Below are positions 1 through 64,000 of a DNA stretch of 64,000 bases, piece after piece; the stretch's first letter is position 1; every line of letters begins with the position of its first letter. The DNA comes from Mobula birostris. Its lineage: Eukaryota. Under the pieces are notes generated by a model. The model was not told where the DNA came from. It searched no databases and saw only the letters and a list, made by a program, of their open reading frames with translations. Location: positions 20,189,309 through 20,253,308 of the forward strand of contig NC_092379.1 of NCBI RefSeq assembly GCF_030028105.1. Reading direction: 5' to 3'. Position numbers and translations under genes: made by a program.

Positions 1-304
1 TGTGACAGCAACTCCCACACTGCAGTCTCTGGCACAGTGGAGGACAACTGTACTCAGGACATTGGGAATGCTCCTGCCTGTATGACATGCACCATCTGCA
101 CTTGGAAACAGATGTCTGCTCCTACATTGTCATTTCACCCACCTCATAGACACCAATAGTGATGTGAGCCCCACCCTTAACCAACTAACAGTCTGGGTGT
201 GCAAGTACATTATCACTGACAACAATCTGGAGTATTAGCATTATTCCTGTATCACTGACAGCCACAGGGATGTGAGAATTATACTCATGACACAGTATAT
301 AGTA

Positions 305-1030
305 TTCACACCATCTCTACCGCAAGAACAGCCAAAATGTACATGTAGCCACCCTCAGGGTCGCTCGGCTCGCTGTCGTCTAGGGAAACAGCCTCGGCCC
401 CGCCAAACTGGGTAATTCGTTCGTGTGGATGCTGTGTGAGGTACCCCATCCCGCCCAAATAACAGACAATACACCAGATGCAATTAAATGATTTACAGTT
501 TATAGATATTACTGGAACTATATAATCAAAAGAGAATGAAATATAAAAGGAAAATAAAAGGCGCCACACTTATCAAAGTTCAATCTCTTCGTGCACAAAA
601 ACCGTTGGAGCTCAAGGACCTTCTTCTTCAACCTGTGACCCCTCGGACCACCTCGACTTGCCGCCTGGGACCAACAACGGTGGTCGACCAGACGCTCCAC
701 ACGAGTCCGTCTCCGTCTCCTCGCCGAACGTCCCGCTTGGGGTCCGACCCCGTTAGCGGACTCACAGCACCTGGTCCATCCTCTGTCTCGCTCTCCCGCC
801 TTCTGCCCCAAAACCCCGCGCATACAGTATCCTCAAATACACCAAAACCATAACAACTATCCCAATTGGTTAATAGCACCCTCTTATCACCCTCTAAACC
901 ACAATAAGCTGCTAGCGCAAACTTTCTCAGCGTTAAAGCACAACAAAGCCGCATTCCCCAGATTAACATAACAAAAACGCCATTTTAATTAGCCTCCGCA
1001 GTAACATAAAAATCGAAACCCCCTTACATA
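305..1030. repeat. Probable LTR-like interspersed repeat (loosely similar to 9420-9890)
   Basis: Non-coding block sharing the motif GAAAATAAAA...GTGCA...GTTGGAGCTCA with 9550-9612; no protein homology recognised. Confidence 0.3.
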
Positions 1031-2399
1031 CAGATAACCTGCTGATGACATCATCTCATTTGTTAGTAATCCCTTTACAGCTCAAATAATCAGGATGTAA
1101 GAGGGAAGGAAACAATGATGCCTATTCATATATGAAACTGATACTGCCAAAAGAATGGTGAGAGATGTTAAAAGGTAACATTTGTGTGCTTTGAGACTTC
1201 TTCCAGTGGTCTAATTGAATCTCAATGTGAGAATTCTGGGAGACCTCCAGCCCCCCGGATGTTGGTGAATTTAGAGGCTGTAGAATGAGTGAGATTGACA
1301 AAAGAATTGGAGTCACATCAGGAAGGAATGATTTGTGCAGTGAGAAGCTTGTGTCTAGAAATCAGTGGTGTGCATGGTAGAGGAAGCTGATCCAATTGGG
1401 ACATTCAAAATGGAATAGAGTAGACAGGGAGACATAATGGTTTGCTCTTGAATACAGCCATCATAAACTTAATGGGCAAATTGACTTGCTTCCACAGTGT
1501 TCTATCTGTGATTCTCTGTGATAAAGCTGTCTGTCCAGCTGCCATCACCCGCTATCACTCCAACACCCTTAATGTTCTTTGCCGCAACAATAATGATATC
1601 TGTCAGGTGCCAGCACTTGGATCAAATGTTGTCATGAGGTCTTTCACTTGACTCTCCCAGTGTAGTTTGTTGATGGTGAGGAGTCCATATTCTTTGCATT
1701 TCACCAGGAACAGTTCTCTTGAAGACACGAGAGAGTGTAGATGCAAGAATCTGGAGGAAAACTCAAACTGCCAGATGAGATCAACAGGTCATACAACATC
1801 TGTGAACAGAAAGGAAGGGACAACATTTTAACTGGACACTCTGCATCAGGACAGACACTGTGTTCTTGTCCCACATCATTCCACTGAAGTTGGCTTTACT
1901 TCTTACATGTCCATCGCACATTTCTGAAGGTTTTTGTCCTTTCTACTTCTCACATTAAAATAAAAATAAATAAATTGTTTCTTATTTGAATTCTGACTGG
2001 GATTTGCTCCAGTTTCAGAAGAAATCTTTTCTGACCCCAAGTGGAAGAAAATTTTGAACATACGGTTAAGAGCTGTATGTTGCTAAGGCTCTGTGACCTT
2101 GTGGACATGCCATGTTTTCCAATTAAGTTCCAAGTCTGCATAACCAGGATTATCATGCCGCCCAAAAGCCTTCATAAGAGGGATAGCTGCACAAGATAGG
2201 GGTTGATGGATGAGGCACAAATCAACATTTGTCTTGCTAATGGTGGTGGGGTGAGCAGTGTTGGTTCCACTCACTTATCTGCTACTAGATATAAAGATAA
2301 GCTGATTCCTCATAACTCAGAGTTCCACACGTGGACTCTCCATGATATCTTTCTTTTAAAAAAATAAGCTTTCACTTGAAGTCTGGTATTAATCTTTAT

Positions 2400-2990
2400 T
2401 TTTAAAGTTCCCTGACATTCGTGTCGTGTAGCAGAATCCCTACACAACAGGTTCGATCACCGGAGTATCCGAGCAACACAAAATTACCAAAATTACCGCC
2501 CCCGCCCCCCCCCCCCACCGCCACTGATGCGTGATCCGCTATGAGCCCCTCTGATCTTGGCCCGTGATCGGGTAGGAAAGATGGGATCGGCAAGATCAAG
2601 TAAGAAAAACCGCAGCATCTCGTAAATTTAAAGACTGACTTTATTTTTTGCTGGACCGGGTAAGTACATTGAAGGAGGATAGGAAGAGTAATAGTAAAAT
2701 TGATGAGGAATGTGGAGAGAGGGAGGGAGAGAGAGTTCCCGATAAAGATAAAGAAGATAATGGGAAAGAAGCACCAGAAGGCTGTACGAGTGAAGAAATC
2801 TCTGGGAGATTTATCCCCTGCTGATACGGTATGTTTGGAAATTAGAGATAGCAGGTATGCGATTCCTTTTACTAGCGATATGTGGTTGGCCAAGTGACCA
2901 GTGGCCTTATGGGGGAGAGGTTTTTGATTTAAAGAAAAATGGATATTTTAAACAAGAGACTGGTAGCAGAGACAGATCCTACATGGGATT
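2400..2990 (+). mobile_element. Endogenous retrovirus relic: leader and gag N-terminus (matrix-like)
   Basis: MGKKHQK... start near 2760 and, after a frameshift, DQWPYGGEVFDLKKMDI, resembling the WPxxGxFDL matrix motif of gamma/epsilon-like ERV Gag. Confidence 0.4.
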
Positions 2991-3024
2991 ATGGTTATAT
3001 GACAACGTTTGACTTCCATGTTTT

Positions 3025-3165
3025 TTCTCCAATCCTGATTATAGGTCTTGGCCCGAAACATCGACTGCGTACTCTTTTCTATAGATTTTGCCTAGCCTGC
3101 TGAGTTCCTCCAGAATTTTGTGTAGGTTTCTTGGATTTACAGCATCTGCCAATTTTCTGTTGCTT
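3025..3165 (+). mobile_element. Penelope-type terminal-repeat fragment with degenerate hammerhead-ribozyme core
   Basis: CAATC-CTGATTA-TAGGTCTTGGCCC-GAAAC-ATC-GACTG followed by ...CCTGCTGAGTTCCTCCAG...CAGCATCTGC, the same repeat family as 61886-62016. Confidence 0.6.
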
Positions 3166-3169
3166 CCTG

Positions 3170-3811
3170 CACTCAGTACATTGATTTATGAAGGCCAATG
3201 TGCCAAAAGCTTTATTTACAACCCTATTTACCTATGAACCCACTTTCAACAAATTATGGACCTGTATTTTCAGATCCCTTTGTTCTATCACACTTCTCAG
3301 TGTCCTACTGTTCACTCTGCAAAACGTTGCACTTGTCTGTATTAAATTCCATCTGCCATTTTCAGCTCATTTTTCCAGCTGATGCTGATCCCCCTGGAAT
3401 CCATGATAGCCTTCCTTGCTGTCCACCACAACCTCAAACTTGGTATCATCTGCAAATTTGCTGATCCAGTTAAGCATATTATCATCCAGATCATTGATAA
3501 AAATGAGAAGCAACAAAGGACACAGTACTACTGGTCACAGGCATCCAGCCAAAGGCAATCATCTACTATCCCTCTCTTGCTTCTCCCACAAAGCCAATGT
3601 CTAATCCAATTTACTACACCATCCTGAATATCGAGCGATTGAACCTTCTTGACCAACCTACCATGTAGAACTTTGTCAATTGTCTTGTTAAAGTCTATGT
3701 AGACAATATCCACTGCCTTGCCTTCATCCACTTTCCTGACAACTTCCTCGAAAAGCTCTGTGAGATTGGTTTGACATGATGTGCTACATACAAGGCCCTC
3801 TGACTAACCTT
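3170..3811 (-). mobile_element. CR1 LINE RT fragment (continues at 7408-8560 beyond the BovB insertion)
   Basis: ORF 3528-3731: DEGKAVDIVYIDFNKTIDKVLHGRLV (CR1 RT); FADDTK-region remnants. Confidence 0.85.
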
Positions 3812-3835
3812 GTTGTTGTTGTTGTTGTTGTTGTT
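3810..3835. repeat. (TTG)n microsatellite = 3' tail of the BovB element
   Basis: About 8 TTG units directly adjoining the element 3' end. Confidence 0.9.
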
Positions 3836-6800
3836 CGTCCTTCGTAGTCGAAGATGACCATGGCTTCAAAGTCAAATGGGAGATTGGTGGCTGTGGGTCC
3901 GGAGGTAACTGATGAGGCCAATCCGGGCCCTGAAGGCTCGCCCACATGTGGGACACAAGTGGGTGAGTGCTGTCGTGGCAGTGGATGCTGCTCGGGCCTT
4001 GCGCACAGCGCGCTTTCGTTGCGCCTCGATGATGCGCCTGACTTCAGCTGCATGGGCTCCTGCGGTGATCTTGCTGCGCCAAGCTGGACGGTCGAGGGCA
4101 AGCGTCTCCCACATGTTGATGTCGACACCCAGGCCTTTGAGGGACGCTTTGAGGCAGTCTTCGTAACGTTTCTTCTGCCCCTCGACTGAGCGCTTGCCCT
4201 GACACAGTTATCCGCACAGCAGCTGCTTAGGCAATCGGCTGTCTGGCATTCTGACCACATGTCCAGCCCACCTTGCTTGGGCTTTCAGCAGGAGGGTGTA
4301 GACGCTGCAGAGCCCAGCTCGTTCCAGGATTTCCGTGTCGGGGACTTTGTCCTGCCATCTGATGTGGAGCAGTCTGCGGAGACAGCTCAGGTGAAAGTTC
4401 TTGAGCTGTTTGGCGTGTCTGCTGTAGACAGTCCAGGTCTCGCTGGCGTAAAGGAAGGTGGTAAGGACCACTGCACAGTAGACCTTCAGCTTGGTGGTAA
4501 GGCTGAGTCCTCTCCGCTCCCAGACGTTCTCACGGAGTCTCCCAAAGGCGGCGCTGGCTTTGGCAATCCTGTTGTTGACCTCAGCGTCTATGTTCACTGC
4601 GCGAGAGAGTATGCTGCCCAGGTAGGTGAAGTTGTCGACTGCCTGGAGGTTCTGGCCCTTCACCGTGATGCGTGGCTCCTGGTATGGCTTTCCTGGGGCA
4701 GGCTGGTACATAACTTCGGTCTTTTTGGTGCTGATAGTGAGACCGAAGTTGTCGCAGGCTTGTGAGAAGCAGTCCATTTCACGCTGCATCTCCTGCTCTG
4801 TGCTGGCGTTGAGTGCGCAGTCAACAGCAAACAATAAGTCTTCGATGACAGTCTCTCGCACCTTTCTAACTGCCTGCAGGCGCCTAAGGTTGAACAACCT
4901 GCCGTCAGTCCTGTACCTGACGCGGATTCTTTCTTCGTAGTTACGGAAGGCATCTGTCAGCATGGCAGAGAATACCATACTGAACAGAGTCGGGGCAAGA
5001 ACGCAGCCTTGTTTGACGCCATTTGTCACTGGGAAGGCCTCCGACTCGTCGCCGTCATCCAGAACTTTCACCATCATACCGTCTTGGAACTGCCGGACGA
5101 TTGTGATGAACTTGCTGGAGCAGCCAAACTTCTCCATGATCTTCCACAAGCCTTCTCTGCTGACCGTACCGAAAGCCTTGGTTAGATCGACAAAGGTCAC
5201 AAAGAGGTCGCTGTGTTGCTCCTGGCATTTTTCCCGGAGTTGGCGCGCAGCAAAAATCATGTCCGCGGTCCCACGTTCAGCACGGAAGCCGCACTGGCTT
5301 TCTGGGAGCAGACCTTGCTCAAGATGTTGGAGAAGGCGGTTGAGCAGGACGCGGGCCAGAATCTTCCCCGCAATGGACAAGAGGGAGATGCCTCGGTGGT
5401 TGTCGCAAGACTGGCGGTTGCCTTTCCTCTTGTAGATGTGGACTATGCTGGCATCTTTCAGCTGTTGCGGGACCTGTCCCTTTTTCCACATGGACTGGAA
5501 GAGTACAGTCAGCTTTTGCATTATGACAGGGCCTCCTGCTTTGTATACCTCAGTAGGGATTGCATCGGGTCCTGGCGCTTTGCCACAGGAGAGTTGCTTC
5601 ACTGCCTTCCTGACTTCATCTACTGTGGGGAGGGTGTCGAGGTTCTTGTTGATCTCTACCTGGGGCAGGCGGGCAATGGCCTCATCGTTGATGTCGGCAA
5701 GACGGTTAAGCACGTTGTTAATGTGCTCAGCCCATCGATCCAGAATCTGCTTCTTCTCTGTCAGCAGCTGCGTCTCATCTTAGTTGAGGAGAGGTGAGGA
5801 GCCGGAGGGCTGGGGTCCGTATACAGCCTTAAGCGCATCGTAGAAGCGCTTTATGTCGTGGCTGTCTGCATAGCCCTGGATTTCATCCGCCTTCTTGCTG
5901 AACCAGCTGTCCTGCATCTCGCGAAGTTTTTTCTGCACCTTTCTTCTTGCGTTGGTAAAGGCATCTTTCTTGGCTAGCGACGTGGGGTCGTTCTGATGCG
6001 CTCTGTAATGTTGATGTTTCTCCGTTAGTAGTGCCTGTATTTCTTCATCATTCTCATCGAACCAGTCTTGGTTTCTTCGGGATGCTGGTCCGAGATGTTC
6101 GAGGGCGGTAGTGTAGACAGCGTCTCTGAAGGCCGTCCACTTTTCCTCAACGCTGGTCCCGTCTTCCTGTGGTGTGTCTGGCAGTCTGCCTTCAAGGTCA
6201 TCGACAAGTTCTTCTGCAACCCTGCTGCTTTTCAGCTTGGAGACATTCAGCCTCTTTGCAGTCTTCTGCCCTTGTGGTCTTCTCATGGGCAGAATGCGAA
6301 GCCTGAACTTGGACACGATGAGGCGGTGGTCGGTCCAGCAGTCGGCACCACACATGGCTCTCGTCACTTTGACATCCATCCTGTCCCTCTTCCTGGTGAT
6401 GATGTAGTCAATCAGATGCCAGTGCTTCGAGCGTGGGTGCATCCATGACGTCTTCTTACGGGTGGGTAAGCGGAACAGGGTGTTGGTGATGACAAGGTCG
6501 TGTGTGGCACATGTCTTGAGGAGCAGAAGGCCGTTGCTGTTACACTTGCCAGTGCCGTGTCTTCCAATGATCCCTTCCCAGGTTTGGTCATCTGGGTTGG
6601 TCATGGTGGGAGCGTAGGCACTAATCAGCGTAGCACTCTTGTTTGCAAGTGGGAGCTGAAGTGTCATCAGGCGGTCATTGATGCACTCTGGGTGCTTGGT
6701 GAGTTTACGGGCGAGGTTAGAATTGATGGCAAATCCCACGCCTGCTTCTCGTCGTTCAGCGCTGCTGCGACCGCTCCAGAAGAACGTGCATCCACCACTA

Positions 6801-7407
6801 CGTTCTGTCAGCTGGCCCTTGTCTGCTAGGCGCGTTTCGCTGAGAGCTGCTATGTCCACGTTGTAGCGAGCTAGCTCTTTTGCAACCAGTGCAGTTCTTC
6901 TCTCTGGTCTGTCTGCCTTGATGTTATCTCGCAGAGTTCTCACGTTCCATGTGCCAAGGTTGAGCACCATCACTTTCTTCCGCGTTGGGTTTGAAGTCAT
7001 GACTTGCGCTTGACTTGGATTAAAGTGAGGGAGAGTTGCGCAGGTCGTCAACCTCACTCTCTCGTCCCGGCCTATCTGGACCCAGTGGCAAGACATAGTC
7101 GAGATGGCTGGAGATAGGTCAGGATGCAGTGGATGGCCAGCAGTGTTCTGTGTGTCTCACTGTGCCCTCTTAGTGCTCCAAGACGCATTGCTGAGAATCA
7201 CCTTTCCCTCCGTTGAACCAGTGATGGTTTCTTCCGCGCAGTCCGCCGAATCCAGGCTTCACACGCTAGGTAGACAAGCCCTGAGTGTTGTGGGTCTACG
7301 GCAGTTCTTGCGGCGTGCTCGCAAGCTTCCCTACCCATTGTTGGGCATCCTCATCCGCCTTTGCAGCCGTTGGGAGATGTCTCCTCTTCCACCTGCTCTG
7401 CCGTTGG
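3812..7407 (-). mobile_element. Near full-length RTE-BovB-like LINE (APE endonuclease + RT + C-terminal CCHC-like motif), inactivated
   Basis: 5780-7096 APE (NLGTWNVRTL, DIAALSETR, HWHLIDYI, DCWTDH); 4208-5713 RT (KAPGPD, FVDLTKAF, GVKQGCVLAP, LLFAVD); 3872-4114 CPTCGRAFRARIGLISYLRTH; (CAA)n tail at 3810-3835; imperfect 10-bp TSD GACTAACCTT (3802) / GACTAAGCTT (7408); two in-frame TAA stops (~5780, ~4208) and an EN deletion near 6589. Confidence 0.93.
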
Positions 7408-8560
7408 GACTAAGCTTAATCAGTCTATCTCTATCCAAATACATATACATATATATCTGGTCCCTCAGAATACCTGCCTGTAATTTTCCCACAAATGATG
7501 TCAGACACACAGGCCTATAATTTCATGGTTTCTGTTTAGAGCCATTTTAAAACAGCAAAACACCACTGGCTATCCTCCAATCCTCGGGTACCTCTCCTAT
7601 CTCTTCTTGGTCCCCAGCAATTTCTGCACTTGGTCCCGTAGGATCTGAGGGGACATGTTATCAGACCCAGGGATCTATCCACCCTGATTTGTCTCAGGGT
7701 TGCTAGCAAACTCTTCACATTAACCTGTACAGGGTCCGTGAAGTTGATGCCACTTTGCCTCACTTCTATAGATTCTGTGTCCATCTCCTGAGTAAATACA
7801 AATGCAAAAAAAAAAAAAAAATTAAGATCTCCCCCATCAGTTGTGGCTGCTCACATGGATTATAATTCTGATCTTCCAGAGAACCAATTTTGTCCATTGC
7901 AATTCTTTTGCTCTTAACATTTCTGTAGAATCACTGAGGATTCTGTCTGGCCTTCTCTGCCAGAACAACTTCATGCCTTCTTTTAGCCCTCCTGCTTTCT
8001 TTCCAAAGTGCTCTCTTGCATTTCTTATACTCCATAAACACCTCCTTTGTTCCTACCTGCCTATACATGCTGTGCACCTTTTTTTTCTCTTAATCTGGGC
8101 CTCATAGCTCTTGAAAACCAAGGTTCCCTACACTTTGTTATCTTCACCTTTTATTATGACAAGCACATACAAGCGTTGTACTCTCAAAATTTCACTTTTG
8201 GAGGCTTCCCACTTACCAAGGACAGCTCTGACAGAAAACAGCCTGTCCCGATCCACAATTGCCAGATTGGCTTTTCCCCAATTTAGAATCTCAATCCATG
8301 GACAAGACCTATATTTTTGTCTATTTATGTTGAAACTAATAGCATTGCGGTCACTGGATGCAAAGTGTTCCCCAACACAAACTTCTGTCACTTGCTTTGT
8401 CTCATTCCCTAATGGCAAAACTAGTATTGCACACTTTCTCAATGGGGCTTCTACGTACTGAAAAAGGAAACTTTCCTGAACACATTTGAAAATCTGTATT
8501 CCATCTAGTCTTACTGTAGACATTGGAATCCTAAATATCAAACAATGGATGCTCCTCTTC
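7408..8560 (-). mobile_element. CR1 LINE ORF2 fragments (EN to RT)
   Basis: ORF 8128-8565: KCVQESFLFQYVEAP...VTEVCVGEHFASSDRNAISF; GNYRPVSL-like remnant near 7500. Confidence 0.8.
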
Positions 8561-8589
8561 GACAACCTCCTTACCCAGCATGTCTGCTG

Positions 8590-10100
8590 AAATACAATGC
8601 ATACAGGAAATGAACACAGCCTTTAATGCTCTTAAAACAGCTTTGTCCGCTGCCCCAGCCTTGGGCATACCTGACTCTTCAGCTCCTTATTAATGATGGC
8701 AAGGGTTTGTGAGCGGCATTTAAAACAACATGGGGGCCTCAGATGACCCATTGCATATTGTACTGTATGTAACCCTGAGATTTGGCCAGCATACCTTTGT
8801 CCAGGGCAGGACAGCCTCTGGCCCAGCCAAACTGCGAAATCTCATTTGTGTGGATGCTGCGTGATGTGTTGCCCAGTTACAAATCTGAACCGCAAAATAT
8901 CAGTCAGTTGGTTAGTTGTTCATCCATCGTTGACGTCAATGAGGACCTCGACACCATTATGATGGAGTCGAGACTAGCGCGTGATTTGGATTTAAGTGAG
9001 GGAGAGTTGTGCAGTGTCAGCCTCACTCTCTCTTCCCAATTCCCATCTGGATCCAGTGGCAAGACAGAGTCTAGACGGCTGGAGATGGGACTAGGCGCAG
9101 TGGATGACCAGGACGTCTTTTGTGTCTTGTCCTGCTCTACATGTTCCACGACGCTTGCAGAGACCGCCTTCTTGACTGTTGGACCTTCCACTGGTCTCGT
9201 CCGCTCAATCCGCCGGAGTCTGTCTTCACATGCTGGGATAGACAACTCCCTATCACACCGAGGGTTTGAGACCCGTCGGCTACCCTCATCTGGTTTAGCC
9301 GGCTTGTCGAAGCCATTGCCCGGGGTGTGGCCGCTGTCGCATGCAAACAGCTACGGGGAGCCACAGGTGAGAGCTGAGTGCCAGGTGGGGACCAAAGGTG
9401 GACTAACCGCCCTGAAAAGGACGCGACATGTTCCCCTATCAGAGGTGCTACCCCTCCCTAACATCCCATACACCCCAGACATCAGTCAGTACACTGTATG
9501 CAATAAACAATTGAACATTATAAATCTTAATCTGACTATAGGGTTAGTAAAGAAAATAAAAAGAAAAGGGGCCTATTTTAAGGAAACAGTCTAAAGTGCA
9601 TGTTGGAGCTCATGGAATCATGCATTCGACCCCCATCAAGCCCTCCGAGTGTCACTGACCGTCAGACCCTCGCTTCGAGTCCAGTCCGTCCGATGGACTA
9701 CCAACTCTCTTCATTCACGTTTTCTCTCTTCATCTCTTGCCAACAAAAGACCGCGAAATCCCTGCTCTCTGACCCACAAAAAAGAACAATATGCCTCTCA
9801 TTGGCTAGCATACATTCCAAAGCCGCTGTTATCTCTAGTCATAACCCAAACATCGCTGCTACAGTGAAACTATTACCTCAGTAGTGAAACATTGCAGATA
9901 GACCATTACATTAGCAGTGAAGCCTTACAGTGCGTACATGTACAATTACCATTAGTTGTAAGAGGCATGCCTGGTTGTTTAAGGTCTGTTGCCACCACTG
10001 CAGTTGTGGAAGAGAAGTCCAATCTGATAGTATTGGATTACCCTTGTACAGTTTTGGCTTCCCATGCAGTTTTGCGACTTAAATTCAGCAGCCACGAAGC
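8590..10100 (+). mobile_element. ERV pol relic (RT connection/tether), split by later insertions at ~8905-9890
   Basis: ~8610-8760 AFNALKTALSAAPALGIPD...QHGG..PIAY; ORF 9892-10122 LPLVVRGMPGCLRSVATTAVVEEKSNLIVLDYPCTVLASHAV, resembling LDPVARGxPxCLRAVAA of gamma/epsilon-like ERVs. Confidence 0.7.
8905..9410 (-). mobile_element. Short internally deleted RTE/BovB derivative (5' region fused to ~60-bp 3' end)
   Basis: 8965-9130 aligns with BovB 5' region 7005-7160 (GGATT.AAGTGAGGGAGAGTTG.GCAG...CCAGTGGCAAGACA); 8907-8950 aligns with the BovB 3' end and tail (GTTGTTC.TCC.TCGT.G.CG). Confidence 0.7.
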
Positions 10101-11700
10101 ATTTTACAGCAGTAAGGTGTAAAGGTTATGTGGTCATGTTACTCTCTAAACCCAATCTTTCCTTCCCCATGCCACTGCACTAAACCCCGCTTCTTTTCTT
10201 CCATTAACTAAGCCTGAGGATAACGCACTTTTACAGGATTGTGTGACGATAGTGGAAGCCACCATATTTCTTCGTCTTGACCTGCACAGTATTCCTCTTG
10301 ATAACTCAGACATAATTCTGTTCACTGACAGATCTTCCATTCTCCCATCAAATTCCGCCCTCAATTGTTGAGGAGCCATCAGTGTAGAGAACCAGATCTG
10401 GGTTCAACAGAGGCACTTCTTAATAATAATTTGCATCTTCTTGGCATGTTATTGTTCTTGCACAGTCATGGTCATCGACAGTGTAGCTAAGTCATCTGAT
10501 GTTTGCTCTGCCACTGCAAATGACAGCTGTTGGGCTGGGCCTAGTCATTTTTGTAACTTTGACAAAATACCTGTTGCATCTGCAATTGTAGCCTGAAGAT
10601 GTGCTGTCCAATCAATGTTTTCCTTCCCTTGTGAGGTCAGGGTTGAGCTTGCTGTCGAGGTCGTTTTTGTCTTTGTAGAGAAGTTTATTTCTTATGGCAA
10701 CAGGATCTGGTTCTTTGATCTCTTCTGCCATATGACTTGCATATCAAATTCTATTTGTTCTGTTGGTTAGCAGGTGGAGACTGTTGATCCATCTGTATCG
10801 ATCTTATTCCGGTGTCAATATCCCACTCCACTTGTTTATCAGTTTGTACCAGTTCACTGTAGAAAACAGCAGTTTCACTCCAATTTGCTTTTTTTAGCTT
10901 CACCATATTGGCAACATCTGGTTTCAAAACATCCTCGAAAATCGACTTGAGAGGGCCATATATAGCGCCTTCGAAATTATCTGCGTATTTTCCTGGGTCT
11001 CCTGAGTAACTGAGCCAAATTGTCCTATGGCAGTCTTTATATTCAGGAACAGCCTCTGAGGCTTTTGTTTGCAATTAACCACTTTCTTCCAGTCAATCTG
11101 GTTTGGGGCTTGCCCTCCAACCACGCCTTAATTGCTTCCCAACCAGCAGGTAAATTCTGCTTCTCCTTTCGTATATGATCTTCAACTCACCGTGTCAAAT
11201 GGTTTATTTGCCGAGTTATCAGCATGGTAACTAAAATTTGAATACCCACATATGGATGCAATTTGTATACATTCTTATTCATTGAAGTTCAGCCCAACAA
11301 CTTCCCTGCATCATTCATCATTTTTTCTGGATCTAGTGGCTGATGAAAAATCTCCTGTTTCCTTTCATACTCTCCATCATCAGTCTTGTGTGCTTTCCCT
11401 CTCTTAGTTTTTACTGGGACAAGTCCTGCCATGACTGCCAGACCAATTACCTCATTACTGTCATCATCACTTAAGCCACTAGAGGTATCTGTTGGAGTCA
11501 GTATCACTTTGCGGTTCCTTGGAGTTCTCGAGGTGCTGCTGTTTCTGTACTGGCTGCCTTTCAGCAAGATTGACATCGTTGTTAACACCGCCCACTGGGA
11601 TAAACATCTCATTTTCCACAGCTAACCCAAACCCAAAAGAGGTTTCTAAACCAAGAAGAGGTTTTCCTTCCAGATGACCCTTCTATAATGTGTTCCTGTT
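10100..11700 (-). mobile_element. ERV gag(-pro) relic
   Basis: ORFs 11289-11612 (PVKTKRGK...IFHQPLDPEKM) and 10751-11074 (EAVPEYKDCHRTIWLSYSG) look like degraded fish/amphibian ERV Gag; 10146-10379 possibly protease. Confidence 0.5.
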
Positions 11701-11984
11701 ACCTTGTTCCTTCAGCTGACTTTCTCCTGAAACCCTCACTAGGATGGCGATATCAACGTCCGTGTTCGAGACTAAAACAACACTGGGGCACCCATATCTT
11801 TCACTGTTGGAGATTCCCAGGGTTTTCACATTCCAATGACTCAACTTCACTTCATCAAGTCACGTCAAGTGTATTGTCGTTTAACTATATACATGTAGTT
11901 AACGTATATAATCAAATAATGTATATTGAATCGGGACAACTTTTCTCCGTACCAGGGTGTAAATCACAGTAGTGCACATAACAC

Positions 11985-12790
11985 GCGATGATTTATGAAG
12001 GTAAGGAGAAAATCTGCAGATGAATCACACATAAACAACAAACTAAAGTGCATTAATATTAAATATTGTACTGGAACAGATTAACCAGTGACACTTCGAA
12101 TTCGATGCGGCAGGGAGTTCAGAAGCCGAATAGCCTTGGGGAAGAAACTGTTTCAGATCCTGACCATTCTTGTTTTTCTGCATTGTCGCCTCCTTCCTGA
12201 TGGTAGAAAGTCAAAGAGGATGCTGGATGGATGAGTGGGATCCCTAATACTACTTAGGGCTCTGTGTATGCAGAACTTCTGATAAATTCCCCCGATGGAT
12301 GGTCGGGAGACCCCTTTCATCCTCTGGATGTTTTCATCTCTGAATCAACTTTGACGCCGACTTTGTTTGTACCTCGTGATTTGTTACTCAATTAATATCA
12401 CTGTGTGCACAGTACTGGGTATGCAATTGGGACCCTGCTCCAGCGCCTTGACACATGGCTTCTGATTTACTGACAGCCGAATGCGTTTCATGATGGTGAC
12501 ATCCTCAGTACACTTCTGTATGTAGCTGGTCACAGAATCCACATATTCCTTGATGTTATCATGATTGCAATTGGTAGATTGCACCTTCAGACCAGGTTTT
12601 CACCACCTTTAGAACTGGTTTGCCCCGTTTGTATGCTGCAATTAGTATTAGTATAAGAGTCAATGTGGCGTCGAGGCACTGCGTTATGAGCAACTGGCAT
12701 GTTAGTATAAACCAGGTCAAGTGTACTTTCACATCTGGAAGCAAAATCAACATGTTGGTGGAACTCAGGCGAGATTGTTTTTAGGTTGGC
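11985..12790 (-). mobile_element. Rex1/Babar LINE fragments
   Basis: ORF 12384-12584 EYVDSVTSYIQKCTEDVT...NQKP; 3' region with GGAAGAAACTGTT...CCTCCTTCCTGATGG typical of this family. Confidence 0.7.
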
Positions 12791-12959
12791 ATGGTTAATA
12801 CCGCGGGTTGTTTGATGGCGGGGTGCCTCACCGACATGACAAAGGAGTGGACTGGAAAATATACACAGCTACTCATGACGTCTTTATCAACAACGTTGAG
12901 GAATTATTGCAGTTGTTCCGGTAAATCAACTGGAAAGTCTGTGGATATCAGAACTACTG

Positions 12960-13645
12960 ACACTGCCTGTCCTGTCAGCGCAGACCCTGCAGCACCAACC
13001 AAATACCGACCGATCTTTTCTATGACCTCGGACAGGATTGTACATTCAAAACCCAACAGCCGAAGTGCGGGCGGGAAGATTGACAAGCTGTGATTGGAGG
13101 ATCGGCCGTCACGTGATGAGAGGGGGGTCGGGAGCTGTTCGAGCAGCGAATTTGATTCTCAATGGTCGGTGGCCGAGTGTGGGCTGGTCGAGGTTCTCAC
13201 CGGAGGTCGGGACAGCCGGCAAGAGGTGATTCGGGGAGAGAGTGGGGTTGGGGAACAAGGGATACGGCAAAAGTTCTGACTGGAGGAACGGACAGAAGGT
13301 GACATACGGCCTCCTCCGACTCGCACTTGTCAGAGGCTTTGAGCGCTGATTAGTCTCCCGGTGCCCGCGCGACTGGCGAGGGACGAGCGCGCGGCAAAGG
13401 CTCCGGTCGCGGGAAGAGAGCGCGAGAAAATGAGGCTCCGATTGGTTGACGGGTGAGCGCACGTGACGAGGCGTCGAGCGCGCGCATCCCTCCGACAGCG
13501 CAACCGCGAGCGGCGGGAGAAAGGAGGCGCCAGCGCTCAGCTTTCGTGTCCGGTAGTCCGCAGTCCGTGAGTGGAGGAGCCTGAGGGTGGGCCTCACCGG
13601 AGGGGAGATCAGCGGCCAACGGGACAACACATTGCAGGGTAAGGG
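12960..13645 (+). promoter_or_regulatory. CpG-island promoter with two CCAAT + E-box modules and a probable non-coding first exon (donor at 13639)
   Basis: Abrupt GC/CpG-rich block; ATTGG 13093 + CACGTG 13110; ATTGG 13441 + CACGTG 13460; CAGG|GTAAGG donor at 13638/13639. Confidence 0.7.
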
Positions 13646-14039
13646 GAGAGGCAGAGCTGTGAAGCTCGTTGGTTTCCTAGTATATCAGACCAATATTTCA
13701 ACGGTTCCATTTAATATTAGAGAATGTATACAGTATACAACCTGAAATTCTTACTCTCTGGAGACATCCCCGAAACAGAAGAAACTACCCAAAGAATGAA
13801 TGACAGAACAAAACGTAAAAACCCCAAAGCCTCCTGCTCCCCTCACGTACAAAACAGCATCAACCCCACTCCCCTCCCCCACTTATTTTAGCATAAAGCA
13901 TCAGCATTCTTACCACCCACCATGCAAACAAAAGCAAAGCCCCCAAAGAGAGATCATGGTTTACGGTCAATCAATCTGTTCCCTCCAACACAGACTCCAG
14001 CTGAACAAGAGCAGGAAACGAGGAATCAACATAAGGGTG

Positions 14040-15600
14040 AGCAGGAGACACGGGAGACTGCAGATGCTGGAATCTGGGGCAACAAGTAGTCTGCTGGATA
14101 AACTAAGCAGTTTGACCAGTGCTTGTGGGTGGAGGAATATGTTGCAGGCACAAGGCGTATATGAGCAATCTGAGCTGGAGGGGCAGGTAAGGGAGCACAT
14201 GATGGGAGTGGTGATGTGTGAAATAGCCAATGGCTGGAATGCAGCCAGGTATGGAAAAGGGCAATAAGAGTGAGAAGAGTAGGCCAGACAGCATCTGTAG
14301 AGATAGAGAAAATGGTTTTATATTACATTTTTGTGGATGCCCTTCATCAGAGCTAAACAGTTCTGTCACAAATTGGAATGGCTGGTTATCTGAGATTGTG
14401 AGTCATCTCTTAGACACAGGGTTTGTGATGTGCTTAATTGTGAGATATGATGCCCTTCCTCAAGCTTCACCTTGAGTTGTCAAAGTGAGGATGATCAGAG
14501 TGGAGTGTTGAATTCATGTGAGAACAAAGTGGGATCTGTCAGAATAAAGAATTCTTGAAATCAGTCACTGGGTTTGTGGTTTCCCAGTGTAGAGGCGTCC
14601 ACATCCTGAGCAGGGGATCAACTACAGTAACTCAGAGATGTGCAAATAAAGCACGGTCTGATCTGAAAGGAGCCTTTGCATCTCTGGGAGTTGGGTTGGG
14701 ATCAAGTTAAAAAGGCAGTTGTTTGATCTCCAAAAGTTGTGAGGACAGCAAGTGTTATGTAGTCACAGCAAATCAATGCAGAAGAGTGAATTGTGGAAGA
14801 GATAATCTAACTCAATTGTTAAATGGAAGGGGCGGAAATTTTTGCTGTCAATGACATTACCTGGGAGGTGATGGAAATGATGGAGAATGATTAATGAACT
14901 GTGGGAACTTGTGGACCTGCTGATGAGTGGGAGGTGATAATGGAGTGAGAGCTGGAGTGCTGTAAGTGGAAAAGACATGGTTGAGATTTGGTCAACTATG
15001 GTGGAGGAGAAGGGATGTTTTAGAGAAAAGAAGGTCACCTTGTAAACAGTGATGTGAAGGTACCATCGGATCAAATACAGTGGACCCGGGGAAACAGAAT
15101 GTAGTGGGATCCTTTCAGCAAGTAGAAAGGGAGGATTGAATCTGGTTTAATGGTGGAATTGACACTAGATTGGTTATGTCTGTATTCTGTGCATGTCACT
15201 GGGACAGACATTGGGCTCTGATTGACTGTTTTTTGTCTCTCTGATGGGTATATAGGGCCATACTCTGTTGGAATAAATGGTGGGACAGTGGTGGGGATGA
15301 AACTCAATGGTGATTGTGATTGTGTCAATGTCTGTGGCATGTACGTTAGGACTGGAAGGCGGGTGAAGTATGGGTCGGGCACTGGATAGTGGATGTAGTG
15401 CAGGAAGGACTCTGGAGAGTGATTCTGATTGTTTAATGTATAGATAATAAGTCGGACATGGTGGGTGTAACTGAGATATGTCATTGTGTGACTGTTGGAC
15501 GTGTGGAGTATACAGAGTCAATAAAGTTGGTGACAGGACGTTGATTACATGGTGGGTAGCCAGGTAAATGTGGGGTTTGTCTGATGTTACTATAAACTTC
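14040..15600 (-). mobile_element. Old Penelope-like element remnant (RT, GIY-YIG, terminal repeat)
   Basis: Minus strand near 14600 reads CSGCGRLYTG (Penelope CSRCGLLYIGET); terminal-repeat pieces at 14040-14130 and 14280-14355 with CTGATGA core. Confidence 0.55.
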
Positions 15601-16099
15601 TGTGAATGGGCATCAAACCCCTGGCCATGTTAGCTCACAACCATCTCACCGAAACCAAGCTCTGAGAATGTGTTCCCAGTACAACATGCGTCCATTTCAG
15701 ACTCTTGGTGGAAAGGTGACATCAGGGAAGTGCATCAACTGTCCCTGCCTAATCCCAACATCTCTACAACAATATTTTGATGGATAATTCCTTTTGTTTT
15801 CGTTTGCATTTATATTAATTCAATACAGAAAATGTGATAAGGTCTGATTGTTTTCTGTTGTTCACTCTTACATTCTTCATGTTCTCAGAACTCAAGGGTT
15901 ACAATCTTCTTACTCTTCTTCAAACTCAGTGAGTCTGACCCACAATTCACCTGTCGTACTCATGAAAACCTGATCTTCCTGGCTATACAGATCACACAGG
16001 AGCACTCAGTTATCATTAGTGATCAAAATGCAGAAAGGAATTGGGTGAGTTTCACTTACCATGAGCCGGGACTTGGCGCAAGAGGTAAGAGAGTCTAAA

Positions 16100-19000
16100 G
16101 CAGGTAGGTCCCATGACCTTCTGGTGAGTTTCATTTAACAGGCTCCAAAAGTGCAGCGTTTACAATTAGTAGGTTAATAATTGGTTAGTTATGATCTAAT
16201 TAACAGGAGCCAATACAAGAAATTAGGATCAAGCAGAGTTGCCTTTGTGACAGTGGGCCAGTAGACTGGAGGAGAGCAGAAACTTTGACTCAACAGCCTT
16301 TGATATGAAGAAGTGGTGTATGTGGCTCAGATTTGGGGAATAAGGATAATTTTCTAAAAAGGCTTCACTGAGAATGCACAGGTAAGGTTATATTTTGTTG
16401 TTCATCCTCAGTCCTTGATTCAGTCAATGCAGGATAGTGGTTAGGCAGTGGAATGTTCCTCCTAAAAAGACGTAGGAATTCAGGGAACCTCATGGTTTAC
16501 ATGTGTAGACAGTTCACCCTTGCATACTGGGTCAAGGAACTGGGGCTGGACCTGCAGGCACTTGGGATCATCTGGGAAGCTGATGGCTTTAGAGATGAGA
16601 CCTTTACTGATGTGTTCACAACTAAAGTGCACATTTCAGATATATGGGGGAGGACAGGGGGAATGCAATTCGTGCAAGGGTCCCCTGTGGTCATTCCCCC
16701 GTCTAACAAGTACATGTCTTCGGATACTGTCGAGGGCGATGTTCGCTCAAGGGCTAGCAGACATTGTCAGATCTTTGACTCTGTGACTGGCTCTTAGGCT
16801 CAGAGAGTGAGCATGGAGGCATACTGGTCATCATGACAGATGACTCAATGGACTTAGAAGTATCTTAGAAATTTGTGAAAACTCAGTGTCATTTGAAACA
16901 TTGTCAAACTTCTATAGCTGCGCTGTGGAGACAATACAGACTGGTTGCATCATGACCAATACCCTTGAACAGAAAAACCTGAAGGAGGTAGTGGATACAA
17001 CCAGGCCCATTGTGGGTAAAGCCCTGTCCACCATTGAGCACGTCTACAAGGAGCACTGTCACAGGAAAGCAGTGCAATTATCAAGTACCTACTCCATCCC
17101 GGCCATGTTCTCTTCTTTGGAAGGAAGTACAGGAGCCGCAGGACCCACACCACTAGGTTTAGGAACAGTTATTACCCCTCAACCATCAGGCTCTTGAACC
17201 AGATGAGATAACTTCACTCACCCCAACACGGAACTTCCTGCAACCTATGCTATAACTTCTTCGTGACTGTTCATGAACTGTTCCCGCTACCGACAACTGT
17301 TCATCTCATGTTCTTGATATTTATTGCTTATTTATTTATTGTTATTATTTTGTTTGTTTCTTTTTTAATTTAGTATTTGCAGTTTGTTGTCTTTTGTTCA
17401 TTGGTTGCTTGATTGGCATGTGTGTGTTTTTTCATTGACATGATAGTGTTTCTTTGTATTTACTCTGATGCCTCAAGAAAATGAATTTCGGGGTAGTATG
17501 TGGTGACAACAAGGGAGGGTTTAAACTAGATTGGCAAAGTAGTGGGACACGAGAGTGTGAAGTCAGTGAGAAGACAGGGTTATATTCAGCAACCCAAGAG
17601 TGTTCACCCAGCAATCAGCATAGCCATGTTTACAGTGAAGTTGCAGTTAAGACCACTGATTTAAATTATATCTCGTTACATATACTTATGTTAACAGGTA
17701 GGTTGCATGAAATGAGAGGATTGTGGATTGTTTCTAGTAAATGGAATATTGTGGCCATAACAGAAAAGTGGCTGAGGGAGGGGCAGTGTAGTGGTCAGGG
17801 ATACTTGCTTTAGGCATGGCAGGAAGAGATAAGACTGGGGAGGGTGTTGCCCTTTTGATAATGGAGTGCTTAGAGAGGACATTCTTGAGGGGTCATCTCG
17901 TGAGGGCTTTGGGGTTGAACTTAGGAATACGAAGGGGATGGTCACCTTGGTCTGGCTAATTACAGATTCCCCCAGTAGTCAGTGGTAACTCGGGGAGCAG
18001 GCATGTAGAGAAATTGCACATAGTTGTGAGAACAGTAGAGAAGTGCTCAAAGGAAATATCAAATTTCCTGGTGTCACCTGGGTCACTCAGAGAGCAATGG
18101 GCCTGGATGGGGAAGAATTTGTGTGGAGTGTTCAAGACAATGTCCTCGCATATTATATAGAGGAAACTATTTGGGAAGGAGTGCTACTGAACCTCCTCTT
18201 AGGCAAAAGGATGGCCAAGTAACAGAAGTGTAAGATGGGGAGTCTAGTGACCACAGTTCTACAATTATAGTTTTAAAGTAGTAACGGGAAAAAAAGAGAG
18301 AACCACAGGAGCTATCATTTTCCTATTTGATAGGTCCATGTGGTAAAGTCCTTAACTACAGCAAGGCCAACTCAAGGAATTAGGCTGGATCTAGCTTGGT
18401 TTGACTGAGTGACTCTATTTAAAGATAAAGAAATATTTGGCAAGTAAGAGGTTTTTAAAAGGGTGAATCAAGAGTCCAGGGGACAGCACGTTCCTGTTAG
18501 TGTGAATGGTAGACGTACCCAGTTCAGGAAACCCTGGTTTTCAAAAGATATCAAGACTATGGTAAAGAAAAAGAAGAAAGTGTACAATGTGTTTAGGCAG
18601 CTGGATGTGAAGGAATCCCTCGATGAATATAAAAAGTTTAAATCCAGGCTTAAGAGGGAAATCAGGAGGGCAAAAAGAGGATATGAGATAGATTTGGCAG
18701 GCAAGGTTCATTAGCTACCTTCACAGTAAAAGGTTGCCTATGGGAGACTGTTTCCTTTGAAAGGCCATCTTGATAATTTGTGTGTTTAATGATGCAAGGA
18801 AGCAGAGGGTGGTGGTTGAAGGTCGATTCTCTGACTGGAGGATAGTGACTAGTGGTCACCAGTGGTCAGTGTTGGGACCTCTGTTATTCGTGATTTGAGT
18901 AAATTATTTGGAATGTGAGTGTACAAGGCACAATTCGCAAGTTTGCTGATGATACTAAATGAGGTGGTCTTGTTGATAGGAAGGAGGTTACATTGATTTG

Positions 19001-19190
19001 CCAAAAGATCTTGATCTGTTCAAGAGAAGAACTAAAGAATAGCAAATTAGATCAAAGTGAGATGATGTTTTTTTAGACAGTCAAAACAGGGAAGTACATA
19101 CAGTAAGTGGCAGGGTACTGATGAGTACTGTGGAACAGAGAGACCTTCCAGTCCAAGTACACAATTCACTGAAATCAGCTGTACAAGTTC
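16100..19190 (+). mobile_element. Heavily decayed CR1 (5' region, EN, RT) interrupted by Rex1/Babar at 16860-17500
   Basis: NIVAITEKWL, EIRRAKRGYE, FADDTK remnants. Confidence 0.7.
16860..17500 (+). mobile_element. Rex1/Babar 3' fragment
   Basis: ORF 16886-17197 TLSNFYSCAVETIQTGCI...KNLKEVVDT. Confidence 0.75.
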
Positions 19191-19442
19191 AAAGTTCAAA
19201 GTAAATTTATTATCAAATTACATACATAGATGTCACAATATACCACCCTGAGATTCATTATCTTCTGGGCACTCACAATAAATACAGGAAACAAAACAGA
19301 ATCCATAAAAGACTGCATCCAACAGGACAGATGAACAACCAATGTGCAAAAGATAAGTGTGCGAATACGGAAATAAAAAGGAAATATTAATAATAATAAT
19401 AAATAAGCAATAAATATTGAAACATAAGATGAAGAGTCAAGG

Positions 19443-22400
19443 ATGTCAAGGGTCAAGGATGTCTCTGATCGCTTGCATGACATTCTGAAGTGGGAGGGTG
19501 ATCAGCCAGATATCATGGTGCACATCGGTACCAATGACGTAGCAAGGAAGAGTGAGGAGGTCCTGGAGAGTGAGTATAGAGAGCTTGGTAGGAAGTTGAA
19601 AAGCAGGACCTCAAGGGTGGTAATCTCAGGGTTGCTACCTGTGCTGCGTGCCAGTGAGGGTAAGAATAGGATGCTCTGGAGGATGAACAAGTGGCTGAGG
19701 AACTGGTGTAGGGGGCAGGGTTTCAGATTTCAGGATCATTGGGACCTCTTCTGGGGCAGGTGGGACCTGTACCAGAGAGACGGGTTACACATGCACTACA
19801 AGGGGACCAATATCCTTTCAGGGAGGTTTGTTATTGCTATTGGGGAGGCTTTAAACTACAAACGTTTGTAGATTTGCAGGGGGATGGGCACCAGAGTGCC
19901 AGAGCTGACAGTGAGACTGGGGTGAAAATAAATGATGTTAAAAGTTCAAGCAAAGCCGCAAATAGAAAGGTTGTGAGTGGTGGTAAAAATCTTCTGAGGT
20001 GTATATATTTCAATGCTAGGAGTATTGTGGGGAAGGCAGACTAGTTGAGGGCGTGGATTGAGACGTGGAATTATAACGTTATAGCAATTAGTGAAACTTG
20101 GCTACAGGAGGGGCAGGACTGGCATCTTAATATTCCAGGGTTCCGATGTGTCGGATGTGATAGAGGCAGAGGAATGAAAGGTGGGGGGGGGGCGCGGGTA
20201 GCATTGCTTGTCAGGAAAAAATGTTACAGTAGTGCTCAGGCAGGACAGATTAGAGGGCTTGTCTACTGAGTCCTTATGGGTGGAGCTGAGAAACAGGAAA
20301 GGTATGGCCACATTAGTGGGGTTGTATTATAGACCACCCAATAGTCAGCGAGAATTGGAGGAGCAAATCTGCAGAGAGATAGCAGGCAAGTGCAGGAAAC
20401 ATAAAGTTGTGGTGGTAGGGAATTTTAATTTTCCTCATATTGATTGGGACTCCCATACTGTTAGGGGTCTAGATGGGTTAGAGTTTGTAAAATGTGTTCA
20501 GGAAAGTTTTCTAAATCAATATATAGAGGTACCAACTAGAGGGGATGCAATATTAGATCTCCTATTAGGAAATAAGTTAGGACAAGTGACAGAAGTGTGT
20601 GTAGGGGAGCACTTTGGTTCCAGTGATAATAACACCATTAGTTTCAATTTGATCATGGATAAAGATAGATCTGGTCCTAGGGTTGAGGTTCTAAACTGGA
20701 AGAAGGCCAAATATGAAGAAATGAGAAAGGATCTAAAAAGCGTGGATTGGGACAGGTTGTCCTCTGGCAAGGATGTGATCAGTAAGTGGGAAGCGTTCAA
20801 AGGAGAAATTTTGAGAGTACAGAGCTTGTATGTTCCTGTCAGGATTAAAGGCAAAGTGAATAGGAATAAGGAACCTTGTTTCTCAAGGGATATTGCAACG
20901 CTGATAAAGAAGAAGAGAGAGTTGTATGACATGAATAGGAAACAAGGAATAAATAAGGTGCTTGAGGAGTATAAAAAGTGCAAGAAAATACTTAAGAAGG
21001 AAATCAGGAGGGCTAAAAGAAGACATGAGGTTGCTTGGCAGTCAAAGTGAAGGATAATCCAAAGAGCTTTTACAGGTATATTAAGAGTAAAAGGATTGTA
21101 AGGGATAAAATTGGTCCTCTTGAAGATCAGAGTGTTCGGCTATGTGCGGAACCAAAAGAAATGGGGGAGATCTTAAATGGTTTTTTTGCATCTGTATTTA
21201 CTAAGGAAACTAGCATGAAGTCTATGGAATTAAGGGAAACAAGTAGTGAGATCATGGAAACTGTACAGATTGAAAAGGAGGAGGTGCTTGCTATCTTGAG
21301 GAAAATTAAAGTGGATAAATCTCTAGGAGATGACAGGGTATTCCTTCGGACCTTGAAGGAGACCAGTGTTGAAATTGCAAGGGCCCTAGCAGATATATTT
21401 AAAATGTCGGTGTCTATGGGTGAGGTGCCGGAGGATTGGAGAATGGCTCATGTTGTTCAGTTGTTTAAAAAAGGATTGAAAAGTAATCCGGGAAATTATA
21501 GGCCGGTTGTTAGTGGGTAAGTTACTGGAAGGAGTACTAAGAGACAAAATCACAAGCATTTTGATAGACAGGGACTTATTAGAGAGAGTCAACATGGCTT
21601 TGTGCGTGGTAGGTCGTGTTTGACCAATCTATTGGAGCTTTTCGAGGAGGTTACCAGAGAAGTGGATGAAGGGAAGGAAGTGGATGTTGTCTACATGGAC
21701 TTCAGTAAGGCCTTTGACAAGGTCCCGCATGGGAGGTTAGTTAGGAAAATTCAGTCGCTAGGAGAGGTGGTAAATTGGATTAGACATTGGCTCAATGGAA
21801 GAAGCCAAAGAGTGGTAGTAGAGGATTGCTTCTCAGAGTGGAGGCCTGTGACTAGTGGTGTGTGATAAGGATCAGTGCTGGGTCCATTGTTATTTGTCAT
21901 CTATATCAATGATCTGGATGATAATGTGGTAAATTGGATCAGCAAATTTGCTGATGATACAAAGATTGGAGGTGTAGTGGACACGGAGGAAGGTTTTCAA
22001 AGCTTGCAGAGGGATTTGGACCAGCTGAAAAAATGGGCTGAAAAATGGCAGATGGAGTTTAATACAGACAAGTGTGAGGTATTGCACTTTGGAAGGACAA
22101 ACCAAGGTAGAACATACAGGGTAAATGGTAAGGCACCGAGGAGTGCAGTGAAACAGGGGGATCTGGGAATACAGATACAAAATTCCCTAAAAGTGGCGTC
22201 ACAGGTAGATAGGGTCGTAAAGAGAGCTTTTGGTACATTAGCCTTTATTAATCAAAGTATTGTGTATAAGAGCTGGCATGTTATGATGAGGTTGTATAAG
22301 GCATTGGTGAGGCAGAATCTGGAGTATTGTGTTCAGTTTTGGTCACCAAATTACAGGAAGGATATTAATAAGGTTGAAGGAGTGCAGAGAAGGTTTACAA

Positions 22401-22850
22401 GGATGTTGCCGGGACTTGAGAATCTCAGTTACAGAGAAAGGTTGAATAGGTTAGGACTTTATTCCCTGGAGCGTAGAAGAATGAGGGGAGATTTGATAGA
22501 GGTATATAAAATTATGATGGGTATAGATAGAGTGAATGCAAGCAGGCTTTTTCCACTAAGGCAAGGGGAGAAAAAAAAGAGGACATGGGTTAAGGGGGGG
22601 GGGAGTTTATAGGGAACATTAGGTGGGGCTTCTTCACACAGAGAGTGGTGGGAGTGTGGAATGAGCTGCCAGATGAGGTGGTAAATGTGGGTTATTTTTT
22701 AGCATTTAAGAATAAATTGGACAGATACATGAATGGGTGGTGTATGGAGGGATATGGTCCATTTGCAGGTCAGTGGGACTACGCAGAAAATGGTTTAGCA
22801 CAGCCAAGAAGGGCCAAAAGGCCTGTTTCTGTGCTGTAGTTTTTCTATGG
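19443..22850 (+). mobile_element. CR1 LINE: ORF1 SGNH-esterase C-terminus plus ORF2 (APE + RT), frameshifted
   Basis: 19443-19871 VHIGTND...DGLH; YFNARSI, VIAISETWL, GLYYRPPN, GNFNFP (EN); VYMDFSKAFDKVPH, GPLLFVIYINDL, FADDTK (RT); CR1 3' tail GGGCCAAAAGGCCTGTTTCTGTGCTGTA. Confidence 0.93.
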
Positions 22851-22859
22851 TTTCGAAGA

Positions 22860-23640
22860 GTCCTTGAAAGTCAGTCCAAATTTGGGGAACAGTTCAGTGA
22901 TGGGACAAGAGAAGTTAAGTGAAGATATCCTCTGATTCAAGAGTCTGATGGTTGAGTGTTAATAACTATTCCTGAACCTGGTGGTGTGGATCCTGAGGTT
23001 CCTGCTCTTCTTTGCTGAGAATAGAGCATTGGCTGGATGATGTGGGCCCTCAATTATGGAGGCTGCTTTTCTGCGACAGCATTCCTTGTATATGAGCTCA
23101 GTGATAGGGAGGGCTTTACCCATAATGGACTGGGCTTTTCCATTCAAGGGCATTGGTGTTTCCATACCAGACCATGATGCAACCAGTCAATATACTCTCC
23201 ACCACACATCTGTTGAAATTTGTCAAAGTTTTGGATGTCAATGCCAAGTCTTGGCAAATTGGGAAGAAGGTAGAGACATTACCGTGCTTTCTTTGTAATG
23301 ACACTGACACTGAGGAATTTAAAGTTGCTGAACCTCTCCACCTCTGATCCCCTGATGAGGACTCTTGGACTTCTGGTTTCCTCCTCCTGAAGGCAAATCC
23401 TCTCCTTGATCTTGTTGACATGGAGTGATAGGTTGTTGTTGCACCACTCAGCCAGATTTTCAATCTCTCCCCTATATGCTGATTCATCACCACATTTGAT
23501 TCAGTCTATGACAGTGGAGTCATCGGCAAACATAAATATGATATGTTATGCTTAGCTTCACAGTCATAAGTATAAAATGAGAAGAGCAGGGGTAAGCACG
23601 CAGCCTTGTGGTGCACCTGTGCTGATGGAGATTGTGAGGA
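22860..23640 (-). mobile_element. Rex1/Babar RT C-terminal fragment
   Basis: KTLTNFNRCVVESILTGCIMVWYGN. Confidence 0.8.
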
Positions 23641-23649
23641 GATGACAGG

Positions 23650-24070
23650 GTGGTGAAGATGGAGTTTAACCATGCTGGCCTTCATCAGTCAGGGCATGGA
23701 GTTGAGGAGTGGGGTAATTATGTGGCAGTTATGTAAATCGTTGGTGAGGTCACATTTGGAGTATTGTGTACAGTTTTGGTCACTCTGATATAGGAAAGAC
23801 ATTGTCAGGATGGAAATGGTACAGGGGAGATGTACAAGGATGCTACCTGGACTGGAGGACCTGAGTTATAGGACGAGGTAAGCCATGCTGGTTCTTTAGT
23901 ATCTGGAGCACAGGAGAATGTGGGGTGACCTCTGAAGTTTGTAAAATCATGATGGGTATGGAATGCTGGATGGTCATTGGCTTTTCCTCATGATTGGGAG
24001 TCCAACACAGGAGAGTACAAATAGAAGAAAAGAGGGCAGAGATTAAAAGGTGATCTGAGAGTTAACCGAA
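23650..24070 (+). mobile_element. CR1 3' fragment
   Basis: LVRSHLEYCVQFW remnant. Confidence 0.7.
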
Positions 24071-25889
24071 GCAACTTAGAGAACACTATTCTTGGCAGCC
24101 TGGAACGTGCATTGTCGCACTGGGTGAGGTGACAATCCAACCCCGAGCAGATGTAAGCCGGAGTCTTTATGCTGCTGGTTCAGATGAGAATCAGGTGCCT
24201 TAATCAAGGAGCCCGGTAAAACACGGGGAAAAGGACATTAACAGAAATAAGGATTGAACGGACCGGACCATGATACTGAGTTCCTCCAGCATTTTGTGTG
24301 TGTTGCTTATTGATTTGTCAGGATTACAAACAAATTATGTGCCTCCATTCCCTAAAAGCTTTGGAGTTCTTGGACTTCCTCCTCAGGACACTCTCCATCA
24401 GGTCAAGTGAGGGGATTCTGTGCAACTTGCTAGGGCACCACTGACTTTCACAACATACCTGGACTGATCCTTCAGTGTGTGTACGTTAACCCCTCACCAA
24501 TGGGTGGCTTTGTACACAGTGTCTCTGTGTTCATTAGGTTGAAAATAACACTTCACTGTTGCATGTTTTTCCCGTTGATTTGAAATTGCTGTGAATATTT
24601 TTTTTTGTGATACTTTTGTTCTGAGTTTGCAACAGTTATAGAGAGGGTGGCAAAGTGATCTAGAGAAACAGACTACAAACCCAGCATAACTGAGAGCAAT
24701 TTGCTTCAGTACATTAAAGGAACCTGGAATTCACATACCATGAATTGAGGGAAAAGATGATGTGAAACTGCTGAATTGTTATAAACTATCAGTTCCATTC
24801 TTTCATTCAGGGAGGGGAAAGTGTGAGTCCTTCTTGCTCTGGTCTTGCAAGAGATGTCAGAAGAAAAAAAAACTATGTTTGACTGTCAGTGTCCTCAGAT
24901 TGACAAAGATGCTGCAAAAGCACAAGTTGTCTTTTTACTGCAAATGTCCTCAACTCAGATCCCCTACCTATTCTTGCATCTCCTGCACCCTCCTCTACAG
25001 CCATAGTTTCAACCACTTAGGCTGTCGGCACTGGCATCTTCTGCCATAATTGTTCCCTCTCTGAAAAGCTGTTCCATAAAACACACATCCTTAACCAGGG
25101 TTGCAATGAGCTGATAAAACACAGAGAAATGGTGAGAGACAGATGACTTGAATTTGCCATCCTGCTGTTGACAACTATTTCATGTCACTTCATTTAGTCA
25201 GCAATGGTAGATACAAATTGGCATGTTAATGTAAAGATTTTAGAGGCAGCTGATAGAGGAAGATAAATGTGAATCTGGTGCATAGAGGGAGAGAGGGAGG
25301 GAGATAAATTATATGAAGAATTAGGAAATAAAAAAGAGATGCCTAGCCAGAGGGTTTGTCAGATCCTTGTTCCTCCCACTGTGACATGATCAGCTGACTG
25401 TCAGCCATTGGTATGAAAATGGAAACTGTCACCTGTGGTGCTCTAAAATAGGACTTGCTCATTAAGAACCTGTTTACTGATGTTCAGCTTCAGTTTTCTT
25501 CAGACCACTCTGCTCCTGTTCTCATGAGGGCTTTGTTCCAAGCATGGACAGAAAAAAAGCAGAATTGTATTGAAGGAACGAGCCCTAAGGAAATAGCTGG
25601 TGTTCATAAGGCAGGAATTCTGTTGCACAAAGCCGAGCTGATTGTCACTCAAATGTGAGTAAACTCTATCTCTGTGAATCTTTTCTCATCATTTCCCTAC
25701 ATTTCATGTGATGCTCACTGATCTATAATTTGGTGAATAACCACAATTGCCCTTCTACAAAGAAAAACATTAGCAATTTTGCAGACATCTGGGACCTCAG
25801 GTGTCACTAAAGGAAATAAAAATACAACTAGCTCTTGTCCCAGCCCACTCTCCCACCTCTTTATAGTGGTGATCTCTGTTCTACTCTTT

Positions 25890-26620
25890 CAGTTAAGATA
25901 AACGGCCTTCACCCAAATATTGATTAGCCATTTCCCTCCAAAATGTCAGATTCACTTGGACTATTTCCAACACCAACTTTCCCATTTCTAGGTCCACCGA
26001 CAATGACCGCAAGCCCACTAATTCCCATAGCTACCAGGACTAACCTTCCCATCAAATTCTTCCATGTAAGTGTGCCATTCCTTCCTCTCCGTTTCTCCAT
26101 TTCTGTGGCATCTGTTCTTGAGAGGTGGCCTTCCAATACAGGACATCTAAAATATCGGGTTTTCAGAAAGAGCAGCAACTTCCAATTCAATCTCCTGCTA
26201 CAATCGATAGAGACCTGACCCAAATCTCCATTTCCAACAACTCTATACTGAATACATCTCCCTCAGACAAAACTAGGTGATAGTTCCCTTTCACGTCACC
26301 AGCCTTCAGCCTTCACATCTTCATCCATTGTTGACTATTGAATTCAGTGCTCTCAAAGTGACCCAACTGATGACGAGGGAACCACCTTAGCAAACATCTG
26401 CACTTCAGGCACCATGGCCACCTATAGCTCCCACTTGGAAGCCATTTTAATTCCCCTCCCCATTGCCACAGTAAACCGTCTGGTCTCGGCGTCATTCAGT
26501 GTCATGGTGAGGCTAAAAGCAAGTTAGAGGAATAGATCCTCATTCTCCAATTGAGTTATTGACAGTCTGATATTACAAATATTGGATTCACCAATTTCGG
26601 GTCAACTTCTCCTCCTCTGT
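25890..26620 (+). mobile_element. Penelope-like element remnant (GIY-YIG C-terminus)
   Basis: ~26444-26600 HFNSPPHCHSKPSGLGVIQCHGEAKSKLEE*ILILQL...NIGFTNF, resembling Penelope HFNSPSH...RKLEEQHLIFRLG...NIEF. Confidence 0.7.
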
Positions 26621-27339
26621 CCCCTTTTCTCTCTCATCCTGATAAACCCAGATCCTCTCATACACATCCCTCTTTCCAAACTCCACATCTCCAATGAGAC
26701 CACAGGGAAATTGTTTATTTCTGCCAAGTACATTTCAAGAGAGATCAAGCAGCAGTACCATGGTGTTTTGCTTATCGTGGAGGGTGAAGGTCAGAGTGAG
26801 ATGGATTTTTTTATGATACTGTACTTAGCTTTCAACCTTAAAATGTCTAATTTCCTCAGCTCTGGTGAAAGGCTTGCGATATTAGTTTGTTGCTCTCTCC
26901 ACAGTTAGTGGCTGTCCTGTAATTTCAGTAGTTTTTTTCTCTTATTTGCAACACATGTAGTTATTTGTCCGTCAGTGATGATCTCATTCTTCCTGTTGTT
27001 CAGACATCAATTTTGACTGAAGCAGATTTGATTTGAACAATTTGTTACCCTGGAATAATAACTACAACCAATAGGGGTCAGAGGAACACCTCCAGATAGT
27101 GAGCCTTTAGTTAAACTAGCTGCTGTAATAGTAACCAACAGTCTCTGGGTGTCAGGGTAACAGTCAGGCACAGAGACTCTGCTGGATGGTGTAGGTGGAT
27201 TCCGGAGCATCAGGAGTTCCCGAGTCTGCAGGAGCTCCTCAGATGACATCACCATGTTGAAATATGTCTCCTTCCACATCCCAAGTACATGCTTGTTTGT
27301 GGGTTAATTGGCCACTGTAAATTGCACGTGTTTGTAGAA

Positions 27340-28130
27340 TCAGAGAGTCGAGGATCATGCAGTTAGAATCAGAATCTGGTTTAATATCACCAGCATATGT
27401 CTGAGATCATTTCTGAGGGATTGCTCCTTGAAGATGTCTTGGATACTACGGAGGCTAGTACCTATGATGGAGATGACTAATTTTACAATATTCTGTAGCT
27501 TGCTCTGATCCTTTGCAGTGGACTCTGCATAAAAGACAGTGATGCAGTCTGTCAGAATGCTCTCCACAGTATGTCTGTAGAAATTTTCAAGTGTTCTAGA
27601 TGACAAACCAAATCTCCTCAAAATCCAAATGAAACATACCCACTGTCTTGACTTCTATATTACTGCATCAATATGTTGGGACCAGGTCAGATCCTCAGAG
27701 ATCTTGACACCCAGGAACTTGAAACTGCTCACTCTCTCCACTTCTAATTCCGCTATGAGAATTGGTTCCTGTTCCCTTGTCTTACACTTTCTGAAGTTCA
27801 CAATCAGCTCTTGAGTGCAAGGTTATTGCTGCAACACCATCCAACTAGCTCTTATATCTAACTCCTGCACACCCTCTCATCTCCTTCTACGATTCTGCCA
27901 ACAATGGTTCTATCATAAGCAAATTTATAGATGACATTTGACCTGTATCTAAGCACACAGTCATGGGTGTAAAGAGAGTAGAGCAGTGGGTTAAGTGCAC
28001 ATCCCTGTTGTATACCAGTGTTGATCATCAGCAAGTAGAAGATGTTATGACCAATCCACACGGTTTGTAGATTGCTGATTAGGAAATTGAGGATTCATTT
28101 GCAGATAGAGGTACAGAGGCCCAGGTTCTG
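27340..28130 (-). mobile_element. Rex1/Babar RT fragment
   Basis: RRFGLSSRTLENFYRHTVESILTDCITVFY; [21 protein letters not shown]. Confidence 0.85.
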
Positions 28131-28189
28131 GAGAATTGGTGGTTTCATTCAGAATTGGAGGTGGTCACACCCAGAATATAAGCTTCACA

Positions 28190-29270
28190 CAGTAGATGGG
28201 TGACCAGCAGGGAGGTTTCTTAAATCAATATGTAGGCGGTCCAACAGGAGGAGGAGCTGTACTGGTCCTGGTGTTGGGTAATGAGCCTGGCCAGGTGATC
28301 AACCTCTTAGTGGATGAGCAGTTAGGGAACAGTGACCACAACTCCTTAACTTTCAGGATAGCTATAGATAAGGACAGGTATGAACATTGCAGGAGATTCT
28401 TAAATTTGATAAGTGCAAATTCTGAGGGCATTAGGAAGGAACTCAGAAGAGTTAATTGGGAAAACCTTTTTTCTGGCAATTCCATATCAATCTTGTGGAA
28501 GGTGTTTAAAAATCAATTGCTCAGAGTATCGTAAAGTAGATTTCTGTTAGAAGGAAAGACAGGGATGGAATGATGAAAGAACTTTGGATGTCCAGAGAGG
28601 TGATGAATTTTGTCAAGAAGAAAAAGGAAAAGCATGCAAAGCTTTGGAAGTTAGAATCAAACGAAGCGAATGAGGAGTATAAATAAACCAGAAAAGAAGT
28701 AAAGAAAGGAATTAGGAAAGCCAGGAGGGGCTATGAAAAGCCCTTGGGAAGTTGGATTAAGCTGAATCCCAAGGTATTCTACACATACATCAAGAACAAG
28801 AGGATAACTAGGGAGAAGGTAGGGCTACTCAAGGATAAAGAGGGAAACATTTGCTTGGATGCGGAGAAGGTGAGTGAGGTACTTAATGAACACTTTGCTT
28901 CAGTATTTCCCAAAGAAAATGACTTGGAGGAGTAGGAGATCATAGCTGAGTGCAGAGATATGTTAGGATGTTTAGAGGTTAAGGAGAAGGAAGTGTTGGA
29001 TCTCCAAATGAGTATTACAGTGGATGTCCGCAGGGCCTGATGGGATTTACCCCAGGTTATTGAAGGAGGCAAAAGACAAGATTGCTGGGCCCTAATCTGG
29101 TATCTTTGTTTCCTCTCTAGGCACAGGCAAGGTCCCAGGTGACTGGCAATTAGCTAATGTTGTACCTCTATTTAAGAAGGGAACAAGGGAAAATCCTGAG
29201 AACTCTAGAATGGGCAGACTCACATCAGTTGTAGGGAAATTGCTGGATAAAATTCTTAACGATAGAGATA
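28190..29270 (+). mobile_element. CR1 ORF2 fragment
   Basis: EQLGNSDHNSLTF; NPKVFYTYIKNKR; VLNEHFASVF. Confidence 0.8.
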
Positions 29271-29276
29271 TTAGCT

Positions 29277-29795
29277 CTTTGGAATAATATTTAGTTTATC
29301 GACTCCAGAAGTTTAAATGTTTATTTCTGCTTCATATAACCTGGTTCCCTGAGCTTGACTGATTAATTCGTTGCAATTCTATAGTTTATTTGTTTCTTAC
29401 TGTTTTCTTTGAATAATTCTATTTTTTGATTTATTCTCATAAATAATTCTTCTTTTTCTTCTATTTTTTGTTTTTTTCTTTTTGTTTTGAGCAATTCTCT
29501 CTTCTTTTCTCCTATACTCTTCTAATTAGTTTCTGTTCTTATTGTATTTTTTTGCTGAGTTAACGTTTTTTCAACATGGTGTTTTGAGTTCTCCTTCAGT
29601 TCTTTGGAATAATATTTAGTCTATCAACTCCAGAAGTTTAAATGTTTATTTCTGCTTCATATAATCTTGTTCCTGCAGTTTGACTGAGTAATTCATTGCT
29701 TTTGCGTAGTTTATTTGTTTTTTACTTTTTCTTTGAATAATTCCTTCTTTCGATATATTTTCATAAATATTTCTTCTTTTTCTTCTCTTTTTATT
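29277..29795. repeat. AT-rich direct repeat, 325-bp period (~190-bp homologous arms)
   Basis: CTTTGGAATAATATTTAGT.TATC.ACTCCAGAAGTTTAAATGTTTATTTCTGCTTCATATAA at 29277 and 29602. Confidence 0.85.
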
Positions 29796-29959
29796 TTTTC
29801 TGTTTAAGAAATTAACAGACTTAACTTCAGTAAGTTCTCTTTGTAATTATTTTTTGCAAATACGTGTTGATATTTTTTAGTTCTTTTGAGGGTTAGTTAG
29901 TCTAGGTTTGAATTCATTCTGTACTAATTTTTTCTTCTCTTGCAGCTTTGCCAGTGGGA

Positions 29960-32900
29960 TGCTGGGGAGGGATTTACCAGTAGATTAGCTTTCGCCCTCG
30001 CTTGGATGATTTTTTTCCTTGGGAGGTAGGTGGATGGGAATGGGCTGTTTTTTAAAAATCTTTTTCCCTTTTACCAGCTGTTTGGTAATCCCTGCCTCAT
30101 CTATTGCTTGGTCAAGTATTTTGAATTTTAAGGCTTGGAGGTTTGGTACATTCCAGTTGTTTATATGTTTACCCTCTGTTTTAAACTTAATCAAATGGTT
30201 TACAATATTAATTTTTTTAGTTTAAATGTGAAAGATTTAAACCACCCTGTGAAATGCAATAAGATCTTTACTTATATTAAGAAATTGAATGCCTCAATTA
30301 TTTCTTTTTACAAGAGACACATGTTCGCAGATCTGACTGCGGGCGTTTGTTCAAATGTTGGAATGGTCTAGCTTTTCACTCTTCTTTTCAAGCCAAGGCC
30401 AGAGGTACTTCAATTTTGATTGACAATTCAGTTGCTTTTGTTGAACATGATGTAGTGTCCGACCCCAATGGGCGGTTTGTTATAGTTTCAGGGAAACTAG
30501 ATAACAAAATAATGGTTTTTGCTAATCCCTATGCTCCGAATATAGACGGTCCTGGCTTTTCTGAATTTTTTTTTTCCCCTTTTTACCAGACTTACATTTG
30601 TACTCTTTAATTTTGGGAGGGGATTTTAACTGTTGTCTTGACCCTGTTTTTGACCATTCATCTTCGAAACCATTGAATATTAGTAGAGCTGCCTCCTATA
30701 ACCAATCATTTCTAATGAAATGTGGCATTATTGATGTATGGCATTTTTTACACCCATCAAGTAGAGAATATTCCTTTTTTCTCATGTTCCTCATACCTAA
30801 GATCGATTACTTTTTCGTCGATAGTCACTTGATACCCTCTGTTCGATCCTGTGATTACAAAGAAATTGCTGTTTCAGATCATGCCCCCTTCTTTTTATCC
30901 TTAAATCTTCCGAGTGTTTCTCGATCAAACAGATTTTGGTGTTTTAATTCAATTTTACTATAGGATAAGGCTTTTTTTTTTACAATTTTTAGAGAATCAA
31001 ATTACTTTTTTCTTTGAAAAGTTTACGCTAGATGGCACTTCTAACCTTATTACTTTGGGATGCTTTCAAGGCTTATATTAAAGGCCAAGTTATTTCCAAT
31101 ACAGCAAGTATTAAGAAAAAAAAACGAACAAGGAGAGAACTGATTTAGCCAATCAGCTGAATCATTTAGATCAAAAATATGCTTCTGATCCGGATCCCGT
31201 TTTGTATAAAAGACATGTGGAAGTTAAAACTAAATATGATCTGTTTTTAACTTGCCCTGTTGAAACTCAACTTTTAAAATATAAAAGTCAATTTTATATT
31301 CATGGTTATAAAGCAGGCAAACTTAATCAACTTTAACAATTAAATGTCAAATTAAGGAAATCTCCAAAGCGAATGGTGATAAAACTTCTGATCAATTAGA
31401 AATAGACGATACTTTTAGAGAATTTTACTCTAAACTGTATAGTTCAGATTCCCCTAAAAGCCAATTTTGCTATGAATAATTTTCTAGATCGTTTTAAACA
31501 TTCCCTCACCTTCTGAGATTAATCAAAGATGGTTAGATCAATCTTTTTCTTCTGAGGAAATTACCCGGGTTGTCCACTCTCTGAGTTCGGGGAAGGCACC
31601 CGGCACTGAGGGATTATCTGGAGAGTTCTACAGGGCTTTTGCCCCTTTGCTTATTCCTCACTTACTTTCTGTTCTTTCTGACTCTTTTAAATTAGGTAGA
31701 TTGCCACAATCTTTTTATGATGCCTCTATTTCACTTATTTGCAAAAAGAATTAAGATCCAACTGATTGTTCTTCATACTGACCTATTTCTTTACTTAACA
31801 TTGAGGCTAATATTTTATCTAAATTTTTGGCTCATAGGATGGAAAACATCCTGCCTTTTATTATCTCTGATGACCAGACCGGATTTATAAAAATTGTTAT
31901 TCTCATTTTAACATTTGTCGTTTACTGGATGTTATTTATTCTCCCTCTAAATAAAATTTTGAATGTGTGATTTCTTTGGATGCTGAGAAAGCCTTTGATC
32001 GGGTTGAATGGAATTCATTATTTAAAATATTAGAAAAATATAAATTTGGCTCCGATTTTATTCAATGGATTATATTACTTTATTCATCTCCCACTGCACA
32101 GGTTCTAACCAACTCTCAAAGTTCTAAACCATTTAATCTTCAACATGGAACCAGACAAGGATGTCCTTTGAGTCCTTTGCTTTTTGATCTGGCTTTAGAG
32201 CCATTAGCCATTGCGTTTCGTGAACCTGTTGACATCTCGGGTATTTTAAGGAAGGGTATCACTCATCAGGTGTCGCTTCATGCTGATGAGCTTTTGCTCT
32301 ACATTTCTAATCTGGAGTGCGCTCTACCCTCAATACTCACTTTACTTTCTGAATTTAGTCAGTTCTCAAGATATAAACTTAATCTTCATAAGAGTGAACT
32401 TTATCAGTCAACTCTGACCTTCCTTTTAAAATTGTAAGAAATCAATTTACGTATTTGGGTATAACAATTACTAAGAATTATAAATTTCTTTTTAAAGAAA
32501 ACTTTATCACTCTTTTGGAATATGTTAAGAAGGTACTATCAAATTGGTCTCCCCTTTCTTTATTGCTGATTGGATGTATTAATTCTATTAAAATGAACAT
32601 TTTGCCTAAATGTTATATCTATTTCAAGCCCTACCTGTTTTTATTCCTAAATCCTTTCTCGACTCTTTAGACTCGGTTATATCTTCTTACTTATGGAAGA
32701 ATAAAACCTCCTGATTAAACAAAGTTCAGCTTCAGAAAGCTAAAAAATGGGGGATTAGCCCTACCCAATTTTAGGTTTTACTACTGGGCAGTCAATATAC
32801 GTTACCTTACGTTTTGTATATACTACATTAATCGTGAAAACTGTCCGGTTTGGGTTTCTTCAGAAGATAATTCTGTTAATAAATCTTCTATTATTTCTCT

Positions 32901-34215
32901 TTTTGGTTGTTCAATTCCTCTATCCTTAAGTAACTTAACTGATAATTTTGTAGTTAAACATTCTTTGAGGATTTGGTTACAATTTAGGAAATTCTTTGGG
33001 TTATTTGGTTTTTCACTCTCTAGTCCCATTTTTTCTAATTATTTTTTTAAACCTTCTTTGACTGATGTAGTTTTTAAAGAGTGGAATAGACTAGGTATTA
33101 AATGGTTTCAGGATATGTTTGTTGGAGAAAGTCTTTCTTCATTTGATCAACTATCTATTCATATAATCTTTATAAAGCTCACTTTTTTAGATATTTACAA
33201 ACTAGAGACTTCTTGCATTCTCAACTTTATACATTTCCTAAATGCCCAGATAAGAATTTAATTGATAAAATTTTTACTTTGAAACCTTTTCATGATGGAA
33301 CTATTTCTAATATCTATAATATGTTGTTGGCATTGAGAAATATTCTGTTAGCTAAAATTAAAACCCTCTGGGAACATGACTTGCAGATTTCAATTGATGA
33401 GGATACTTGGAATGAAATTTTTAAACTGGTTCACACCTCTTCGTTATGTGCGTGTCACTCTCTTTTACAATTTAAAGTCGTTCATAGAGCCTATATGACT
33501 AAAGATAAGCTGTCTCGTTTTTACTCAGATATTTCTCCATACTGTAATAGGTGTAATGTCGAAGAGGCCTCTCTAATTCATATGTTTTCGTCCTGCCCAC
33601 GGCTTGATAAATTTTGGAAAGAAATATTTCAAACACTGTCGGAGCTTTTTAAAGTAAACCCAACCCTCTGACTGCCTTGTTTGGCATTGTTGGAGGAAAT
33701 GATTTTACTCTTAAGCCGAATGATTGACATACTTTGGCTTTTATTTCTCTTTTAGCCGGAAGAGTTTTGTTGCTTAAATGGAATGATGCCACTCCACCTA
33801 CTCATGCCCTTTGGTTAATTGATGTTATCTCATGTTTAAATCTAAAGAAGATTAGGTGTTCTATTTCTATACCTGGACAAGATTTTTTCACACTATGGGG
33901 ACCTTTTTGGAATTTCTTTCACAATTTTCGATTTGGTCAGCAATGATGATGGCTATTATATGTTCAAATTTACGACTTCATGTCAGAGATGTTTTTTTCT
34001 TTTAACCAAACAGCTGTTTCTTTTTTCTCTTTTTTTCTGTTTGTTATGGAGTTTTGATTTTGATTTAGATTACAATAAAATATACTTTTTCAATATTATG
34101 GTTAATCTACTATATATCAATTTGGGGCAATTCAATCTTGTTTCTTGTTCCATAATATTATAATATATTTTGTATTAGTCTATGCAAATAATCAATAAAA
34201 AAACTGAAAAGAAAG
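29960..34215 (+). mobile_element. L1/Tx1-clade LINE ORF2 (APE-RT-Cys-rich C-terminus), decayed
   Basis: ATG ~30195 SLNVKDLN; GGDFNC, IDYFF, SDH (EN); [31 protein letters not shown] (RT); CNRC...HMFSSC; A-rich tail ~34190. Confidence 0.9.
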
Positions 34216-34219
34216 AGAG

Positions 34220-35395
34220 ATGAGCATTTGGAAACCCATGGCCATCCTAGGGAGAGCCAGCATGACTTTGTGCATGGCAGGTCATGCCTTACCAACTTGA
34301 TTCAGTTTTTTGAAAAGGTGATGAGACAGATTGATGAGTGTAGGGAAGTGTATGTTGTCCACATGGATTTTAGTAAGACATTTGACAAAGTCCCTCATGG
34401 GAGGCTAATCCAGAAGATTAGGATGCATGGGGTCCACGGTGAATTGTGTGTTTCGTTTCAGAACTAGGTTGCACTGAGGAGGCTGAGGGTAGTGATCGAG
34501 GGGACTTATTTGATCTGGAGGTCTGTAACTTGTGGTGTTTCACAGGGATCTGTGCTGGTACTTCTGCTGTTTGTGATGTATATAACTGACCTGGATGAAA
34601 CGTAGATGGGTGGGTTAGTAAATTTGCAGATGATACCAAGATTGGCGGAGTTGCGAATAGCGCAGAAGCCTGGCAAAGAATACAGCACGATGGACATCAG
34701 TTGCAGATATAGGCAGAGAAATTGCAGATGGAGTTTTACCCAGATAAATGTGAGCTGTTGCACCTGGTAGGACTAATGCAAGGCCCTTTACAATGTTGCT
34801 GAGCAGAGAGATCTTGGGGTCCACTTTCATAGTTCCTTGAAAGCAGTGACACAGGTCGACAGCGCAGTTAGGAAGGCTTATGGAATGCTTGCTTTTATTA
34901 GTTCAGGCATTGAGTTCAAAAGTCAAAGGGCTATGTTGCAATTTTATGAAAGTCTGGTTCGGCCAGATCTGGAGGATCAGATTCAGTTCTGGTAACCCCA
35001 CTATAGGAAGGATGTTGAGGCTTTGAAGAGGGTCAGAAGAGGTTTAACAGGTTGCTGTCTGTTTTTGAGGGAATGTGCTATTATGAGAGGCTAAACAAAC
35101 TTGGGTGGTTTTCTTTGGAGTGGCAGAGGCTGAGGGGAGGTCTGAAAGTGGTTTAAAAGATTATGAGAGGAATAGGTAGAGTCGATGGGGTATCTTTTAC
35201 CCAGAGTGGAAATTTCAAATACCAGAGGGCATGTATTGAAGGTGAGGGGAGATAGGTTCAAAGGGGATGTGAGGGGTAAGGTTTTTCACTCAGAGAGTAG
35301 TGGATGCCTGGAATGTGCTGCCTGATATGGTGGTAGAGACAAATACATTAGGAACTTTTAATAGACATGTGGATAGGCACATGAATATGAGGAAA
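34220..35395 (+). mobile_element. CR1 RT/3' fragment
   Basis: HDFVHGRSCLTNL, MDFSKTFDKVPHGRL. Confidence 0.85.
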
Positions 35396-35930
35396 ATGTT
35401 GCAAAGAATGGGGCGAACCCAAACGCAGGACACTGGCACGGAAATTGAGTTAGGATGCAGACGAAGGCGTGAGCGTGGCTGGAGTTGAACGGCAAACAGG
35501 AGGGTGAACAGGAAGGCAGGAGGCAGGTGGAACTTCTCTTGGCTCAGGGCATTGCAGGGGCTGAACGGCAAACAGGAGACAGGCAGCAGGCAAAATTCAT
35601 CTTGACACGGAGCGTAGGAAGGCAAGCGGCAGACAATACTTTTCTTAACACGGACAGACGGAGTTACTGAAGTAAAACGTAGAATACTTATATTGACACG
35701 GAGGGACAGAGTTACACAGGTAAACCTCAGTACTGAAATAAAACTTCTAATGCCTATCTTAACATGGAGAGACAGAGTTTCACAGGTAAACCTTGATACT
35801 GAAGAAAACTTTAAATACTTATCTTGTTCAATATTTTTGTCAATTTCTACATAGAAGAATACAGAGTCCAAGAAAATACATATTATAAAACAAAAGTAAA
35901 AATATAATAGTACCAGATACATTATATTGA
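35396..35930. repeat. Unclassified (LTR-like) repeat with internal duplications; related piece at 39770-39870
   Basis: GAGACAGAGTT.CACAGGTAAACCT..GTACTGAA at ~35700, ~35770 and ~39805. Confidence 0.45.
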
Positions 35931-36227
35931 ATCACATTAACGAACTCCTTACTCTATATTCATATAGATTAGATTAATTCGTATGTTAGAACATGAACAA
36001 TTTTATATAAAAAATCTATACCCTCGACCAAAGTCGAAACTGTTTGGTAAAAGAAAAAAAGAAAAAAATAACTTTATCAGATAATGAAATATGCTATTAA
36101 CCAGCTTCTGTACTTTAACGGGAAATCAAAGATTTTGAAAATAATTTAAAAACGGCCCCCACAGATTTTGAAAACCTTGGTTTAGATTCAGAAATTGAAC
36201 AACGAATCATTTCTAAATTTAAGCATG

Positions 36228-37685
36228 TGTTATTGGGCTGTTAATCTGTGATATATGTCTTTTTGGTTATACTGGGTTGATAAGAGTGATTGGCCAATTT
36301 GAGTAGACCTGGAACTGAAAGTTGTAAATCAGTTTTATTTAACCTCGTTATTGGGAGCTCCTTTACCTATGCAATTAGGTAAAGTTGTTAATTTAAACCT
36401 ATATCCTGTGATTAAGTATCCTTTGCAAATTTGGCTCCAGTTCCGCAATTTTTTTAATCTTAAAAAATTCAAACTTTGAAGTTTAATTTACCGAAATTAC
36501 TTTTTTAAGCCTTCCTTGAATGATCCAATTTTTTTTTACTTTGGAAAAATAAAGGTATTAATTTTGTTTGGATTTATTTAAAGAAGATAGATTGATGTCT
36601 TTTGAACAATTAATTGATAAATATTCTCTTTCATACTCACACTTTCTGCAATACCTTCAAGTTAGATATTTTTTACAAAAATATTTATGTAATTTCCTTT
36701 GCATATTGGAGGCTGACCTCTTAGATACTATTATGAGTATGAATCCTTTGATTAAGGGTTCTATTGGAAGAATTTATAATTTATTATTACAATGGGATAA
36801 GCGTCCTTTATCTAAGAATAGGCAGGATTGGGAAAAGGAACTTAATTTGACTTTTATGACGGAGGATTGGATGCAGATATTGAAGTTGGTTAACTCTTCT
36901 TCAATTTGTGCTGCCATTCATCGATTCAATTTAAAATTGTACATCGTTATCATTTGACAAAGGAGAGACTTTCTAAAATCTTTCCTAATGTTGATAGTCA
37001 TTGTGATAGATGTAAAACTGAGATAGCTATATTGACACATATGTTTCGGTCTTGTTCTATATTGGAACAGTTCTGGGAGTCGGTTTTCTCAACAATTTCT
37101 AAAGCACTTAAGATTAATTTACAACCTAATAAATTAACTATGCTCTTTGAAATAGTTCCTCAAACTATTCATGGTATTTCTGTTTCTGACCAACATGTTA
37201 TTGCATTTGTTACATTGATAGTTAGGAGGGCCATTTTGTTGAAGTGGAAGGATACATCAGCTCCCACTTTGTCACAATGGTTCTCTCAAGTGATGCTATG
37301 TCTTAGTTTGGAGAAAATTAGAAGTCGAACCTTTGAACCTTTATTTGATTTTGAGAAAAGATGGGGCTCATTTGCTCGTTATTATCATTTGAGTTAATTG
37401 ATATATTTTTTCCAAGATCTAATTGTAAATTTTTTAGTATATTTTCTTTTCTTGCTGGCGGTTTGATGTTTATTTTTAGAAGCTTTTTGTATGACGCATG
37501 ACTCCGGGGTTGTACACCTAATGGGTTCATTTTTTTCTCACTTTTCTGCTAAGTAGGTTTTTTTGTTATCACAATTTTTTTTCAATCTTTAAGATAATGG
37601 TTTTTTTGTGGCATTGTAAATGTTGTTACTTCAATGTACTCATGTTATTTTTGCTGTGTATACAATAAAAAGATTTGAAAAGAAA
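36228..37685 (+). mobile_element. 5'-truncated L1/Tx1 (L1-B) flanked by a ~190-bp direct duplication
   Basis: ORFs 36568-36957 and 36906-37397 (CDRC...HMFRSC); AATAAA and A-rich tail at 37665-37685; duplicated flanks 36036-36227 / 37686-37875. Confidence 0.88.
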
Positions 37686-38034
37686 GAAACTGTTTGGTAA
37701 AGAAAAAAAGAAAAAAAAACCTTATCAGAAAATGAAATATGCTATTAACCAGCTTCTGTACTTTAACGGGAAATCAAAGATTTTGAAAATAATTTAAAAA
37801 CGGCCCCCACAGATTTTGAAAATCTTGATTTAGATGCAGAAATTGAACAACGAATCATTTCTAAGTTTAAACATGCCATAACATCTCGTAACCACCGAGT
37901 GTGGTTAGGCGGAACAGCATCCTTCCACTTAAACAAAAGCGCCCTTCTAGCCATAAGAGAGATAAAAGCCAGAATGTGCAAATCAGATGTCTTCAGAATG
38001 ACATCTTTCCCTCCAACAATACCAAATAGGGTGG

Positions 38035-39190
38035 TCAAAGGATTATACTTTATACTTTATTGTCGCCAAACAATTGATACTAGAATGTACAATCAGCACA
38101 GTGATATTTGATTCTGCACTTCCCGCTCCCTGGATTACAAATCAACAGTAAATATTAAAAATTTAAATTATAAATCATAAATAGAAAATAGAATAATAGA
38201 AAGTAAGGTAGTGCAAAAATAGCCGAGAGGCAGGTCCGGATATTTGGAGGGAACGGCTCAGATCGGGGTCAGGATCCATTCAGCAGTCTTATCGCAGATG
38301 GAAAGAAGCTGTTCCAAAATCTGGCCGTATGAGTCTTCAAGTTCCTGAGCCTTCTCCCAAGAGAGATGAAAAGTGTGTTGGCTGGGTGGGTCGTGTCCTT
38401 GATTATCCTGGCAGCACTGCTTCGACAGCGTGCAGTGTAAAGTGAGTCCAAGGACGGAAGATTGGTTTGTGTGATGTGCTGCGCTGTGTTCACGATCTGC
38501 TGCAGCTTCTTTCGGTCTTGGACAGGACAACTTCCATACCAGGTTGTGATGCACCCTGGAAGAATGCTTTCGACGGTGCATCTATGAAAATAAGTGAGGG
38601 TTTTAGGGGACAGGCCAAATTTCTTTAGCTTTCTCAGGAAGTAAAGGCGCCGGTGGGCCTTCTTGGCAGTGGACCCTGCTTGGTTGGACCAAGTCAGGTC
38701 ATTTGTGATATTGACCCCGAGGAACTTAAAGCTTTTGACCTGTCCCACTTGCACACCATCGATGTAAATGGGATTGTGTGGTCCACTACTCCTTCTGAAG
38801 TCAACACCCAATTCCTTTGTCTTGCTGATGTTGAGGGATAGGTTACTTTCTTCGCACCGTACCACCAGGTTCTTAATTTCCTCTCTGTACTCAAACTCAT
38901 CATTACTCGAGATACGACCTACAATTGTTTTGTCATCAGCAAACTTGCATATTGAGTTCGATGGAAACTGGGCTGCACAATCATGGGTGTACAGTGAGTA
39001 CAGCAGGGGGCTGAGTACACAGCCTTGTGGGGCACCGGTGCTCAGAGTGATTGTAAAGGAGAGCTTGTCCCCTATTTTTACAGCCTGGGTTCTGTCTGTG
39101 AGGAAGTTGAAGATCCATCTGCAGATCTGAGTGCTAAGGCCCAGGTTCCGGAGCTTAGGAAACAGTTAATTTGGAATGATGGTATTAAAG
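38035..39190 (-). mobile_element. Rex1/Babar RT and 3' end, relatively intact
   Basis: ORF 38269-38865 [39 protein letters not shown]; upstream [21 protein letters not shown]. Confidence 0.9.
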
Positions 39191-39879
39191 GCAGAGCTGT
39201 AGGCTTAAAATTTACTTTAAAGAGTGCAGAAAAAGCTTGAAATACTTCCTTCCAATATTTTTCAAGACTTGGGCATGTCCAAAACAGATGAATAAATGAG
39301 GCTTCTCCATTGTTACACCTATCACAGTAGGGAGATACATCCATATAAAAACGAGATAACTTATCCTTGGTTATATAAACCCTATGGACCACTTTAAATT
39401 GTAGGAGGGAATGACAGACACAGAATGATGAAGTACGAACCAATTTAAAAATTTCATTTCAAGTTTCTTCAGAAATTGAAGTCGTAAATCTTGTTCCCAA
39501 AGATTTTTGATTTTGTCTAAAGAATCATTTCTCATTCCCATCAACGCATCATAAATATTGGATATTGAACCATTATAAAAAGGTTTCATATTAAGAATTT
39601 CATCTAACAAGTTCTTATCTGGACTATTAGGAAATGTATATAATTGAGATCGCAGAAAGTCTCTAATTTGTAAGTAGCAAAAAAAGTGGGTTTTTGGTAA
39701 ACTATATTTAGTTGACAGTTGTTCGAATGAAGAAAGACCTTCCCCACAAACAGATCCTGGAAACATGTAATATTGAAAAAGAATACTTATCCTGACACAG
39801 AGAGACAGAGTTTCACAGGTAAACCTCTGTACTGAAGGAAAAACTGAGAATACGCAATCCTAGACGGCTGGGAATGTTC

Positions 39880-42800
39880 ATTTCTTTTCATTTTTAAACT
39901 TTTTATTAATATATAATCTTCTACAGCTATAAAATACAGAAATTCAACAAATTAGTATGTATATAATTAATAAAGCTGAAGAAAAAACTTGTATGCTAAT
40001 AAAAAATATTATAAAAGGAATAGGCAAAAAGAGAACCCCAGCTAACTAAAAAAAAAGCCCACTAGCTACAAAACAAAAAAAGAGAAAAAAAACCATTAGG
40101 AACTAACTCCCAGAGAAATACGTATAAGAAGAAAAAGCAACAACCGCCAAATCATATTTATATAAAATAAAATTGAAAGGAAACCATGTAATTTGATTCA
40201 AATTAAATGATAATATTTAGCAAAAGAGCTCCACCTTCTCTCAAAATCAAATCGGGGATCAAAAGTTCTACTTCTGATTTTTCCAAACCAAGACATAACA
40301 TTACTTGGGAAAACCATTGAGTTAGTGTAGGAGCAGAGATATCTTTCCACTTCAATAAGATAGCTCTTCTTGCCAACAATGTAACAAATGAAATTACATG
40401 TTGTTTTTGAGTTGCAAAACTGAAACCAAATCCGTAAGGACTGTTTAATAACAGGATAGAAATTCAAATTGGAAATTTTAGCAAGTTGTAAAGGTAATGG
40501 AGCTCCTAATAGTGAAGTTAAATAAAATTGATTAATAGCTTTAAATTCCAAATCAATCCAGGCTAGTTTTTGGTTCTATCAAGCCAATGTAACCAAAAAC
40601 ATAATTGTCAAATATTAACAGCCCAATAATATAATCTTAAATTAGGTAACGTGAGTCCACCATCTTTTTTAGATTTTTGTAAATGAAACTTGTTAACTCT
40701 TGTTTTTTTATTATTCCAAATAAAGGACGAAATAGCAGAATCAATTTGATCAAAAAAATTTTTGGTTAGAAAGATAGGTATATTTTGAAAAATATAAAAA
40801 TCTAGGTAAAATCATCATTTTCACAGCATGAATACGACCTATTAAAGAAAGTGTAAGAGGATTCCATCTAGAAAATAATTGTTTCATAGAATCCAATAAA
40901 GGAACTACATTAATTTTTTTAAGATCCTTATATTTTTTGTAATAATACCCAAATATTTAAAAGAATTTACAATTCTACATGGAATATCCTTGTATATCAA
41001 AACAGGAAAATTTAAAGGGAACAATTCACTTTTATTTAAATTAAGTTTATATCCTGAAAATTTTCCAAAATCATTTAATAATTCCAAAAGATTAGGAATA
41101 GAATCTTCAGGATTCGAGATATAAACCAAAAGATCATCTGCATAAAGAGAAATCTTATGTGCAGTCCCATTTATAGAGATACTATGAATATTTTTAGATT
41201 TGCGGATTGTTATAGCCAAAGGCTCCAGTGCGAGATTAAATATTAAAGGACTTAATGGACACCCTTGTCGAGTACCACGTGAAAGTAAAAAAAGGGAGAC
41301 TCAGGATTATTAGTAATAACGGTAATGGTAGGGTTCTTACAGAAATTTGAATCCACTTATTAAAATTATTACCAAAGCCAAATCGCTCCAATACTTTAAA
41401 CAAATAAGTCCATTCAACACTATCAAATGCCTTTTCTGCATCCAGAGAAATAAAACGTTGAGGTGTTTTGGATAACGGCAAATATAAATATTCATTAATC
41501 TCCAAACATTAGAGAAAGAGCAACGGCCTTTAATTAAGCCTATTTGATCCATAGAGATAATTTTAGATAAAATGTTTTCCAAACGATGAGTCATTATCTT
41601 GGAAGGAATTTTAGCACCCACATTTAATAGCGAAATAGGTCTATAAGATGAGCATTCAGTAGGATCTTTATCTTTCTTAAGGATTAAAGAAACAGAAGCT
41701 TCATTAAAAAAAGGGTAAATTACCTTTCTCAAAAGATTCATGAAATATTTCCAAAAGGTATGGAGAAAGTAATTTTTCAAAAATATTAAATCCTTCCGAA
41801 TAACCATCGAGTCCAGGAGCTTTACCTGATTGCATTGACCATATAGCTTTCTGAATTCCATGCTGAACAATTGGAGTATCGAGGATCTGTTGATCTTCAG
41901 CAGTAATTTGAGGAAATTTAATCTTATATAAAAAAGCTTTCATTTTAGAGAAATCTAACAAGGGATGTAAGCAAATATTAAAATCTCCACCATTAATAAC
42001 ATTCATTTAAATCAAGTAATAGAGCAAAAATATCTTTAAAAAAAGGAAGTATCATCAGCATTTGGTCCATATATATTAACCAAAACCATTTTCTTATTGT
42101 AAATTGTTCCTTTAACAATCAAAAATCTACCATTAGTATCAGATATAATATCCTCCTGATTAAAGGGAATATTGGAATCAATAAAAATGGAAACACCGCT
42201 AATTTTACTTTGAGAGTTTGCGTGAATCTGAGGGTCCTTCCAAAATTTAAAAAATCGATTGTTATCACATAACCTGACGTGTCTCTTGTACAAAGATTAT
42301 ATCAGATTGGAATTGATTATTAATTTTAAATGTTTTCATACACTTAATAGGATGATTCCAACCACGGACATTCCAACTTAAAGCATTTAACTGTTTAACT
42401 AACATCATGAAACTTTATATCTAAAGAAAACAATTAAACACATGTCAGGATAAAGAAATTTTAAATGGTGGTGATAAACAACAATGATAACAATTTGCGT
42501 AAGCTCCGGGATTCCATAATGGGAATAAAAAATAGAAATAAAAACGAAGAAACCTACCCAACCTACAAAGCCCAGAAATAAGTCGATATTAATCGACGCA
42601 AGCCCCAAGAAATGCATAGAAGCAATTCTGAACTCCACCTGCCTACGTAAAAGGTGCAAATAAAAAAAAGTAATCTGTCTCCCTCTCCCGGGTATACTAC
42701 TCATTACAGTCGACATACAACCCATTACAATTAAATTAGAAAAAACAGTTAACAGAAACGGCCTTCAATTTAGAAAGTAACCTTCAGAACATTAGATAAG

Positions 42801-44040
42801 AAAAAAAAAATTCCAAAACAAGTTCTTGAAATATCTTCACAGAAAACATCGCCATCTTTAGAAATTTACCTCTATCTATAAAGCGTAAAAAAAACACCGA
42901 ATAGTAGTTAAAAGTTCTTAACAAAACCATACAAAGCAAAAAGAAACAATTAATTCATTCAGAAAGAAATTCTAAATAGTTTAAAATTTCTACAGTCTTC
43001 CAAAGATCCCATAAAATATCTTCTAAAGTTAAAACCGTCCAAACCAGTCTATTTCAAAGATAAAGCTACTTTTTAACTGCAAGACTTTCTATACTTCTCA
43101 ATTCTTCTGATCTCATCATTCCTTATATCGTAAAACGATCGAATAATTGTAAGTCTTTTAAACTGCAGGCTTCGGACTCATCCGAGAGAGAATTAATAAA
43201 ACGCAGCGCATCGGCTGCATCCTCAAAAATACGAACCCCAGAGTCTTTAGTGAAAAGCCTTAATTTAGCTGGATAAAGAAGGGAGGGATAGATCTGTTTT
43301 TGAAAGGCCATTCGCATTGCAGTCGCGAATCCAGAACGTTGCTGAACAACTTCACATGGAAAATCTTGAAAGAAAGAGCCTTGAAATTTAAACAGTCTTT
43401 GCTTCCTTACCAGTTTAATATTACCGTCTTTGTCTCAAATACGGAGGAAACGCACAATAACATGTCTGTTTTTATCTTCTTTCGGAGTTCCAATCCTGTG
43501 GGCTGTTTTGATATCGGGCAATTGTGAAAATGCCTCAGGAAATAGAGATTGAAACATTTTAGCGAAATAGTCCAGTATATCGGCAGATTCTGATTGCTCT
43601 TGCAATCCAACAATTCTAATATTATAACGACGAGAACGAGTCTCCAAATCAACAATCCGACGTTGTGCTTTTTCCAAACGAGCGGGAATATCAACCGCAT
43701 TACGAGTTACTTCTTTAAGATCCAAGCTCAAAGAATCAATTTTTCCCTCCAGGGGAAAAAGACTTTCTTTTAGTTGAGTTAATTCAGTGACGATAGAGGT
43801 CATTCGAGTCTCTAATCTATTAACCCAGGCTGGCTCTTCAGAAGTTTTGTCAATTTTTTTAGCTTTACCATTACCTGTATTGGCAATATTTTTAGTGCTT
43901 CTCAAGGTAGCCATGTTTATAATTATCACTTTAACAGATCCGACTGAATAAAGTTAAAATTTCAAAGTTTAAGTAGGGAAAGGGAGAAATTAAAGGTGGA
44001 CAGAAAGACACCGTGTCTTACATGTCCAAAGGCGGAGTCG
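39880..44040 (-). mobile_element. L1/Tx1 LINE with ORF1 and ORF2 remnants (L1-C), internally deleted
   Basis: ORF1 43435-43929 (LETRSRRYNIRIVGL, AHRIG) and 43123-43317 (LLYPAKLR); ORF2 [27 protein letters not shown]; poly-T at ~39885. Confidence 0.88.
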
Positions 44041-44379
44041 CTGGGAATGTTAATTACCACACTAGCTAAAACAACGATCTGGCAAGGAGTGGGTGCAAAG
44101 CTGGGGTTTTTATGTGTCGCCATCAAAGGGAATTAGTAGAAAATGGGGAATTAACTGTGGGGACTGTGACACAATCAAAGGGAAATAGGAGAAAATGGGG
44201 AATTAAGGGTCGGGACCGTGACAGAAAATGGATGGATATGGACATTGTGTAGGTATGAGGGATTCATTTTAAGGGATTTTTAATTTACTTTTAACCTGGT
44301 TCAGCACAATATTGTAAGCTGAAGGGTCTGTGCTTGTGCTGTACTGTTCTAAGTTTTTGATAAATCTGACTTTAGCTTC

Positions 44380-47300
44380 TCATTTTCAAATTGCGGGGTG
44401 AATTCTATCATAATTTGATAAATGGCTCCTAATGGTCCCTTTACCTTAAGGTTCCAAATCAAATCTGGTTCATTACACAACACCCGATCCAAAATAGTTT
44501 ATCCCCCAGTAGACTCAAGCACAAACTGCTCTAAAAATCCAACTCACAAGCATTCCACAAATTCTCTCTCTTGGAATCCAAATCAGCAACAAATATGATT
44601 TTCCCAAACTACCTGCATTTTGAAATTTTCCATGACTATCATAACTTTGCTCTTTAGACTTGTGTTTTCTATCTTCCATTGTAATTTGTAGCCCACATCC
44701 TGGATGTTGTTTGGAGACCTGTATATAACTCCATTCAGGGTCTTTTTACCCTTGCAGTTCCTTAACTGTACCCACAAAGATTTTACATCTTGCAATCCTA
44801 TGTCACCTATTTTTTTAAATAATTTTTTATTGAGTTTTCAAACTTGGTTACATGGAATAATAATATCTACCCTCCCCGCTCCCCTTAACCCTTCCCCCTG
44901 ATACATACACCTGCCTAAAAGAAAAGAAAGAAAAATGAAAAAAGAAAGACTGCCTGGATATTGGAAGGTCTCCACATGCTCCATGAGATTCGAAATAAAT
45001 TAAATATATTTATTTGTTTCTTACCCCAAAGGACCAACATCTTTATCATCGGAGCACCTATATATACCATCCTATCTTTTGTAAATAAGGGCACCAAATA
45101 TTCAAAAATGTATCATATTTATCTCTTAAATTATAAGTATTTTTTTCAAGTGGAATACAGCTAAAAATTTCATTATTCCAATGATCCGTACTTAAATACG
45201 AATCCGATTTCCAAGTAACTGCAATAGCCTTCTTGGCTACTGCCAATGCAATCGTTATAAATTCTTTCTGGTATTTATTCAATTTAAGTTTCAGTTTTAT
45301 CCCTTCAATGTCACCTAATAAAAATAATATAGAGTTATGTGGAAGTTGAGTTCCAGTAATTTGTTCCAATAAAACTCTTAAATTTATCCAAAAAGGTTGA
45401 ATTTTGGAACAGGACCAAGTAGAATGTAAAAAAAGTACCAATTTCTTGATTACATCGACAACATTGATCAGATAAGTTTGAATTTAATCTATTTATTTTT
45501 TGCAGTGTAATATATCATTGGTGTAAAAATTATATTGTACTAATCTGAGTCAAACATTTATTGCATTTGTCATACTGTCAAGACATAGTCTTGATCAATT
45601 TGTTTCATCAATATTAATACTCAAATCCGTTTCCCATTTTTGTCTTGACTTGAGGATTCCTTGTTTGTGTCTGTTTTTGAATCAGATTATACATAAAAGA
45701 AATAATTTTTTTAATTTTTCCTTTTTGAATTAAAGTTTCAATTTAATTAGGTTTCAGCAAAAACATTGTTTGACCCAGTTTATCCCTTAAATAAGCCCTT
45801 AATTGAAGGTAACAAAAGAAAGTGTTATTTGATATTTTATATTTATTCTTTAATTGTTCAAATGACATCAATATACCTCCTTCATAACAGTCTCCTATAC
45901 ATCTAATCCCTTTTTGGTACCAATTATATAAAAGTTGATTATCCATTGTAAAAGGAATAAGTCTGTTTTGAATCAAAAGTCTCCCTGCTAATGAAGATTT
46001 CTTTACTTCATCATCAACGTTTATCTTATTCCATAGAACAATCAAAGGTTTTAATAGAGGAGATTCGTTCTTTTCCCATAGCCATTTAGATTCCCAATTA
46101 TATATAAAATCTTCGGGTGTATTTTCTCCTATCTTATCTAATTCTATTCTAATCCATGCCGGTTTTCATTCGTCAAAAAAAGGTGCAATAAATCTAAGTT
46201 GATTTGCTTTATAATAATTCTTAAAATTTGGAAGTTATAACCCTCCTAACTCAAATTTCCATGTCAATATTTCCAACGATGTTCTTGACATCTTAGCTTT
46301 CCAAAGAAATTTCCTCACACATTTATTTAACTCTTGAAAAAATTTCTGTGGCAGTTGTATTGGTAGTGTTTGAAATAAATACTGTAATCTAGGAAATATA
46401 TTCATTTTTACAGCATTGACTCTACTGACTAATGTTATTGGTAATATCATCCATTTGTCAAGATCTTCTTGAATTTTTTTCAATAGTGGTAATTAATTAA
46501 ATTTACATAAATTCTTTATATCATTAACAAGTCTTATACCTAAATACTTTATACCATTTACCAGCCATCTAAATTGGGTTGCTAAACGACATTGACTATG
46601 GTCTCCTTTAGTAAGAGGTAAGATTTCACTTTTATCCCGATTTATTTTATACCCTGATACTTTCCCATATTCTTCCAATCTAGAAGATAGTTTACGTAAC
46701 GATGCAGTGGGTTTGTTAAATAAATCAAAACATCATAACTCCAGGTCACTTTCACTTTCAGTGGCAGTCGGTTCCTGTAGTTTGACTTGTATCAACTTGC
46801 ACATGCCTTCTTCTTTACGCATGCGTGGTTCCCGCTTCTTCTTCCCAGGGACCGCTGCCGCTGCCATTGCCCCGTTCCTCAACGCCAGAGATAAAATGTG
46901 TCTCCTCCGAAGGAGATCCAACATGAGCCCGAGGTTCCATCGTTGTAGTAGGCCTTTTTTTTTTCTTCCCATCTCGCGGTGTCATCAAAACGTCAGTCTT
47001 CTTCTGTTTCTGTTTACGAGGCGTATCGTAAAATAGTCTTGACTAGTTTATAAGTAGTTTTCAAAAAACTATTAACTTTTCTTTGTTTAAACGGTACTTT
47101 GCTGATTTTGTAAGGAGGAGCTGGATTTCCACGACTCAATCCTACGTCATCACGTGACGTCCCCCATGTCACCTATTTTTAAGGATTTAATTTCATTTTT
47201 ATACCAACAGAGCCATGCCTCCCCCTCTGCCTACCTGCCTATCCTTTTGATACAATGTGTATCCTTGGATGTTAAGCTCCCAACTATGATCTTCTTTCAT

Positions 47301-47620
47301 CCAGGTATCTGAAATCCTGCCCCCTGCACCAGTTTCTCACCCATATTTCATCTGCCAACTCATCCTATTTTTATCCTCACAGGCATGTGGCACAGGCATC
47401 AATCCAAAGATTGCTGCACTGGAGGTCCTGTTTTCAGCTTTCTACTTGAACTCCAAGGCCCCCCTGTTTCACATCACATTCGAGGACCCTATCATTCACT
47501 GTGGAAGCCCTATCTTGGTTTAACTTCAACCTTGATATTACACCTTGAACTTTCCTGAATAGAACTCCATTTGCCACTCTTCAGTCCACTTATTCAGCTG
47601 AACAAGATCTTACTGTAATT
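44380..47620 (-). mobile_element. CR1 EN fragment split by L1-E insertion
   Basis: ORF 44583-44795 LWVQLRNCKGKKTL..VIYRSPN; continues at 47180-47620. Confidence 0.7.
44815..47165 (-). mobile_element. Internally deleted L1/Tx1 (L1-E): 5' end/ORF1 start fused to RT C-terminal half; 15-bp TSD
   Basis: TSD ATGTCACCTATTTTT at 44800 and 47166; junction ~46730 into DVLIYL...SGYKINRDKSE; RVNAVKMNIFPRLQYLF; HSTWSC. Confidence 0.8.
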
Positions 47621-47639
47621 TTGATAACCTTCACTCTTG

Positions 47640-50600
47640 ACTTTACCGCTTATTTTTCAGAGGGCTGCAATCAATATGAAAGATCGTTCATTGGTGATAC
47701 AGTGCAAAAAGAACTTGGGTGTTTTCAGGACTTTTCAACGGTCCATAATCAGTAGAAGACGTTGTTCATTGGCGACACAGTACACAGTTTAAAAGGAGCT
47801 TGGATGGTTTTGGAACTTTTTGGTGGGCTGCAATCAGTGTGAAAGGTGATTTGAAGGTGACAGTGCAAGGTTTAAAAAGTGCTCAGGTTTTTTGGGACTG
47901 CAATCATAACAATCTATTAGGCACTTGGCAGAGATGAATGAAAGGAAGCAATGTGAAAGTGGAGTGGCCATTGTGTGAGTGAACAGTGTTAGAGTGGTCA
48001 GGCTTTGACTAAACAGGCTTCCTTGAAAACTGGCTTGGACAAACACAGTCAGATGTTGTGAGTAATTTTGTAGTAAGTTTATATTTCCTGTTAGTACATA
48101 GCTGTTGCTCTGACAATGGGTCCAGAGTTAGTGATATGTTTCTTCTGTGAGATGTGGGAACTTTGGGAGATATCCTGTCTTCCTGAGAACTACATCAGCA
48201 CAAAGTGCACTGAGCTGCAGCTCGATGACCTTTGGTTCATATGGGAAAATGAGGAAGTGATAGTTAAGAGCCACTGGGACGAAGTCACCCCTAAGTTGCA
48301 GGAGGCAGGTACCTGGGTGACTGTCAGGAGAGGGAAAGGGAATAGGCAGCCATTTCAGAGTTCTTCTGTGGCCATTCACCTCAGTAATAAGTATATTGCT
48401 TTGGATATAGTTGGAGGGGATGACCTACCAAGGGGCAGCCACAATGACCTGTTCTCTGGCACTGAGTCTGTCCCAGTGTCTCAGAAGGGAAGGTGTGTTG
48501 TGGAAGAGGAGTGAAGCAGTGATAGGAGATTCCATAATCAGAGGAGTGGACAGCAGATTCTATGGATGTGAAAGAGATGCCCAGATGATGTGTTGCTTCA
48601 CAGGTGCTAGGGTCAAGGATGTCTCAGATCATGTCGAGAGCATTCTAAAGAGGGAGGGTGAACAGCTGGAAGACGTGATACATAGTGGTACCAATGACAT
48701 ACGTAGGAAAAGGGAGGAGGTCCTGAAGAGAGACTAAAGGGAGTTAGATGGAAAGCTGAAGAACTGGACCTCTAGGGTAGCAATCACTAGATTTCTGCTT
48801 ATGCCATGCACTGGTGAGGGTAAAAATTAGATGACCTGGCAGTTGATTGTGTGGCAGAAGAATTGGTGCAGGGGCAGTCTCAGATTTCTGGACCATTGTG
48901 ATCTCTTCTGCAGAATGTATGACCTGTACAAAAGGGCAGTTTACACCTGAACCCGAGGGGGACCAATATGTTTGCAGGCAGATTTGTTAGAGCTGTTTCA
49001 GAGGGTTAAACTAATTTCTCAGGGGGATGGGAACCAGAGTGTTAGAGCTGAGAATGGGGCAGTTGGTATACAACAAGATGTGTTGTGTAGTGAGGCTGAG
49101 AGGAAAGGACAGGCAGCTGATAGGCAAAATTGAGGTCATGTGAATTAGTTAAAGTGTAACAGGGGGCCAAAATCAAAAAGAGTGATGAATACAGGACTGA
49201 AGGTTTTATATTGGAATGCACACAGTATATGGAATAAGGTCTTGTAGCACAGTTAGAGATTGGCAGGTATGACGTTGTGAGCATCACTGAGTCGTGGCTG
49301 AAAGAAGATCATAGCTGGGAGCTTAATATCCAAAGATGCACATAGTATTGAAAAGATAGGCAGGTAGGCAGAGGGGATGAGGTGGCTGTTTTGGTGAAAA
49401 ATGAAATCAAGTCCTTAGAAAGAGGTGACATAGCATCGGAAGATGTAGTATCATTGTAGGCAGAGTTAAGAAACTGCAAGGGTCAAAACATCTTGGAAAA
49501 ATATTGGAAAAGAAAACATCTTGATGGGAGTTATATACAAGACTCTGAACAATAGCCAGGATGAGGGCTAGAAATTACAATGGGAGACAGGAAGGGCATG
49601 TAAAAAGGGGAAAGTAACAATACTCATGGGGATTTCAATATGTAGATAGATTGGGAAGATAAAGTTGGTGCTGGATCCCAATAGAAGAAATTCCTAGAGT
49701 GCCTATGAGATTGTTGTTAGAGCAGCTTTTGGTTGAGTCCAAAAGTGGAACAGTAGTTCTGGATTGAGTGTAAGGTAAGGAACAAATTTGATTTAGGAGC
49801 TTAAGGTAAAGGAACCCTTATGAGAAGTGATCATAATATAACAAAATTCACCCTGCATTTTGAGAAGGAGAAGCTAAAATCAGATGTATCAGTACTACAG
49901 TGGAGTGACAGAATTACAGAACATGAGAGAGGAGCTAACTTCAGTTGATTAGAAGGGGGTCAGTAACAGGAATGATGGCAGAACTGAATGCTGGAGTTTC
50001 TGGGAGAAATTTGGAAGGCATGGGAAAGCTGCATCCCAAAGTTGAAGATGTATTCTAAAGGGAGGATGAAACAAGCATATCTATCAAAGGAATTCAAAGT
50101 AACACTTTCAATACGCTGGATGAGCTCAGCAGGTTGGGCAGCATCAGTCAGAAACGATGAGTCGACATTTCTGACTGATGCTGCCCGACCTGCTGAGTTC
50201 ATCCAGCGTACTGAAAGTGTTGCTCTGATCTTTTACAGCATCTGCAGATTATTTTGCGTTTACAAAAGGAATTCAAAGACAGCACAAAGGACATAAAAGG
50301 GCATATAATATAGCAAAAACCAACAGAAGGCTTGCTATCTAGTATGTGCTATATGTAGCTTGTGCTCTGTGTGACTGTTGGTACAACGTTTTTCACCTTG
50401 GCCCTGGAGAAAAGCTGCTTTGTTTGTCTGTATTCATGGGCATTCATACCTGGTTGAACTTAAATTTGAAGACAACTAAAAAAGACATAAAGAGAGAAGA
50501 GATGAAATATGAAGGTAAGCTAGCCAATAAGATAAAAGAGGATACCCAAAGTTTTTTCAGATATATATCAAATAAATGAGAGACCAGAGTGGATATCAGA

Positions 50601-50990
50601 CCACTGGAAAATTATGCTGGAGAGGTAGCAATGTGGGACAAAGAAATGGCAGGTGAATTTGGTAAATATTTTGTGTGTCAGTCTTCACTATGGAACACAC
50701 CAGCAGAATGCCAGAAAAGTAAGAGTGTGTGGGAGGCAGAATTCAGTGTCATTTCTATTACTAAGGAACCTTCTGAAAAGTCTGAAGGCACTAAGGTCAC
50801 CTGGACTCAATGGACGAAACTTCAGGGCTCTGAAAGAGGAAGCTGAAGAGACCATGGAGGCGTTAGTAATGAGTAATGATCTTTCAACAATCACTAGATT
50901 CTGAAATGGTTCCAGAGGACTGGAAAATTGCAAATGTCACTCCACATTTACAGAAGGGACAAAGGCGGAAGAAAAGAAATTATAGGCCAG
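47640..50990 (+). mobile_element. Decayed CR1 (5' UTR, ORF1, EN, start of RT)
   Basis: C..C.MWE, VIGDSIIRG, HSGTNDI, SITESWL remnants; ends at NYRP near 50980. Confidence 0.8.
50100..50264. mobile_element. Fold-back Penelope-terminal-repeat-derived insertion (54-bp inverted arms, 13-nt loop) with 14-bp TSD
   Basis: Arms 50101-50154 / 50168-50221 with 3 mismatches; TSD AAAGGAATTCAAAG at 50086 and 50265. Confidence 0.85.
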
Positions 50991-51196
50991 GTGGTTAACA
51001 GTTAATGCAGACTCAGTGGTAAATAATGGTTAGTGCAGACTAACTGGTTAATGGTTTGTGCAGACTCAGTGGTTAATGGTTAGTGTAGACTCAGTGGTTA
51101 ATGGTTAGTACAGGCTCAGTGGTTAATGGTTAGTGTAGACTCAGTGGTTAATGGTTAGTACAGGCTCAGTGGTTAATGGTTAGTGCAGACTCAGTG
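50991..51196. repeat. 25-bp minisatellite, ~8 copies (GGTTAATGGTTAGTGCAGACTCAGT)
   Basis: Units start at 50993, 51018, 51046, 51071, 51096, 51121, 51146, 51171. Confidence 0.95.
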
Positions 51197-52019
51197 GGAT
51201 GATGGGCCTGTTTCTGTGCTGTATCTCTCTGTCTGTACAGGAAACAGTGCAGACCGAGTACAGAAGCCCTTGTAAGTGTTCCCAGGACTAACCATCAAAA
51301 GAGGTAAGTGTGACCCCACTGCAGCCTGAAGGGGAATGCAGATCTGAATCATCAGTGATTAATGTTCTTTCCCAGACACTGCCAACCCCGCTGTTTTCCT
51401 ATTTTTTATGCAGATGCACATTCTAATAGAAAATGTGACTTCCTTGGTTCTCAGCCCCCGTTCATCATCAAGAACTTTTGTGGCTCATTTGTGGACATGG
51501 TTGGTCTGCAATGCAAAATAATTGGACAATTTTACTCAAAAGAAAGCACTTGCATTTACAGCGTGGCTTTAATATAGGAAATCATCAGAAGGTGTTTCAC
51601 AGGAGCATAAATCAGACATCAGGTCATAGAAGGAGAGGGAATGGCAGGTGAGGAAGTGACTGGTCGGAGGAGGAATCTGGAAACAATGCCTCAGTCCAAC
51701 GGGATGATGTGCTGAAATGGTCTGCACCGCAATTTACTGACTCACTGAGACGTCAGACACAGAGTGATGGAAGAATGAAGGGAATGGGAATGACATCCAT
51801 AAGATAGATTTAAATTAAAGAGGAAGAGAAAGACACAGTACTGCAGGTTTAAATTCATTAGAATGAATCTGTGGACTTTGTTGAGGAAGCTCCTCAGACA
51901 GAGTAATTGACAGTAGGACTGGACCCCCATATGGAGGAGGGTGAGAGGAAACTCAGGAATCATTTTAGAATGGATTCATACTAAAAAAAAATCAGTAAAG
52001 TACATGTAAATTATTTCAT

Positions 52020-52280
52020 TCATTTATTTATTGGCATACAGCATGGAATAGGCCCTTCGAGCCACACTGCCCAGGAATCCCCCAATTTAATCCTAGTCTA
52101 ATCACAGGACAATTTACAATGACCAGTTAAAGTACCAACCGGTATGTCTTTGGACTGTGAGAGGCAACCAGAGTACCGATGGAAACCCACACATTCTCGG
52201 GGAGAAATTACAAATTCCTTACAGGCAGCGACAGGAATTGAACTCTAGGTCGCCTGCACTGCAAAACATTCTGCTAACCA
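52020..52280 (-). mobile_element. HE1/V-SINE-like tRNA-derived SINE
   Basis: Minus strand GGCGGCATGGTAGTGTCGTGGTTAGC...GAGTTCAATTCC (A/B boxes), then TGGGTTTCC...CACAGTCCAAAGAC central domain. Confidence 0.8.
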
Positions 52281-53769
52281 CGACACTACCATGCCGCCCC
52301 AAATGCTGGGTTTGTTGATCAAAACTTAAACTTTTATTGGATCCTGATGGTTTTGCAACCTAAAGTTCTTCAGAAGTCAAGAAGGGGCATTAAAACCCAT
52401 TGCTTATGACCACAGAATACTGGTAGCAGACATTCCATTCAAATTCCAGTGCTGAAATTAAACAATAAGATATTGACTTATTCCAGCAATGTGATACCCA
52501 CCAGTGAAACTGGGAGTTTCCAGGAGATACATAGGCAATGGCAACCCACTGAACAGTTACATGTATACAGGTAATTAATTAAAAACACAAACACAAGAAA
52601 GTTAAACTACAATGAAAATAACAATTATATAGTCAATCCAACACCTGAAAGGGCAAAATTCCCAAAGTAATAAGGTAGTATCATCCCAGAAACTTCCTCA
52701 GGGCAGTTAATTTTCAGGTATTGTGAAATCTATCAATCTGTTCTTACCAGAATAGATTCAGAGCTTAATGACACAAATCCAGTTTAGGTGATGTTATTTT
52801 ATTCAAGGTGAAAACAAAAATCAAACAGCAAGCTACTGGCCCAGGGCTCTTACAGGAGTAGAACTACACAATTTGCTGTCCGGATGCCAGAAAGAAAGGT
52901 TTAGTAGATATCTAAACTTGCAGACCACATCAGCTGACAACCTTTCAATGGCAGATTATTGATTCTCTCTGAATACACAAGTTTGTTATCCTTGATTTTC
53001 AGGGCCTGACAGCTTCCAGGCCAATGATAACCCCCAACACCCACAGTGATCCATAGTGATTGTTGTCTGTGTTGCTGTTTCAGTCTAAAGTTGATTCACC
53101 GGGCAGCCTTCATTCTCATCAACAAACGTGAGCTCCAGCATGTCACACCGGGACTCTGCCCATCGATGGAACATTGACAAGGCAGTCCGTGGCATCTTTT
53201 AGATTCTCCTTATTTTCCACTTTATTGCTGCCAATTCACAATCATCTGATCACCTGAACTACAGTCATCAGGATGGACTTCTGTGCTCAGTCTGAGCAAA
53301 CACACTTTCAGTTGTTGTGGGGAGTCTCCCAACTGCTTCAGAACATAAAATGCAGGTGTACATACATTTGAACTGCTCATTCCTATAACATAATCAATAA
53401 ATCAATCAGTAACAGTCAATCATCATTACAGTGAGTCCATTTCTGACATGTGGCAAATGCTCTGTAACAAAAAGAGGGTCTTGCTGTCTCTGTGTCTTTT
53501 GACCTTTGGTTTTGATTCATTTTGTCTCCTTCTTGTGGTAAAAGTGAACCTGTTGGTTGGTGCAAAACACAACATTAGAATTGTATTTCCATATGTAAAG
53601 TAGTGTGTTTATTCTTTTTAGTAACACAGCTCCACTGGGAGGGCCCCCTGCTCGAATTAAACCTGCCTGTGAAACCTGAGAGGAAGTGTAAGGACTGAGT
53701 GTTAATGTTATCGCAGAGTTTCAGACATCTGTCAGCTATTAATAACAAATAGTTACTGAGCTTCAAGTA

Positions 53770-54280
53770 AACCTACAACACAGAACAGTACAGCACAGGA
53801 ACAGGCCCTTCAGCCCATGATGACTGTGACAACTACAACACCAAATTAATCTGAACCAAACTATCTGCACAGAATCCATATCCCTCCATATCCTGAATGG
53901 TCATGTGCTTTTTCAAATGTGTCTCAACTGTACTATCATGCTGATTCACCACCACTCCTGCCAGTGCATTCCAGGCAGCTGTCACTCTGTGTAAAAATAC
54001 AACCCACAAATCTCCTTTGAATGTTATACACCTCATCTTAAATCTCTGTCCTTTTGGATATGATGTTTTACCCTGGGAAAATGACTCTTGACTGTCAACC
54101 TTATCGATGACTCTTACACTTTTATAAGCCTTGCTCAGGTTGCCTCTCAGCCTACGCTCCAGAGTAAACAGTCAACGATTGTTCAACCTCTCCTTACAGC
54201 TAATATTATCTAATCCAGGCAATGTGCTTGTGGACGTCTTTTTCACCCTCTCCAAAGCCTCCACATCCTTACAATAGAGC
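53770..54280 (-). mobile_element. CR1 3' end
   Basis: ACAGGCCCTTCAGCCCA tail; HRVTAAWNAL. Confidence 0.75.
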
Positions 54281-54659
54281 AACCAGAACTGAGGGGTTCA
54301 AGAAGTTTCACCCAGGTTAATGTAGGCATGAAAACCTATGCTTTAACTTGGACAAAAAGCAATCTGCACACTGCTCTTACCTGGTCCCATGAAATTCTCC
54401 CAGTAGAGACACTCACTGTCTCCTTGATGCTGGAATGTACTGGATTCAACTTTTGGGCTCTTTCCTGTGAAAACAGGGGGACATTTTGACCTCATTAGTA
54501 AGATGTGAAAGGTTTAGATGCTCAAATACACCCTGGAAAGGAGGGTCATGAGAAGGTTGAAGGGTAAAGTATATTTCCACCTTACAGATGATTAAAATAC
54601 CTGATAGGGTGGAGGAGAAAGGTGGTTCATTCTTCAGGGGGATTAAAACTATTGTAAAT

Positions 54660-54900
54660 AATCACTAATCATCCCACTCTCTTTATCTCTTCCTCTCTTT
54701 ATCTCTCTTTCACTCTCCTGTTCTCCCCACACTCACTGCATATCCATATCATTTTTCTATCTCATTCCTCTTTCCCCTTTCTGTCATCCCTCTCATCACT
54801 TCCTCCCCATTTCATTCTTTCCCACTTCTTGTCTCTTATCCTCTTCCTCCTTCACTCTCTGTATGTTCCCCTTTCTTTATTTTCCCTTCACTTTTCTGTT
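54660..54900. repeat. CT-rich low-complexity tract
   Basis: Continuous polypyrimidine sequence. Confidence 0.85.
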
Positions 54901-55029
54901 CATCACCCAATCCCAAACTCTTTCTCAGGAATTGTTGTTTTCCAGCGGTAGCAGTTGGGCCCAGACCGGTCACCTGCTGTCAAGTATATCAGATCGTCAC
55001 ACTCAACTAGTTTCTGCCTTCACTCTCAT

Positions 55030-55925
55030 CAGTATCAGAAGCACATTTAATATCACTGATGTATGTAGTGAAATTTGTTGTATTGTGGCAGCAGTACAGT
55101 GCAACACATAAAATCATCAATTACAATAAGATACATGTATATATAACTCATGCAAATCAAGAGCAAAAATATGAGTTAGTGTTCATAAGTTGATTCATTG
55201 CCTGTTCAGAAATCTGATGGCAGAGGGGAAGAAGCTGTTCCTGAAATTTTGAGTGTGTGTCTCCAGGCTCCTGTACCTCCTCTCTGATGGTAGTAATAAG
55301 AAGGCAGTATGTCTGGTATATTGTCGGTCTTTAATGATGGATGCCAGCTCTTTGAGGCATTGCCTTTTGAAGATGTCCTCAGTGCTGGGGAAGATGGTGC
55401 CCATGATGGAGCTGGCTGAGTTTGCAACTCTCTGCAGCTTTTTCTGATCCTGTGCAGTGGCCTGTCTGTACCAGATAGTGATGCAACCACACTGAATGCT
55501 CTCCATAGTACAACTGTAAAAATTTGCAAGAGTATTTGGTGACATACCAAGTCAACTCAAACTCCTAATGAATTTTAACCTCTAATGTTCTTTCTTTGTC
55601 ACTTCATCAATAAGTTGGACCCAGGATAGATCTTTAGCGATGTTGACAGTCAGGAATTTGAAACTTCTCACCCTTTCCACTGCTGATCCCTCAATGATAC
55701 CTGGTGTGTCTTCCCCCCATGTTCCCTTCACGAAGGCCACAATCGATTCATTATTCTTACTGACATTGAGTGAAGGTCACTGTTGTGACACCACTCAGCC
55801 AGCCGACCTATCTCACTTCTGTACCCCTCCTCGTCACCATCTGAGATTCTGCCAACAACAGACAAATGTGAAGATGGCATTTGAGCTGCGCTGAGCCACA
55901 CAGTCATGGGTGTAGAGAGAGTAGA
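55030..55925 (-). mobile_element. Rex1/Babar RT/3' fragment
   Basis: ORF 55195-55545 TLANFYSCTMESIQCGCITIWY...KKLQRVAN. Confidence 0.85.
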
Positions 55926-57929
55926 GTGGAGCATGTCCCATATCTCACTTCAGAATGGGACAGAGGCAGTGGGAGCTGGAATGGCATAGCCAGCTGTGAG
56001 ATTTTTAACTTACAGCTGTAAGCCAGGAAAATTTTAAACAACCTGTAATAAATACAAGCCAATGGTAGGTCGAGGCAGGAACATATGAAAATACTCAGGG
56101 GTGGTGAGAAACATAAGGAGGTAAACTGCCCACTGTCACAGAGGTTATTTGGAGAGGTCTTGTTTCTGCTGTTCCAGCTGACTGACACAGATTCCATAAG
56201 GGAATAATCAATCCCAATGGACAGAGAGGGAATGTAGAAGGTTTACTTTGGATGAGAGACCACTGGCAGGTTTGGTTTCTAATTAATCCTGAGGCTAAAG
56301 GTCTAAATGTGCTGCAGTTAATGGGGAAAACAGGGATACAAGGGATGGATATTACGCTGCTATAGAGTGGAGATCTAATTAGACCACATCTGGAGCAGTG
56401 GCTGTGATTTTTGGCATCCCCCCTCAGGACAGATGTGTCTTCCTTGGAGAGGGGTTTGTGTGTATGAGGGCCAGTGAAGTGCTACTGGGACTGGGATAGA
56501 ATATTCGGTGTGGTCTCTTGTTCCCTGAAGTGTGGAAAAATTGAAGGCCAGTGTAATTGGGGAGTTTAAATATATTCAAGAATGACACAGAAGAATAACA
56601 CAAAGAATCTGTTACTTCAGGATATACAGGGCACTGGAAATCTAGAACTCTCCCTGGGAAGTGGTCAAGACCGGGGAGGTAGGGGTGGGAGGTGTCAGCT
56701 GAAACTTCAAAATTACTAGAATTTTATTTGAGTTCAATTATTAAAATATGTGGAGCCAAGGAGGATAAATGGAGCTCGGACACAGGTCAGCTTAAGAGGG
56801 AATAGACTGGAGGGCTGAACAACCTCCTTCTGACACTCTGTGCACAAGATAAGTTTGAACCGAATCTCTGTGTGCAGCTGTTGATTTACCAGAAACACAT
56901 TTCATATTTTCATTCTTGACAGGCGGATGAAACTGGACAGTGATGTAGGGCATATTTGGAGATGTGACTTGACTTAATCTGAACAGGGGGCATTCCAGAG
57001 GAAATAGGCTTACTACAAACATTTGTAGAAAGAATAAGCTCGCTGCTCAAGGCATGGAAATACTTTTTTGATTCAGGGACCAATACAAATAAACAATTCT
57101 TGTATTACTGAAAAGAGGATTGACTAATGGGACTGAAAGTCTGAAGGGAGAAGGCATCCATGTAAGTATGGAGACATCTGTCCTCTGAGAAGTAACAATA
57201 TAAAGCTGATTTGAACCAAATTTAAATATTGGGTCCGATGGAAAGAAAACAGAGATTGGCTCAGATTATTTAATCTGCAAGCAGGAAATTTGTGCTCTGG
57301 CCCAATGCCATTATAATGATGCTTTCAACTAAACTGCTTCAGTACAGATATAACACCGACATCTGCATAAGAATGGGAAAAATTGCCCAGTATGTCCATT
57401 CTCGAAATACAGGACAAACTTAATTAGACAGTAATGGCCCAATTCGTCTACACAATCTTCAGTAAAGTGATGGGAGCCATATTTGACAGTGTTGGAAAGT
57501 GGCACTTACTCACCGAATAACCTAATCACCAATGACTAGTTTAGGTGTTGCTGGTACCACTTGGTTCTTCAGTGATCAAACCTGTTGTCTTATCTGTTGC
57601 TATCAATTCCTCTGGCAACACATTCCAGGTATCAACTACAATTTTGCCTCATAAATCTCATTTATACATTCCCCCACCCCTCACCTGAAACCTCTGCCCT
57701 CTGGGCATTTAATGTTTCTACTCTAGAAAAAAGTCTGTGACCATCAATGCTCCTCATAAATTTACATGCTTCTATCAGTCCATCCCACTGTTTCCAAAGC
57801 TCCAGCAAAAACAGTCCAAGTTTATCTAACCTCTCCTGACAGCTGATATGTTCCGATCCAAACAACACTCAACTGAATCTACTCTTCACCCTTTCCAAAG
57901 AATCCACATCATTCCTGTAATGCAATGGC

Positions 57930-58760
57930 TAGAATGTTACCTGCTGTAAACGTGAAATTAGCAAACAAGCTCAAGATAAGCTGGACAATTTTGGAAGGGA
58001 TCCTGTATGATCTGAGAATTCAGCAGAGGCTCTCCCCGTGGATGCTTTCAGAAGCCTTTTCAAAGTCCATGAAATGTATGTACAGTTGTCTCTGCCACTC
58101 TGTGCACTGCTCTGTGATGTTATGCAGCATGAAGATCCGGTTGACAGAGCCTCTATTTTTCCTGAAGCCAACTTCAATCACACATTGGATGTAATCCATT
58201 GGACAGTGACTTTGGTCGGACAAAAGTGTGATGCCACACCGGTTGTTGCAATCACTTAGTGCTCCTTTCTTGGGGATCCTAACTCCCTTTGTCCAGTCCA
58301 TGGGCACTTGTCCCCGTTCCCAGATTATAGTGAACAGTGGTTGCAGGATGACTGCTGCAACTTTTGGTTCAGCTTTGAACAGTTCGGATTTCAAATTGTC
58401 ATATTCTGGAGCTTTGCTGTTTCTTAATGATTTAATCACAGTAACAATCCCTTCTTTCTTGGGTGGATCTGCATTGATGTCAAGGTCCTCTGCATCTACT
58501 CAGTTATTCTCTGAAATATCCTGTCCATCGTGCTTCATGCTCTTGTCTAAAGCAGACCATTCTTACCTCTCACGGGGCTACTGGATCTGGCTTGGAACTT
58601 CTTGCATACAAATTTTGAAACCTTGTATATATTTTCCTGATCACGTTGACTGGCTGCTGCTGTGGCTGCCATGCAAGGCCTTCCATGTAGACTCTCTTAT
58701 CCATTCTTCAAAACTCTTCGCTTTCTTGTTAGCTTCAGTGAATGCCAATTGAAGTTTCAT
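57930..58760 (-). mobile_element. RTE-clade LINE fragment (non-BovB)
   Basis: ORF 58020-58439 KAPEYDNL...IPKKGALSDCNN..GITLLS...GFR...FMDFEKA. Confidence 0.8.
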
Positions 58761-58784
58761 CTTAATTCATGTTGACTTTGCATT

Positions 58785-60120
58785 GAAACATAGAAACATG
58801 GGAAACCTACAGCACAATACAGATCCTTCGGCCCACAAAGTTGTGCCGAACATGTCTCTACCTTAGAAATTACTAGGCTTACCCATAGCACTCTATTTTT
58901 CCAATCTCCATGTACGTATCTAAAAGTCTCTTAAAAGACCCTATCGTATCCACCTCCACCACCGTTGCTGGCAGCCCATTCCACGCAATCACCACTCCCT
59001 GCATAAAAAACTTACCCCTGACATCTCCTCTGTACCTACTCCCCAGCACTTTAAACCTGTGTCCTCTTGTGGCAACCATTTCAGCCCTGGGAAAAAGCCT
59101 CTGACTATCCACATGATCAATGACTCTCATCATCTTATACACATCTATCAGGTCACCTCTCATCCTCTGTCATTCCAAGGAGAAAAGATGGAGTTCACTC
59201 AACTTGTTTTCATAAGGCATGCTCCCCAATCCAGGCAACATCCTTGTAAATCTCCTCTGCACCCTTTCTATGGCTTCCACATCTGTCCTGTAGTGAGGCG
59301 AATAGAACTGAGCACAGTACTCCAAGTGGGGTCTGACCAAGGTCCTATACAGCTGCAACATTACCTCTTGGTTTCAAAATTTAATTCCCCGATTAATGAA
59401 GGCCAATGCACCGTATGCCTTCCTAACCACAGAGTCAACCTGCACAGCTGCTTTGAGCATCCTATGGACTCAGACCCCAAGAGCCCTCTGATCCTCCACA
59501 CTGCCAAGAGTCTTACCATTAATACTATATTCTGCCATCATATTTGACCTCTCAAAATTAACCACTTCACACTTATCTGAGTTGAACTCCATCTGCCACT
59601 TCTCAGCCCAGTTTTGCATCCTATCAATGTCCCGCTGTAACCTCTGACAGCCCTCCATACTATCCACAACACACCCAACCTTTGTGTCATCAGCAAACTT
59701 ACCCATCCCTCCACTTCCTCATTCAGGTCATTTATAAAAAGCACGAAGAGTAAGGGTCCCAGAACAAATCTCTGAGGCACACCACTGGTCACCGAACCCC
59801 AAGCAGAATATGACTCATCTACAACCACTCTCTGCCATCTGTGGGCAAGCCATTTCTGGATCCACAAAGCAATGTCTCCTTGCATACCCTGCCTCCTTAC
59901 ATTCTCAATAAGCCTGGCATGGGGTACCTTATCAAATGCCTTGCTGAAATCCATATACACTACATCTACTGCTCTTCCTTCATCAATGTGTTTACTCATA
60001 TCCTCAAAAAAATCAATCAGTCTCGTAAGGCACGACCTACCCTTGACAAAGCCATACTGACTATTCCTAATCGTATTATACCTCTCCAAATGTTCATAAA
60101 TCCTGCCATTCCAATACCTT
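58785..60120 (-). mobile_element. CR1 RT + 3' end
   Basis: QYGFVKGRSCLT, VYMDFSKAFDKVPH, FADDTK, LVRPHLEYC, RGDLIDVYK. Confidence 0.92.
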
Positions 60121-60611
60121 TGAGTTAGTCAAGTTAAGATTCACACAAGTAGAGAGTTTGTTTTTACAATTTTGAACACTTTCTTCCTAATTTTCCATCT
60201 TTCCTCTAAGGCTGTCTGTGTTTCCAACTGTATCCATTCTTTGTTTTTCTTTCCAGCTCTGCAATATAGACAAGCCTCACTGATCTCCTTGAACATTGAC
60301 GCCATCTGCTTCCACATTGTGTTGATCTTGTCGACTGACAGATATTCCCCTTAGAGACATGGACTCAGAAACACCAGTCTGTGGTCAGATGTCCCCTTTA
60401 TAGAGAGGAACCTGGCACTAAAATTCATGTTGTCAAGTCCAAAAGAGAAAATTTCTGATCAGTCAGTGCATATTCCAACCATTTCCACCAGGGATTCCTG
60501 TTTAACATTGATTCTTGTGGATTGGGTGCAGTCAGAAGATTGTGTGGTAACTCTTTTTTGTTGCTTATTACGTTTTCTTGCACAGACCAGTCTCTCTAGA
60601 CCGTCACTAAG

Positions 60612-60925
60612 GAGGATATTTGTCCGTTAACTGAGGGATATCTGTCCACTGACGGGTATCTCTCAGCCCCTGTCTCTCAGGGAGTTATCTCTCGTGTCTT
60701 TCTGCCCGCCTCTCTGGTGAATATCTGGATATATGTTGAAAGACTGGTATCTTTCAGTCCATCTCTCAGGGGGATATCTGTCCACTGACTGGTTTCTCTC
60801 AGTGAGATACCTTTCCACTAACTAATGTCTTGCCGTCTCTGTCTGTAAAGGGTATATCTGTCCACTGACCGGTGTCTCTCGATCGCTATCTACAGAGGGA
60901 TACCTGTGAACTGGCTAGTGTTTCT
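60612..60925 (+). repeat. Dispersed degenerate repeat GGATATCTGTCCACTGAC upstream of the V promoter
   Basis: Near-perfect copies at 60636, 60772, 60852; weaker copies at ~60614, ~60804, ~60898. Confidence 0.75.
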
Positions 60926-61184
60926 CATTGTCCCTCGCTGGGATTCTGTGTGTTTCAGTTTACACAAACTGTTCATCGCTGAAATTGTTGAATCGAGCAG
61001 AGTGTGACAGATCTTTAATCCGGATCTGGTCACTGCCACTGACCTGCCACCTGTTTCAGAGACAAACATCTTTTGGGGAATTGAAAGCGCTGCTGTGGGT
61101 GGGGACAGGAAGCTGCGCCTCTGGTTTCAGTGTGTGAGAGCCTGTTCAAACCGCGGCTCCCTCTCTCACTCACAGCCCACGTCC

Positions 61185-61193
61185 CTATTTAAA
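61185..61193 (+). promoter_or_regulatory. TATA-like box of the V1 promoter
   Basis: CTATTTAAA about 90 nt upstream of the leader ATG (61282); no octamer seen nearby. Confidence 0.5.
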
Positions 61194-61281
61194 CAGAGCT
61201 CACTGCGGCTCCGGACAAAGCCGGCCTGAGCTGAAGTCGCCGATCTCAAAATTGTCCAAGTCTGGCTCAGTGTTCAGGGCG

Positions 61282-61327
61282 ATGGGGGTCGTTCCTTATC
61301 TCTGTCTCCTCCTGTCTTGTCTGGCAG
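61282..61327 (+). CDS. IGHV: IgW-type VH leader exon (V1): [15 protein letters not shown](G)
   Basis: 46-nt hydrophobic leader exon, phase-1 GT donor at 61328, polypyrimidine/AG acceptor at 61435-61436. Confidence 0.92.
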
Positions 61328-61436
61328 GTGGGTGTCCCGCGGCTTGTCGCCCTCCCGGGACCGGCTGTTTCTCGGAGGCTTTGTGAACCTCTGCCCGTGG
61401 AACATTTTATTAATTTCTGCTCTTTTTTATTGACAG

Positions 61437-61780
61437 GCGTGCGGTCCGACATCGTGCTGACACAGCCCGGGTCAGCGGTGGTAAAGCCCGGGCAGTCCCA
61501 CAGACTGACCTGTGCGGTCAGTGGGTTCGACATCAGCAGCCGCTACATGTACTGGGTGAAACAGGTCCCCGGGAAAAAGATGGAGCGGTTGGTAACGTAT
61601 TATAGTGAAAGTTACAAGGATTACGCGCCTGGAGTCCAGAGCCGCTTCACCGCTTCCAAGGGCGGCAGCAACTTTTATCTGCAAATGAACAACCTGAGAC
61701 TGGACGACACGGCCACCTACTACTGTGTGAAAGGCTGCTATTACGACGAGTGGGGTACTATACAGAGTTACTATAGGTGG
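61437..61780 (+). CDS. IGHV: IgW-type VH exon (V1), open, apparently germline-joined to D sequence: [11 protein letters not shown]...LTC...W...YYC-VKGCYYDEWGTIQSYYRW
   Basis: Canonical FR1 Cys, FR2 Trp and DTATYYC; DIVLTQP...HRLTCAVSGF and WVKQVPGK resemble cartilaginous-fish IgW V; 18 codons after the second Cys before the heptamer. Confidence 0.9.
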
Positions 61781-61819
61781 CACAGTGTGAGAGATGGCGG
61801 CTCCCTCCATATACAAACC
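61781..61819 (+). other. 23-RSS after V1-D
   Basis: CACAGTG + 23-nt spacer + ATACAAACC; spacer identical to that of the D at 62867. Confidence 0.9.
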
Positions 61820-61885
61820 TACCGCACAAAACTCTTTAAATTGGGCTCTTCGGGCCGCTCCACCGGCCTTTATCCGAAAGTCAGC

Positions 61886-62016
61886 CTGACGAAGGGTCTC
61901 GGCCTGAAACATCGACTGTACCTCTTCCTAGAGATGCTGCCTGGCCTGCTGCGTTCACCAGCCACTTTGATGTGTGTTGCTTGAATTTCCAGCATCTGCA
62001 GAATTCCTGTTGTTTG
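61886..62016 (+). mobile_element. Penelope-type terminal-repeat insertion with hammerhead core, replacing the 5' half of V2
   Basis: CTGACGA-AGGGTCTCGGCCT-GAAAC-ATC-GACTG...GATGCTGCCTGGCCTGCTG...CAGCATCTGCAG; left junction shares GCCTGA with the native flank. Confidence 0.8.
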
Positions 62017-62180
62017 AGCTACTACATGAGCTGGGTGAAACAGGTCCCGGGAAAGGGCTGGAGTGGCTGGCGGCTATATCGGGTGGTGGTAGCAAGTATT
62101 ACGCGCCTGGAGTCCAGAGCCGGTTCACCGCTCCTAAGGAGAGCAGCAACTTTTATCTGCAAGTGAACAACCTGCGAGTG
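62017..62180 (+). pseudogene. IGHV: IgW-type V2 pseudogene (CDR1 to mid-FR3)
   Basis: [10 protein letters not shown], -1 frameshift (CCCGGG vs CCCCGGG), [25 protein letters not shown]...LQVNNLR; lacks DTAxYYC and V-RSS. Confidence 0.9.
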
Positions 62181-62195
62181 TCTGAGAGGGGCGGA

Positions 62196-62279
62196 GGTTA
62201 TCGTACGGCGGTGTATCACTGTGACTGTGCTATGGGATGGCACAGTGTGAAAGATGGCAGCTCCCTCCATACAAAAACC
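62196..62279 (+). other. IGHD: D segment ACTGTGCTATGGGATGG (62224-62240) with 5' 12-RSS and 3' 23-RSS
   Basis: GGTTATCGT-12-CACTGTG | D | CACAGTG-23-ACAAAAACC (consensus nonamer). Confidence 0.92.
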
Positions 62280-62402
62280 TACCGCACAAAACTCTTGGAA
62301 TTGGGCTTTTCGGACGCTTCCACCGGCCTTTACTCCGAAAGCCGGCCTGAGCTGAAGCCGCTAATCTCAACAGCGTCCGAGTCCGGCTCAGTGCTCAGGG
62401 CG

Positions 62403-62820
62403 ATGGGGGTCATTACTCACCTGTCTCCTCCTGTCTTGTCTGGCAGGTGGGTGTCCCGCGGCTTGTCGCCCTCCCGAGACCGGCTGTTTCTCGGAGGCTT
62501 TGTGAATCTCTGCCCGTGGAACATTTTATTAATTTCTGCTATTTTTTTTATTGATAGGCGTGCGGTCCGACATCGTGCTGACACAGCCCGAGTCAGCGGT
62601 AGCAAAGCCCGGAGACTCGCACAGACCGTCCTGTGCAGTCAGTGGGTTCGATATCAACAACTACTACATGAGCTGGGTGAAACAGGTCCCGGGAAAGGGC
62701 TGGGGTGGTTGGTTGCGTATAGAATAGAAACGTACATGTACTTCGCGCCTGGAGTCCAGAGCCGATTCACCGCTTCCAAGGAGAGCAGCAGCTTTTATCT
62801 GCAAATGAGCAACCTGAGAG
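62403..62820 (+). pseudogene. IGHV: IgW-type V3 pseudogene (leader 62403-62446, V exon from 62558)
   Basis: Leader is 44 nt (2-nt deletion); same -1 FR2 frameshift and same FR3 truncation as V2. Confidence 0.9.
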
Positions 62821-62838
62821 GGTTGTGAGAGGGGCAGA

Positions 62839-62919
62839 GGTTATCGTACGGCGGTGTATCACTGTGACTATACTGGGTGGCACAGTGTGAGAGATGGCGG
62901 CTCCCTCCATACACAAACC
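62839..62919 (+). other. IGHD: D segment ACTATACTGGGTGG (62867-62880) with 5' 12-RSS and 3' 23-RSS
   Basis: GGTTATCGT-12-CACTGTG | D | CACAGTG-23-ACACAAACC. Confidence 0.92.
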
Positions 62920-63254
62920 TACCGCAACAAAACACCTTAAATCGGGCTCTTCGGTCGTTTCCACCGGCCTTTACCCCGGGATCCGTGGATATAAATCAGA
63001 CCCCGAGTGGATAATCTGGGAGTGGGTACAAGTTCCACTGGAGATGTGTCCGGAAGGGAACGGGACCACCGAGGAGGAGCTGTCAGTGGAAGCCCAGTGA
63101 AAGGTCCCGCTGGGTTATATCACCTCCACTTCAGGACTGGGATGGCAGAGATTGAGACCCGCTGTGTGGGACACCCGGACACAGGGGGAGGTTTTAATAA
63201 ATCCGCTGGCCGGTTCTGGGATCCACTGGATTTCAGGCTGGATTTGATGAAGAC

Positions 63255-63282
63255 GGTTTGTGACGTGTGGTGAAGCACTGTG
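63255..63282 (+). other. 12-RSS preceding the (D)J segment
   Basis: GGTTTGTGA + 12-nt spacer CGTGTGGTGAAG + CACTGTG. Confidence 0.8.
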
Positions 63283-63349
63283 TCTGGCCTATCGAACTGT
63301 GACAATTATATGTACTGCGGCGGAGGAACCTCGCTGACAGTGACTTCAG
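63283..63349 (+). CDS. IGHJ: (D-)JH segment SGLSNCDNYMYCGGGTSLTVTS with phase-1 splice donor
   Basis: xGxGT...LTVTS J motif with Cys at the Trp position; G|GTAAG donor at 63350; 48-nt J core 63302-63349. Confidence 0.85.
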
Positions 63350-64000
63350 GTAAGACCAATTTCTCAATTGTATCTTCACGCACTAGTATTTTATTTATTT
63401 ACCGTTTGGGCGAATTCGGTGATTCGCCTGAAATCAGTGAGATATTTAGAGCAAGTACATGAATCTCCCCGAACCGGCGGGTTTCTCTAGAGCCCAGTAA
63501 CAGTACAAGGGTACATACCCCACCCACCAGTGACCTGTCCACAGACCGGGAACAGGCTCAGGGGAATGGGGTCGGATCTGGTCACCAGACTGTGCCTTGA
63601 CACCGGCCGATTGTGCTGAGTTCAAGTCTGGCTTGTGATCCTCAGCACCAACTGAAGCCACGTTCAGGGGCTGAGCTTTCAGTGCAGTTGAACTTGTTCC
63701 CTGTCAGTGACAACAATGGATTTGTTCAGTGTCAAATTATTGGGATCGGGTTTTACTGTCGGCTGCTTTCATGTTGAAGGTGATGGGATTAAGACATAAT
63801 CTGAGGGAATGGTGTACACATGTATGATCTGGTTGATGGCTCAATATCCCCAGGGTACAGGTGGGTGTCAGTCCCATCATGTAATGTCCGGCGTGAGGTC
63901 CGTCCCGGGATACAGCAAAAGTATCGGCGATAACCCAGGATTAATTGATGGGATTAAAGTTTTAGTTTTATTCCCTGATGGGTGAGGAGGTGGGGTGCGG

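What the first reader, a model, noticed from the sequence alone, without database searches (positions are those of the whole stretch)
61200..62990. Cluster built from three tandem V-D modules: dead Vs serve as carriers of extra D segments
Seen: the unit [GCCGGCCTGAGCTGAAG upstream flank, leader, intron, V, D, 23-RSS, ACCGCA..AAA flank] recurs three times. V2 and V3 share the same -1 frameshift in FR2 and the same FR3 deletion, with TGAGAG microhomology, that removes the V end and V-RSS and abuts the D 12-RSS. They therefore duplicated after inactivation, yet both Ds keep intact 12/23 RSSs. Established: cartilaginous-fish IgH clusters normally have a single V. Inference: the functional layout is VD-D-D-(D)J, and tandem duplication of V-D modules is a route to raising D number and CDR3 length.
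Basis: partly seen in the sequence, partly recalled or inferred. Interest (0 to 1): 0.72.

Follow-up and report, generated by a model that had tools for sequence, protein, structure and literature searches.

The report
Triplicated V-D modules in ray IgW
One antibody heavy-chain (IgW) gene cluster of this ray carries three tandem copies of a V-plus-D unit, of which only the first V is alive, so the cluster has two spare D segments that still look usable; this layout is real and unusual, but nothing yet shows that the spare Ds end up in antibodies.

Summary
The tandem V-D structure is real, but the middle unit is not a full copy. Its upstream flank, leader, intron, FR1 and CDR1 are replaced by a 133-bp young interspersed repeat.

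- **Layout:** V~D1~D1 (germline-joined, 23-RSS), then psiV2 with 12-D1b-23, then psiV3 with 12-D1c-23, then 12-(D2~J).
- **Dead Vs:** psiV2 and psiV3 share a -1 frameshift in FR2 and the same FR3-to-D1-flank deletion. The duplicated unit starts downstream of the only TATA box, so the extra Vs never had a promoter.
- **Distribution:** these marks occur genome-wide only here and in an inverted paralogue 130 kb away.
- **Not an artefact:** the copies differ by about 11%. Exact contigs from other samples cover the diagnostic junctions, and contigs from a related species cover two of them.
- **RSSs:** all are near consensus and fit the 12/23 rule, so VDD-(D)-(D)-DJ joining is possible.
- **RNA:** it shows the unrearranged cluster transcribed from the V1 promoter. 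I saw no cluster-specific rearranged product.
- **Doubts about function:** J has Trp-to-Cys, V1 has altered FR2, and CH1 is dead.

The extra Vs are passengers, not carriers by design. As far as I looked, the scan has not noted this layout on other DNA.

The parts
61186..61193 (+). TATA-like box (TATTTAAA), the only one in the cluster; it lies upstream of module 1 only
   Evidence: RNA depth is zero upstream and rises in bin 61121-61227
61217..61880 (+). Module 1: 5'UTR, leader, intron, V1~D, 23-RSS and 3' flank, ending in junction motif CCGAAAG (61874-61880)
61282..61327 (+). V1 leader exon (46 nt, intact)
   Evidence: splice joint from 61327
61437..61780 (+). V1 exon with open frame, germline-joined to D1-like sequence (CDR3 starts at 61727; at least two D1-like patches); FR2 reads GKKMERL instead of GKGLEWL
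   Evidence: Pfam V-set E = 2.3e-16
61781..61819 (+). 23-RSS after V1~D: heptamer CACAGTG, 23-nt spacer, nonamer ATACAAACC (7/9)
   Evidence: read directly
61884..62016 (.). Fragment of a young high-copy interspersed repeat; it replaces the 5'UTR, leader, intron, FR1 and CDR1 of module 2
   Evidence: 941 first-look candidates; listed copies 96-99% identical; very high depth in all runs
62017..62182 (+). psiV2: CDR1 end, FR2 (-1 frameshift at 62045), CDR2 (conversion-like patch 62071-62106) and FR3 truncated at the shared junction
62196..62223 (+). 12-RSS of D1b: nonamer GGTTATCGT (7/9), 12-nt spacer, heptamer CACTGTG
62224..62240 (+). D1b coding, 17 nt, open in all three frames, Cys in two of them; its motif CTATGGGATG is otherwise found only in the CDR3 of paralogue B's V1
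62241..62279 (+). 23-RSS of D1b: CACAGTG, 23-nt spacer, ACAAAAACC (9/9)
62338..62975 (+). Module 3: 5'UTR without TATA, leader, intron, psiV3, D1c with both RSSs and 3' flank that runs on into canonical D1-D2 spacer; junction motif CCGAAAG at 62335-62341
62403..62446 (+). psiV3 leader exon with a 2-nt deletion (44 nt against 46), shared with paralogue B's psiV
62558..62825 (+). psiV3 exon: -1 frameshift at 62687, in-frame stops, FR3 truncated and fused to the D1 upstream flank; no V-RSS
62839..62866 (+). 12-RSS of D1c (identical to that of D1b)
62867..62880 (+). D1c coding, 14 nt, identical to the D1 of canonical cluster L003
62881..62919 (+). 23-RSS of D1c: CACAGTG, 23-nt spacer, ACACAAACC (8/9)
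63255..63282 (+). D2-type 12-RSS: GGTTTGTGA (7/9), 12-nt spacer, CACTGTG
63283..63349 (+). Germline-joined D2~J coding, in frame to the splice donor; the J motif reads CGGGT (TGC at 63316-63318) instead of WGGGT
   Evidence: J exon end confirmed by loose ends at 63349

Best explanation
This is a genuine IgW-type heavy-chain minicluster. Earlier scan notes, which I did not verify, call the host a manta or devil ray.

**How it arose (inferred).** A segment of about 1.1 kb was duplicated in tandem. It ran from roughly the transcription start, through leader, intron, V and D1, to about 90 bp beyond the D1 23-RSS. One non-homologous junction formed (CCGAAAG followed by CCGGCCTGAGC) and was then copied again, giving three modules. 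Because the unit begins downstream of the only TATA box, the extra Vs were silent from the start. The second V lost a base in FR2. It also lost its FR3 end, its RSS and the V-D1 spacer by a microhomology deletion, before that module was duplicated. In module 1, RAG activity in the germline fused V to D1 sequence, and D2 was fused to J. A transposable element later removed the front of module 2.

**What it is now (shown).** The layout is V~D1~D1(23-RSS), psiV2 with 12-D1b-23, psiV3 with 12-D1c-23, then 12-(D2~J). Every RSS is near consensus and every pairing obeys the 12/23 rule.

**How it would work (inferred).** The V1 23-RSS can join any of the three downstream 12-RSSs by deletion, and each D can join the next. 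One to three joins would give VDD-DJ, VDD-D-DJ or VDD-D-D-DJ. The dead Vs are thrown out with the excised DNA. They are passengers of the duplication, not functional carriers.

The cluster is transcriptionally open in unrearranged form. I judge it about even odds that the spare Ds appear in somatic joins. It is less likely than not (about 35%) that the cluster makes a working chain.
For: **Anatomy and repeats:**

**Canonical family layout:** V-23, 12-D1-23, 12-D2-12, 23-J, against which the deletions and fusions are defined.

**Single origin, then amplification:** the junction motif, the FR2 frameshift and the FR3/D1 junction occur genome-wide only in this cluster and in paralogue B.

**No promoter for the extra Vs:** there is no TATA box upstream of module 3.

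**Extra lesion:** psiV3 and B's psiV share a 2-nt leader deletion.

**Repeat fragment in module 2:**

**Not an artefact:**
- Units 2 and 3 differ at 25 of 233 sites outside CDR2.
- Clusters A and B are 90-94% identical over several kb.
- A DNA contig from another sample (X4) bridges 62337/62338 and another bridges 62825/62826, both with no mismatch. X4 and X2 contigs also cover 62182/62183 with 30 nt on the short side.
- Contigs from related species X9, with 3-5 mismatches, cover the 61880 and 62337 junctions (29-30 nt on the short side), and X9 keeps the frameshift.

**RSS competence:**
- B's V1 carries a longer CDR3 with D1-like patches (k = 6 coverage 36 of 83 nt against 4.9 expected, p < 0.0002).
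- That CDR3 includes the D1b-specific 10-mer. B's RSS flank bears the unit-2-specific CTTGGAATTGGG. Among the 33 cluster front ends I fetched, both motifs occur only in unit 2 of A and in B.
- B's remaining psiV has its D1 12-RSS fused to the D2~J coding sequence.
- Together this is what two germline deletional joins on a three-module ancestor would leave.

**Transcription:** RNA-like runs X1 and X2 show splice joints and no depth upstream of the promoter (X1 zero, X2 low). They contain exact contigs over intergenic parts (62033-62212, 62197-62409, 62675-62835, 63148-63282) at depths of about 200-560.

**Isotype:** V-set plus five intact C1-set exons and a secretory tail lie downstream.
Against: - No rearranged transcript or signal joint specific to this cluster was seen. 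Only 15 of 68 joints were displayed, and all of those fit other clusters' conserved FR3 and J ends.
- RSS conservation in unit 2 is not significantly above background (p = 0.15).
- The link from unit 1 through the repeat to unit 2 rests on the assembly, plus one related-species contig that reaches only 27 nt into the repeat.
- The second join in B (D1c to D2~J) would need 12-14 nt of trimming on each side, so it could be a plain deletion.
- Signs compatible with decay: J Trp118 to Cys, V1 FR2 changes, a CH1 exon with an early stop and a SINE, and V1 dN/dS of 0.56 against B on only 18 differences.
Confidence: 0.68

Rival explanations
1. Inert fossil. The cluster is a decaying pseudogene front end. 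The spare Ds and their RSSs look intact only because the whole D1 region is kept alike across clusters, or has not had time to decay. They are never used somatically.
For: - J reads CGGGT. V1 FR2 has lost the GLEW motif. The CH1 exon has a stop in codon 4 and a SINE.
- Most sister clusters in this genome are germline-joined or broken.
- The RSS elements are not significantly more conserved than their flanks.
- No cluster-specific rearranged RNA was seen.
- The D1 region and its downstream spacer are about 94% identical across clusters anyway.
Against: - The V1 frame, the D2~J frame and CH2-CH6 are all open.
- The promoter is active and the unrearranged cluster is transcribed.
- All six RSSs have consensus heptamers.
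- Sister clusters with the same dead CH1 are strongly expressed with J spliced to CH2, so a dead CH1 is not in itself proof of a dead gene.
- The layout is retained in a related species.
Confidence: 0.3
2. Adaptive multi-D device. The extra D modules are kept because they lengthen CDR3 and add cysteines in a CH1-less, light-chain-free IgW, as three Ds do in IgNAR.
For: - The germline parts alone give a CDR3 of about 29 residues, and up to about 40 with both spare Ds (read).
- Cys codons lie in the V1 CDR3, in D2~J and in two frames of D1b.
- The V1 changes fall at VH/VL interface positions 44, 45 and 47, and at J position 118.
- CH1 is dead while CH2-CH6 are intact.
- Clusters L010 and L036 have a camelid-like ERE motif in FR2 and are expressed without CH1.
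Against: - No protein and no rearranged RNA from this cluster.
- No detectable selection on the RSSs or on V1.
- Only one cluster pair in the genome has the layout, and the paralogue has lost it by germline joining.
- The HCAb-like clusters L010 and L036 manage with the ordinary V-D1-D2-J layout.
Confidence: 0.17
3. Assembly artefact. The triplication comes from collapsed or mis-joined reads of different clusters.
For: The region holds a high-copy repeat and many paralogous V genes, where assemblers often err. No displayed contig bridges the repeat to unit 2.
Against: - The copies differ by 6-27%, not near zero.
- The diagnostic junctions and the frameshift are unique to this cluster and paralogue B.
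- Exact contigs from other samples bridge or cover the unit 2/3 junction and both FR3/D1 junctions. Related-species contigs cover the unit 1/repeat and unit 2/3 junctions.
- Paralogue B independently preserves the module junction and the psiV.
Confidence: 0.02
4. Gene-conversion donors. The dead, promoter-less, RSS-less Vs act as sequence donors for V1, as the pseudo-V(D) genes of the chicken do.
For: - psiV2 and psiV3 lack a promoter and a V-RSS, like chicken pseudo-V genes.
- A CDR2 patch in psiV2 (22 of 36 differences from psiV3, resembling another V subfamily) shows that conversion-like exchange does act here.
Against: - The pseudo-Vs lie downstream of V1 and are deleted from the chromosome by the very join that assembles V1.
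- They carry frameshifts.
- As far as I know, gene conversion is not a known diversification route in cartilaginous fish.
- The patch went into a pseudogene, not out of one.
Confidence: 0.03

Closest known systems
Cartilaginous-fish IgH minicluster (V, D1, D2, J, C), including partly germline-joined forms (VD-J, VD-DJ, VDD-J, VDDJ)
   Same: - Same gene family and same genome neighbourhood: dozens of clusters on one chromosome.
- Leader, intron and V; RSS-flanked Ds; one J; IgW-type constant exons.
- Germline RAG-type fusions of V to D and of D to J (PMC5192425, PMC4279169, PMC2193156).
   Different: - Reviews describe one V per cluster and 1-3 Ds. Here there are three V copies.
- The extra Ds are duplicates of D1 that arrived with V copies, not a D3 of separate type.
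- All remaining RSS pairs are of the 12/23 'any-to-any' type, so the Ds are optional.
Coelacanth IgH/IgW locus with closely linked VH-D pairs
   Same: V and D are repeated together as a unit upstream of J and C. PMC5192425 states that the IgW1 locus has 14 closely linked VH and D segments. That each VH is followed by a nearby D is my recollection of Amemiya et al. 1993 PNAS, which I did not check here.
   Different: - In coelacanth the Vs are functional, and many V-D pairs feed many Js in a translocon-like locus.
- Here only the first V is alive, there are three units inside a 2-kb minicluster, and there is a single pre-joined DJ.
IgNAR cluster (V, D1, D2, D3, J) and other heavy-chain-only antibody genes
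   Same: - More than two Ds joined in series, giving long, Cys-rich CDR3s (PMC5192425).
- No CH1-type light-chain docking: CH1 is dead here.
- From memory, a holocephalan heavy-chain-only IgM was also reported to have a special CDR3-generating layout (Anumukonda et al. 2022; the paper is not held).
   Different: - IgNAR has a single V of a different V family and three distinct Ds. It is a proven protein.
- This cluster has a VH-type V, duplicated D1s carried on dead V copies, and no evidence of protein.
Chicken pseudo-VH genes fused to D (gene-conversion donors)
   Same: V pseudogenes with no promoter and no V-RSS, joined to D-region sequence and lying beside one functional V (from memory: Reynaud et al. 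1989 Cell).
   Different: - Chicken pseudo-Vs lie upstream, are fused to D coding without RSSs, and act by conversion.
- Here they lie downstream, are frameshifted and are fused to the D's 12-RSS flank. The D keeps both RSSs, and they are excised on rearrangement.

Membership tests
IgW-type heavy-chain minicluster of cartilaginous fish | Split leader/V exon encoding an Ig V-set domain behind a promoter | tested here: met
   V1 has an open frame and matches Pfam V-set at E = 2.3e-16. A TATA-like box lies at 61186. RNA depth begins there.
IgW-type heavy-chain minicluster of cartilaginous fish | D and J segments flanked by heptamer-spacer-nonamer RSSs that obey the 12/23 rule | tested here: met
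   Six RSSs were read directly. Their heptamers are CACAGTG or CACTGTG, their spacers 12 or 23 nt, and their nonamers match at 7-9 of 9.
IgW-type heavy-chain minicluster of cartilaginous fish | Six C1-set constant exons plus a secretory tail downstream of J (IgM has four) | tested here: met
   CH2-CH6 are open and match C1-set at E = 4e-8 to 1e-20. The tail ends in the usual PTLVNVSLV-type motif. CH1 is present but dead. The isotype name rests on exon count and layout, because no named homologue could be retrieved.
IgW-type heavy-chain minicluster of cartilaginous fish | A single V segment per cluster | tested here: not met
   There are three V copies in 1.8 kb. This is the departure that makes it a variant.
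Germline-joined (RAG-rearranged in germ cells) Ig gene | Coding segments fused with loss of exactly the two facing RSSs and the DNA between them, while the outer RSS is kept | tested here: met
   V1~D1 keeps only the D1 23-RSS. D2~J keeps only the D2 5' 12-RSS. The psiV/D1 fusions do not meet this test, because the 12-RSS and 27 nt of its flank are kept. They are plain deletions.
Coelacanth-type tandem (VH-D)n organisation | Repeated units, each with a functional V followed by its own RSS-flanked D | tested here: not met
   Only V1 is functional, and its own D is already fused. psiV2 and psiV3 are frameshifted, promoter-less and RSS-less. The resemblance is in layout only.
Heavy-chain-only antibody locus (IgNAR-like or camelid-like) | Transcripts and protein that lack CH1 and light chain; a V domain that is soluble alone | not testable with these tools
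   CH1 is dead and sister clusters splice J to CH2. For this cluster no spliced or rearranged RNA could be assigned, and no protein data exist.
Somatically used D segments | D sequence found between V and J in rearranged products | tested here: inconclusive
Germline use is inferred from paralogue B.

The most novel reading that the evidence does not exclude
Repeated rounds of V-D module duplication followed by RAG joining work as a germline 'accordion' that builds very long, cysteine-bearing CDR3s. In this ray it would feed a CH1-less, light-chain-free IgW lineage. The spare D1b and D1c would then be used somatically to give CDR3s of 30-40 residues, a third independent route (after IgNAR and camelid VHH) to single-domain antibodies with D-rich loops.
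Probability: 0.15. Interest if true: 0.8.

Novelty: new variant of a known kind. Interest (0 to 1): 0.45.

Why it matters
Shark and ray antibody genes are the textbook case of 'one V, a few Ds, one J' miniclusters. How D number changes, for example how IgNAR came to have three Ds, is not known. This cluster shows one concrete route. A V-D unit is duplicated, the extra V dies, and the extra D stays flanked by good RSSs.

The paralogue 130 kb away appears to record the recombinase using those Ds in the germline. That gives a before-and-after pair within one genome.

The layout also echoes the V-D pairs of the coelacanth, which have been read as a bridge between cluster and translocon loci. The cluster belongs to a subfamily with a dead CH1 whose sisters are expressed without CH1. 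If it proves productive, it would bear on how light-chain-free antibodies gain long CDR3s.

As it stands, this is a well-documented structural oddity of one cluster pair with no proven output.

Tried and rejected
- **The look-up of sequencing runs** failed five times as busy before it answered.
- It showed only 15 of 68 joints and 24 of 381 loose ends, so cluster-specific rearrangements could not be searched. The displayed V-to-J joints (61725-61729 to 63312-63319) have 20-26-nt sides in conserved FR3 and J and belong to other clusters. The J-to-CH2 loose end is the exact CH2 start of clusters L017 and L018, not of this cluster.
- **The search for homologous proteins** with V1 gave nothing, so rearranged products could not be found by protein and no named homologue fixes the isotype or species.
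- **Papers not held:** PMC9590256 (heavy-chain-only genes in holocephalans) and PMC4110200 (coelacanth Ig).
- **Test for constraint on the unit-2 RSSs:** not significant (p = 0.15).
- **dN/dS of V1 against B:** 0.56 on 18 differences, uninformative.
- **psiV/D1 fusion as a RAG product:** considered and rejected. A coding joint or a hybrid joint would not leave the nonamer, spacer and heptamer plus 27 nt of upstream flank in native orientation.
- **D1 12-RSS as the V's own FR3 end** (the 'TAVYHC' reading): considered and rejected. The same 12-RSS and flank lie about 380 bp downstream of intact Vs in canonical clusters, and the reading is out of frame with psiV. The 14/19 resemblance remains unexplained.
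- **Retrocopy origin of the modules:** rejected, because the intron is kept.
Full report
**What is at the coordinates.** Reading 60.6-64.0 kb, a repeat search and a three-way alignment show a tandem structure.
- Module 1 (61217-61880) has a 5'UTR, a 46-nt leader (ATG at 61282), an intron, and a V exon (61437-61780). The V exon runs without any V-RSS into D-like sequence and ends at a 23-RSS (61781-61819).
- Module 3 (62338-62975) repeats the 5'UTR, leader, intron and V, then a D with a 12-RSS and a 23-RSS.
- Between them lies a partial module (62017-62337). It starts in CDR1 and has the same D arrangement.
- Downstream, a D2-type 12-RSS (63255-63282) directly precedes a D~J coding stretch (63283-63349) with a splice donor.

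**The family background.** The window is contig 12:20189309-20253308 of a 4.0-Gb genome. A DNA search of the genome finds dozens of related clusters between 18.4 and 24.3 Mb on that contig. I fetched 33 cluster front ends and classified them.
- The unjoined layout (L003, L007, L010, L036) is V with a 23-RSS, D1 with 12- and 23-RSSs, D2 with 12-RSSs on both sides, and J with a 23-RSS. The spacers between segments are about 350-400 bp.
- Most clusters are germline-joined VDD-J. One is V-DD-J, one is a fully joined VDJ, and one carries an inversion.
- Downstream of this window's J lie a CH1 exon, five further C1-set exons with open frames and a secretory tail, and then a second CH3/CH4-like pair. 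This is the IgW pattern.
- Earlier notes of this scan call the host a manta or devil ray. I did not verify that.

- The shared -1 frameshift in FR2 is real. The 27-mer that carries it occurs three times in the genome: twice here and once in paralogue B.
- The shared FR3 truncation is real. Both dead Vs stop after 'AACCTG(A/C)GAG' and continue with the sequence that in canonical clusters lies 27 nt upstream of the D1 nonamer. This removes the FR3 end, the V 23-RSS and the V-D1 spacer. The breakpoint fits microhomology between CTGAGAC in FR3 and CTGGGAGAC upstream of D1.
- Both spare Ds keep good RSSs.
- The statement that the whole unit recurs three times is not correct for the present sequence. 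In unit 2 the part from 5'UTR to CDR1 is replaced by a 133-bp piece (61884-62016) of a high-copy repeat that is 96-99% identical to copies on many chromosomes. That points to a recent event.
- The novel junction motif CCGAAAG at 61874-61880, identical to that at 62335-62341, shows that a full third unit once began there.
The leader of psiV3 has a 2-nt deletion. The duplicated unit starts about 25 bp downstream of the only TATA-like box (61186), so no TATA box lies before module 3.

**Real or artefact.**
- The copies are old. Units 2 and 3 differ at 25 of 233 sites outside CDR2, and CDR2 itself differs at 22 of 36 sites in a conversion-like patch. In a V tree, psiV2 groups with another V subfamily for that reason.
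- The module junction, the frameshift and the FR3/D1 junction are found only here and in a paralogous cluster B at contig 12:20116942-20118260 on the other strand. B shares 90-94% identity with this cluster from 2.5 kb upstream of V to 3 kb beyond J.
- X4 and X2 contigs also cover 62182/62183, with 30 nt on the short side.
- Runs X1, X2, X4 and X9 all differ from the window at several positions, so they are not simply the assembled individual.
- Contigs from a second species (X9; 3-5 mismatches per about 100 nt) cover the unit 1/repeat junction and the unit 2/3 junction, with 29-30 nt on the short side. X9 also keeps the frameshift at 62687.
- No displayed contig bridges the repeat to unit 2.
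- I regard an assembly artefact as excluded for practical purposes.

**The paralogue as a natural experiment.** B has the following layout:
- a V1 with the same start of CDR3 as here, but a longer D-rich tail, then a 23-RSS;
- then the module junction;
- then one psiV with the same frameshift, the same leader deletion and the same FR3/D1 junction;
- a D1-type 12-RSS on that psiV which abuts the D2~J coding sequence shared with this cluster.

D1-derived 6-mers cover 21 of 55 nt of this window's V1 CDR3 (2.9 expected, p = 0.0014). They cover 36 of 83 nt of B's (4.9 expected, p < 0.0002). So both Vs are fused to more than one D1.

The extra tail in B contains the 10-mer CTATGGGATG. The flank after B's RSS contains CTTGGAATTGGG. 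Among all fetched front ends, both motifs occur only in unit 2 of this window and in B. B's flank is also closest to unit 2: 92/101 identities, against 86/102 for unit 1 and 87/102 for unit 3.

This is what a germline deletional join of V~DD to D1b would leave: loss of the unit-1 23-RSS, psiV2 and the D1b 12-RSS. The 12-RSS-to-DJ fusion is what a D1c-to-D2~J join with heavy trimming would leave, although a plain deletion is also possible.

I therefore infer that the common ancestor had three modules, and that both spare Ds have served as recombination substrates in germ cells. Germline RAG activity in cartilaginous fish is established (PMC2193156).

**Expression.** X1 and X2 behave as RNA.
- They show leader-intron and J splice joints.
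- Exon depth is about a thousand times the intergenic depth.
- X1 has no depth upstream of 61121, and X2 has little.
- They contain exact contigs over intergenic parts of this cluster (62033-62212, 62197-62409, 62675-62835, 63148-63282) at depths of about 200-560.

So the unrearranged cluster is transcribed from the V1 promoter through the dead Vs, the Ds and J. Sterile transcripts of unrearranged shark Ig genes are known (PMC5192425).

The V-to-J joints that were shown have short sides in conserved FR3 and J, and carry CDR3s that are not V1's. The loose end after J is the exact CH2 start of clusters L017 and L018. Nothing could be assigned to a rearranged copy of this cluster.

**Is the cluster alive?**
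- In favour: the frames of V1, D2~J and CH2-CH6 are open, all RSSs are good, and the promoter is active.
- Against, or ambiguous: J reads CGGGT instead of WGGGT. V1 FR2 reads GKKMERL where B and the canonical Vs read GKGLEWL.
- The CH1 exon has a stop in its fourth codon and a tRNA-type SINE. Both are identical in clusters L017 and L018.
- The Vs of those two clusters (L010, L036) carry a camelid-like SEREC motif in FR2, and they are expressed with CH1 skipped.
- The changes in this cluster fall on VH/VL interface positions. That fits either adaptation to life without a light chain, or relaxed constraint after CH1 loss.
- dN/dS of V1 against B (0.56 on 18 differences) cannot decide between them.

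**Mechanism and rivals.** With the 12/23 rule, the V1 23-RSS can join the 12-RSS of D1b, D1c or D2~J. Each D's 23-RSS can join any 12-RSS downstream. One to three deletional joins would give CDR3s of about 29 to 40 residues. The dead Vs have no RSS or promoter and are excised, so they are passengers.

I give:
- 0.68 to this reading (a real, recombination-competent module triplication with passenger Vs);
- 0.30 to the view that the Ds are never used somatically;
- 0.17 to an adaptive long-CDR3 role;
- 0.03 to a gene-conversion donor role;
- 0.02 to an artefact.

The first three overlap in their structural part.

**Comparison with what is known.** Reviews state one V, 1-3 Ds and one J per cartilaginous-fish cluster (PMC4279169, PMC5192425). 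I found no report of tandem V-D modules within such a cluster, and no paper on Mobula Ig loci.
- The closest layout is the coelacanth locus with closely linked VH and D segments (PMC5192425). There, however, the Vs are functional.
- IgNAR shows what three serial Ds can do.
- Chicken pseudo-V(D) genes share the lack of promoter and RSS, but work differently.

I class the finding as a new variant of a known kind.

**Limits.** The host name, the coelacanth 'D after each VH' detail, the chicken comparison and the holocephalan heavy-chain-only paper rest on earlier notes or on memory, not on tests made here. Only one read-laying run was available, and it used contigs, not raw reads.

Noticed in passing
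L013:5324-5905 (5.3-5.9 kb beyond the window end); L017:5623 and L018:5666: The CH1 exon of this cluster has a TAG in codon 4 and a tRNA-type SINE of about 245 bp. The same dead exon is present, identical over the first 110 nt, in the clusters at 22.79 and 22.08 Mb. The canonical cluster L015 has an intact CH1.
   Followed up: partly
L010:821-1112 and L036:658-949 (contig 12 at 22.077 and 22.786 Mb): The V genes of the two other dead-CH1 clusters read WAKQVSGSERECLAA in FR2, a camelid-VHH-like E-R-E motif. RNA runs X1 and X2 show J spliced to the exact CH2 start of these clusters, so CH1 is skipped.
   Followed up: partly
L005 (contig 12:21846885-21850421), about 21847960-21848385: V~D1 coding is followed by an inverted D2 5' 12-RSS and an inverted D1-D2 spacer. 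This looks like a germline hybrid-joint or inversional RAG product.
   Followed up: no
window 62071-62106: CDR2 of psiV2 differs from psiV3 at 22 of 36 positions while the flanking FR2 and FR3 differ by 4-10%. It resembles the 'SGGGSKYY' V subfamily of other clusters. This is a conversion-like patch laid into a pseudogene.
   Followed up: partly
window 62205-62223 and 62848-62866; also L003, L007, L010, L036: The spacer plus heptamer of the D1 12-RSS matches the FR3 end of V (the 'TAxYYC' codons) at 14 of 19 positions in every cluster that has D1. It is out of frame with the dead Vs. It may be chance or a very old relic, and it is not explained.
   Followed up: partly
L023, L024, L026, L027, L028, L030 (contig 12 at 18.6-19.75 Mb), L040, L041 (unplaced contigs): At least eight VDD-J clusters have V sequences identical over the 161-nt stretch compared (CDR1 end to FR3), with the same compensated frameshift in FR1. 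This looks like a recent segmental amplification of one cluster.
   Followed up: no
L004:2440-2500 (contig 12 at 21.09 Mb); L032 (contig 12 at 20.61 Mb): Another J has lost the Trp and reads LGGGT. L032 is a fully germline-joined VDJ with frameshifts.
   Followed up: no
L014 and L019 (contig 12:20100001-20119999): Paralogue B has no CH1 or CH2 within 17 kb of its J. The nearest CH2-like match is 36 kb downstream and only 80% identical.
   Followed up: partly
window 60635-60937: A minisatellite of six 41-nt units (63-80% identical to the reference copy) lies upstream of the V1 promoter.
   Followed up: no

Follow-up and report, generated by a model that had tools for sequence, protein, structure and literature searches.

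We have asked how a heavy-chain V gene of Mobula birostris comes to carry 54 nt of coding sequence behind the conserved cysteine of its third framework region (FR3) and still to end in an intact recombination signal sequence (RSS). That is, of what is this extension made, could lymphocytes still recombine the gene, which agent built the join, and is it inherited? The gene lies in the window, the whole stretch of 64,000 nt that we have analysed (contig NC_092379.1, positions 20,189,309 to 20,253,308), and its features given below are on the plus strand. We are very confident of the following reading, drawn from the DNA: a germline join appears to have fused an IgM-type V to three or more D1 copies, of which the last has kept its 23-RSS uncut, and a D2-J join lies downstream.

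The gene, here called V1, begins with a leader exon at 61282–61327 (ATG at 61282), upstream of which stands a promoter of the family type (TATTTAAA at -96); the 260 nt upstream of V1 are conserved in the alignment with other clusters. The leader intron (61328–61436, GT..AG) is read from the sequence and from intron-removal joints at 61327/61437, which occur in RNA runs only; since these joints appear in X1 and X2 only, we take these two runs to be RNA. The V exon (61437–61726) keeps an open frame in translation from FR1 to the FR3 cysteine, whose codon TGT occupies 61724–61726, and a PDB sequence search identifies its product as VH-type. In FR2 (61570–61590) V1 reads GKKMERL, while the family reads GKGLEWL, as does the paralog P (L035; C12:20116940-20118180, minus strand), which lies inverted 133 kb upstream of the window cluster. 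Directly behind the cysteine comes the joined region (61727–61780), defined by its sequence, by D1 k-mers and by colinearity with P. It continues the frame of the V exon for 18 codons, VKGCYYDEWGTIQSYYRW, with the CDR3 start VKGCYYDEWGTIQSYY (VKGCYYDE...). Direct reading confirms both the coordinates and the count of 54 in-frame nt after YYC that a sequence-only reading of this DNA had given.

For comparison, our search of the same contig gave about 45 related V genes, spread from 18.4 to 24.3 Mb, of which we have inspected about 40. At least 14 are unjoined (L003, L007, L020, L023, L022 and nine more). They end 6–8 nt after the cysteine (for example GCGAGAGA), next to a V-type 23-RSS; roughly 8 nt had been quoted for an unjoined VH, against the 54 found here. 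An unjoined V family that naturally carries a long end has been considered and rejected, as 0 of the 14 unjoined genes has more than 8 nt after the cysteine. In the canonical split cluster (L003, L007, L020, L023), the V with its 23-RSS is followed by ~390 nt, D1, ~360 nt, D2, ~370 nt and J. The canonical D1 is ACTATACTGGGTGG with its variants, flanked by a 5′ 12-RSS and a 3′ 23-RSS; the canonical D2 has a 5′ 12-RSS and a 3′ signal that is best read as a 12-RSS. As a separate observation, the unjoined open V genes L020/L010 and L023/L014 (C12:22077309-22077836, 22786121-22786648) have SGSERECLA in FR2 where SGKGLEWLA is otherwise read; this is reminiscent of the "KERE" hallmark of camelid VHH, with a Cys at the Trp47 position.

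The signal that closes V1 (61781–61819) consists of the heptamer CACAGTG (61781–61787), a 23-nt spacer (61788–61810) and the nonamer ATACAAACC (61811–61819). Against the consensus, the heptamer matches at 7/7 positions and the nonamer at 7/9 with the AAA core, and the spacer has the length of 23 nt. Its spacer is identical to that of the RSS (62888–62910) behind the D1 at 62867–62880, and is unlike the spacer of V-type signals. The ~80-nt flank 3′ of the V1 RSS shows 90–95% identity to the canonical D1 3′ flanks, and alignments trace the D1 3′ flank through 61820–61865, up to the junction with the next unit. Since spacer and flank both match those of D1, the RSS of V1 is a D1 signal, and the earlier description of it as D-type holds. 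The V-type RSS and the 390-nt V-D1 intergenic region are missing at V1. Downstream, three 12-RSS partners stand in deletional orientation to the 23-RSS, at 62196, 62839 and 63255.

Within the joined region, 21 of the 54 nt fall in exact 6-mers shared with five D1 variants, where shuffling predicts 2.9 (p ~0.001). The V-derived end amounts to about GTGAAAG (~7 bases). The D1-derived pieces are TGCTAT, the 9-mer ACTATACAG preceded by GT, and a terminal ACTATA..GGTGG; the pieces are trimmed, and unrelated, N/P-like bases stand between them. The terminal piece abuts the heptamer with an untrimmed 3′ end, which is expected since the 3′ signal of this D has never been cut. Both ACTATA pieces start exactly at the D1 5′ end, and the preceding GT and T are palindromic to that end (GT/AC, T/A). 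These palindromes match P-like remnants of hairpin opening, which is suggestive but not proof. Taken together, the pieces support a structure in which three or more D1 copies, separated by N/P-like bases, would be fused to a V end of about 7 bases. The proposals that the junction holds several D pieces with non-templated-looking bases, and that its end resembles the D at 62867, are both supported, the terminal piece being D1-derived.

Behind V1 follow two units, each composed of a dead V and a D1. In unit 2, a SINE-like high-copy insertion (61866–62019), recognised by a DNA-run depth in the millions and by the broken V alignment, has replaced the 5′ half of the V; the remaining fragment (62020–62195, CDR1 to FR3) is frameshifted and fused to the D1 5′ flank. 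The D1 of this unit (62196–62279) has a 12-RSS (62196–62223) that is the same as the canonical one, a coding part at 62224–62240 and a 23-RSS at 62241–62279. In unit 3, the dead V (62403–62838) retains leader, intron and V to FR3 and is fused 45 nt upstream of D1; it lacks a promoter, and has frameshifts in the leader and FR2 as well as stops. Its D1 (62839–62919) is made up of a 12-RSS (62839–62866), coding part (62867–62880) and 23-RSS (62881–62919). Hence the two D segments which had been called free are not free-standing, each being the 3′ end of a dead V copy. The repeat unit is a promoterless broken V, the last 45 bases 5′ of D1, D1 with its 23-RSS, and a flank of ~75 bases. The junction between units, where the D1 flank passes into the V 5′UTR, is identical after V1, after unit 2 and in P, so that a tandem array starts with V1. 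Identity to V1 is 87% for the dead V copies and 94% for P; the array thus predates the split of the paralogs.

We have also considered these units as the ancestral arrangement, with the canonical V-D1 intergenic region being V-derived. This has been rejected: only the last 45 nt before D1 are shared by the units and the canonical intergenic region, so the FR3/D1-flank fusion is derived. An RSS-like motif was searched for at the fusion point and none convincing was found there; the FR3/D1-flank deletion and the tandem-duplication junctions look non-RAG. A different likeness concerns the D1 5′ signal: spacer and heptamer of the 12-RSS (ACGGCGGTGTATCACTGTG) match the end of V FR3 (ACGGCCACCTATTACTGTG, ...TAxYYC) at 14 of 19 positions, as seen in the window at 62205–62223 and 62848–62866 and in all canonical D1 segments. 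This hints that the D1 5′ signal may have been derived from a V 3′ end.

Beyond the array lie the D1-D2 intergenic region (62920–63254, homologous to the canonical clusters) and a D2-type 12-RSS (63255–63282; nonamer 63255–63, spacer 63264–75, heptamer 63276–82). This signal leads directly into a germline D2-J join, SGLSNCDNYMYCGGGTSLTVTS, at 63283–63349, which comprises 22 codons plus 1 base with a splice donor at 63350 and contains the DJ motif SGLSNCDNYMYC; the window cluster is without separate D2 and J. The DJ is in the same frame as the V1 coding end. The Trp of the J motif WGxG is replaced by Cys (63316–63321), and two Cys in the DJ are kept in the V1 cluster and in P, with their positions shifted. 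Loose ends of RNA reads show splicing from 63349 to the first C exon. The C-domain exons lie 7–15 kb downstream, and the last one bears a mu-type secretory tailpiece; its best solved relatives are the IgM and IgA heavy constants (residues 3–129). Since an IgM-type mini-cluster is defined by C exons that close with a mu tailpiece within ~15–20 kb of the V-(D)-J, the cluster is of this type, and the assumption of IgW in the sequence-only reading does not stand, given the mu-like tailpiece. The order of the cluster is therefore VD(D)-23RSS, two dead-V/D1 units, 12-RSS and germline D2-J join; since the V1 VD join and the D2-J join behind a 12-RSS belong to the same cluster, it can be classed as a "VD-DJ" mini-cluster.

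Two further observations concern constant regions. At L031 8070-8240 (C12:20260069-20260239), there are six copies of a 27-nt unit, each comprising the splice acceptor and 18 nt from the start of the first C exon; other clusters have one to three. All copies are in frame, so that use of upstream acceptors would insert 9-residue PKLSSPVT-like repeats between J and C1. At L034 2045-3340 (C12:20264044-20265339), the intron after the first C exon holds a 432-codon ORF that by eye is LINE reverse transcriptase-like, and the C-domain-like exons after J are five rather than four.

Partial joining is not confined to this cluster. About half of the ~40 sampled IgM-type clusters are partly or fully joined: ~17 have a V-D(D) join that keeps the D2 3′ signal, one has this signal damaged, one is a full VDJ, and two, the window cluster and P, are joined to D1. 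A near-identical V-D-D joined set (L024-L030, L018 and L058; C12 18.46–19.76 Mb plus two small contigs) shares the junction GCGAGAGGGTGGGAG and the D2 3′ signal; the V exons of L018 and L024, which we have translated, are frameshifted. This set resembles a block of joined pseudogene clusters that has been amplified recently. In L021 (C12:20611467-20612066, minus), VDJ is fully joined, the CDR3 TGTGCGAGGGCTGGGGCGGAGG is very short and the V is frameshifted; the cluster is dead.

We turn to whether V1 is a live gene. From its anatomy, we consider it slightly better than an even chance that present-day lymphocytes use the V1 23-RSS. A good RSS with compatible 12-RSS partners, reading frames uninterrupted throughout V, DJ and the first C exon, a conserved promoter and transcription all point in this direction. 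As to transcription, the runs X1 and X2 give zero-mismatch contigs over the dead-V/D1 units, which means that transcription takes place from the cluster in its unrearranged state. If one deletional V(D)J event joined 61781 to 63282, the product would be an in-frame heavy chain, with a predicted CDR3 of at least about 29 residues including three extra Cys. A protein search with the V1 product gave no hit in a large protein collection, from which proteins of this animal seem to be absent. A rearranged V1 transcript or an excision product was not seen in RNA mapping at 90% likeness, which is swamped by cross-mapping Ig V genes and in which read depth is unusable for ranking expression. The V-to-J joints from 61727 to ~63314 in this mapping come from other clusters and carry no information on V1.

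Alternatively, the join may be germline and real in a cluster that is a decaying relic, with its RSS unused and no functional heavy chain made. This is a possibility to be taken seriously, though one that we do not favour. It would fit the loss of the FR2 hallmark residues and of the J Trp, the dN/dS of 0.55 between V1 and P, which implies only weak constraint on V1, and the many neighbouring joined clusters that are frameshifted pseudogenes (L018, L021, L024); in the literature, the joined H-chain genes of the horned shark show little adult expression. On the other hand, neither paralog, at ~6% divergence, shows damage to its promoter, leader, splice sites, V frame, RSS, DJ frame or first C exon; the adjacent dead V copies are frameshifted, unlike V1, and the cluster is transcribed. 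GKKMERL in FR2 and the Trp-to-Cys change in J both fall on light-chain-contact positions; they could mean decay, or they could be a move towards a light-chain-independent domain.

As for the agent, it is highly probable that RAG with N/P addition made the join, and the V(D)J recombinase in germ cells would be the likely author of the V-D1(-D1) joins. As D1 has a 5′ 12-RSS and a 3′ 23-RSS, joins of V to D1 and of D1 to D1 obey the 12/23 rule. The extra D1 copies would have been drawn from the tandem dead-V/D1 array, of which two units remain downstream. Further evidence comes from another cluster, L005 (C12:21846885-21850421, minus; V at 21848385-21848921), in which D2 and the D1-D2 intergenic region stand inverted behind a V-D1 join. 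Where the inverted part ends, on its far side, the heptamer of a D1 23-RSS exactly abuts the D2 3′ heptamer (CACTGTG/CACGGTG). By this architecture, L005 is an inversional D1×D2 recombination with its signal joint retained in inherited DNA; from the heptamer-to-heptamer joint it follows that the D2 3′ signal behaves as a 12-RSS, and the retained signal joint indicates RAG activity in the germ line. The attribution of such joins to RAG, cited in the sequence-only reading, receives indirect support for V1 from L005, and the literature agrees with it.

Could the extension be the work of processes other than RAG, with D1-like motifs copied onto the V end through unequal crossing-over, gene conversion or slippage? 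The cluster has clearly been through non-RAG events, among them a tandem V/D1 duplication with non-RSS junctions and an FR3-to-D1-flank fusion 45 nt upstream of D1. However, V is cut off ~7 nt behind the Cys, at the place expected of RAG; the V-type RSS and the 390-nt intergenic region are gone; the D1 pieces are trimmed, with unrelated bases between them; the last D1 has an untouched 3′ end and RSS; and the L005 signal joint shows germ-line recombinase activity on this gene family. We therefore regard a non-RAG origin as improbable.

That the assembly has taken up, at this junction, a somatic rearrangement from a lymphocyte or a chimeric read can be put aside as very improbable, since P, 6% diverged, shares the junction, since it is present in four RNA samples and a DNA sample, and since V-D without J is not a usual lymphocyte intermediate according to the literature. 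In fact, P and V1 share both ends of the joined region colinearly (GTGAAAGGCTGCTATTACGA... and ...TATACAGAGTTAC..TAGG), and two diverged paralogs cannot both inherit a lymphocyte rearrangement, so the V1 junction is very probably germline. All 12 words sampled from the 163-base junction plus RSS are found in two RNA runs, and half of them in two further RNA runs and in each of four DNA runs of one other sample, although the RNA and DNA samples carrying these words possibly all come from one animal. In a related species, a contig corresponding to 61776–61910 spans the final coding bases and the RSS and reaches into the SINE, with 5 differences; the arrangement just downstream of the join thus predates the species split. 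The claim of a germline join, made at first from the letters only, is supported by the paralog as well as by these four RNA samples and one DNA sample.

The comparison with P also bears on the history of the join. Between P and the window cluster, identity reaches 94% for V and 96% for flank and intron. In the shared joined region 10 of 48 nt differ, against ~6% in V; the differences gather in the middle (61745–61760), where a 12-nt patch differs at ~8 positions with no change in length. Micro-conversion and selection are candidates for this divergence. The joined region of P is longer, 83 nt, with D1 k-mer enrichment at p < 1e-4, and it ends in GGGATGG; the D1 variant with this 3′ end is present, unjoined, in unit 2 of the window. 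The flank of the P RSS carries the signature TTGGAATTGGG in common with unit 2. P is without the SINE and without the dead V of unit 2. The one dead V left in P corresponds to that of unit 3, with 93% identity, and behind it the D1 12-RSS sits directly on the shared DJ core (AACTGTGACAAT.ATAT...), the D1-D2 intergenic region being gone.

The simplest reading of these features, tentative and in our view rather doubtful, is that P was joined further after the duplication; the window cluster and P may then be two frozen stages of an ongoing germline process. The VD of P would have taken in at least one more D1 unit, losing the SINE and the dead V, and its last D1 unit would also have been joined to the DJ; flank identities of 85–88% leave the orthology behind this staging unsettled. 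If true, the germ-cell recombinase would have repeatedly consumed tandem dead-V/D1 "cartridges" in this lineage, giving an ever longer, Cys-bearing, hard-wired CDR3 that is kept open by selection and finished somatically.

In cattle, the ultralong CDR-H3 owes its length to one very long D that is used somatically. The likeness to V1, a germline-encoded long CDR3 with Cys, is an analogy only, as the length arises here from a germline concatenation of short Ds. Closer systems are found in cartilaginous fish, where germline VD-J, VD-DJ, VDD and VDJ joins are well known and are attributed to RAG in germ cells (PMC5192425, PMC4279169, PMC2193156). As in the partially joined IgH clusters of the horned shark (Kokubu/Litman 1988, as cited in PMC2193156) and of other cartilaginous fish, V is fused to D in inherited DNA, a downstream RSS is kept, and split homologues exist in the genome. 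Unlike those shark genes, which join D1 plus D2, V1 has at least three copies of one D, D1, from a dead-V/D1 array; two units of this array remain between VD and DJ; and the hard-wired CDR3 is long, 18 codons plus 11–12 from the DJ. The nurse shark IgM1gj, a fully germline-joined VDJ IgM expressed in neonates (PMC4279169, PMC5192425), likewise has an IgM CDR3 fixed in the germline, but it is fully joined, needs no recombination and its expression has been shown, whereas V1 needs one join and its protein is predicted only. The NS4 genes of the nurse shark (Lee et al. 2000, PMC2193156) likewise form a family in which joined members adjoin split ones, from which repeated germ-cell joining can be inferred; they are light-chain genes whose VJ join retains no RSS, while here a heavy chain is partially joined and the RSS is retained.

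In nature, it is chiefly from germline-joined Ig genes that the V(D)J recombinase is known to be capable of acting in germ cells and of reshaping antigen-receptor loci over evolution. The VD-DJ cluster type is already in reviews, and joined clusters are common in this genome; the window cluster is a clean, well-resolved multi-D1 concatenation that obeys the 12/23 rule, and it leaves the established picture unchanged. The noteworthy part is the concatenation of D1 copies from a dead-V/D1 array, together with P and the signal joint as evidence for repeated germline recombination. The V1 cluster, P, which is seemingly one or two joins further, and the L005 signal joint could serve to date and order germline recombination in a ray.
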